Of a stretch of DNA of 28,496 nt, positions 1-28,496 are shown piece by piece. Each line of letters begins with the position of its first letter. Positions within the stretch are counted from its first letter, which is position 1. The translations under genes were made by a program, and so were the position numbers. Location: contig JBGSIV010000095.1 in assembly GCA_041742355.1 (NCBI GenBank), forward strand, positions 1 to 28,496, in the 5' to 3' direction. Below the pieces are notes generated by a model. It was not told the origin of the DNA and searched no databases. It saw nothing but the letters and a program-made list of their open reading frames with translations. This DNA is from Candidatus Zixiibacteriota bacterium (GTDB lineage Bacteria > Zixibacteria > MSB-5A5 > GN15 > FEB-12).

Positions 1-17
1 CTCCGAACCCGACCTAC
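1..17 (-). repeat. Partial GTAG-headed REP-like element, truncated by the window edge
   Basis: The minus strand reads GTAGGTCGGGTTCGGAG 3 nt after the korC stop. It has the same GTAGGTC head as the complete hairpin at 9216-9245. The second arm would lie outside the window. Confidence 0.4.
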
Positions 18-20
18 GAT

Positions 21-599
21 TTACTTCTTCAGCTTCAGGGCTTCTTCCCAGCCCATCTCGACCGCTTTGCGGTTCTTGTCCTCAGTCCCTTTGGGGGCGT
101 GCTGGAGGACAACCTCTACCAGTTTCTCCTTGGCGACCAGACCGGTGAGGGCGCCGATCGCGCCGAGGGCGAGCACGTTGGCGACCATGATCTGGCCGAC
201 ATCGTTGCGCGCCATGCGGGTGAATTCAACGGCATAGGCCTTGTCCTTAGGATATTCACTCACCAGCGACGAGTCGACAATGAGGATACCGTCGTCCTTG
301 AGGTCCGGCAGATACTTATCGAGCGCTTCCTGGGTCATCGCCAGGAGCAGGTCGAGTTTCATCGCCTTCGGGTAGTAGATCTCCTCAGACGAGACGACGA
401 CATCGGATTTGGAGGCGCCGCCGCGGGCCTCGGGGCCATAGGACTGGCTCTGGCAGACGTTCTTTGCATTTTCGCCGGTACCAATCGCTTTGGACAGGAT
501 GACGGATGCGAAGATCATCCCCTGTCCGCCCGAGCCCGAGAGGCGCATCTCGAAGCGGTCCGTCGAGAACTGAATCTTATCGAGTAACGGATGTGCCAT
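21..599 (-). CDS. korC: 2-oxoacid:ferredoxin oxidoreductase gamma subunit
   Basis: Motifs SGSGGQG, QSYGPEARGGAS and ANVLALGA. Start placed at ATG 599 (MAHPLL), preceded by SD-like TGAGG. Last gene of the delta-alpha-beta-gamma cluster. Confidence 0.92.
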   Translation of the reverse strand: MAHPLLDKIQFSTDRFEMRLSGSGGQGMIFASVILSKAIGTGENAKNVCQSQSYGPEARGGASKSDVVVSSEEIYYPKAMKLDLLLAMTQEALDKYLPDLKDDGILIVDSSLVSEYPKDKAYAVEFTRMARNDVGQIMVANVLALGAIGALTGLVAKEKLVEVVLQHAPKGTEDKNRKAVEMGWEEALKLKK

Positions 600-607
600 G
601 GTGCGCC

Positions 608-1474
608 TCACTTCTTCGCTTTCATTCGCTCGAGCAGTTTTGAGTACTCGTCGCAGAACTCGGTGATCTCGTTGTCCTCATGGAGCACGCCGACAGCGTA
701 CTTGCCCTTGAGTTCCTCTTTGGTCATGGTTTTCGCCTTGGAGACTAAGACCGCGTTCTCCTTGAATGACTGCAGCATCGCCACGGCATCCCCCTTGCGA
801 TTCAACCGTCCGTAGTACGTGTGGCAGTTGGAGATCGTTTCAAGGAGCGAGAATCCCTTGTGCTGGAGCGCCTTGGTGATCAGATTCTCGAGCTGCGTCG
901 TGTGGTACACCGTGCCGCGACCCACCCAGCTTGCGCCGGCGGCCATGGCCAGGTTGCACGGATCGAACTGCTTCTCCGTGTTGCCGTAGGGCGTGGTGGT
1001 GGAAAACGAATCGGCCGGCGTGGTCGGCGACCCTTGTCCGCCGGTCATGCCGTAGATGTTGTTATTAATGAGAATCGTGGTGATGTCAATGTTGCGACGG
1101 CAGGCGTGGATGAAATGGTTGCCGCCAATCGCGAGCGCGTCGCCGTCGCCGGTGATGACCACGACCTTCATGTGCGGCTGGGCGAACTTCACGCCGGTGG
1201 CAAACGGCAGCGCCCGGCCGTGAGTCGTGTGCAGCGAATTGAAGTCCATGTACACGGGCATGCGGCTCGAGCAGCCTATGCCTGAGACCATGACGACCTC
1301 ATCCTTGTTCCAGCCGAGCTTGTCGACCGCGCGGATGAACGCGCCCATCACGATGCCGATGCCGCAGCCGGGGCACCATACGTTTGGGAATTTCTTACCC
1401 GGACGCAGGTAACCGAGAGCCACGTCGGACGACTGCTGCCGTTTTCCTTCTTTGGTGTCAGCAACGGTAGCCAT
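608..1474 (-). CDS. korB: 2-oxoacid (probably 2-oxoglutarate):ferredoxin oxidoreductase beta subunit
   Basis: WCPGCG, SGIGCS, HTTHGR, TPP-binding GDGD...NN and YGMTGGQ. TAATG overlap with the korA stop. Confidence 0.95.
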   Translation of the reverse strand: MATVADTKEGKRQQSSDVALGYLRPGKKFPNVWCPGCGIGIVMGAFIRAVDKLGWNKDEVVMVSGIGCSSRMPVYMDFNSLHTTHGRALPFATGVKFAQPHMKVVVITGDGDALAIGGNHFIHACRRNIDITTILINNNIYGMTGGQGSPTTPADSFSTTTPYGNTEKQFDPCNLAMAAGASWVGRGTVYHTTQLENLITKALQHKGFSLLETISNCHTYYGRLNRKGDAVAMLQSFKENAVLVSKAKTMTKEELKGKYAVGVLHEDNEITEFCDEYSKLLERMKAKK

Positions 1475-2607
1475 TAGAGCACCTCCTCCAGCTTCTCAAG
1501 AAGTTGCATAGGGGTCAGGATCTCCCCGTCGTACCGCTGGATGGGGTGGACCGGGATATCGGCCGGCAGCACTCGCCTGACTTCGTGAATGATCTGTCCC
1601 ATGTTGAGTTCGCCGACGATCACCTCTTTGGCGCGACCGCAGAGCTCGCGCAGTTCCTTGTCGGGGAACGGCCAAACCGTATAGAGCTGGACGCAACCGA
1701 CTTTGAATCCGGCGGCGCGGGCGAGTTTGGTTGCCTGCAGCGCGGTGCGCGACACCGAGCCGTAGGAGACAAAGACGTACTCGGCGTCGTCCATCATCTC
1801 GAAGCGGATCTTGGTGATCTCGTCGCGGTAGTTTTCGATCTTGTCGCGAAGCTTGTCCAGCTTCGGCTTGATTTCATCGGCCCGATTGGTCGGGAACCCC
1901 ATGGTGTCGTGGGTGAGGCCGGTGACGTTGTACCGGTAGCCCTCGCCGTACGCCGGCATGGGGCTGATACCGTTGGCCGTGAATGCGTAGGGCTTGTACT
2001 CCGACGGCGGCACGGTCGGCTTCACACGATTGAAGATTTCGATCTCCCCCTGTTCGGGGATGCGGATGATTTCGCGCGAGTGACCGATCACTTCGTCCAG
2101 CAGCACAGTCACCGGCGTGCGGAAACGCTCCGCGAGGTTGAACGCGCGGACAGTTTCGGTGAAGGTGTCGTTGACGTTCGACGGCGCCACCGCGATGGCG
2201 GTGTAGTCGCCGTGGGTGCCCCAGCGGGCCTGCATGGTATCGGACTGGCTGACCTTGGTCGGCAGACCGGTCGAGGGGCCGCCGCGCTGGACGTTCACGA
2301 CCACCACAGGGACCTCGGCCATGTAGGCGTAGCCGATATTCTCGACCATGAGCGAGAAACCGGGGCCGGAGGTTCCGGTCATGGACTTGTAGCCGGAGAC
2401 CGAGGCGCCGACGATCGCGGCGATCGAGGCGATTTCATCCTCCATCTGGATGAACCGGCCGTTGACTTTGGGCAATTCCCGGGCACTAACCTCGGCGATT
2501 TCGGTCGAGGGAGTGATGGGGTAGCCGGCGTAGAAGCGCATGCCGGCATACAGGGCGCCATGGACACAAGCGGCGTTGCCCTGTAACAACTGTTGATTCT
2601 GTGGCAT
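1474..2607 (-). CDS. korA: 2-oxoacid:ferredoxin oxidoreductase alpha subunit
   Basis: GN.A...GA, AGYPITPSTE, QMEDE, TSGPG, QRGGPSTGLPT and ELNMGQ. ATG 2607 follows a GGGAG SD (the ORF track starts at 2625). Confidence 0.95.
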   Translation of the reverse strand: MPQNQQLLQGNAACVHGALYAGMRFYAGYPITPSTEIAEVSARELPKVNGRFIQMEDEIASIAAIVGASVSGYKSMTGTSGPGFSLMVENIGYAYMAEVPVVVVNVQRGGPSTGLPTKVSQSDTMQARWGTHGDYTAIAVAPSNVNDTFTETVRAFNLAERFRTPVTVLLDEVIGHSREIIRIPEQGEIEIFNRVKPTVPPSEYKPYAFTANGISPMPAYGEGYRYNVTGLTHDTMGFPTNRADEIKPKLDKLRDKIENYRDEITKIRFEMMDDAEYVFVSYGSVSRTALQATKLARAAGFKVGCVQLYTVWPFPDKELRELCGRAKEVIVGELNMGQIIHEVRRVLPADIPVHPIQRYDGEILTPMQLLEKLEEVL

Positions 2608-2621
2608 AACCCCGCTCCCTA

Positions 2622-2888
2622 TCACTTGTAGTTAGAGGTGATGGCGAAATCGGGACAATGCTCCCAGCAGATGGTGCACTGGGTGCAATTGTCGGGACGC
2701 GCCAGGACCGGCTTGCCGTCGCGGTCCGGTTCAAAAACCTGCTTCGGGCACAGGGCGATGCAGATGTTGCACGCTTTGCACCAGACGAGATTGATATTCA
2801 GAGGGGCGGGCCCCTTTGAATAATCGTACTTGTTCTTCGGGCCGGACTTCTCTGTGACTTCGCCCGACTCCGTGTTCATAGCGCTCAT
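2622..2888 (-). CDS. korD: 2x[4Fe-4S] ferredoxin-like delta subunit of the oxidoreductase
   Basis: Two CxxCxxCxxxCP motifs (CKACNICIALCP, CTQCTICWEHCP), directly upstream of the alpha subunit. Start uncertain (2888 or 2879). Confidence 0.88.
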   Translation of the reverse strand: MSAMNTESGEVTEKSGPKNKYDYSKGPAPLNINLVWCKACNICIALCPKQVFEPDRDGKPVLARPDNCTQCTICWEHCPDFAITSNYK

Positions 2889-2904
2889 TACAATCCCCGA
2901 GTTG

Positions 2905-2926
2905 TCGGCCCGCAATCGCGGGCCGA
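2905..2926. other. Intercistronic GC-rich hairpin between sucD and korD
   Basis: TCGGCCCGC-AATC-GCGGGCCGA forms a perfect 9-bp stem with no U-tract. Confidence 0.55.
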
Positions 2927-2942
2927 ACGTATCGATGCAGCC

Positions 2943-4016
2943 TTATTTTTTCTTAATCCCGGTTTTCTTCTTGTCGGCCGCCCGGACGGCAGTCTTCTTC
3001 GTCGCCTTGCGCATGGGCGAGGCTTTGGGCGGCTTCTTGGCCGTCTTTTTGCCGGCCACTTTGACCAGCGTCTTCTTCGCTTTCTTCGCCGGTTTCGCCG
3101 ACGGCTTCTTGGCCGTCTTCGTCTTCGCTTCGGCCCTGGCTTTCCGCTTCGCCAGGAGTTCCTTGAGCAGCTCCGGAATTTCGGTCGGCGAGGCCGCTAC
3201 CGGAACTCCGGCGGCGTTGAGCGCCGCGACCTTACCTTCGGCAGTACCGCTGCCGCCGGAGATGATTGCTCCGGCGTGCCCCATGCGCTTTCCAGGCGGA
3301 GCCGACCGGCCCGCAATGAAGGACACGACCGGCTTGGTCATGTGCTTCTCGATGAACGCCGCAGCCTCTTCCTCATCGGAACCGCCGATCTCACCGATCA
3401 TCACCACCGCCCTAGTTGCCGGGTCGGCTTCGAATGCCGACAGGCAATCGATGAAGTTCGTGCCGATGATCTGGTCGCCGCCTATCCCAATGCAGGTGGT
3501 CTGCCCCATCCCGGCCAGAGTCAGCGCCCAGATTGCTTCATACGTCAGGGTGCCGGAGCGGGAGACCACGCCCACATGTCCCTTGCGCACGATCGTACCC
3601 GGCATGATGCCGACCTTGCTCTGGTCAACCGAAATCAAACCCGGGCAGTTCGGTCCGATCAGCCGGGCGCCGCGCGCCTTCACGTACGGGTACACCTTCA
3701 TCATGTCATTGGCCGGCACGCCCTCGGTGATACACACCACCAGCTTGATCCCGGCATCAACCGCCTCGTAAATAGCATCGATCGCGAACGACGGCGGGAC
3801 ATAGATCACAGATACATCGGCCCTGGTCGTGCGCACGGCTTCCTCTACAGTATTAAACACCGGAATGCCGGCAACTTTCGAACCGCCCTTGCCCGGCGTC
3901 ACACCGCCGACCACATTGGTTCCGTAGGCCTTCATCTGCTCGGCGTGGAACGAGCCGTCGCGGCCGGTGATCCCTTGGACGATCACCCTGGATTTGTCAT
4001 TTATGAAAATCGACAT
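2943..4016 (-). CDS. sucD: Succinyl-CoA synthetase alpha subunit with Lys/Ala-rich C-terminal extension
   Basis: [36 protein letters not shown] and phospho-His motif RMGHAGAI, followed by an extra 68-aa basic tail. Confidence 0.97.
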
Positions 4017-4036
4017 CTTTAACCTCTAGGAGTAAT

Positions 4037-5176
4037 TTAATCCTGAATGCCCGCCATTTCAATGGCCTTCTTCACAACTTTATCAAGAGTGTCTTCAAAA
4101 GGCAGATTGTACCGGGCGAGGATCTTGGCGGCTTCGGCTTCGTTCGTCCCGGTGAGTCTGACGACTATTGGCACGGAGGGTTTGAGTTCCTCCAGCGCCT
4201 GCACAAGGCCGTTAGCGACATCGTCACAACGAGTTATGCCGCCAAAGATGTTGATCAGGATGGCCCGGACATTGGGATCGGAGGTGATGATTTTGATCGC
4301 CGTGACCACTTTCTGAGGGTTAGATGATCCGCCGATATCGAGAAAATTGGCCGGCTCGGCACCGTACCGCTTAACCAAGTCCATCGTCGCCATGGCCAAA
4401 CCGGCGCCGTTGACCATGCAGCCGATCGTCCCGTCGAGCTTTACATACGACAGGTCGGCCTCGCGGGCTTGGATTTCGGTCTCTGGTTCGGCATCAAGAT
4501 CGCGCATCGCCGCAATCCCGGGCTGACGATAGAGTGCGTTGTCGTCGACGTTGAGCTTGGCGTCGATGGCGATCACGTTGCTCATGGCATCGGTGATGAG
4601 CGGGTTGATCTCGACCAGCGAGGCGTCGACTTTCCAGAAGACATCGTAGAGCTTCATGATGATATCGGCGGCCTGGCGGACCTGGTTGATATCGCGGAAC
4701 AACTTGTATGCGAGGTTGCGTGCCTGGAACATCTTGAGGCCGACCACCGGGTCGACCGCCAGTTTGTGAATCTTCTCGGGCGTCTTGGCCGCGACCTCTT
4801 CGATGTCGACGCCGCCCGCGGCGGAGACCATGATCACCGGGCGCTTGCTCGCGCGATCGAGAATGATCCCGACATATGCTTCAGAGATGATGTCCATCGC
4901 CTCGGTCACGAGAACCTTCTTCACGGTGAGACCCTTGATATCCATGCCAAGGATCGTGGTCGCCAGCACTTTCGCGGCTTCGGCGTTCTCGGCGTACTTC
5001 ACGCCTCCGGCTTTTCCGCGGCCGCCGACGTGTACCTGGGCTTTGACCATCACCGGTTTGTCGATGCGCGAGGCGATCTGGAATGCCTCAACCGGGGTGG
5101 TCGCCACCTCCCCGGCCGGAACGGGAATGCCGTTCTGCGCAAACACCTGTTTGGCCTGATACTCGTGAATCTTCAT
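4037..5176 (-). CDS. sucC: Succinyl-CoA synthetase beta subunit
   Basis: MKIHEYQAK, KAQVHVGGRGKAGGV, EINPL, NGAGLAMATMD, NFLDIGG and NIFGGITRCD. Confidence 0.97.
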   Translation of the reverse strand: MKIHEYQAKQVFAQNGIPVPAGEVATTPVEAFQIASRIDKPVMVKAQVHVGGRGKAGGVKYAENAEAAKVLATTILGMDIKGLTVKKVLVTEAMDIISEAYVGIILDRASKRPVIMVSAAGGVDIEEVAAKTPEKIHKLAVDPVVGLKMFQARNLAYKLFRDINQVRQAADIIMKLYDVFWKVDASLVEINPLITDAMSNVIAIDAKLNVDDNALYRQPGIAAMRDLDAEPETEIQAREADLSYVKLDGTIGCMVNGAGLAMATMDLVKRYGAEPANFLDIGGSSNPQKVVTAIKIITSDPNVRAILINIFGGITRCDDVANGLVQALEELKPSVPIVVRLTGTNEAEAAKILARYNLPFEDTLDKVVKKAIEMAGIQD

Positions 5177-6567
5177 ACGTCCGATTCCTTATCGTTTGTT
5201 CTATCCTTCGTTGACTCGTAATGCTCTTTCGCCAGCGCGGTCAGCCGCTCTGGTGTATTCTGGTCGGGGTCATCGAGCACCTGTTCCATCAGGTAGTCGA
5301 GAATCCGCCCGACTTCGCGCCCCGGACCGAGGCCAAGGATGCGCATGATATCGCCGCCATTGATGGCCAGATCACGCAGCGAGAAGGGAGGCTGTTTAGT
5401 CAGCTCGGCCCGAATATTCGTTTCGAACTCGTCGACATCGTCGGTGCTGCCACCCATTCCCTGTGCAACTACATCGGCCCGGCGCAGGTCCAGCAGCTCA
5501 AAGATGAGCGGCACGCCGACCTTGCGGATCAGCCGCCGCATTCCCTTGCCGGTGACGGCGGTCGTGAACATGTGGCGGTCAACCAGGGTCACGACCTGTT
5601 TCGCCAGTTCATTGGAGAGCTTCAATCGCCGCATCACCTGCTGAGCGGTGCGGGCCCCGAGGGTTTCGTGTCCGTAAAATGTCGCCGCCGGTTCCCCCTC
5701 GCGGATGATCGGGCGTTTGGCCTGCGGCTTGTTGATATCGTGGAATAGCGCCGCCAGCCGGACGCGGAAGTTCTTCGGGCTGGCATCGACCGCCCGCAGC
5801 GTATGCTCGAAAACATCGTACGCGTGATAGCCGCCGGGCTGGTCGACCCCGACACAATCCTGCAACTCGGGCAGGATCTCCCGCAGGAGGCCCGTCTGCT
5901 CCATCAGGCGAAATCCGATCGAGGGGCGGTCCGCGCGTTCCATGAGCTTGCGCAGTTCGTCGGCAATGCGTTCGGCCGAAACGGTGTGGATGAGCTGGAC
6001 GTTTTCGTTGAGCACGGCCAACGTCCGATCTTCGATCTCGAACTCGAAGCGGGACGCGAAGACGATAGCCCTGAGCATACGCAGGGGGTCATCGGTAAAC
6101 GACTCCGGGTAGACGATACGGATCAGCCGATTCTCGAGGTCCTTGCGGCCGTCGAGCGGGTCGATCAGCACGTCGGTGCCGAGTTCGATCGCCATGGCGT
6201 TGATCGTGAAGTCACGGCGCACCAGGTCATCCTCGACCGAGAGCGTCGGGTCATACTTCACTTTGAAGTCCTTGTGGCCGACGCCGGTTGAGTACTCGGT
6301 GCGCGGGAGGGAAATGTCGAAGGTCACCGGTTCGCCATCGCGGTACTCGGTGTACTTGATAACGCCGAAACTCCGGCCGACCAGATTAACCTGGCCGTGC
6401 CTCCGGAGAATTTGCGAGAGGTCGTCGTACGAAATGCCGGTGACGAGGATGTCGAGGTCATGGCCGCCCTGGCCGGTAAGTAACCGGTCCCTCACGGCGC
6501 CTCCGACTTCGTACATCCGACCTTTCTCCAAGACTGCGTTGATGGTTGCCTTTGACAGCTGCGCCAT
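5173..6567 (-). CDS. cca: Class II tRNA nucleotidyltransferase (CCA-adding enzyme) with HD domain
   Basis: VGGAVRD...DLD, RRDFTINA, DDPLRMLR, SAERI and HD motif LFHDINK. Overlaps the arcC stop (TAATG) and the sucC start (ATGA). CCA versus A-adding specificity is not resolved. Confidence 0.88.
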   Translation of the reverse strand: MAQLSKATINAVLEKGRMYEVGGAVRDRLLTGQGGHDLDILVTGISYDDLSQILRRHGQVNLVGRSFGVIKYTEYRDGEPVTFDISLPRTEYSTGVGHKDFKVKYDPTLSVEDDLVRRDFTINAMAIELGTDVLIDPLDGRKDLENRLIRIVYPESFTDDPLRMLRAIVFASRFEFEIEDRTLAVLNENVQLIHTVSAERIADELRKLMERADRPSIGFRLMEQTGLLREILPELQDCVGVDQPGGYHAYDVFEHTLRAVDASPKNFRVRLAALFHDINKPQAKRPIIREGEPAATFYGHETLGARTAQQVMRRLKLSNELAKQVVTLVDRHMFTTAVTGKGMRRLIRKVGVPLIFELLDLRRADVVAQGMGGSTDDVDEFETNIRAELTKQPPFSLRDLAINGGDIMRILGLGPGREVGRILDYLMEQVLDDPDQNTPERLTALAKEHYESTKDRTNDKESDV

Positions 6568-7520
6568 TACTTATCCGGGCGGATCCGCGTCCCCGCGGCG
6601 CCGTGGGCCGCCGCGTGGGCATTCTCCAGCGAGGTGATCACCACCTGCTTGCCGCCATTCTTTATGAACTGAATTGCCGCTTTGACTTTGGGACCCATCG
6701 ACCCGGCCGGGAAATGCCCCGCGCAGAGGTAATCCTCCAGCTCGGAGACGGTCACCTCTTCCAGTTTCCTCTCTTCGGGAGTGCCGAAGTCGACCGCGAC
6801 GTTATCCACAGCGGTGAGGATGCACAGGGTGTCCGCGCCGATTTCGTTGGCGAGCACGGACGACGCCAGATCCTTGTCGATGACGGCATCGAAACCTTCG
6901 TAGTAGCCGCGGTGATCGATATACACGGGAATACCGCCGCCGCCGGCGGCAACAACAATGTGCCCCTTGTCGACAAGATCCTTGATGACCTCGGCGTTGA
7001 TTACTTTGGTTGGGATCGGTGAGGGAACCACGCGGCGCCAGCCGCGCTTGCTGTCCAACTTCATCGACCAGCCGCGTTCCGTCTCAAAGCGCCGGGCTTC
7101 CTCTTCCGAGTAGAACTGGCCAATGAACTTGGTCGGGTTTTGCAGCGCCGGATCATCCATGTCGATGAGGATCTGCGTGATCAGAGTCACCACCCGGCGG
7201 TCGATCTTCTCGGTACCAAGCCGGTTCTGCAGTGATTGCTCGATCATATACCCCATGCCGCCTTCGGTGTCGGCCACCAGAACGCCCAGGGGGAGAACCG
7301 GCGTGCGGCCGCGGGACAGTTCCACGCGCAGAAGCGCGTTACCGACCTGCGGGCCGTTGCCGTGGGTGATGACGAGGTTGAAACCGTCGCGGGCCATCTC
7401 GACAATACTGTCGAGTGACTTGCGCGTGTTGGCGAACTGGTTGGCAATGGTGTCTTCCTGGTCCGGGCGCGTAATCGCGTTGCCCCCGAGGGCAACCACT
7501 GCGGTTCTCTTTGCGGACAT
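6567..7520 (-). CDS. arcC: Carbamate kinase
   Basis: VVALGGNA, THGNGPQVG, PTKFIG, RRVVPSP, GGGGIPV, AVIDKD and GSMGPKV. Confidence 0.97.
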   Translation of the reverse strand: MSAKRTAVVALGGNAITRPDQEDTIANQFANTRKSLDSIVEMARDGFNLVITHGNGPQVGNALLRVELSRGRTPVLPLGVLVADTEGGMGYMIEQSLQNRLGTEKIDRRVVTLITQILIDMDDPALQNPTKFIGQFYSEEEARRFETERGWSMKLDSKRGWRRVVPSPIPTKVINAEVIKDLVDKGHIVVAAGGGGIPVYIDHRGYYEGFDAVIDKDLASSVLANEIGADTLCILTAVDNVAVDFGTPEERKLEEVTVSELEDYLCAGHFPAGSMGPKVKAAIQFIKNGGKQVVITSLENAHAAAHGAAGTRIRPDK

Positions 7521-7556
7521 GTCTCGGTCTGCCTGAATCTATCGTTTCGGTAAGGG

Positions 7557-7582
7557 GGGCGGGCCGGATCTCCGGCCCGCCC
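7557..7582 (-). terminator. Strong intercistronic hairpin (partial terminator or mRNA stabiliser) after the ArcE-like gene
   Basis: GGGCGGGCCGG-ATCT-CCGGCCCGCCC forms an 11-bp stem. On the minus strand only CCCTTA follows, with no long U-tract. Confidence 0.45.
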
Positions 7583-7591
7583 TCGTCTGAG

Positions 7592-8965
7592 TTACTTCGT
7601 TCTCTTCTTCGGAACGGCTACCTTTACCGTCGCTTTCGACGGCGCCCCAATGAAGTTACAGAGGACGTCGTTGAGATTCGGGCGGCCGATCTCCTGGAGG
7701 CTATAGCCGACACGTACGGTGGGCTTGCGGATCTTGATAATCCGACCGAGGTCTATCGGCGTGGCAATGATCACGCTGTCGCATTCGGTCCGGTTGATCG
7801 TGGTCTCGAGATCCTTGACCTGTTTGTCGCCGTAGCCCATCGCCGGCAGCAGCATGCCGATCCCCGGGTACTTCTCGTAAGTCTCGGTGATCGACTTGAC
7901 CGTGTACGGCCGCGGGTCGACCAGCGCCGCCGCGCCGAACTTCTCGGCCGCGACGACCCCAGCGCCGTAGGCCATCTCGCCGTGGGTCAGGGTCGGACCG
8001 TCCTCAACCACCAGCACCCGCTTGCCGCGGATGAGCGACGGATTGTCAACTTCCAGCGGCGAAGCTCCGTCGATGACGATCGCCTTCGGATTGTAGGCGG
8101 CGATGTTCCCACGCACCTCGGCGATCCCTTCCGGGTCGGCCGAATCGATCTTGTTGATCACGACCACATCGGCCAGGAGCAGGTTGTTCTGGCCGGGGTA
8201 GTAGGAAATCTCATGCCCCGGACGGTGCGGGTCGACGACCGTAATGTACAGGTCCGGCCGGTAGAACGACATGTCGTTATTGCCGCCGTCCCAAAGGATC
8301 ACGTCGGCTTCCTTCTCGGCCTCGCGGATGATCTTCTCGTAGTCAACGCCCGCGTAGACAACTACACCTTTCATGATGTGCGGCTCGTACTCCTCCCGCT
8401 CCTCAATCGTGCACTCGTGCTTGTCGAGATCGGAGAGCTTGGCGAAGCGCTGCACGGCCTGCTTGGCCAGGTCGCCGTACGGCATGGGGTGGCGGATCGC
8501 CACGACCTTCTTGCCGAGCGACTGCAGGACTTCGGCCACCTTGCGGGTGGTCTGGGACTTGCCGCACCCGGTGCGCACGGCGCACACGGCCACGACCGGC
8601 TTAGACGATTTGATCATGGTCGGCAGGCCGCCTTCGACCGCGAAGCGGGCGCCGGCCGCCATGACGTATGCCGCTTTCTCCATGATGTACTGGTACGGAA
8701 CATCGGAATAGGAGAACACGACTTCGTCGACCTTGTGCTTGCGGATCAGATCCATCAGCTCGGACTCGGCGTGGATCGGGATGCCGTTCGGGTAATTCTT
8801 GCCCGCGAGTACCTTCGGGTACTTGCGCCCATCGATATCGGGAATCTGGGTAGCCGTGAAGGCCACGACTTCAACGTCGTCATTGTCACGGTACAGCACG
8901 TTGAAGTTGTGGAAGTCGCGCCCGGCGGCGCCCATGATGATTATTCTCTTCTTAGTCTTAGCCAC
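7592..8965 (-). CDS. arcE: CpgS-family P-loop NTPase, probable arginine synthetase (ArcE-like)
   Basis: N-terminal IIMGAAGRDFHNFN...VAFTATQIP, P-loop AVRTGCGKS, RHPMPYG, IEEREEYE, WDGGNND, VVEDGPT and LPAMGY. Adjacent to carbamate kinase. GTG start at 8965 follows GGAGG. Confidence 0.75.
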   Translation of the reverse strand: MAKTKKRIIIMGAAGRDFHNFNVLYRDNDDVEVVAFTATQIPDIDGRKYPKVLAGKNYPNGIPIHAESELMDLIRKHKVDEVVFSYSDVPYQYIMEKAAYVMAAGARFAVEGGLPTMIKSSKPVVAVCAVRTGCGKSQTTRKVAEVLQSLGKKVVAIRHPMPYGDLAKQAVQRFAKLSDLDKHECTIEEREEYEPHIMKGVVVYAGVDYEKIIREAEKEADVILWDGGNNDMSFYRPDLYITVVDPHRPGHEISYYPGQNNLLLADVVVINKIDSADPEGIAEVRGNIAAYNPKAIVIDGASPLEVDNPSLIRGKRVLVVEDGPTLTHGEMAYGAGVVAAEKFGAAALVDPRPYTVKSITETYEKYPGIGMLLPAMGYGDKQVKDLETTINRTECDSVIIATPIDLGRIIKIRKPTVRVGYSLQEIGRPNLNDVLCNFIGAPSKATVKVAVPKKRTK

Positions 8966-8966
8966 G

Positions 8967-9105
8967 TTGAACCTCCGGTTCAATTCGAAGTTTTCGGTTT
9001 ACCATGTCACACGGTCGCCCGGACCGGGGGCCATTGTATGCTTGACGCCCGCCAGAGGTGCTGGACGAGGTACGTTGGTTTGTACCCGCCGTGGTCATGG
9101 TAAAC
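8967..9105 (-). promoter_or_regulatory. Candidate structured 5' leader (riboswitch-like) with SD-sequestering hairpin
   Basis: A 10-bp perfect long-range stem (8997-9006/9096-9105) encloses several short hairpins. The 7-bp hairpin TTGAACC-GGA-GGTTCAA covers the GGAGG SD. Confidence 0.45.
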
Positions 9106-9175
9106 GTACTTACAGCGCAAGTAGAGTTCCTTCTCGATTTCCGTACAGCGCGCGGCACATGTTCGCATCTGCCGC

Positions 9176-9245
9176 GTAGGGGCGGGGCTTGTCTCCGCCC
9201 CCCTCATCGTCCCACGTCAAACACGCAGAGCCGTGTTTGACCTAC
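9176..9245. repeat. Inverted pair of GTAG-headed REP-like hairpins (REPIN/BIME-like)
   Basis: Plus strand: GTAG-GGGCGGGG-CTTGT-CTCCGCCC (9176-9200). Minus strand: GTAG-GTCAAACACG-GCTCTG-CGTGTTTGAC (9245-9216). Confidence 0.6.
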
Positions 9246-9252
9246 CGCTTCG

Positions 9253-10746
9253 TTATTCGTTGTCGATCTGCGCGCGCTGGAGCTTGCCGGAGAAGTCGAC
9301 ATACACCGACTTCCATTCGGTGAAGACATCGAGCGCCGCAGTGGCCGCTTCGCGGTGGCCGTTGCCGGTTTCTTTCGTGCCGCCAAACGGCAGGTGCGTC
9401 TCGGCGCCGATGGTCGGCGCGTTGACGTAGAAAATCCCGGTGTAGACGTCGCGCATCGCGGTATAGGCCTTGTTGATATCCTGGGTGTAGATCGACGCCG
9501 ACAACCCGTAGGGCGTGTCGTTGGCCATTTCGATCGCGTTGTCGAGGTTGCTGCAGACAGCGATCGAGAGCACCGGGCCGAAGACCTCTTCGCGCCAAAT
9601 ACGCATCGCCTGGGTCACCTCGCCGAAGATGGTCGGCTGGATGAACCAACCCTTATCGTACGTGCCGCCGGTGAGACGCTGGCCGCCGCACATGAGTTTC
9701 GCGCCTTCGTTCTTCGCGATGTCGGCGTATCCGAGCGACGTGTTCAATTGATCTTCGTTGATGTGCGGTCCCATCTGCGTTTTGGGATCAAGGCCGTTGC
9801 CGACCCGAATCGCTTTGGCCCGTTCGACCATCATTTCGGTGAATTTCTTCACGACGTCCTTGTGGCAGACAATACGGCTGGTGGCGGTGCAGCGTTGACC
9901 GGTGGTGCCGAATGCGCCCCACAGCGCGCCCTCGACCGCGAGGTCGAGCCGGGCGTCGTCCATGACGATCATCACGTTCTTGCCACCCATCTCGAGGCAG
10001 GTATGTTTGAACTCGGAAGCGCAGGCCTCCGAAATCTTGCGGCCGATCTCGGTCGAACCGGTGAACGAAACCACGCGCACGCGCTTATCCTTGATAAGCG
10101 GATCGCCCAGCGCGCCGCCGGAGCCGGTCACGACATTGAACACGCCGGCCGGGACGCCTTCCTCGTGGAGGATGCGGCCGAAGTTAACGACTGAGAGCGG
10201 AGTATCAGTGGCCGGCTTGATCACAACCGTGTTGCCGGCGATGAGCGCGGGCATTGATTTCCACGACGGGATCGCCATCGGGAAATTCCACGGCGTGATG
10301 AAGGTGCAAACGCCGAGCGGCTGGCGAACGGTCATATTGAACTTGTTCTTGAGCTCCGATGGCGTCGTCATTCCGAACAGTCGGCGGCCTTCGCCGGCCA
10401 TGTAGAAGGTCATGTCGATCGCTTCCTGAACGTCCCCCTTGGTCTCGTCGAGGACCTTGCCCATTTCGCGCGTCATGTCTTCGGCTAGCTTGTCTTTCTC
10501 TTTTTGCAGGCGGGTGGCGACGCGGTAGAGGATCTCGCCGCGTTTGGGGGCCGGGACGAGACGCCACGATTTGTAGGCCTCAGCAGCAGCGTCGATGGCG
10601 TCTTTCACGTCGTCGGCGTTGGACTTCTGAAAAAGGCCGACGACTTCGTCGGTGTTGGCCGGGTTAATATTCTCGTAGCACTTCCCCGATTTCGAGTTCA
10701 CCCACTCCCCATTGATCAGATTCTGGTAGACTTTCGGCTGGCTCAT
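9253..10746 (-). CDS. NAD(P)-dependent aldehyde dehydrogenase (semialdehyde dehydrogenase-like; substrate unknown)
   Basis: [25 protein letters not shown] (catalytic Glu), GQRC (catalytic Cys), EEVFGPV and PFGG. ATG 10746 follows GAGGAGG. Confidence 0.93.
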
Positions 10747-10805
10747 GTTGGCCTCCTCTAAAACTATTCGCAGCAGATACTTATCGTGACCGAACTGATC
10801 GAGAA

Positions 10806-10823
10806 TTGTGAATAAATTCACAC
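10806..10823. promoter_or_regulatory. Rex-type (or CRP/ArcR-type) palindromic operator
   Basis: TTGTGAA-TAAA-TTCACAC has one mismatch to the Rex consensus TTGTGAA-N4-TTCACAA and exactly matches TGTGA-N6-TCACA. It lies between the promoter and the ALDH start. Confidence 0.65.
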
Positions 10824-10845
10824 CCGATCATCGATATAACCCGTT

Positions 10846-10873
10846 AATATACCGGCGATTTCCCTCTTGTCAA
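10846..10873 (-). promoter_or_regulatory. Sigma70-type promoter of the ALDH-arc-suc-kor cluster
   Basis: TTGACA-16 nt-TATATT in an AT-rich intergenic region. Confidence 0.7.
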
Positions 10874-11134
10874 TCGGTTTCACGATCAAATCTGACCTAT
10901 TTCAACCATGCGCGGCAAAGGGTTAGCGCAGTATAAGCACCCCCGACCGGTTGCACACACAGCCACCTGGGCGAGTGCACTCCTTCCGGCACAAGCATGC
11001 CCGCCATGTTCCTAACCAAAGAACCATTGTCGCGAATAATTCTCCGGGATTTCTTGGACTTTTCCGGATCGAAATACGTTAATAGAGCGGACAGGTACTG
11101 ACACAGAAAGCTGTAACACAGGAATCGATTGCCT

Positions 11135-11749
11135 ATGTTGACACTGTTACTGGCCACATGGTTTGCCCTGCCGCTCTACCCCCTGAATCCGGTCGAGCAG
11201 GACACCCTGAACCAGATGAACGTGCACTTCACCATCGGCGTCAATGGCCCCAACAAGATCGCCGATCCGGGGCTCCAGTTCTCCGCCAAGTATGAATTCC
11301 TCGTCGCCCACCCGATTGTGCTACGCGGGGCGGCGGACTACGGATTTCAGGATCTGTCGTCCCGGCAATACCCCGACGGCAGGCTGCATTCGCTCATCCT
11401 TTCGACCGAAGCGCTCTACTACCGGGGTACGGATAACCTGACCGGTTTTGTGGGCCTGGGTGCGGTGTTTTATAACGGGTTCATACGGCTTGACGACGGC
11501 ATCGGAAACCACACGATCAACGATATGCAGGTGACCGACTTGTCGGTTCGGCCTCGCCTCGGCCTCCGGGCTACCTTCGGCCTGCGCTTCTCCCGGAACA
11601 TCTCGATTGAGCTGGCCATAACGGATGTGCGCCCCTCGATCGTGAGCACCGGGCGGGTCAACTCCGCATCTTATCGGGAAATCGCCGAGAGGATCAAACT
11701 CAACGAGGTGCGTTTCACCCTCGGCTACCTCTTCTCCCTGCGCTCATGA
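11135..11749 (+). CDS. Outer-membrane beta-barrel domain protein (small OMP-like)
   Basis: Hydrophobic N-terminal signal-like segment, alternating amphipathic beta-strands, and a terminal strand VRFTLGYLF. The only credible plus-strand gene; it fills the gap between ALDH and tgt. Confidence 0.7.
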   Translation: MLTLLLATWFALPLYPLNPVEQDTLNQMNVHFTIGVNGPNKIADPGLQFSAKYEFLVAHPIVLRGAADYGFQDLSSRQYPDGRLHSLILSTEALYYRGTDNLTGFVGLGAVFYNGFIRLDDGIGNHTINDMQVTDLSVRPRLGLRATFGLRFSRNISIELAITDVRPSIVSTGRVNSASYREIAERIKLNEVRFTLGYLFSLRS

Positions 11750-11765
11750 CGGAATCCCGGACGGG

Positions 11766-12884
11766 CTACGCCCCGAGATACCGTGCGAGAAACTCCCGCC
11801 GATAATCCGCGAATCGCCCTGCTTCAATCGCCCGACGTATCCCCTGCATCAATCGTTGGTAGAAATACACGCTGTGGTAGGTCGCCAACACCATCCCGGT
11901 AATCTCCGATTGGTTGTACAGGTGGCGGAGATAGGCACGGCTGTAGCGGCGACAGACGGAACAGTCGCAGTTGGGATCGAGCGGCCGATCGTCGTTGGCC
12001 CACTCGGCGTTGCGGTAGGTCAACTGGCCAACCGACGTGAAGACGCTCCCGGTGCGGGCGTTGCGGGTCGGCAGGACGCAGTCGAACATATCGATCCCGT
12101 ACGACACCGCCATAAGAATGTCTTCCGGGTAACCGACGCCCATGAGGTAGCGCGGGCGGTCCGGCGGCAAATACTGAATCGTGTGAGCGAGCATATCCTC
12201 CATCTCGCCTTTGCTCTCCCCTACCGACAATCCGCCAATCGCGTATCCGGGCAGGTCGAGCGCGAGGATCTGTTCGGCCGATAAAGTGCGGAGGTCGGTG
12301 TACGTCCCTCCCTGAACAATTCCGAAGAGCTGCGAGCAGGTTTCGGGTCGCTCCCGGCGAATGCGATCATGTTCTCCACGGCAGCGCCTGGCCCAGTCAG
12401 CCGTGCGGCGGACACCCTCGGCTGCGGCCTTGTGTTCGGCCGGATAAGGCACACACTGATCGAACGCCATAATAATGTCGGCGCCGATATCATGCTGAAT
12501 CTGAGTGGCTCGCTCAGGGGTGAAGAAGTGTTTGGAACCGTCGTGGTGCGAGCGGAATTCGACGCCTTCGTCGGAGATGCGAAGTGAGTCCTTGAGCGAG
12601 AATATTTGGTACCCGCCGCTGTCAGTGAGGGTGGGACGGTTCCAACCGGAGAAGCGCGCCAGCCCGCCCCGCGCACGGATGATCTCTTGTCCCGGGCGGA
12701 GAAACAGGTGGTAGGTGTTGGAAAGAACGATCTCCGTTCCGGTCTCTTCGATGTGCTCGGCGGTCAGCCCTTTGACCGAACCCGCCGTCCCCACCGGCAT
12801 GAATGCCGGCGTCTGAAAGGTCCCGTGGGCGGTGGTCACCTCGCCCCGACGGGCCGAGCCGTCGGCGCTTCGCAGTTCAATCAC
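11766..12884 (-). CDS. tgt: Queuine tRNA-ribosyltransferase (tRNA-guanine transglycosylase)
   Basis: TPAFMPVGT, NTYHL, TDSGGYQ, GIVQGG, GGLSVGE, RYLMGVG, DMFDCVLPTR and Zn site CDCSVC...H. Confidence 0.97.
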   Translation of the reverse strand: MIELRSADGSARRGEVTTAHGTFQTPAFMPVGTAGSVKGLTAEHIEETGTEIVLSNTYHLFLRPGQEIIRARGGLARFSGWNRPTLTDSGGYQIFSLKDSLRISDEGVEFRSHHDGSKHFFTPERATQIQHDIGADIIMAFDQCVPYPAEHKAAAEGVRRTADWARRCRGEHDRIRRERPETCSQLFGIVQGGTYTDLRTLSAEQILALDLPGYAIGGLSVGESKGEMEDMLAHTIQYLPPDRPRYLMGVGYPEDILMAVSYGIDMFDCVLPTRNARTGSVFTSVGQLTYRNAEWANDDRPLDPNCDCSVCRRYSRAYLRHLYNQSEITGMVLATYHSVYFYQRLMQGIRRAIEAGRFADYRREFLARYLGA

Positions 12885-12932
12885 AGACGTACTCCGCGTT
12901 CGATTCCAGTGAGAGCCGGCGACCGAGCAAAC

Positions 12933-13820
12933 TCATCCGGCGTTGGCTCTCGGCAGCAGACAGGGTTGGTTCAAGTGCCTGGTCAGATCGGTAATGGTGA
13001 TCGCTCGTCCGTTCAGGCAGGTTCCCTCGTACCGGTTGAAGAGATCCCGATAGGTGCTGTCGGCCGACACGAGGTAATCGCAGCCGTCGAGGTACACCGC
13101 CTCCTGGCGGGCGAAGTAGTGCCCCGGCTGGGGTTCCACTTCATCGAAGCAGTACCAGGCGGCGTAGGACCGTTCCAATTCAAGGTAGCACAAAAGGCCG
13201 CTCGCCGCCCGGAGGATATCTTCGTCACTCGCGGCGGCGAAGTAACCGGACAGCTCGAACTGCGAAAGTATTTCCTCACGGTTCTTGTGCAGCAGGTTCG
13301 GCACGCTCATCGCGCGCTCGAACGACTGCCGGGCGTCGGCATGAAACCGGATCCGGTCGCGGCGATAACAGATCTCGTCGAGCAACGCTTCGGTGTACTG
13401 CGCCAGCGATTCAGCCATTCCCTGCTGCATAGCCCCGAACCGCGTGACGAAATCGTCCCAGCTTTCGACACTGATGAAGTCGCGGATCAGCGTGCCGAGG
13501 ATCGCGATATCGCGGGCGGTTTTCTCATCGGAGGTCATCCCATCGAGCCAGAGATGCAGGTGCACGGCCGGCGGCGGAAGGTAGGCGCCGCGGTCGGGAC
13601 CGCACAGGCGCTCGGCCACCGCGAGCAATTCCTGGTGCACGCTGCCGTTGTGCGGCCCGGTGCGCAGGAGCAGTTCACTAAAGGACGTGAAGGAATAGCA
13701 AAGTACGACGCGGCGCTCACGCGCCGGCTTACTGGCTTCATCTTCAAAACGGTAGAGGTCACTTGACCCGGCCAGTTCCCTCAGGGCACTGTTGTCCAGG
13801 CTCACCCATAGTTGTCTCAT
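12933..13820 (-). CDS. Hypothetical protein, possibly a degenerate PIN-like fold
   Basis: 295-aa ORF starting 2 nt after the radA stop. N-terminal WVSLDNSAL and C-terminal AVYLDGCDYLVSAD resemble the first and last PIN-domain strands. Confidence 0.6.
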   Translation of the reverse strand: MRQLWVSLDNSALRELAGSSDLYRFEDEASKPARERRVVLCYSFTSFSELLLRTGPHNGSVHQELLAVAERLCGPDRGAYLPPPAVHLHLWLDGMTSDEKTARDIAILGTLIRDFISVESWDDFVTRFGAMQQGMAESLAQYTEALLDEICYRRDRIRFHADARQSFERAMSVPNLLHKNREEILSQFELSGYFAAASDEDILRAASGLLCYLELERSYAAWYCFDEVEPQPGHYFARQEAVYLDGCDYLVSADSTYRDLFNRYEGTCLNGRAITITDLTRHLNQPCLLPRANAG

Positions 13821-13822
13821 CG

Positions 13823-15193
13823 TTACCCCAGTAGAAGTTCTACCGCCTCCTGCAGCGAGGCCGCAGAGGCGATCTTAAGCCCACTCCCCTTCGCCTGCTT
13901 GGTATTGATCTCCGGAATCACCGCCGCGGTGAATCCCATCTTCTTCGCTTCCGCCAGACGGCGGTCGATCATGGTCACGCCGCGTACCTCCCCCGACAGT
14001 CCGACCTCGCCCACCACCAAAGTCAGCGGATTTACCGCACGGTTCATAAGCGACGAGGCGATCGCGATGAGCATCGGCAGATCCAGCGCCGGTTCAGAGA
14101 GCCGCAGTCCCCCCGCTATCGACACGAATACGTCGTTCGTACCCATAGGGTATCCCCCCTTGCGGTCGAGGATCGCAATGAGGAGGGCGAGGCGCTTGTT
14201 GTCGATACCGCCGGCCACCCGTTGCGGGTTGCCGTAGTTCGCGGCCGTCACCAGCGCCTGAATCTCGACAAGGATCGGGCGTTCCCCTTCGCAGATACCG
14301 GCCACGACAGATCCGGTCCGTTCATCGTCCGCACGGTTCGAGAGAAATAGCGACGAGGGATTGGTCACTTCGACAAGCCCACGCCCCTGCATCTCGAACA
14401 GCCCGATCTCGGAGACCGAACCGAAGCGGTTCTTGGTGGCGCGAAGCATGCGGTAAAGGTGCGTGCTGTCCCCTTCGAAGTATATGACAGTGTCGACCAT
14501 GTGTTCGAGCACTTTCGGGCCGGCCACCATTCCCTCTCTGGTGACATGGCCGACCATGAAGAGCGAGAAGTCCTTCTGGCGGGCAAGCGTAATCAGCCGG
14601 TAGGCCGACTCGCGCACCTGGGCAACGGTGCCGGGCGGCGAGTCGAACGAGTCGGAGGACATGGTCTGGATCGAGTCGATCAGGACGACATGGAAATCCC
14701 CGGTGCCGACCAGGTCGCACGTCTCTTCGACCGAATTTGCGTTGATTGCGACAATGTTTTCGCCGACCACGCCGAGGCGTTCCGCCCGCAGGCGGATCTG
14801 CGTCAACGATTCCTCGCCGGTGACATAGGCCACATGGAGGCCGCGCTGCGAATAGGCTTCCGCCACCTGCAGGAGCAAAGTCGACTTGCCGATCCCCGGT
14901 TCGCCGCCAATGAGCACGGTCATCCCCGGCAGAAGGCGCCCGCCAAGCACGCGATCGAACTCGCCGATACCGCTGTGGTAGCCGGCCGACGTCTCCAGCG
15001 AAATATCTGGCAGCCGCCGCGACTCCGCACCGGAGCCAAGCGGTTTCGGCCTTCCGGAGGCCGACTTCTGCGTCCGCTCTTCGACCAGCGTATTCCAGCC
15101 GCCGCACTCCTTGCACTGCCCCTGCCAGCGCGGATGTTCCGCACCACACTGCGAACAGAAAAACGCCGTCTTTGTCTTCTTGCCTGTAATCAT
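13823..15193 (-). CDS. radA: DNA repair protein RadA/Sms
   Basis: Zn finger CSQCG...WQGQCKECGGWN, Walker A GEPGIGKST, IDSIQT, KNRFG and a Lon-like C-terminal domain. Confidence 0.97.
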   Translation of the reverse strand: MITGKKTKTAFFCSQCGAEHPRWQGQCKECGGWNTLVEERTQKSASGRPKPLGSGAESRRLPDISLETSAGYHSGIGEFDRVLGGRLLPGMTVLIGGEPGIGKSTLLLQVAEAYSQRGLHVAYVTGEESLTQIRLRAERLGVVGENIVAINANSVEETCDLVGTGDFHVVLIDSIQTMSSDSFDSPPGTVAQVRESAYRLITLARQKDFSLFMVGHVTREGMVAGPKVLEHMVDTVIYFEGDSTHLYRMLRATKNRFGSVSEIGLFEMQGRGLVEVTNPSSLFLSNRADDERTGSVVAGICEGERPILVEIQALVTAANYGNPQRVAGGIDNKRLALLIAILDRKGGYPMGTNDVFVSIAGGLRLSEPALDLPMLIAIASSLMNRAVNPLTLVVGEVGLSGEVRGVTMIDRRLAEAKKMGFTAAVIPEINTKQAKGSGLKIASAASLQEAVELLLG

Positions 15194-15196
15194 ATC

Positions 15197-15955
15197 TCAC
15201 ATCCGGATCGGGCCGATCGCGCTGCCGGTGATGAACTGCTGCAACACCGGATCCTTCGACTCCTGCAACTCCTTCGGTGTGCCATCGAACCAGATTTTCG
15301 TCTGGTACAGCATTATTACTCGCCGGGCGATCTTGAAGGCCGACTTCATGTCGTGCGTCACGACGATCGAAGTCACCGAGAGCTTCGTGTTCAACTCGAC
15401 AATCAGGTCGTCGATGACATCCGCTGTCACCGGATCGAGTCCGGTGGTCGGCTCGTCGTACAGAAGCACATCGGGATCATTGGCAATCGCCCGGGCCAAA
15501 CCGACTCGTTTGCGCATCCCTCCCGAAAGTTCGGAAGGGTACTTGCTTCCGGCTTCCTCCAGTCCGACCATGCGAAGTTTTTCCGCCACAATCCGTTCAA
15601 TTTCCTGCTTCTTATACCGCCGAGACTCGCGCAAGCCGAGGCCGACGTTATCACGTACTGACATCGAGTCAAACAGCGCCGCCGACTGAAAGAGCATGCC
15701 AATCTTGCGGCGTACTTCCACCAGTTCATGGTCAGGAGTTTCCGCCAGGTCCTGGCCGCCGTAGAGCACCCGGCCCGAGTCGGGCGACATCAGTCGGATG
15801 ATGTGTTTCAGCATCACCGACTTCCCCGATCCCGAGCGACCAATAATAGCCACCGATTCCCCCCGGCTGACCTTGAAGCTGACGCCGTCGAGCACCGGCT
15901 GGGCGCCGAACGCCTTGCGGACGTCGACGAATTCTACGCACACATTATTTTCCAT
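15197..15955 (-). CDS. mlaF: MlaF/Mkl-family ABC transporter ATP-binding protein
   Basis: GRSGSGKS, LFQSAALFDSM, LSGGMRKRVGLARA, YDEPTTGLDP and VVTHD. Start at ATG 15955, just after the mlaE stop. Confidence 0.9.
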   Translation of the reverse strand: MENNVCVEFVDVRKAFGAQPVLDGVSFKVSRGESVAIIGRSGSGKSVMLKHIIRLMSPDSGRVLYGGQDLAETPDHELVEVRRKIGMLFQSAALFDSMSVRDNVGLGLRESRRYKKQEIERIVAEKLRMVGLEEAGSKYPSELSGGMRKRVGLARAIANDPDVLLYDEPTTGLDPVTADVIDDLIVELNTKLSVTSIVVTHDMKSAFKIARRVIMLYQTKIWFDGTPKELQESKDPVLQQFITGSAIGPIRM

Positions 15956-15957
15956 TG

Positions 15958-16740
15958 CTAGAACCGGAACAACAGGAGAGCGAAAATAAAGTTGAACACC
16001 AGTATGAGCACCGACGACACCACCACCGATGTGGTCGTCGCCTGCCCCACGCCATGCGCACCACCCGAGGTATTGAATCCTTCGTAGCACCCTACCAGGC
16101 CGATGACGAAGCCGAACACGGCGGCCTTAATCTCTCCATTGATGAAATCCTGGAGGCGGAAGGAGCTTCTGAACCCGTTCAGAAACGTTTCGACCGAGAC
16201 ATTCACTCCCAGCACGGCCACCGCCATCGCTCCCATGATGGCGATGAAATTTGCGAACACAACGAGGAAGGGAACCATGGTTACGCAGGCCAGAATGCGC
16301 GGCTGAACCAGGTATCGGATCGGGCTAATCCCCATCGACTCCAGCGCATCGATCTGCTCGGTCACCCGCATAGTGCCCAACTCGGCGGAAATCCCGGCCC
16401 CCACCCGCCCGGCGAAGACGATAGCCGAGAGCACGGGCGCCAGTTCTATCACCACCGCCTTTCCGACCGCTTGCCCCAAAAAGCGCAGGGGCGCACCGAT
16501 AAATGAAAACTGGTAGGCGCCCTGCCAAGCCGAGACCGCGCCGACGAAGACCGAGATGATTGCGATAAGCGGCAGCGAACGCACGCCGAGGTAGTACACC
16601 TGTTGGATATACAGACGGATCGAGTAAGGGAAGTCCTTGAGTGAGAGCAGGAACTGGCCGAGCATGATCGAGGCCCGCCCGACTTCCTGAATGACGTTCA
16701 CGCCCCGCCGCCCGAGCGGCGTTACCCCGACGACTTCCAT
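15958..16740 (-). CDS. mlaE: MlaE-family lipid-asymmetry ABC transporter permease
   Basis: ELAPVL, AGRVGAGISAELGTMRVTEQIDALESMG, YLVQPR and GAHGVGQATT, with multiple TM helices. Confidence 0.92.
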   Translation of the reverse strand: MEVVGVTPLGRRGVNVIQEVGRASIMLGQFLLSLKDFPYSIRLYIQQVYYLGVRSLPLIAIISVFVGAVSAWQGAYQFSFIGAPLRFLGQAVGKAVVIELAPVLSAIVFAGRVGAGISAELGTMRVTEQIDALESMGISPIRYLVQPRILACVTMVPFLVVFANFIAIMGAMAVAVLGVNVSVETFLNGFRSSFRLQDFINGEIKAAVFGFVIGLVGCYEGFNTSGGAHGVGQATTTSVVVSSVLILVFNFIFALLLFRF

Positions 16741-16749
16741 GGCATCCCC

Positions 16750-18183
16750 TTAGAATGGCGTGTGGCCGCCGCTGACCGGTTCGACTCCCGGCGGAACCTC
16801 GCGGTGGTGGCGTTCGAGATTCTCAAAACGTGCAAATTCTTTCCGGAAGTGCAACTTCACCATCCCGGTGGGACCGTTACGCTGCTTAGCGACGATGATT
16901 TCGGCAAGGCCCGCGACTTCCTGAAACTTCGGATCATTCTGCTCCAGGTGGGTGAGGTAATGCTCGGGCCGGTAGATGAACATCACGAGATCGGCATCCT
17001 GCTCGATAGCGCCCGATTCGCGCAGATCCGAGAGCTGCGGGCGCTTCTCACCGCCGCGCTGTTCGACCATGCGCGAGAGCTGCGAGCAGGCGATAATCGG
17101 AATCTCCAGCTCTTTCGCCAGCGCTTTCAGGCCGCGAGAGATATTGGCCATCTCCTGCTGGCGGTTCTCATACCTACCAGAGCCGTGGACCATCTGCAGG
17201 TAGTCGACAATGATGAGTCCGAGATCCTGCTGGGCCCGGAGCCGTCGGGCCTTGGCGCGGATTTCCAGCGAGCTGATCGTCGGCGAGTCATCGATGAAGA
17301 TCGGCGACTCGGAGAGAATGCCGCCGACCGTGGCCAGCTTGCTCCACTCGTTGTCACGCAACTTGCCGGCCCGAAGCTTCTGCTGCGAGATCCCGGCCCG
17401 CCCGCAGAGCATACGCAGCGCCAGCTGCTCTTTGGACATTTCGATAGAGAATACGCCGACGGCCTTCTTCTGCTTGATCGCGATGTGTTCGGCCATGTTC
17501 ATGGCGAGCGCCGATTTTCCCATCGACGGCCGGCCGGCAACGATGATCAGATCCCCTTTATGCATGCCATTGGTCATGATGTCTAGATCGTCATAGCCGG
17601 TCGTGAGACCGGTCAGGCCGCTTTGATTGGACTGCAGGTTCTCGATGTCTTCAAAGGTCGACGGAATCAAATCGCGGATAGAGGTAAACCCCTTGCGGAG
17701 ACGGCTCTCGGAGAGGCGGAAAATAGTCGACTCGGCGAGGTCAAGCAGGTCATCGACCGGCTGTTCGAACGCATAACAGCTCTTGATGATCTCGTTGGAT
17801 GTGCCGATCAATCGCCGGAGGATCGAGCGCTCAAGCACAATCGTGGCGTGGGCGACGAGGTTCGCAGTCGAAGCCACGCCTTCGACCAGTTCAACCAGGT
17901 AGACCCGTCCGCCCGCGCGGGCGAGTTCGTCCTCGCGCAGGAGTTCGTTGGCAATCATCGTTATGTCGGTAGGTTCACCCCGTTCGTAGAGGGCGCGGGC
18001 GGCGCGGAAGATCGCCTGGTGCTTGGGAACATAGAAGTGCCCTTCGTCCTCGAGCACCTCGACTACCTGGTTCATCGCGTCGGAATCCTTCAGCACCGCG
18101 CCGAGCACCGCCTGCTCGGCATCGAGGGAGTGCGGCGGCTGCAGTTTGTCGACTCGCTTATCTTCCTGCGGACCGTAGGCCAT
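16750..18183 (-). CDS. dnaB: Replicative DNA helicase
   Basis: PPHSLDAEQAVLG, AGRPSMGKS, FSIEM, IVDYLQ, SQLSR, SDLRESGAIEQDAD and KQRNGPTG. Start placed at ATG 18183 (MAYGPQ), not 18501. Confidence 0.97.
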   Translation of the reverse strand: MAYGPQEDKRVDKLQPPHSLDAEQAVLGAVLKDSDAMNQVVEVLEDEGHFYVPKHQAIFRAARALYERGEPTDITMIANELLREDELARAGGRVYLVELVEGVASTANLVAHATIVLERSILRRLIGTSNEIIKSCYAFEQPVDDLLDLAESTIFRLSESRLRKGFTSIRDLIPSTFEDIENLQSNQSGLTGLTTGYDDLDIMTNGMHKGDLIIVAGRPSMGKSALAMNMAEHIAIKQKKAVGVFSIEMSKEQLALRMLCGRAGISQQKLRAGKLRDNEWSKLATVGGILSESPIFIDDSPTISSLEIRAKARRLRAQQDLGLIIVDYLQMVHGSGRYENRQQEMANISRGLKALAKELEIPIIACSQLSRMVEQRGGEKRPQLSDLRESGAIEQDADLVMFIYRPEHYLTHLEQNDPKFQEVAGLAEIIVAKQRNGPTGMVKLHFRKEFARFENLERHHREVPPGVEPVSGGHTPF

Positions 18184-18194
18184 GCCTTGATTCC

Positions 18195-19007
18195 TCACTT
18201 GCGCATTTCGTCCAGCTTCGCCATCACCAGTTGCATGTCTTCCCAAACGTCTTTCTTGTAAACCGGGAAGCGCAGGAGCGCCGCCGGGTGGTAGGTCACC
18301 AGCAGCGGGATACCTTCGTATTCGTGCCAGACCCGGCGCAGTTTGCCGAGCGGCGTCTTTGTGTTCAGCAGCGCCTGTCCCGCAATGCGCCCAAGCGCGC
18401 AGAGCACTTTCGGCCGGATAATCCGGATCTGCTCCTGCAGGTGCGGCAGGCATTCGTCTATCTCCTCCGGGAGCGGATCGCGGTTGTTCGGCGGCCGGCA
18501 CTTGAGCACGTTCGCGATGTACACATCGCTCCGCGACAGGTGCATCGCTCCGATAATCTTATCGAGCAACTGCCCGGCCGCACCGACAAAGGGCTCCCCC
18601 TTGAGATCTTCATCGCGCCCCGGCGCCTCGCCGACAAACATCAGCTCCGCTTTCGGATTCCCCACACCATAGACGAACTTGGTGCGCGAGTCGGCAAGCG
18701 GACACTTGCGGCAGTCGCAGATTGCGGCGCGATGCTCCTCCAGCGAGGAGTACTTCGGCGCCGGTGTCTCATGCTTCGAATCCGCGAACAGGCGCGCCGG
18801 TTGCTCCGGCGCAGGCTGCCTTGTCTCGCGGGGAATCGGCGTTTCCCCGGCGCGCGAGATCAAAGTCGCCGGATCCGGCAGAGACGGCATCACCGCGGCC
18901 GGGCGCACGTTCGCTCGGTTGACGATCATCTCCCCCATCCCCAGGTCGACCTGGGAACGGATCGCGGCGCGCAGGAGGTCATGCAGTGTATTCGGTTTAT
19001 CTCTCAT
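18195..19007 (-). CDS. udg: Family 4 uracil-DNA glycosylase (4Fe-4S) with Pro-rich N-terminal linker
   Basis: CRKC, FVGEAPG, PFVGAAG, NVLKCRPPNNRDP, EC and TYHPAALL. Confidence 0.93.
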   Translation of the reverse strand: MRDKPNTLHDLLRAAIRSQVDLGMGEMIVNRANVRPAAVMPSLPDPATLISRAGETPIPRETRQPAPEQPARLFADSKHETPAPKYSSLEEHRAAICDCRKCPLADSRTKFVYGVGNPKAELMFVGEAPGRDEDLKGEPFVGAAGQLLDKIIGAMHLSRSDVYIANVLKCRPPNNRDPLPEEIDECLPHLQEQIRIIRPKVLCALGRIAGQALLNTKTPLGKLRRVWHEYEGIPLLVTYHPAALLRFPVYKKDVWEDMQLVMAKLDEMRK

Positions 19008-19085
19008 ATGGCAGTCCTGAGAGTGTCAAGGTACGACAAGGACCAAAGACAATCAAGTAACACCACTATAATTGTTCGGATCGAC

Positions 19086-19113
19086 AAGATAGAGCGTCGC
19101 CGGGCGATCTCAA
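19086..19113 (-). promoter_or_regulatory. Putative sigma70 promoter for the udg-dnaB operon
   Basis: TTGAGA-16 nt-TATCTT. A further TATAGT lies downstream in the same AT-rich spacer. Confidence 0.4.
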
Positions 19114-19139
19114 CAAAAAGATGCGGAGAGAAGGCGAAA

Positions 19140-19175
19140 GATGCGCACCCGACGAACTTCTGTCGGTTCGGCATC
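19140..19175 (-). terminator. Possible terminator hairpin after coaB
   Basis: Interrupted stem GATGC..CCGAC-loop-GTCGG..GCATC followed by TTT on the minus strand. Confidence 0.35.
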
Positions 19176-19239
19176 CGGCGATTAGCCAACCGCAGTGCGT
19201 CGGAGTCAGGGCGAGAAGATTCTGAAAGCGGGGTGGTGA

Positions 19240-19902
19240 TCACCGGTGACGGTCTGCGAAGGACTCTGCCACCAGTGCCATTAGCCGGAACGCGACATCT
19301 TGTTTGGACAGCAGGGGCCACTCTTCGGGGGAACCGCCCTGACGGACAATCGTCACACGGTTCGTTTCAGTGGAGAATCCGGAATCAGCGCCAGGGATGT
19401 TGAGCACGATGAGGTCGAGGTGCTTCTCTCGGAGCTTGCGCTGGGCGTTGGCGACAGCGTCATCTGTTTCAAGCGCGAAGCCCACGACCACCTGGTCTCG
19501 GCGTTTGCCCGGTGCGAGATCTCTGAGGATATCAACCGTCGGTTCCAAAACCAATTGCAAGCCTTCGGACCGCTTGAGCTTGCGATCGGCAACCCGGGCC
19601 GGACGGTAATCCGAAGGCGCGGCGGCCATAATCAGGCAGTCGCAGGATTCGAACCGTTCCTTGACCGCAGTATGCAATTCGGCGGTAGTTTCGATTGGTA
19701 TCACCGTCACTCCATCGGGAGGGGTGAGCGCGGTTGGTCCGCTAATAAGGGTCGTCTCAGCTCCAAGGCAGGCGGCGGCGGCGGCAAGAGCATATCCCAT
19801 TTTGCCGGAGGAGTGATTGGTGATGTAGCGGACAGGATCGATCGGCTCGCGGGTAGGGCCGGCGGTGATGACTATCTTACGGCCGTTCAGCTCTTTTTTT
19901 TT
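19240..19902 (-). CDS. coaB: CoaB (phosphopantothenate-cysteine ligase) half of coaBC, in the -1 frame relative to the CoaC half
   Basis: The frame reads KKKELNGRKIVITAGPTREPIDPVRYITNHSSGKMGYA...AAAPSDYRP...VGFALET. Conserved sequence begins well upstream of the first ATG (19800), so there is no canonical start. Confidence 0.88.
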   Translation of the reverse strand, partial: KKKELNGRKIVITAGPTREPIDPVRYITNHSSGKMGYALAAAAACLGAETTLISGPTALTPPDGVTVIPIETTAELHTAVKERFESCDCLIMAAAPSDYRPARVADRKLKRSEGLQLVLEPTVDILRDLAPGKRRDQVVVGFALETDDAVANAQRKLREKHLDLIVLNIPGADSGFSTETNRVTIVRQGGSPEEWPLLSKQDVAFRLMALVAESFADRHR

Positions 19903-20468
19903 TCAGCCGTCTTATTGGCCGGATGATCGAAGAAGCGTTCGACCGCGTCGAAAATCGCCTGCGGCTCGGCCATTCGACCGACCCCGTAATCCTCGCACGC
20001 CATCTCCCCTTCGGTCGGATCAACTACGCGGAACCCCAATCCGAGGAGCGTCTTGTAGTTGCGCTGCGTGATCGGGTTGCGCCACATCTGGGGATTCATC
20101 GCAGGGGCAATCATCACCGGCTTGGCGGTCGCACAAATAATAGTCGTAAGGAGATCGTCGGATATCCCTGAGGCCACCTTGCCGATGAAGTTCGCTGTGG
20201 TCGGGGCGATCACCAGCAGGTCCGGCCACTGGGCGAAATCAATGTGGCGCGTGGAGATGTACCGTTCCTGAGAAAACATCTCGACCGCGACCTCGCGGTT
20301 GGAGACGGTTTCCATGGTCAGCGGGGTGATAAACTGGGTAGCCGACCTCGTCATGACCACCTGCACTTCCGCCCCCGCCTTGCGTAACGCCCGCACGAGA
20401 TACGGAACCTTGTAACAGGCGATGCCGCCGGTCAAACCGACGAGGATATGCTTGTCTTTGAGAGGCAT
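19887..20468 (-). CDS. coaC: CoaC (phosphopantothenoylcysteine decarboxylase flavoprotein) half of coaBC
   Basis: GLTGGIACYK, HI, APTTANFIGK, APAMNPQMW and EMACEDYGVGRM. Ends GAA AAA AAA AAG AGC TGA in the interdomain linker. Confidence 0.92.
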   Translation of the reverse strand: MPLKDKHILVGLTGGIACYKVPYLVRALRKAGAEVQVVMTRSATQFITPLTMETVSNREVAVEMFSQERYISTRHIDFAQWPDLLVIAPTTANFIGKVASGISDDLLTTIICATAKPVMIAPAMNPQMWRNPITQRNYKTLLGLGFRVVDPTEGEMACEDYGVGRMAEPQAIFDAVERFFDHPANKTAEKKKS

Positions 20469-20471
20469 GTG

Positions 20472-20945
20472 CTAGTTGATGTGGAGCGAACGATCAAGCG
20501 GGCCGCCGCCGAGCTCGATATCGTCGATCTCGTCGAAATCAGCCAGCACGACCGATGACGCGATCAGCTTGACCTGATCCAGCGACACCGACTTCGTGCC
20601 GAACACCGCCACTCGCTCCATGATCCCCTCGAGTTGCTCGTGGTCGATCAGCGAAAGATTCACCAGCTTCAGAAGGAACCCCTGGGCTTCGCCGGACAGC
20701 TGGAACCGCTCGATAGGAGTCAGAACGCGCGTCGATGCATTCATGATCGGGATTTCGGAGAAATACTGCTCGGGAGCATTGTCAAACCGCTGCAGCAGCC
20801 AGGAATACGCCGACGAAATCTCATCCTGAGAGTAACCTTCGGCCTCAAGAACCGTCGAAAGATCTTCCGATCCGGCAAGATTCCCCTTGTTACCCTGCAT
20901 AAAATCGATGAGAAAAACGACTATTTCGAGTATCCTGTTACGCAT
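20472..20945 (-). CDS. smg: Smg/DUF494 family protein
   Basis: RILEIVVFL, L..EGY...EI..A..WL, RVL...E...L..EAQGFL..L and E.IMER. Start at ATG 20945. Confidence 0.8.
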   Translation of the reverse strand: MRNRILEIVVFLIDFMQGNKGNLAGSEDLSTVLEAEGYSQDEISSAYSWLLQRFDNAPEQYFSEIPIMNASTRVLTPIERFQLSGEAQGFLLKLVNLSLIDHEQLEGIMERVAVFGTKSVSLDQVKLIASSVVLADFDEIDDIELGGGPLDRSLHIN

Positions 20946-20982
20946 CGCGGCTACATTCCCATCACTGAAGTATTCTGCGCTG

Positions 20983-21011
20983 AAGATACAGCCCTCAACG
21001 GATATTTGCAA
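20983..21011 (-). promoter_or_regulatory. Putative sigma70 promoter for smg-coaBC
   Basis: TTGCAA-17 nt-TATCTT. Confidence 0.5.
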
Positions 21012-21112
21012 AGACTATTTCCCCGAAACCCCGTCGACCGCGGCAGAATCGGGATATGCTTTTGTCTGGCAAACTGTTGCAGAATCTCACAATTAGTGCG
21101 CTCAGAAACGTG

Positions 21113-21146
21113 CCCCAGCGCCAGCCAAAAGGCGCCGGCGCTGGGG
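21113..21146 (-). terminator. Hairpin downstream of the YceI gene (possible terminator)
   Basis: Perfect 10-bp stem CCCCAGCGCC/GGCGCTGGGG, with a weak U-tract. Confidence 0.4.
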
Positions 21147-21191
21147 AATCCGGCCAGGTCGCGGGCAAAGCTGCACCCTGTCGAGGCAGCG

Positions 21192-21827
21192 TCAGTTCAA
21201 GCGCGGCCAGTCCGGCAATGAGACATCCGCTCCGGGTTTCCCGGTATAGCCGGTGAAAACGACGTCAAGCTTGATCGTCTCGGCGACTTTGAGAAACAAG
21301 GCCTTGGGGCGCTCGATGTTAAAATCCTCAAGGTTGAGGGAAAACCGAGCGCGGATGCGTAGTCCCTCTCCTCCGTCCGCCTCCCCGAGCCGGGTCACTT
21401 CCAGGTCGGCCGTGATCTGACGGTAACCGCCGTGGATGTAGAAATTCCCCGAAGCCGTTGCAGCCACCGTTTTCCCCAGCTCAAGCTGGGCCGGAAGACC
21501 ATTGACCCGGGTCAACTCAAAGTAGGCGTAAGGATAGTCGTCTGTGTGCAGGTGGTTTTCACGAAGGTGGCGGTTGCGCAGACCGATACCGGTCTCGATA
21601 TTCCGCAGATCGACCTGCAGGCGTCCGGACACGCCGGCGGCGGTGTTTTCCGGATCAACCGAAAACCTTCCCGATATCTCGTCGGTTCGCCCCTCGATGA
21701 ACTCGAGTTTCGCCGCCGACTCGAAACGCACCGTGTCGGTTTGTCGGGCAGGATCGAGTCCGTAATCGCCGGCCAGAACAGGCACAGCCAGCGCCACGAA
21801 GATTGTGGTCAGCATGATTCGGCTCAT
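21192..21827 (-). CDS. YceI-family periplasmic lipid/polyisoprenoid-binding protein
   Basis: Signal peptide, V.F.S...LEFIEG, VDL..IETGIGLRNRHL...L.TD.YP.A.F, G.F.IHG and L.DFNI..P. Confidence 0.88.
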   Translation of the reverse strand: MSRIMLTTIFVALAVPVLAGDYGLDPARQTDTVRFESAAKLEFIEGRTDEISGRFSVDPENTAAGVSGRLQVDLRNIETGIGLRNRHLRENHLHTDDYPYAYFELTRVNGLPAQLELGKTVAATASGNFYIHGGYRQITADLEVTRLGEADGGEGLRIRARFSLNLEDFNIERPKALFLKVAETIKLDVVFTGYTGKPGADVSLPDWPRLN

Positions 21828-21836
21828 ATCAATCTC

Positions 21837-22250
21837 CTAATTGTCCAGCGCTCCCTGATCAATCCACCGTTTGATCAACTGCTGCTCGGAGGTGGACAAA
21901 GGTGTCTGACCCAGCGGCATGCGCTGGCCAAACGGCGGCGACGAAGTAGTTTTGAGGTACAAGTTGCTTCCGGCACCGTTGCCCGGGTCGACTGTAGCGC
22001 CAATTCCGGCCTGGTGAGTGGTAATCGCGTCGTAGCCGGCCATGTGAAAGCCGCTGGCGGCCGACGCGCCGTGGCAGGTATTCGACGACGTATTACAGCG
22101 CGCCTGAATGAGGCTAAATACCTCGGAGAAATTGGCCAACGTGTCGGGGGAGCCGGTGTCGGGCGAAGTGGGCGAATCTCCTCCGTCAGAACAGCCGATC
22201 GCCAGCGCCAGTATCAGAGCGGGGATGCTTCCCCAGAGTAGCCGTTGCAT
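21837..22250 (-). CDS. Monoheme cytochrome c-like lipoprotein (planctomycete cytochrome c-like domain)
   Basis: Lipobox LAIG-C, motif CNTSSNTCH, V.PG....S.LY, RMP (candidate Met ligand) and terminal WIDQGA. AGGAGG SD. Confidence 0.75.
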   Translation of the reverse strand: MQRLLWGSIPALILALAIGCSDGGDSPTSPDTGSPDTLANFSEVFSLIQARCNTSSNTCHGASAASGFHMAGYDAITTHQAGIGATVDPGNGAGSNLYLKTTSSPPFGQRMPLGQTPLSTSEQQLIKRWIDQGALDN

Positions 22251-22306
22251 TCGGGCCTCCTTGTAGGGCGTATTGATGCGGCGGCAGGGGCCGTCAGTTA
22301 TTCTTC

Positions 22307-23392
22307 TCAGTAGCCTAAATGAAGCTGGAGATAGAAGTCATCCTCTCCATCGAGCGGTCCGCGAGTGTACCAGGTGTACGCTGGCCGCAGTTCGACATAC
22401 GGCAGCGGGAAGACCTGCAGCGACAGCCGCACGAACTCATCGACCCCAGCGGCGATATCCCGGTCGCCATCGTAGAAATTGTATTCGGTAAGGAAGTACA
22501 GGCCGTGCTCGATTCGGGCGGTGAACCCGGCGCAGAAAGCGAGTTGATCGGGGCTCCGTCCGGCCAGATCCAATTCACCGAGGAGCGAAAACCGATCATA
22601 CGACAATCCGCCGAAGACAGCCCGGTTATCGGGCGGCGGACCAGCCGGATCGTGCGAGTGGTCGGTCTCATCCGAAGGTTCATCGTCCGAGTCGCCGCCT
22701 TTCTCCGAAAAGCGCCCGGAGAAGCCCGCCATCCAGCCGAGGTTGAGTTGCGGAATGAACCCCGGACGGTAGGCGTGCACGACAATCATCCCCCGGTCCT
22801 CCGGGTTGAACAGCTCCACCGCGGCGTAACCATCGCCGATCTTCGCACCCAGAGCCAGGCCATCGTAGTACAGATGGGGCTGATCCCCCGTGCGGGAGCG
22901 GACGTAGGCCGTGTGGTCTTCAAGCTTCAGGCCGTGCGACAGCTCGAACCGGCCGACCTTGATGTAGTGTCGCTGCTCATCGAAATACAGCAGGCCGAAA
23001 TTCTCGGTTATCCCCTGTTCGTCGGATAACCGCAACTGGTAGTAGAAATCTCTGAAGGGTTCAATCGCCGCGTAGGCATCGGTCTGCATGCGAAAGACTT
23101 CGCCATCATCAAAGACGAGGTAGCGCAGGTCAAATCCGACCGTGACGCTCTCCCCCAGCCGCGGCGGCTTGAAACGATCCTCCACCAGCTTCTTCATCGG
23201 CGGCAGGACCAGTTCCTGAAAGGCCACCGCGTGGTTGCCGAACTCGTTGCGCATCCCGCCGCCGGAGGGGTTGATGTGGCAGGTCTGGCAGGGCGTGCTG
23301 TTCTGGAGGCTGAATCGCGGCAGGGCGTAAACGCTCGCGGCAATGAGACCAACGGCGCAACCAACGGGTAACATATGGCAGGCGAGACGCAT
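22307..23392 (-). CDS. Outer-membrane porin-like beta-barrel with N-terminal CxxCH heme motif
   Basis: Signal peptide, then ALPRFS...CQTCHINPSGGG.RN.FG, amphipathic beta-strands and a C-terminal aromatic strand YLQLHLGY. GAGGAG SD. Confidence 0.78.
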   Translation of the reverse strand: MRLACHMLPVGCAVGLIAASVYALPRFSLQNSTPCQTCHINPSGGGMRNEFGNHAVAFQELVLPPMKKLVEDRFKPPRLGESVTVGFDLRYLVFDDGEVFRMQTDAYAAIEPFRDFYYQLRLSDEQGITENFGLLYFDEQRHYIKVGRFELSHGLKLEDHTAYVRSRTGDQPHLYYDGLALGAKIGDGYAAVELFNPEDRGMIVVHAYRPGFIPQLNLGWMAGFSGRFSEKGGDSDDEPSDETDHSHDPAGPPPDNRAVFGGLSYDRFSLLGELDLAGRSPDQLAFCAGFTARIEHGLYFLTEYNFYDGDRDIAAGVDEFVRLSLQVFPLPYVELRPAYTWYTRGPLDGEDDFYLQLHLGY

Positions 23393-23532
23393 GACGGCTC
23401 CTCTGATTTCGGGTGGCAGTGGCGGTTGCGGACCGGCGCGCGACTGGTAGTCGAGTCGCCGATACAGAGGCCCTTCGGGAGGAAGTCGTACAGCCGGAGC
23501 AATGATTATTAGGGACTATTATGGTCCAGAAC

Positions 23533-23561
23533 AAAAGAAGGGCCGGGAGTCTTCCCGGCCC
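23533..23561 (-). terminator. Intrinsic terminator of the pur operon
   Basis: Minus strand GGGCCGGGA-AGAC-TCCCGGCCC-TTCTTTT, about 25 nt after the purH stop. Confidence 0.85.
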
Positions 23562-23585
23562 GAACTGGCAGAATTGGCCATACGG

Positions 23586-25157
23586 TCAGTGCTTGAAGTG
23601 ACGGTTGCCGGTGAACACCATGGCAGCGCCGGCCTTGTCGGCCGCAGCGATCGCCTCTTCATCCCCTTTCGAGCCACCCGGTTGGATAATCGCGGTCACG
23701 CCGGCATTGGTGCCAACCTCAACGCCGTCGGGCATCGGGAAAAACGCATCGGAAGCCATCACCGAGCCTCTGGCGCGATCCCCGGCCCGCTTGACCGCCA
23801 TGAAGCCGGAATCGACCCGCGAGGTCTGCCCCATGCCGATACCGACTGTCGCGGTCCCTTTGGCGAGCACGATCGCGTTTGACTTGGTGTGTTTGACCAC
23901 TTTCCAGGCGAACAGGAGAGACTTGATTTCATCGGGTGTCGGAGCACGTCTGGTCACCACTTGCAACGTACCCGGATCGGCTTCGACATCATCGGTGTCC
24001 TGCCGCAGCAGCCCGCCACGTAGAACCTTGCTCATGAGGCCGCCCTTCGGCCAGCCCTGGGCAATCGACGGCAGGGCAAGCAGACGGCGTGTTTTCTTCT
24101 TCACCAGCAGCTTGAGGGCGTCGTCATCAAACGACGGCGCGATCATGCACTCGACAAAGGGCGTCTCGTGCAGAAGTTCGGCACAGGCCATGTCAACGGG
24201 GCGGTTCAATCCGATGATCGAACCGAAAGCCGAGAGCGGATCGCTCTCGTATGCCGCCTTGTAGGCCTCTGAGATCGTCTTGCCAGTGGCGGCCCCGCAG
24301 GGATTGGCGTGCTTGAGAACACAGGCGAACGGCTCCGTGAAATCCAGAATCATGTCCAGACACGCGTCGAGGTCGCCGTAGTTGTTGTAGGAAAGCTCTT
24401 TGCCGGCAAGGATCTGTGCCTCGAGCAGGGTTGGCCCGGAGTAACCGTCTTCCGAGTATAGCGCCGCCTGCTGGTGCGGATTCTCACCGTAACGCAGGCC
24501 ACTCCGGTAAGTGTATTTCGGCGTATAGATTTGCGGGAAACGATCGCTGCCGGCCTCGGCGCCGCCCTGGAAGTACTTCGCAATCGCCGTGTCGTACTTC
24601 GACGTCAAAGCGAATGCTTTGGCAACGCAGCGGCGACGGAAGGCAAACGTCGTGGCACCATCGTTGGCTTTCATCTCGGCGATCAGTTCTGCGTAGTCGG
24701 CCGGGTCGGTCACGACCGTCACCGCATCGTGATTCTTTGCCGCCGACCGGACCATTGACGGCCCGCCGATATCTATGTTCTCGATCACCTCTTCATCGGC
24801 GACGCCGGGCTTGGCCACCGTCTGCTCAAACGGGTACAGGTTCACGATAACCAGGTCGATCATCTTGAATTCCTGCTGGGTCATGGTCTCCATGTCGCCC
24901 TCGTTGTCGCGCCGGGCCAGCAGTGCGGCATGGATGCGCGGATGGAGGGTTTTGACCCGGCCGCCGAGAATCTCGGGCGAGCCGGTGAAAGCCGACACCG
25001 AGACGGCATGGACGCCCGCCTTCTTGAGAGCCTGCAGCGTGCCGCCGGTCGAGAGGATCTCGACGCCGAGTTCCTCAAGGTCGCGGGCGAGCTGATCGAT
25101 TCCGGTCTTGTCCGAGACCGAAATCAGGGCGCGTTTGATCTTGACCGTACTTTCCAT
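23586..25157 (-). CDS. purH: Bifunctional AICAR transformylase/IMP cyclohydrolase
   Basis: RALISVSDKTG, STGGT, GRVKTLHP, ENIDIGGP, LRYGENPHQ, KHANPCG, KSNAI, ASDAFFP, IQPGGS and RHFKH. Confidence 0.98.
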   Translation of the reverse strand: MESTVKIKRALISVSDKTGIDQLARDLEELGVEILSTGGTLQALKKAGVHAVSVSAFTGSPEILGGRVKTLHPRIHAALLARRDNEGDMETMTQQEFKMIDLVIVNLYPFEQTVAKPGVADEEVIENIDIGGPSMVRSAAKNHDAVTVVTDPADYAELIAEMKANDGATTFAFRRRCVAKAFALTSKYDTAIAKYFQGGAEAGSDRFPQIYTPKYTYRSGLRYGENPHQQAALYSEDGYSGPTLLEAQILAGKELSYNNYGDLDACLDMILDFTEPFACVLKHANPCGAATGKTISEAYKAAYESDPLSAFGSIIGLNRPVDMACAELLHETPFVECMIAPSFDDDALKLLVKKKTRRLLALPSIAQGWPKGGLMSKVLRGGLLRQDTDDVEADPGTLQVVTRRAPTPDEIKSLLFAWKVVKHTKSNAIVLAKGTATVGIGMGQTSRVDSGFMAVKRAGDRARGSVMASDAFFPMPDGVEVGTNAGVTAIIQPGGSKGDEEAIAAADKAGAAMVFTGNRHFKH

Positions 25158-25205
25158 TGTCTTTCATTCCCCTGATGCGGTTACAAATCTATCTTCACAA
25201 GACCG

Positions 25206-26114
25206 TTATTTGCCAGTGAGGAGACGCTGGGCCTCACGGTACCGCTCCGCCGAGGCCATCACGACCGATTCCGGGAGCACCGGAGCCGGCGGCTTCTTGT
25301 TCCAGTCGAGCGTATCGAGGTAGTCGCGGATTGGCTGCTTGTCGAACGACGGCTGACCCTTGCCGATCTCATACCGGTCGACCGGCCAGAAGCGGCTCGA
25401 ATCCGGTGACAGAACTTCGTCAATCAGGATGAACCGTCCGTTCTTGAAGCCGAATTCGAACTTGGTGTCGGCGATAATGATCCCCTTGGTGCGAGCGTAG
25501 TCGGCCGCCTTGGTGTAGATTGCCAACGATTTCTGCCGGCACAGCCGCGCCGTTTCCTCGCCGACTATCTTGATCATTTCATCGTAGCTGATATTCGCGT
25601 CGTGGCCGTCGTCGTTTTTCGTCGACGGCGTGAAAATCGGTTGCGGAAGCTGCTGGGATTCCTGCAGGTCGGGCGGGAAATCGAATCCGTGGACGACATT
25701 CGAACCGCTCTTGCGTGCCTCCTTCAGTTCCTTCCACATCGAGCCGGAGATGTAGCCGCGCACGATGCACTCGGCGTCGATCCGATCCGCCTTGGTCACG
25801 ATCATCGAGCGTCCTTCGAGCTGGTCGCGGTACTTGCGGAGTGCCTGCGGGTACTCGTCGACCGCTGCCGTGACCAGGTGGCTCTCTACGGTGTCCTTGA
25901 GGAATTCGAACCAGAACAGAGACATCTGCGTGAGGACCTTTCCCTTGCCGGGGATGCCGTTGGGCATGACAACATCGAATGCCGAAATCCGGTCGGTGGC
26001 GACAAACAGGAGGCTGTCGCCGAGGTCATAGATGTCGCGGACTTTGCCGCGGCGCATGAGCGGGTACTCACCGATTTCCGTCTGCATCACGACTTGATCC
26101 CTGTCAACCTTCAT
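25206..26114 (-). CDS. purC: SAICAR synthetase
   Basis: RGKVRDIY, TDRISAFD, ECIVRGY, FTPSTK, ADTKFEFG, DEVLSPDSSRFW and SFDKQ. ATG 26114 follows GAGGTG. Confidence 0.97.
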   Translation of the reverse strand: MKVDRDQVVMQTEIGEYPLMRRGKVRDIYDLGDSLLFVATDRISAFDVVMPNGIPGKGKVLTQMSLFWFEFLKDTVESHLVTAAVDEYPQALRKYRDQLEGRSMIVTKADRIDAECIVRGYISGSMWKELKEARKSGSNVVHGFDFPPDLQESQQLPQPIFTPSTKNDDGHDANISYDEMIKIVGEETARLCRQKSLAIYTKAADYARTKGIIIADTKFEFGFKNGRFILIDEVLSPDSSRFWPVDRYEIGKGQPSFDKQPIRDYLDTLDWNKKPPAPVLPESVVMASAERYREAQRLLTGK

Positions 26115-26709
26115 ATTCACCTCGAATGAATTTATCCAGCACCCGGGGGTACCAGTAGTGTTCCTGCTCCAGCACCCGCGTCGCGAGTGTTTCTGGCGTG
26201 TCGCCGGGGTTGACCGGCACGCGCGCCTGATGCAAGATCTTGCCGTTATCGTAAATCTCGTCCACCAAGTGAATCGTCACTCCCGACTCCTTCTCGCCGG
26301 CCGCGATCACCGCTTCGTGAACGAAGTGTCCATACATCCCTTTGCCGCCGAATTTGGGCAGCAGCGCCGGATGGATGTTCACTATCTTCTTATGATAAGC
26401 CTGAACCACGTTTCCCGGCAATAGTTTCAGGTAGCCGGCGAGGGCCAGAAATTCCACCTGGTGGGCGGTGAGCACTTTCAGCAGATCGACGTGGGCTTCC
26501 TCTACCAACGGATAGTCCGCTTCCTTGTAAACGAAAGTATCAATCCCAGCTGCTCGGGCGCGTTCAAGGCCATACGCCTTGCGCATGTTGGAGACGACCA
26601 GGACGATCTGTCCGGAGAGCACGCCGCTTTGGGACGCGTCGATAAGCGCCTGAAGATTGCTGCCTCCTCCGGAGAGGAAGACGGCGATGCGGGCTTTGGT
26701 CTCGACCAT
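26104..26709 (-). CDS. purN: Phosphoribosylglycinamide formyltransferase
   Basis: SGGGSNLQA, LAGYLK, NIHPALLPKFGG, SGVTIH.V...YD.G and EH. ATG 26709 follows AGGAGG. Confidence 0.97.
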   Translation of the reverse strand: MVETKARIAVFLSGGGSNLQALIDASQSGVLSGQIVLVVSNMRKAYGLERARAAGIDTFVYKEADYPLVEEAHVDLLKVLTAHQVEFLALAGYLKLLPGNVVQAYHKKIVNIHPALLPKFGGKGMYGHFVHEAVIAAGEKESGVTIHLVDEIYDNGKILHQARVPVNPGDTPETLATRVLEQEHYWYPRVLDKFIRGEYEG

Positions 26710-26815
26710 CGGATACCTCCTGATGCCTCTCCGCACAATTCACGCACGAAACAAATAGGCGCTCCGTCTCACGGCGGGGCGACATGGTTCGTATTGAGGT
26801 GGTAATTATGGGGCT

Positions 26816-27400
26816 TCAGGGGAGAATGTCAAACGCTATCAGACGGGCCGGGACCAACGGTGAGACAACGGCGTACACGACCAGCACAATCACCGCTATC
26901 TGTATACCCAGCCGCAGGATCCGTACCGAGGACCGGGATTCGAAGCTCCGGGTGTCATAGCCGGCCCGATGGCAGACGACCAAAGGGAGATCGGCCAGAA
27001 ACCCGGCGAACTCGTAGAGCCAGAAGAGAGGGTTGAACAACTGGAGTTTTTGCCGCGCGAGCCACTCGGTATAGAGCAGGATCCCCTCGTCGAGGAGCTT
27101 CACGGGGGCATTCTCGTCAAGGTGGTAATGCTCGCGCACACGGTCACGGAAGATCGCTCTGATTTGGTTGATCTTGACCTTCTTGCCGCCGCGAGCCGGG
27201 GCATCGCGGGTGATGATCGCCCCGAGGCCTACCCGATTGAGGGAATCGACTGTCTGCACGATCATCGGTTCCATTTGTCGAAGGAGCGCTTGCGCCGGGA
27301 GGTTCCCCGCCCGGTTGGTAAAGTCAAGGTACTCCCGGTAGAGTCGACGGAACTCAGTCAGTTTCTCCAACCGGTCGCAGATTTCGAAGTAGGTCATCAT
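26816..27400 (-). CDS. Hypothetical protein with C-terminal membrane segment(s)
   Basis: 194-aa ORF coupled to the hydrolase by an ATGA overlap. Hydrophobic segments LFNPLFWLYEFAGFLA and ILRLGIQIAVIVLVVYAVV. Confidence 0.7.
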   Translation of the reverse strand: MMTYFEICDRLEKLTEFRRLYREYLDFTNRAGNLPAQALLRQMEPMIVQTVDSLNRVGLGAIITRDAPARGGKKVKINQIRAIFRDRVREHYHLDENAPVKLLDEGILLYTEWLARQKLQLFNPLFWLYEFAGFLADLPLVVCHRAGYDTRSFESRSSVRILRLGIQIAVIVLVVYAVVSPLVPARLIAFDILP

Positions 27401-28209
27401 CTTGCATCGATCTCATCAAGAAACGCTTCCACGTCAGCGTGAAACCGCTCAGGCTCTTCGAGATTCACCATATGGCCTATCCCCGTGTACAGGTGCAGCC
27501 TCGCATCGGGGATCCGCTCTTTCAATATTCTCGCCAGCGGCACAAACACCCGGTCCTGTTCGCCTGCGATAATCAGTGTCGGCACAGTAATCGTGTGCAC
27601 CCGTTCGAGGTCCTTGCCGGGGTCGGGATACTTCCCGCGCCGTTCATCCATCCATGCCGCCCCGGAGTGCTCGCGCATCATAGTGGCGATCAGGTCCCGG
27701 ATTCCTTCCTGCCCCTCACGGTAGTACCGCAGGCTGTACTCCATCCATTTGGCCCGGGCCGCTTCCAGTCCGTGGTCGCGGGCGATCTGGTCGATCCGGC
27801 TGATTTTCAGGCCGACATTCCATCCGGCCGCCCCGGTCGAAACGAGGGTCAGCGATTTCAGCCGCGACTGGCCGCGCAGGGCGTAGCCGATAGCGGTTGA
27901 GCCCCCCATCGACAGGCCGACAAGGTGGAATGCCTCTACACCCAGTTTATCGACAGCGGCGACCAGATCGTCCACCCGGTCGGCCCGGCTGTAACCGGTC
28001 GGCGGGGCGTCGGAGAGGCCATGTCCCCGGGCGTCGAGGAGCAGCACTCGGTGGGTCTGGGAGAAATGGGCCGCGGCGGCTCCCCACATCCGGTGGTCAA
28101 CCGTGAAGCCGTGGAGGAAGATAATCGGGGGGCGACTGGCAGAAGAGCTGTCAGGACTAAAGTCCTGGTAGTAGAGGCGGAGTTTTTTTGGGATCGTGGC
28201 GTACGGCAT
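27397..28209 (-). CDS. Alpha/beta fold hydrolase
   Basis: FLHGF, DARGHGLS, nucleophile elbow GLSMGG, PTLIIAGEQD and GHMVNLE. ATG 28209 (MPYATI) follows GGAG. Confidence 0.92.
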   Translation of the reverse strand: MPYATIPKKLRLYYQDFSPDSSSASRPPIIFLHGFTVDHRMWGAAAAHFSQTHRVLLLDARGHGLSDAPPTGYSRADRVDDLVAAVDKLGVEAFHLVGLSMGGSTAIGYALRGQSRLKSLTLVSTGAAGWNVGLKISRIDQIARDHGLEAARAKWMEYSLRYYREGQEGIRDLIATMMREHSGAAWMDERRGKYPDPGKDLERVHTITVPTLIIAGEQDRVFVPLARILKERIPDARLHLYTGIGHMVNLEEPERFHADVEAFLDEIDAR

Positions 28210-28252
28210 CAGGCGGCTGTCTCCGGTTTGACTGCTGATTCGGGCATGAGAA

Positions 28253-28281
28253 ATGATACAGGTCGCGGCTCTTTCGATCAA
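28253..28281 (-). promoter_or_regulatory. Putative sigma70 promoter for the hydrolase gene
   Basis: TTGATC-17 nt-TATCAT. Confidence 0.5.
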
Positions 28282-28304
28282 GCAGTGATGAGACAGCCGA
28301 GAGA

Positions 28305-28496
28305 CTAATCGGAGACGGTGGAGATCGCCGCTTGGCCATCCGCCCCCGAATCGTCAGGGCCTCCCCCGGCACCCGGATCGCCCAGTGTGACCGACGGATC
28401 CTCTCCCCCGATCGAAGCGCCATCGGAGAGCAGCACGCCGATCGACCATCCCCCGGCTCCGTCGCCGCCACGACCGCCCCGGCCACCATCGCCGCC
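28305..28496 (-). CDS. 3' end of a glycine-rich (PGRS-like) protein, truncated by the window edge
   Basis: The minus frame from 28496 reads GGDGGRGGRGGDGAGGWSIGVLLSDGASIGGEDPSVTLGDPGAGGGPDDSGADGQAAISTVSD*. It is absent from the ORF track because its start lies outside the window. Confidence 0.7.
   Translation of the reverse strand, partial: GGDGGRGGRGGDGAGGWSIGVLLSDGASIGGEDPSVTLGDPGAGGGPDDSGADGQAAISTVSD

Follow-up and report, generated by a model that had tools for sequence, protein, structure and literature searches.

A conserved small open reading frame before arcE-like and carbamate kinase genes in Zixibacteria is a candidate arrest-type leader

Here we describe a family of conserved small open reading frames (ORFs) in Zixibacteria that have a set place, with an aldehyde dehydrogenase gene on one side and arcE on the other, and whose genome-wide linkage to arcE is near-exclusive. 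Selection acts on the encoded peptide: conservation is at the level of amino acids and not of an RNA fold. We propose—with a probability of about one half—that the conserved peptide regulates in cis as a leader of the ribosome-arrest type and would couple a metabolite, most plausibly arginine, to arcE–arcC expression; gene context is the basis for naming arginine as the signal. To our knowledge, only a handful of metabolite-sensing nascent peptides are known (TnaC for tryptophan, SpeFL for ornithine and the fungal arginine attenuator peptide, AAP, for arginine). Each of these has shown something of how the exit tunnel can bind a ligand. An unannotated, conserved leader ORF linked to arcE would be a new candidate for this group, from an uncultivated phylum, and would be the first proposed regulatory element of the recently discovered arginine synthetase pathway.

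The stretch of DNA that we analysed (the window; 28,496 nucleotides) is from contig JBGSIV010000095.1 of a Candidatus Zixiibacteriota bacterium (GCA_041742355.1), and the genes discussed here lie on its minus strand (Table 1). The product of the arcE-like gene has a weak Pfam match to CobW and no other Pfam match; its relatives are annotated as ‘cyclic 2,3-diphosphoglycerate synthase’ or ‘GTPase’, and a PDB search ranks a cDPG synthetase closest (E = 3e-6). The published description of arcE homologues agrees with the size of the window gene, the names of its relatives, the similarity to cDPG synthetase and the arcC neighbour (PMC11032458). Assignment as an arcE (arginine synthetase)-like gene, made from that description and from the arcC neighbour, fits. 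The same account describes arcE and arcC as a route of arginine breakdown that yields ATP (PMC11032458). The dehydrogenase reached no NCBIfam equivalog cut-off; by motif search, 30 of 31 loci carry the same gene 5′ of the small ORF, and in relatives its stop codon is 1–72 nt from the start of the small ORF. In the window, two REP-like palindromes stand between them. The stretch 9160–9255 is repeated (63 matches in the window’s own genome), and the palindromes are an insertion that lies outside the conserved leader. A promoter and terminator consensus scan of positions 8900–9400 returned none on the minus strand.

Table 1 Features of the arcE leader region and neighbouring genes in the window
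Feature	Coordinates	Strand	Details
arcC, carbamate kinase	6567..7520	minus	TIGR00746, 390 bits (cut-off 358)
arcE-like gene	7592..8965	minus	457 aa; GTG start at 8965
Spacer remainder	8966..8996	minus	includes hairpin UUGAACC-GGA-GGUUCAA (8983-8967), inside which lies the arcE Shine–Dalgarno (SD) GGAGG (8976-8972)
Closing stem, 3′ arm	8997..9006	minus	CAUGGUAAAC; begins right behind the window’s TGA stop
Small ORF	9007..9120	minus	TTG start 9120-9118; 37 codons; TGA stop 9009-9007 (from translation)
Window-specific 9-codon extension	9010..9036	minus	CAA (9036-9034) at the canonical stop position
Conserved 28-codon core	9037..9120	minus	last residue Ile28, codon ATA 9039-9037, the family’s usual end
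Closing stem, 5′ arm	9096..9105	minus	GUUUACCAUG; within codons 6-9 of the small ORF
SD-like purine-rich motif	9127..9135	minus	GAGAAGGAA; 6-14 nt 5′ of the small ORF TTG
Two REP-like palindromes	9160..9252	.	separate the small ORF from the dehydrogenase gene
Aldehyde dehydrogenase gene, semialdehyde dehydrogenase type	9253..10821	minus	PF00171, E = 4e-169; directly upstream of the small ORF

Orthologous small ORFs are present in 25 of the 28 relatives with upstream DNA, and 31 loci were compared. Their peptides follow the pattern M-x-R-C-K-[YF]-I, then a linker that is variable in both sequence and length, then Y-L-I-L-[FYH]-I-W-x-[AS]-S-S-I-stop (alignment consensus, MxRCKxI-x5-G-x3-LYLILxIWxASSI); Trp23 and Ser26 are invariant across the protein alignment. 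The start codon is 22–24 codons 5′ of the invariant Trp in most of the 31 loci, and the stop codon is exactly 6 codons 3′ of it in 28. Most members are 28–30 codons long, and forms of 29 and 36 amino acids occur. The canonical stop has been lost in three members, including that of the window (extensions of 9, 14 and 1 codons), so stalling precisely at termination cannot be universal. The window peptide is MRCKYVYHDHGGYKPTYLVQHLWRASSI followed by QWPPVRATV; its profile match (positions 9037–9117 of the contig, E = 2.9e-12, six-frame search) is the only significant one in its own genome. The stretch 9024–9195, CAA codon included, is identical in a contig from a second sample, whereas a search for RNA runs that contain the locus returned none.

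The pattern of substitution is that of a coding sequence under selection on its product. Entropy at codon positions 1, 2 and 3 is 0.94, 0.70 and 1.43, respectively, and pN/pS is 0.44. The Ser at +3 relative to the Trp is written with all four TCN codons, the window encodes the Ser at +4 by AGC where other members have TCN, and synonymous variety is seen elsewhere, in Ala (GCN) and Leu (CTN or TTG). Any of the three stop codons is used (TGA in 15 members, TAA in 8 and TAG in 8), and DNA conservation ends at the position of the family’s stop codon. An SD-like motif lies 5′ of 20 of the 31 members, compared with 27% of control windows.

Run against all six frames of 201 Zixibacteria genomes, the peptide profile matched 80, 23 of which had contributed rows to it. 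Of the 82 matches, 74 share the strand of arcE and lie 65–94 nt upstream of it; for 6 the position of arcE was not listed, and the 2 that are not before arcE are both weak second matches. Of 194 arcE-bearing Zixibacteria genomes, 114 have no profile match, whole genera of the same family among them. Across 80 arcE loci from many phyla, the motif is present in 5 only (4 Zixibacteria-like and 1 in a metagenome-assembled genome labelled Ignavibacteria). Protein databases contain next to none of these small ORFs: searches gave 3 matches in a set of 5.8 billion sequences and 7 in one of 1.84 billion representatives. None of the 31 peptides matches NCBIfam, and in Pfam the only match is to PF08252, below threshold. 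With the window peptide, the PDB returned only chance matches to lectin repeats, which involve the window-specific extension, and the ESM Atlas gave no usable match. We found no published name or paper for the family.

The original prediction placed an RNA sensor at this site: a riboswitch aptamer of about 110 nt, drawn as a multi-way junction, with arginine, citrulline, ornithine or else a nucleotide as its ligand. All of the drawn elements can be read on the minus strand. The arms of the closing stem match over 10 bp without a mismatch; this stem, the CACGG/CCGUG extension and the GGUAC-8nt-GUACC hairpin are present both in the sequence and in the minimum free energy (MFE) fold of the exact 109 nt (8997–9105); the linker GUCAAGCAUACAAUG is in its described place; and 13 nt separate the end of the 3′ arm from the hairpin that holds the arcE SD. 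The hairpins CCAG-CACCU-CUGG and GCCC-7nt-GGGC are readable as well, but are absent from the MFE fold, in which that region pairs otherwise. The fold is stable (−46.4 kcal/mol, z = −2.90, with 2 of 200 dinucleotide shuffles as stable; z = −2.35 in a 171-nt context), and arginine-pathway genes lie downstream. A perfect 10-nt inverted repeat within 120 nt is, taken alone, not rare: a search with a 10-nt seed found 50 such pairs across the 28.5 kb of the window, and many of these are short palindromes. Within its genome the element has one copy, as the stretch 8985–9125 matches only itself, and a MITE or repeated palindrome is thereby ruled out.

The drawn fold is not kept among the 31 orthologous leaders. 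RNAalifold returned 0 consensus pairs, and the drawn pairs form in 46.7% of alignment cells, compared with 43.4% in shuffles and 35–41% with slid partners (42.7% for the closing stem alone). The closing stem has a 7-bp counterpart in locus L004 (CGTTTAC/GTAAACG) and none in L003 or L005; two of four same-genus genomes are without it. The whole 109-nt element sits within the conserved small ORF, apart from the 3′ arm behind the stop codon, and the conserved nucleotides show codon periodicity and cease at the stop. Rfam gave 0 matches at gathering thresholds over the whole window, and between positions 8900 and 9300 at E ≤ 10 it returned one chance snoRNA match on the opposite strand and nothing else. 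Because neither conservation nor covariation was found for the drawn fold, the aptamer reading is unsupported, and we consider it very improbable. What stands of the original prediction is a conserved cis element, single-copy and undescribed, that precedes the arcE-like and carbamate kinase genes and plausibly senses an arginine-pathway metabolite; an RNA aptamer as its sensor is the part that finds no support. A conserved mini-ORF can look like a riboswitch if judged from one sequence.

RNA pairing nevertheless recurs at these loci in another form. In an alignment-free test, pairing with the downstream spacer is above the shuffle level both for ORF codons 1–11 (mean z = −0.73; 6 of 31 below −2) and for the 11 codons at the other end (mean z = −0.69; 4 of 31 below −2); neither the middle of the ORF (mean z = +0.17) nor the 3′ end of the dehydrogenase gene, used as a control (+0.35), pairs in excess with the spacer, each with 0 of 31 below −2. 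The excess is found in over a third of lineages. Since ORF ends pair with the spacer in these lineages, the closing stem may be one lineage’s version of a recurrent, non-homologous pairing. Such helices raise the alternative that the act of translation is what matters, with ribosome traffic opening or closing them and the peptide conserved for a secondary reason. In the window, the 10-bp stem joins codons 6–9 to the bases right behind the stop, and whole leaders fold a little more stably than their shuffles, although the difference from control stretches is slight (mean z = −0.99 versus −0.64). This alternative would leave the amino-acid conservation, the synonymous variation and the fixed Trp-to-stop distance unexplained; moreover, the ORF-end–spacer helices are non-homologous, and 13 of the 31 leaders have no excess pairing (z > 0). 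We regard it as decidedly improbable.

A conserved peptide could also act in trans, as a micro-protein that is a subunit or modulator of ArcE or ArcC, or that is membrane-associated. Purifying selection on the peptide and a location always near arcE are compatible with this, as is the hydrophobic C-terminal half of many members (the best 19-residue Kyte–Doolittle window exceeds 1.6 in 8 of 31), and a ribosome-binding site (RBS) footprint model and a terminator scan found no conserved downstream RNA switch. In most members, however, the uncharged stretch is too short for a membrane helix, and in several lineages charged or polar residues (E/Q, R, D or H) interrupt the hydrophobic block. Neither the length nor the sequence of the linker is constrained, and the archaeal ArcE is described as an enzyme that is active when purified as a single protein (PMC11032458). 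A micro-protein is, in our estimate, a minority possibility, albeit one to be taken seriously.

Leaders in other phyla bear on the same question. An independent ORF of 18 codons, ending in ..Q-x-F-G-[FY]-[ST]-stop, lies 46–87 nt 5′ of arcE in 11 of 27 arcE loci of another class and in 4 loci of other phyla; its carriers are Marinisomatota-like and Bacteroidota genomes. A profile comparison of the 29-codon and 18-codon families with hhalign showed no relation. Two unrelated mini-ORFs at one place before arcE are more easily explained by position-dependent regulation than by two partner proteins, which counts against a micro-protein, and together the two families would suggest recurrent control of arcE by leader ORFs.

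Under the preferred reading of an arrest-type leader, the sensor is plausibly the nascent peptide, not an RNA aptamer, and it would sense an arginine-pathway metabolite. The entire chain of about 29 residues would fit within the exit tunnel, where its N-terminal basic motif, together with the tunnel, would capture the ligand; with ligand captured, the C-terminal aromatic and hydrophobic block would impede termination or elongation, as in SpeFL and TnaC. The stalled ribosome would leave the ends of the small ORF unable to pair with the spacer, and transcription or translation of arcE–arcC would thereby rise, independent of the upstream dehydrogenase gene.

Judged from sequence, the architecture resembles that of the ligand-sensing arrest peptides TnaC and SpeFL. 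Two hallmarks of arrest peptides are present: a short ORF on the same strand 5′ of metabolic genes, and C-terminal conservation that is fixed relative to the stop. TnaC has a conserved Trp at a set distance from its C-terminal end, as does the small ORF family; TnaC needs one particular stop codon and release factor, whereas the small ORF family takes any stop. TnaC is the tryptophan-sensing leader of the tryptophanase operon and likewise a peptide of 24–29 residues before an amino-acid catabolic operon (PMC8429421); induction by substrate, proposed here for the small ORF, would be the common logic, although the sequences are dissimilar. SpeFL, the ornithine-sensing leader of speF–potE in gamma-proteobacteria, is described as a short leader ORF (34 codons, compared with 29) 5′ of genes of the arginine/ornithine branch; like the small ORF, it is bipartite, with an N-terminal motif and a C-terminal aromatic/hydrophobic block by the stop, uses all three stop codons across species and has an RNA helix in which the leader ORF’s 3′ end takes part (10.1101/604074). 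Its sequence is dissimilar to that of the small ORF, and its spacer is longer (257 nt, compared with about 70 nt here; 10.1101/604074). SpeFL is also described at the 5′ end of its transcript, whereas the small ORF is intercistronic, 1–72 nt behind the dehydrogenase gene.

The below-threshold Pfam match concerns AAP itself (PF08252, Leader_CPA1). Residues 17–27 of the window peptide (YLVQHLWRASS) align to positions 13–23 of the 23-position profile (E = 0.054), with 13.3 bits against a gathering cut-off of 18.5; the other 30 of the 31 members have no match. In a six-frame search of the window’s genome with PF08252 the small ORF is the top match (12.3 bits, E = 0.94), and in 40 relatives’ genomes there are equal or better chance matches elsewhere and none on the small ORF. 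The critical Asp of AAP, which we take to fall immediately before the aligned Tyr, has no counterpart, as 0 of 31 members have Asp at that place. With a score under the cut-off and the Asp absent, we reject membership in PF08252. In AAP, an Asp-to-Asn change (D13N in yeast) is reported to abolish regulation by arginine (PMC7969011). AAP and the small ORF have in common a short ORF (about 24–29 codons) before arginine-pathway genes. AAP is described to stall ribosomes at its stop codon in an arginine-dependent manner (PMC7969011, PMC11550727); it is eukaryotic, blocks scanning and represses a biosynthetic gene, whereas the target of the small ORF is catabolic and bacterial.

Among bacteria, rbfL of Staphylococcus aureus is described as a leader ORF tied to arginine, as the small ORF is by gene context (PMC13009471). 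It senses arginine limitation because ribosomes decode its rare Arg codons slowly, and it overlaps the RBS of its target (PMC13009471); the small ORF, in contrast, is about 70 nt from arcE, and the residues that it conserves are other than Arg. Just one Arg codon is conserved, at position 3, in 20 of the 31 members. A classical amino-acid attenuation leader is ruled out, as there is neither a run of Arg codons nor an excess of terminator-like hairpins. In the literature we found no bacterial arginine-sensing arrest peptide and no arcE leader; the supplementary figures of PMC11032458, which lay outside the scope of that search, might show such loci. A bolder proposal, which we consider unlikely, is that bacteria own arginine-sensing nascent peptides, with the 29- and 18-residue leaders arising independently and the genus of the window having converged on an AAP-like Tyr-Leu-x-x-His-Leu-Trp-Arg-Ala core. 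If true, the ribosome itself would be the arginine sensor that turns on the ATP-yielding arginine synthetase pathway.

Possible read-outs of a stalled ribosome were examined in the leaders and spacers. The predicted probability that the arcE RBS of the window is unpaired is 0.28. A modelled ribosome footprint at the last sense codon gave no support for SD unmasking among the 31 leaders, with RBS accessibility up in 6 and down in 5, compared with 6 up and 8 down for a control footprint. Terminator-like hairpins are present in 1 of 31 spacers, compared with 1.2 in shuffles. The spacers are A-rich with more G than C (334 C and 489 G in 2,082 nt) and are not C-rich in the manner of rut sites, so Rho loading is not evident; in this they differ from the SpeFL spacer, and a Rho-dependent read-out such as that of TnaC is not supported by their composition. 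The k-mers TGAAC, TTGAA, GATGA and TAACC are enriched in the spacers.

Small open reading frames (ORFs), of 29 codons in their canonical form, occupy the region between a dehydrogenase gene and arcE in the window and in 25 of 28 relatives with upstream DNA, from a set of 40 related genomes from which arcE-upstream DNA was taken. Among 80 arcE loci surveyed across many phyla, a further 4 Zixibacteria-like loci and 1 metagenome-assembled genome (MAG) labelled Ignavibacteria also carry it. The 31 aligned peptides begin with M-x-R-C-K-[YF]-I, continue through a variable linker in which one Gly is frequent and end with [YF]-[LM]-[IL]-x-[FYH]-[IL]-W-x-[AS]-S-[SA]-[IV], in which the Trp and one Ser are invariant. 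The start codon (TTG in 14, ATG in 14 and GTG in 3) is in most members 22–24 codons ahead of the Trp; the stop codon falls exactly six codons past it in 28 of 31, and arcE begins 57–89 nt beyond this canonical stop. Three members, the window and loci L003 and L016, have lost that stop and read on; if the peptide does stall ribosomes, it would also have to act during elongation. Such an extension occurs in 2 of the 4 genomes of the window's genus, and a contig from another sample confirms the window's CAA codon.

When 201 genomes of the phylum were searched in six frames with a profile built from the 31 peptides, 80 gave a match; 23 of these had supplied sequences to the model. Matches were found in 56 of 72 genomes of the window's family, in 9 of 12 and 6 of 21 genomes of two sister families and in 5 of 17 of one further family. 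Of 82 matches, 74 precede arcE by 65–94 nt on its own strand, 6 have no listed arcE position and 2 are not adjacent to arcE, both being weak second matches in genomes with another, adjacent match; the only significant match in the window's genome is the small ORF before arcE. The dehydrogenase gene was recognized upstream of the small ORF by motif in 30 of 31 loci and by Pfam in the window, and is separated from it by 1–72 nt in relatives. Given this fixed position and these neighbours, the small ORF is an intercistronic element of a dehydrogenase–small ORF–arcE–arcC unit. arcE is present in 194 of the 201 genomes; 114 arcE-bearing genomes lack a profile match, including whole genera of the window's family. 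Genera g10 and g50 have arcE and the upstream dehydrogenase gene, and the profile found the small ORF in 0 of 3 and 0 of 7 of their genomes; locus L010 (genome G012) has the same two genes without a match, and a different ORF, of 13 codons, occupies its gap. In these cases the leader may have been lost or replaced within the family.

Codon-level analysis of the last 15 codons gave entropies of 0.94, 0.70 and 1.43 at the three codon positions and a pN/pS of 0.44. The invariant Ser is encoded by all four TCN codons, its neighbouring Ser by AGC in the window and by TCN in other members, and Ala and Leu each by several synonymous codons; in the DNA alignment, conservation ends abruptly at the stop codon. 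Judged from these patterns, selection on the small ORF is on the peptide. A pure RNA switch driven by ribosome traffic does not explain conservation at this level.

The original prediction placed a riboswitch or structured leader at 8997–9105 on the minus strand. This whole element lies inside the small ORF, the 5′ arm of its closing stem corresponding to codons 6–9 and the 3′ arm beginning directly after the stop. The closing stem is real, GUUUACCAUG (9105–9096) being perfectly complementary to CAUGGUAAAC (9006–8997), and the proposed short helices are all visible in the sequence; the minimum-free-energy fold of the 109 nt (−46.4 kcal/mol, z = −2.90, equally good folds in 2 of 200 shuffles) includes the closing stem with its extension as well as the GGUAC hairpin; two of the three inner hairpins do not form as drawn. 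The element has no Rfam match. It is single-copy in its 4.37-Mb genome, which rules out a miniature inverted-repeat transposable element. The structure is not conserved: it is kept in 46.7% of alignment cells, compared with 43.4% in shuffles and 35–41% with slid partners. For the closing stem alone the figure is 42.7%, and RNAalifold found no consensus pairs in the leader alignment. Of the three other genomes of the window's genus, two lack any counterpart of the stem and the third has one of 7 bp. The riboswitch reading, which the original prediction itself would give up without conservation or covariation, is thus not supported.

Coordinates of the leader ORFs and neighbouring genes (L-codes denote arcE loci)
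Feature	Position	Strand	Detail
Small ORF, window	9120–9007	minus	translation
Replaced stop, window	9034–9036		CAA, +9 codons
Member with replaced stop, L003	L003:2898–3023		GGG, +14 codons
Member with replaced stop, L016	L016:2919–3008		TGG, +1 codon
Aldehyde dehydrogenase gene	9253–10821	minus	PF00171, E = 4e-169
Gap, aldehyde dehydrogenase gene to arcE-like gene			287 nt
arcE-like gene	GTG start at 8965	minus	457 aa; Pfam, weak CobW match only
Carbamate kinase gene, arcC	6567–7520	minus	TIGR00746, 390 bits (cut-off 358)
CCA-adding-enzyme-like gene, sucCD, korAB		minus	downstream of arcC, in this order
18-codon ORF	L061:2384–2437; L070:1823–1876; L065:2304–2357; L076:1521–1574; L083:843–899		also loci L145–L167

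The small ORF shares its layout with ligand-sensing arrest peptides: it is short enough for the whole chain to sit in the exit tunnel, and it combines a conserved N-terminal motif, a linker that varies in sequence and length (29- and 36-residue forms) and a conserved aromatic and hydrophobic block beside the stop, with all three stop codons in use. Its first 11 codons (mean z −0.73, 6 of 31 below −2) and last 11 codons (−0.69, 4 of 31) pair with the spacer before arcE in excess of dinucleotide shuffles, and no excess was found for the ORF middle (+0.17, 0 of 31) or the 3′ end of the dehydrogenase gene (+0.35, 0 of 31). The spacer partner of the 5′ segment begins 1–25 nt past the stop, where a ribosome halted at the ORF end would cover its start or lie beside it. 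On the basis of this pairing and position, we propose that ribosome arrest on the conserved C-terminal block would hold the helices between ORF ends and spacer open, and so could raise arcE–arcC expression separately from the dehydrogenase gene, which might be needed for other substrates too. As the substrate of the pathway, arginine is the most plausible signal, with citrulline or ornithine as possible alternatives. None of three simple read-outs was supported. A footprint forced at the last sense codon raised predicted accessibility of the arcE ribosome-binding site in 6 of 31 members and lowered it in 5 (control footprint, 6 up and 8 down); terminator-like hairpins occurred in 1 of 31 spacers, compared with 1.2 in shuffles; and the spacers are A-rich with G exceeding C, unlike a C-rich Rho loading site. 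Whole-leader stability (mean z −0.99, 7 of 31 below −2) exceeds that of control stretches (−0.64, 4 of 31) only slightly, which weighs against the proposal, as do the three members without the canonical stop and the 114 arcE-bearing genomes without a profile match. TGAAC, TTGAA, GATGA and TAACC are enriched 3–5 times over shuffles in the 31 spacers; GATGA is the reverse complement of TCATC, the Ser-Ser codons at the ORF end, and TTGA often lies immediately 5′ of the arcE GGAG.

The scan of other phyla uncovered a second ORF, of 18 codons, with the pattern M-[IK]-K-[FY]-[IL]-x-x-[IL]-[LI]-x-[FY]-[RKEQ]-[QN]-x-F-G-[FY]-[ST]-stop and a variable Gly codon (GGG, GGT or GGC). It lies 46–87 nt before arcE in 11 of 27 arcE loci from the class of a Neomarinimicrobiota MAG, and also in loci labelled Lutibacter, Nitrospina, Bacteroidota and Calditrichaeota, with gaps of up to ~210 nt; the MAGs are Neomarinimicrobiota-like, Bacteroidota and Calditrichota. 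In two loci it abuts a gene resembling P5C dehydrogenase. No relation between the two families was detected by hhalign, and two different mini-ORFs in the same place before arcE favour position-dependent regulation. The main rival is that the small ORF encodes a micro-protein acting in trans; against this stand the second, unrelated family, the freely varying linker and a hydrophobic stretch that is short and often interrupted (best 19-residue Kyte–Doolittle window above 1.6 in 8 of 31). No Pfam or NCBIfam model covers the 29-codon family, which had 3 sequence matches among 5.8 billion and 7 among 1.84 billion representatives (one spurious), named only 'hypothetical protein'. Full-text literature searches returned no account of an arcE leader ORF or of a bacterial arginine-sensing arrest peptide; the nearest case among their results, rbfL, acts through rare Arg codons (PMC13009471). 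The conserved leader ORF is new and well supported; we infer its regulatory mechanism.

The boldest reading links the small ORF to the fungal arginine attenuator peptide (AAP). A Pfam scan of the 31 peptides gave one match in all, of window residues 17–27 to positions 13–23 of the 23-position model PF08252 (arg-2/CPA1 leader peptide; E = 0.054, 13.3 bits, cut-off 18.5). When the window's genome was searched in six frames with this model, the small ORF was the top match, but with E = 0.94, and in 40 relatives equal or better chance matches fell at unrelated places and none on the small ORF. None of the 31 members has an equivalent of the critical Asp of AAP, taking that residue to sit beside the aligned Tyr. 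Changing this Asp abolishes AAP function (PMC7969011). Given chance-level matches and the missing Asp, the small ORF family does not belong to the AAP family, and the resemblance seen locally in the window's genus reflects either convergence or chance.

ArcE is an arginine synthetase described in 2024, whose homologues were previously annotated as hypothetical proteins or GTPases and weakly resemble cyclic 2,3-diphosphoglycerate (cDPG) synthase (PMC11032458). The arcE-like protein of the window, with cDPG synthetase as its best PDB match (E = 3e-6), appears to fit this description, judged from the names of its relatives, the PDB match and adjacency to arcC. The CCA-adding-enzyme-like ORF (5173–6567) ends at or overlaps the base at which the arcC range starts, so the arginine genes may be co-transcribed with this tRNA nucleotidyltransferase-like gene and the downstream sucCD and korAB. 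Within arcE, summed contig depth rises 100-fold at 8901–8934 in four metagenome runs, over the N-terminal P-loop-like stretch around GAAGRDFHNFN; evidently, numerous different organisms in the sampled communities share near-identical DNA for this motif. In the window, two REP-like palindromes have been inserted downstream of the dehydrogenase stop and ahead of the small ORF (9160–9255), an insertion absent from relatives at this locus. The window's own genome has 63 matches to these modules (~9214–9247 and ~9172–9201). They are found alone or in tandem clusters and in either orientation; one cluster on contig C238 (494–761) has five copies at ~59-nt intervals. They look REP- or BIME-like, and the regularly spaced array could be something else.

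What the first reader, a model, noticed from the sequence alone, without database searches (positions are those of the whole stretch)
19857..19905. coaBC is split by a -1 frame change at an A10 / A_AAA_AAG slippery run in the interdomain linker: candidate programmed recoding of an essential CoA gene
Seen: the mRNA reads GCU GAA AAA AAA AAG AGC UGA (CoaC stop), while the -1 frame reads UGA AAA AAA AAA GAG CUG AAC GGC CGU AAG AUA GUC AUC ACC GCC GGC CCU ACC (..ELNGRKIVITAGPT). The two frames are jointly open only across the A-run and a few bases after it. CoaB has no ATG/GTG/TTG before its conserved N-terminal motifs, both halves are otherwise intact, and a shift gives a ~409-aa normal-sized CoaBC. 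A weak hairpin (GGCCG...CGGCC with inner GAU/AUC) starts 8 nt after the heptamer. Known: A_AAA_AAG is the classic bacterial -1 ribosomal frameshift site (E. coli dnaX, IS3 family), and runs of 9 or more A cause RNA polymerase slippage. Inference: the gene may make both free CoaC and fused CoaBC, tuning the CoaB:CoaC ratio in the oligomer. I know of no described coaBC recoding. Alternatives are a homopolymer sequencing error, phase variation, or re-initiation at the CUG overlapping the UGA.
Basis: partly seen in the sequence, partly recalled or inferred. Interest (0 to 1): 0.8.

Follow-up and report, generated by a model that had tools for sequence, protein, structure and literature searches.

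The report
Conserved A10 slip site in coaBC
A run of ten A's between the two halves of an essential coenzyme A gene is kept in most members of two Zixibacteria families and in some Bacteroidota, and most likely makes the cell produce both the two-enzyme fusion and the first enzyme alone: a known slippage trick in a gene where I found no description of it.

Summary
The break is real and inherited. In this Zixibacteria genome the only coaBC is split at an A10 run; CoaB has no start and needs one extra A (or a -1 shift). The same linker carries A9-A11 in 107 of 127 genomes of two families (97 exactly A10), against 0 of 77 other Zixibacteria and 1 of 75 unrelated bacteria. 31 are split, 76 in frame; the in-frame ones keep a stop just downstream in the +A frame (67 of 76, against 15 of 92 without a run). 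The run occurs in all three codon registers, with no hairpin or Shine-Dalgarno stimulator. Bacteroidota lineages show the same design. This genome's dnaX carries an A10 at its tau/gamma site. Best reading: programmed slippage, most likely by RNA polymerase (0.6) rather than the ribosome (0.27), giving free CoaC plus fused CoaBC. No RNA or protein evidence was obtained, and the purpose of free CoaC is inferred. I found no paper on coaBC recoding; the scan had noted A10 sites in Zixibacteria STAS and mnmE genes before, not in coaBC.

The parts
19887..20468 (-). coaC ORF (phosphopantothenoylcysteine decarboxylase, 193 aa): the unslipped product
   Evidence: TIGR00521 1-181; only PF02441 match in the genome
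19894..19903 (-). A10 slippage run in the CoaC-CoaB linker
   Evidence: A9-A11 at this place in 107 of 127 genomes of families f1 and f4
19893..19899 (-). A_AAA_AAG heptamer in the CoaC frame (possible ribosomal -1 site; this register holds in only 17 of 30 split genomes)
19887..19889 (-). TGA ending the free CoaC, two codons after the run
19877..19879 (-). TAA in the third frame; in in-frame relatives the equivalent stop ends the +A product
   Evidence: early stop in that frame in 67 of 76 in-frame and 25 of 30 split genomes with the run
19240..19902 (-). coaB frame (phosphopantothenate-cysteine ligase, 220 codons), no canonical start; reached by +1 A or a -1 shift
   Evidence: TIGR00521 181-390; only PF04127 match in the genome; dN/dS about 0.13-0.21 among split pairs
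   Evidence: 32 of 200 shuffles fold as well; 0 of 31 split relatives have z below -2

Best explanation
A programmed slippage site. RNA polymerase stutters on the A10 run and adds an A in a large share of transcripts (inferred). Here, unslipped mRNA gives the 193-aa CoaC and +A mRNA gives the 409-aa CoaBC; in most relatives the gene is in frame, so unslipped mRNA gives CoaBC and +A mRNA gives CoaC with a tail of about four residues. Either way the cell makes both proteins, so single-base changes beside the run can flip the arrangement, which happened repeatedly. Free CoaC most likely joins the CoaC core of the oligomer and lowers the CoaB:CoaC ratio (inferred from the M. smegmatis dodecamer, PMC7794376). 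Shown: DNA conservation, frames, stops, selection on both halves. Inferred: slippage itself, which machine slips, efficiency, and the role of free CoaC.
For: Run of 9 or more A in 80 of 99 f1 and 27 of 28 f4 genomes, 51 of 62 genera; exactly 10 in 97 of 107; 0 of 77 other Zixibacteria, 1 of 75 unrelated bacteria. Genomes of this order hold typically 1-6 exact A10 runs in all. Free codon choice at a fixed KKK predicts about 19 of 107. All three codon registers occur. Frame differences come from bases beside the run, not from run length. Early stop in the +A frame: 67 of 76 in-frame genomes with run, 2 of 15 f1 and 13 of 77 other Zixibacteria without; 35 of 40 against 9 of 47 genera; 18 of 18 against 3 of 11 in a Bacteroidota family. 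No 3' structure or Shine-Dalgarno signal. Single coaB and coaC in the genome. dnaX has A9-A10 near codon 385 in 18 of 20 parsed f1 genomes, with a +A-frame stop 1-4 codons on in 17 of 18. Thermus dnaX slippage adds A's and the hybrid is 9-10 bp (PMC5009743, passages); E. coli polymerase inserted but did not delete on poly(A) up to A8 (PMC6260861, section 19).
Against: No RNA reads or peptides were seen. All 30 regular split genes need the same direction, which by the criterion of Antonov 2013 (PMC3711429, section 10) points to ribosomal shifting. A G follows the run in 98 of 108 cases, as in A_AAA_AAG. 17 in-frame genomes of f1/f4 have lost the run, so free CoaC is dispensable in some lineages. 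In-frame runs could serve only to lower output. E. coli polymerase slips weakly on short poly(A); Zixibacteria polymerase is unstudied. Genomes are related, so counts overstate independence.
Confidence: 0.6

Rival explanations
1. Same two products, but the ribosome shifts -1 (tandem tRNA-Lys slip or sliding on consecutive AAA codons) on an unaltered mRNA.
For: One direction in 30 of 31 split genes, 12 of 12 split metagenome loci and 16 of 17 split STAS genes. Any A9+ run contains A_AAA_AAA in every frame. Ribosomes slide on consecutive AAA codons in E. coli (PMC4363877, passages). mnmE, which modifies tRNA-Lys U34 (recalled), needs the same shift in 8 of 10 loci examined.
Against: A heptamer needs 6-7 A's, yet split genes with a run all have 9-11 and never 7-8. 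No hairpin (0 of 31) or Shine-Dalgarno element (0 of 31). Register is free. Insertion-biased polymerase slippage also predicts one direction.
Confidence: 0.27
2. coaC and coaB are separate genes here; CoaB re-initiates at the CUG overlapping the coaC stop, and the A run is an initiation enhancer.
For: CTG overlaps the TGA in this genome and stands eight codons before the motif in 14 of 31 split genomes with a run. True fission with a new ATG exists in 3 genomes (G096, G097, G108).
Against: At least 8 split genomes (G001, G007, G039, G041, G073, G103, G105, G123, also G058) have no ATG, GTG, TTG or CTG between the last in-frame stop and the CoaB motif. The leucine codon there is CTG, CTA, CTC, TTA or CTT. 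The three genomes that gained an ATG lost the run. It does not explain the run or the +A-frame stop in 76 in-frame genomes.
Confidence: 0.05
3. DNA-level phase variation: replication slippage switches cells between A10 and A11.
For: Homopolymers are classic contingency loci (PMC3711429, passages). One genome (G055) has A11 where its congener G056 has A10 in the same context.
Against: Run length is 10 in 97 of 107 whether split or in frame, so frame does not track run length. The gene is single-copy and belongs to an essential pathway. Whole clades are stably split (genus g1 4 of 4; g58 3 of 3; 114 of 120 Prolixibacteraceae-like short CoaC proteins end in KK).
Confidence: 0.04
4. Homopolymer sequencing or assembly error.
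For: No raw reads of an independent sample were available; the only spanning contig comes from the probable source run.
Against: Split in 31 separately assembled genomes of 18 genera, in 12 of 48 metagenome loci, and close relatives at 84-86% identity give the same 193-aa product. An error model predicts variable run lengths and both directions.
Confidence: 0.02

Closest known systems
dnaX tau/gamma: Thermus thermophilus (A9 transcriptional slippage, one ORF) and the two-ORF dnaX genes with ten A's (Antonov 2013, PMC3711429; Atkins 2016, PMC5009743)
   Same: A9-A10 run in an interdomain linker of an essential oligomeric enzyme; stops close by in the other frames; long and short product from one gene; both in-frame and split arrangements occur.
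   Different: Different gene and pathway (CoA synthesis). Here the flip recurs within genera, and some lineages went on to true fission. No experiment yet.
E. coli dnaX / IS3-type -1 ribosomal frameshift (A_AAA_AAG with upstream Shine-Dalgarno and 3' stem-loop; stimulators partly recalled)
   Same: The heptamer is in frame in this genome and the needed direction is -1.
   Different: No stimulators found; register not conserved; run fixed at 10.
Bifunctional CoaBC (Dfp), TIGR00521; M. smegmatis dodecamer 6TGV (PMC7794376)
   Same: Both halves are intact members; the break lies in the short loop between the domains.
   Different: Described CoaBC is one continuous ORF giving 12 CoaC to 12 CoaB; here a mixture of CoaC and CoaBC is predicted.
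Frameshifted magnesium-chelatase (chlD-type) genes (PMC3711429, PMC5009743)
   Same: Metabolic gene with poly-A shift site; cassettes with 9-11 A's gave 40-63% shifting in a reporter.
   Different: Other protein family; an RNA structure is suspected there.
Poly(A) frameshifts rescued by slippage in Buchnera and Blochmannia (PMC4389277, passages)
   Same: Essential genes broken at A runs and read through.
   Different: Those are accidental lesions in AT-rich genomes; this run is kept in 38-66% GC genes, also when in frame, with selected stops.

Membership tests
Programmed transcriptional slippage (Thermus dnaX type) | Run of 9 or more A/T conserved at DNA level beyond codon needs | tested here: met
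   107 of 127; about 19 expected from codon use; three registers
Programmed transcriptional slippage (Thermus dnaX type) | Nearby stops in the non-productive frames | tested here: met
   76 of 76 (+1 frame) and 67 of 76 (-1 frame) within nine codons; the +1-frame figure is also high in controls
Programmed transcriptional slippage (Thermus dnaX type) | Both shift directions among orthologs (Antonov's criterion) | tested here: inconclusive
   30 need +A, 1 (G055, A11) needs -A; insertion bias could give this pattern
Programmed transcriptional slippage (Thermus dnaX type) | mRNA with non-templated A's | not testable with these tools
   Only contigs were on offer and no RNA run held the locus well
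Classical -1 ribosomal frameshift (E. coli dnaX, IS3) | X_XXY_YYZ heptamer in the zero frame | tested here: met
   A_AAA_AAG here; A_AAA_AAG or A_AAA_AAA in all 30 regular split genes
Classical -1 ribosomal frameshift (E. coli dnaX, IS3) | 3' stimulatory structure | tested here: not met
   (median z -0.02; 0 of 31 below -2)
Classical -1 ribosomal frameshift (E. coli dnaX, IS3) | Upstream Shine-Dalgarno-like stimulator | tested here: not met
   0 of 31 split and 1 of 76 in-frame genomes pair at -8 kcal/mol or better with a generic anti-SD; the lineage's own 16S tail was not used
CoaBC (Dfp) TIGR00521 | Intact CoaC (HFCD) and CoaB domains under selection | tested here: met
CoaBC (Dfp) TIGR00521 | One continuous reading frame | tested here: not met
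Phase-variable contingency locus | Run length varies and sets the frame | tested here: not met
   Length 10 in both split and in-frame genomes; variation within a population could not be seen

The most novel reading that the evidence does not exclude
Zixibacteria use a ten-A run as a standard, portable recoding cassette on a small set of core genes (coaBC, dnaX, mnmE, a STAS regulator, a Mur-ligase-like gene). On coaBC it sets, and perhaps adjusts with nucleotide pools or tRNA-Lys modification, how many CoaB ligase domains decorate a mixed CoaC/CoaBC cage; the same solution arose or persisted in Bacteroidota and serves as a viable stepping stone from a fused gene to two genes.
Probability: 0.3. 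Interest if true: 0.82.

Novelty: new member of a known kind. Interest (0 to 1): 0.66.

Why it matters
Well-supported recoding in cellular housekeeping genes of bacteria is limited to a short list. This adds an essential cofactor-synthesis gene, in two phyla, with unusually clean comparative controls: run present or absent, gene in frame or split, and descendants that became two genes. It predicts a CoaBC assembly of mixed subunits, which challenges the fixed 12:12 dodecamer picture, and it explains why databases list these genes as 'flavoprotein' or 'hypothetical' fragments, so that pathway reconstructions may miss CoA synthesis. The in-frame cases are invisible to frameshift finders.

Tried and rejected
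Hairpin and Shine-Dalgarno stimulators: rejected. Second coaB or coaC copy: not found in this 94% complete genome. Promoter/terminator scan 18900-21300: nothing above shuffles. The named-genome scan returned unrelated bacteria only and served as a control. Phylum-wide Bacteroidota pattern search: 10 of 401 genomes matched, 4 of them in coaBC, and the reversed control matched 7, so the run is not general there. A name for a cultured carrier was not obtained. No structure or complex prediction was run: a CoaC oligomer would pass by likeness to solved structures. Deep branches of the CoaBC tree are weakly supported, so 19 changes is a rough figure. Literature searches found no coaBC recoding.

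Full report
Observation. On the minus strand the coaC frame (20468-19887, 193 aa) ends E-K-K-K-S-stop across ten A's at 19903-19894; the CoaB frame begins after a stop at 19905-19903 and is open for 220 codons. The halves cover TIGR00521 positions 1-181 and 181-390 and match solved CoaC and CoaB structures. They are the only PF02441 and PF04127 matches in this 94% complete genome. The genome is 60% GC and has five A/T runs of ten or more. Database names of close homologues say Zixibacteria. A contig of the probable source run agrees letter for letter; it is not independent and no raw reads were available.

Relatives. I searched 285 genomes of the phylum; 266 have a CoaC match. I read linker DNA for 99 genomes of the window's family f1 (including this one), 28 of family f4, 77 of other families and 75 of 80 unrelated named bacteria; 12 loci were dropped because a half was missing or cut, and about 56 matches in other families were seen only as open-frame lengths. 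A run of nine or more A's lies in the linker in 80 of 99 f1 and 27 of 28 f4 genomes (51 of 62 genera), 0 of 77 others and 1 of 75 unrelated; lengths are 9 (8), 10 (97), 11 (2). Of the 107, 76 are in frame, 30 need +A/-1 and one (G055, A11) needs -A. Genomes of this order carry typically 1-6 exact A10 runs in total. If three lysines were fixed and codons free, about 19 of 107 would be all AAA; in this genome's long ORFs KKK is AAA-AAA-AAA in 2 of 99 cases. The run ends in all three codon phases, and split and in-frame genes share the same length, so the frame is set by bases beside the run.

Signs that the second product is selected. In in-frame genes the +A frame stops within nine codons in 67 of 76 with the run, 2 of 15 f1 genes and 13 of 77 other Zixibacteria without it; by genus 35 of 40 against 9 of 47 (kin are not independent). 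The stop comes largely from GGT or AAT before a lysine codon, although GGT is only 26% of glycine codons in these genes. The other frame also stops early (76 of 76), but so do most controls. In split pairs coaB shows dN/dS of about 0.13-0.21, like in-frame pairs (three pairs had saturated dS), and catalytic-site motifs of CoaC (recalled) are kept. A FastTree of 130 proteins (7 left out for short CoaB) needs 19 changes between split and in-frame and 11 between run and no run; deep support is weak, but seven genera hold both arrangements. Three split genomes without a run have a new ATG for coaB, two of them nested among split-with-run congeners. Seventeen in-frame genomes of f1/f4 lack the run, which shows that it is dispensable in some lineages.

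A second phylum. A pattern scan of metagenomes for A10 before the CoaB motif gave at least 117 matches; 48 of the 80 fetched are coaBC, 36 in frame and 12 split, all needing +A. Ten of the split ones group with named Bacteroidota; one protein is named Prolixibacteraceae, and 114 of its 120 best short homologues end in KK (that search admits only short proteins). In one Bacteroidota family, 18 of 29 parsed loci nearest to a carrier have A9-A10 in frame, all 18 with the early stop, against 3 of 11 without. Across the phylum it is rare: 4 coaBC matches in 401 genomes. The scan selects for the run, so it gives no frequency; in AT-rich genes some cases may be chance.

Mechanism. Against a classical ribosomal signal: no 3' structure here or in relatives (0 of 31), no Shine-Dalgarno element (0 of 31), free register, and a length fixed at ten where six or seven A's would do. 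For polymerase slippage: the 9-10 bp hybrid and Thermus dnaX, where slippage adds A's (PMC5009743, passages from the first 300,000 of 449,034 characters); a nine-base threshold in many genomes (PMC1088944, passages); insertion but no deletion by E. coli polymerase on poly(A) up to eight (PMC6260861, abstract and section 19); two-ORF dnaX genes with ten A's ascribed to slippage (PMC3711429, passages and section 10). For the ribosome: one direction throughout, which that same paper takes as a sign of ribosomal shifting; sliding on AAA codons (PMC4363877, passages); a G after the run in 98 of 108. This genome's dnaX has an A10 at the tau/gamma position, and so do 18 of 20 parsed f1 genomes but 0 of 3 f4; 7 of 30 loci were not parsed. 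I put polymerase slippage at 0.6 and the ribosome at 0.27; both may act. Re-initiation fails for split genomes that have no usable start; phase variation and assembly error fail on the constant length.

Function (inference). In M. smegmatis CoaBC, CoaC trimers form the core, CoaB dimers sit on the edges, and the domains are joined by a short loop (PMC7794376, passages). The run lies in that loop, so the short product is a complete CoaC. The simplest outcome is a mixed oligomer with fewer CoaB than CoaC domains. Because both arrangements are viable, the slip must be efficient, as for dnaX. A plain damping of output cannot be excluded for in-frame genes.

Wider setting. All five runs of ten or more in this genome are sense-strand A runs inside genes: coaBC, dnaX, mnmE, a STAS gene and a PP2C phosphatase. 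Of 60 other A10 sites sampled from f1 genomes, 20 are in the STAS gene, 9 in dnaX, 3 in mnmE and 3 in a Mur-ligase-like gene. I saw these before reading the scan's earlier notes, which report the STAS and mnmE sites on other DNA; none reports coaBC recoding.

Novelty. Searches found no description; term look-ups in PMC3711429 (text and one of two supplement files; the other was unreadable), PMC5009743, bioRxiv 2025.10.02.679949 (passages) and PMC4389277 (passages) found no coaBC recoding. The library lacks most subscription papers, and I did not see Sharma 2011 (recalled) or the full GeneTack cluster lists. Verdict: a real, conserved recoding site of the dnaX kind in a new and essential gene family; mechanism and purpose await RNA and protein data.

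Noticed in passing
G000 C277:3728-3738 (L439:1529-1539, minus strand): mnmE has an A11 five codons after its ATG and no start in its own frame; it needs +A/-1. Same need in 8 of 10 loci examined with a long run; 6 of 27 parsed relatives have A9+ there.
   Followed up: partly
G000 C83:3128-3137 (L438:929-938): STAS gene with A10 before a roughly 100-codon extension: 16 of 21 loci need +A, 4 are in frame, 1 needs -A; the same flip pattern as coaBC.
   Followed up: partly
G000 C216:16810-16819 (L430:2673-2682): dnaX A10 at the tau/gamma position, conserved in 18 of 20 parsed f1 genomes, absent in 3 f4 genomes.
   Followed up: yes
G000 C64:6390-6399 (L440:1191-1200); L518: PP2C phosphatase with A10 about 35 codons before its end, just ahead of a hydrophobic stretch; slippage would drop a likely membrane anchor. 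Seen in one other genome.
   Followed up: partly
L514, L537, L557: A Mur-ligase-family gene (perhaps folC; inference) is split at an A10 in three f1 genomes, needing +A.
   Followed up: no
L507: AAA ATPase and VWA frames joined across an A10 (MoxR/chelatase-like) in G042.
   Followed up: no
L239, L245, L261, L264-L266, L284, L294 (families f13, f15): A7-A8 runs at the same linker position in distant Zixibacteria, in frame; possibly the raw material of the A10.
   Followed up: no
G096 (L082), G097 (L074), G108 (L052): True fission: coaB has its own ATG and the run is gone.
   Followed up: partly
window 2943-4016, minus strand: sucD (357 aa) carries a C-terminal extension of about 65 residues beyond the family model.
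   Followed up: no
G118: 102 exact A10 runs against 1-6 in most relatives; possibly a repeated element or an assembly property.
   Followed up: no
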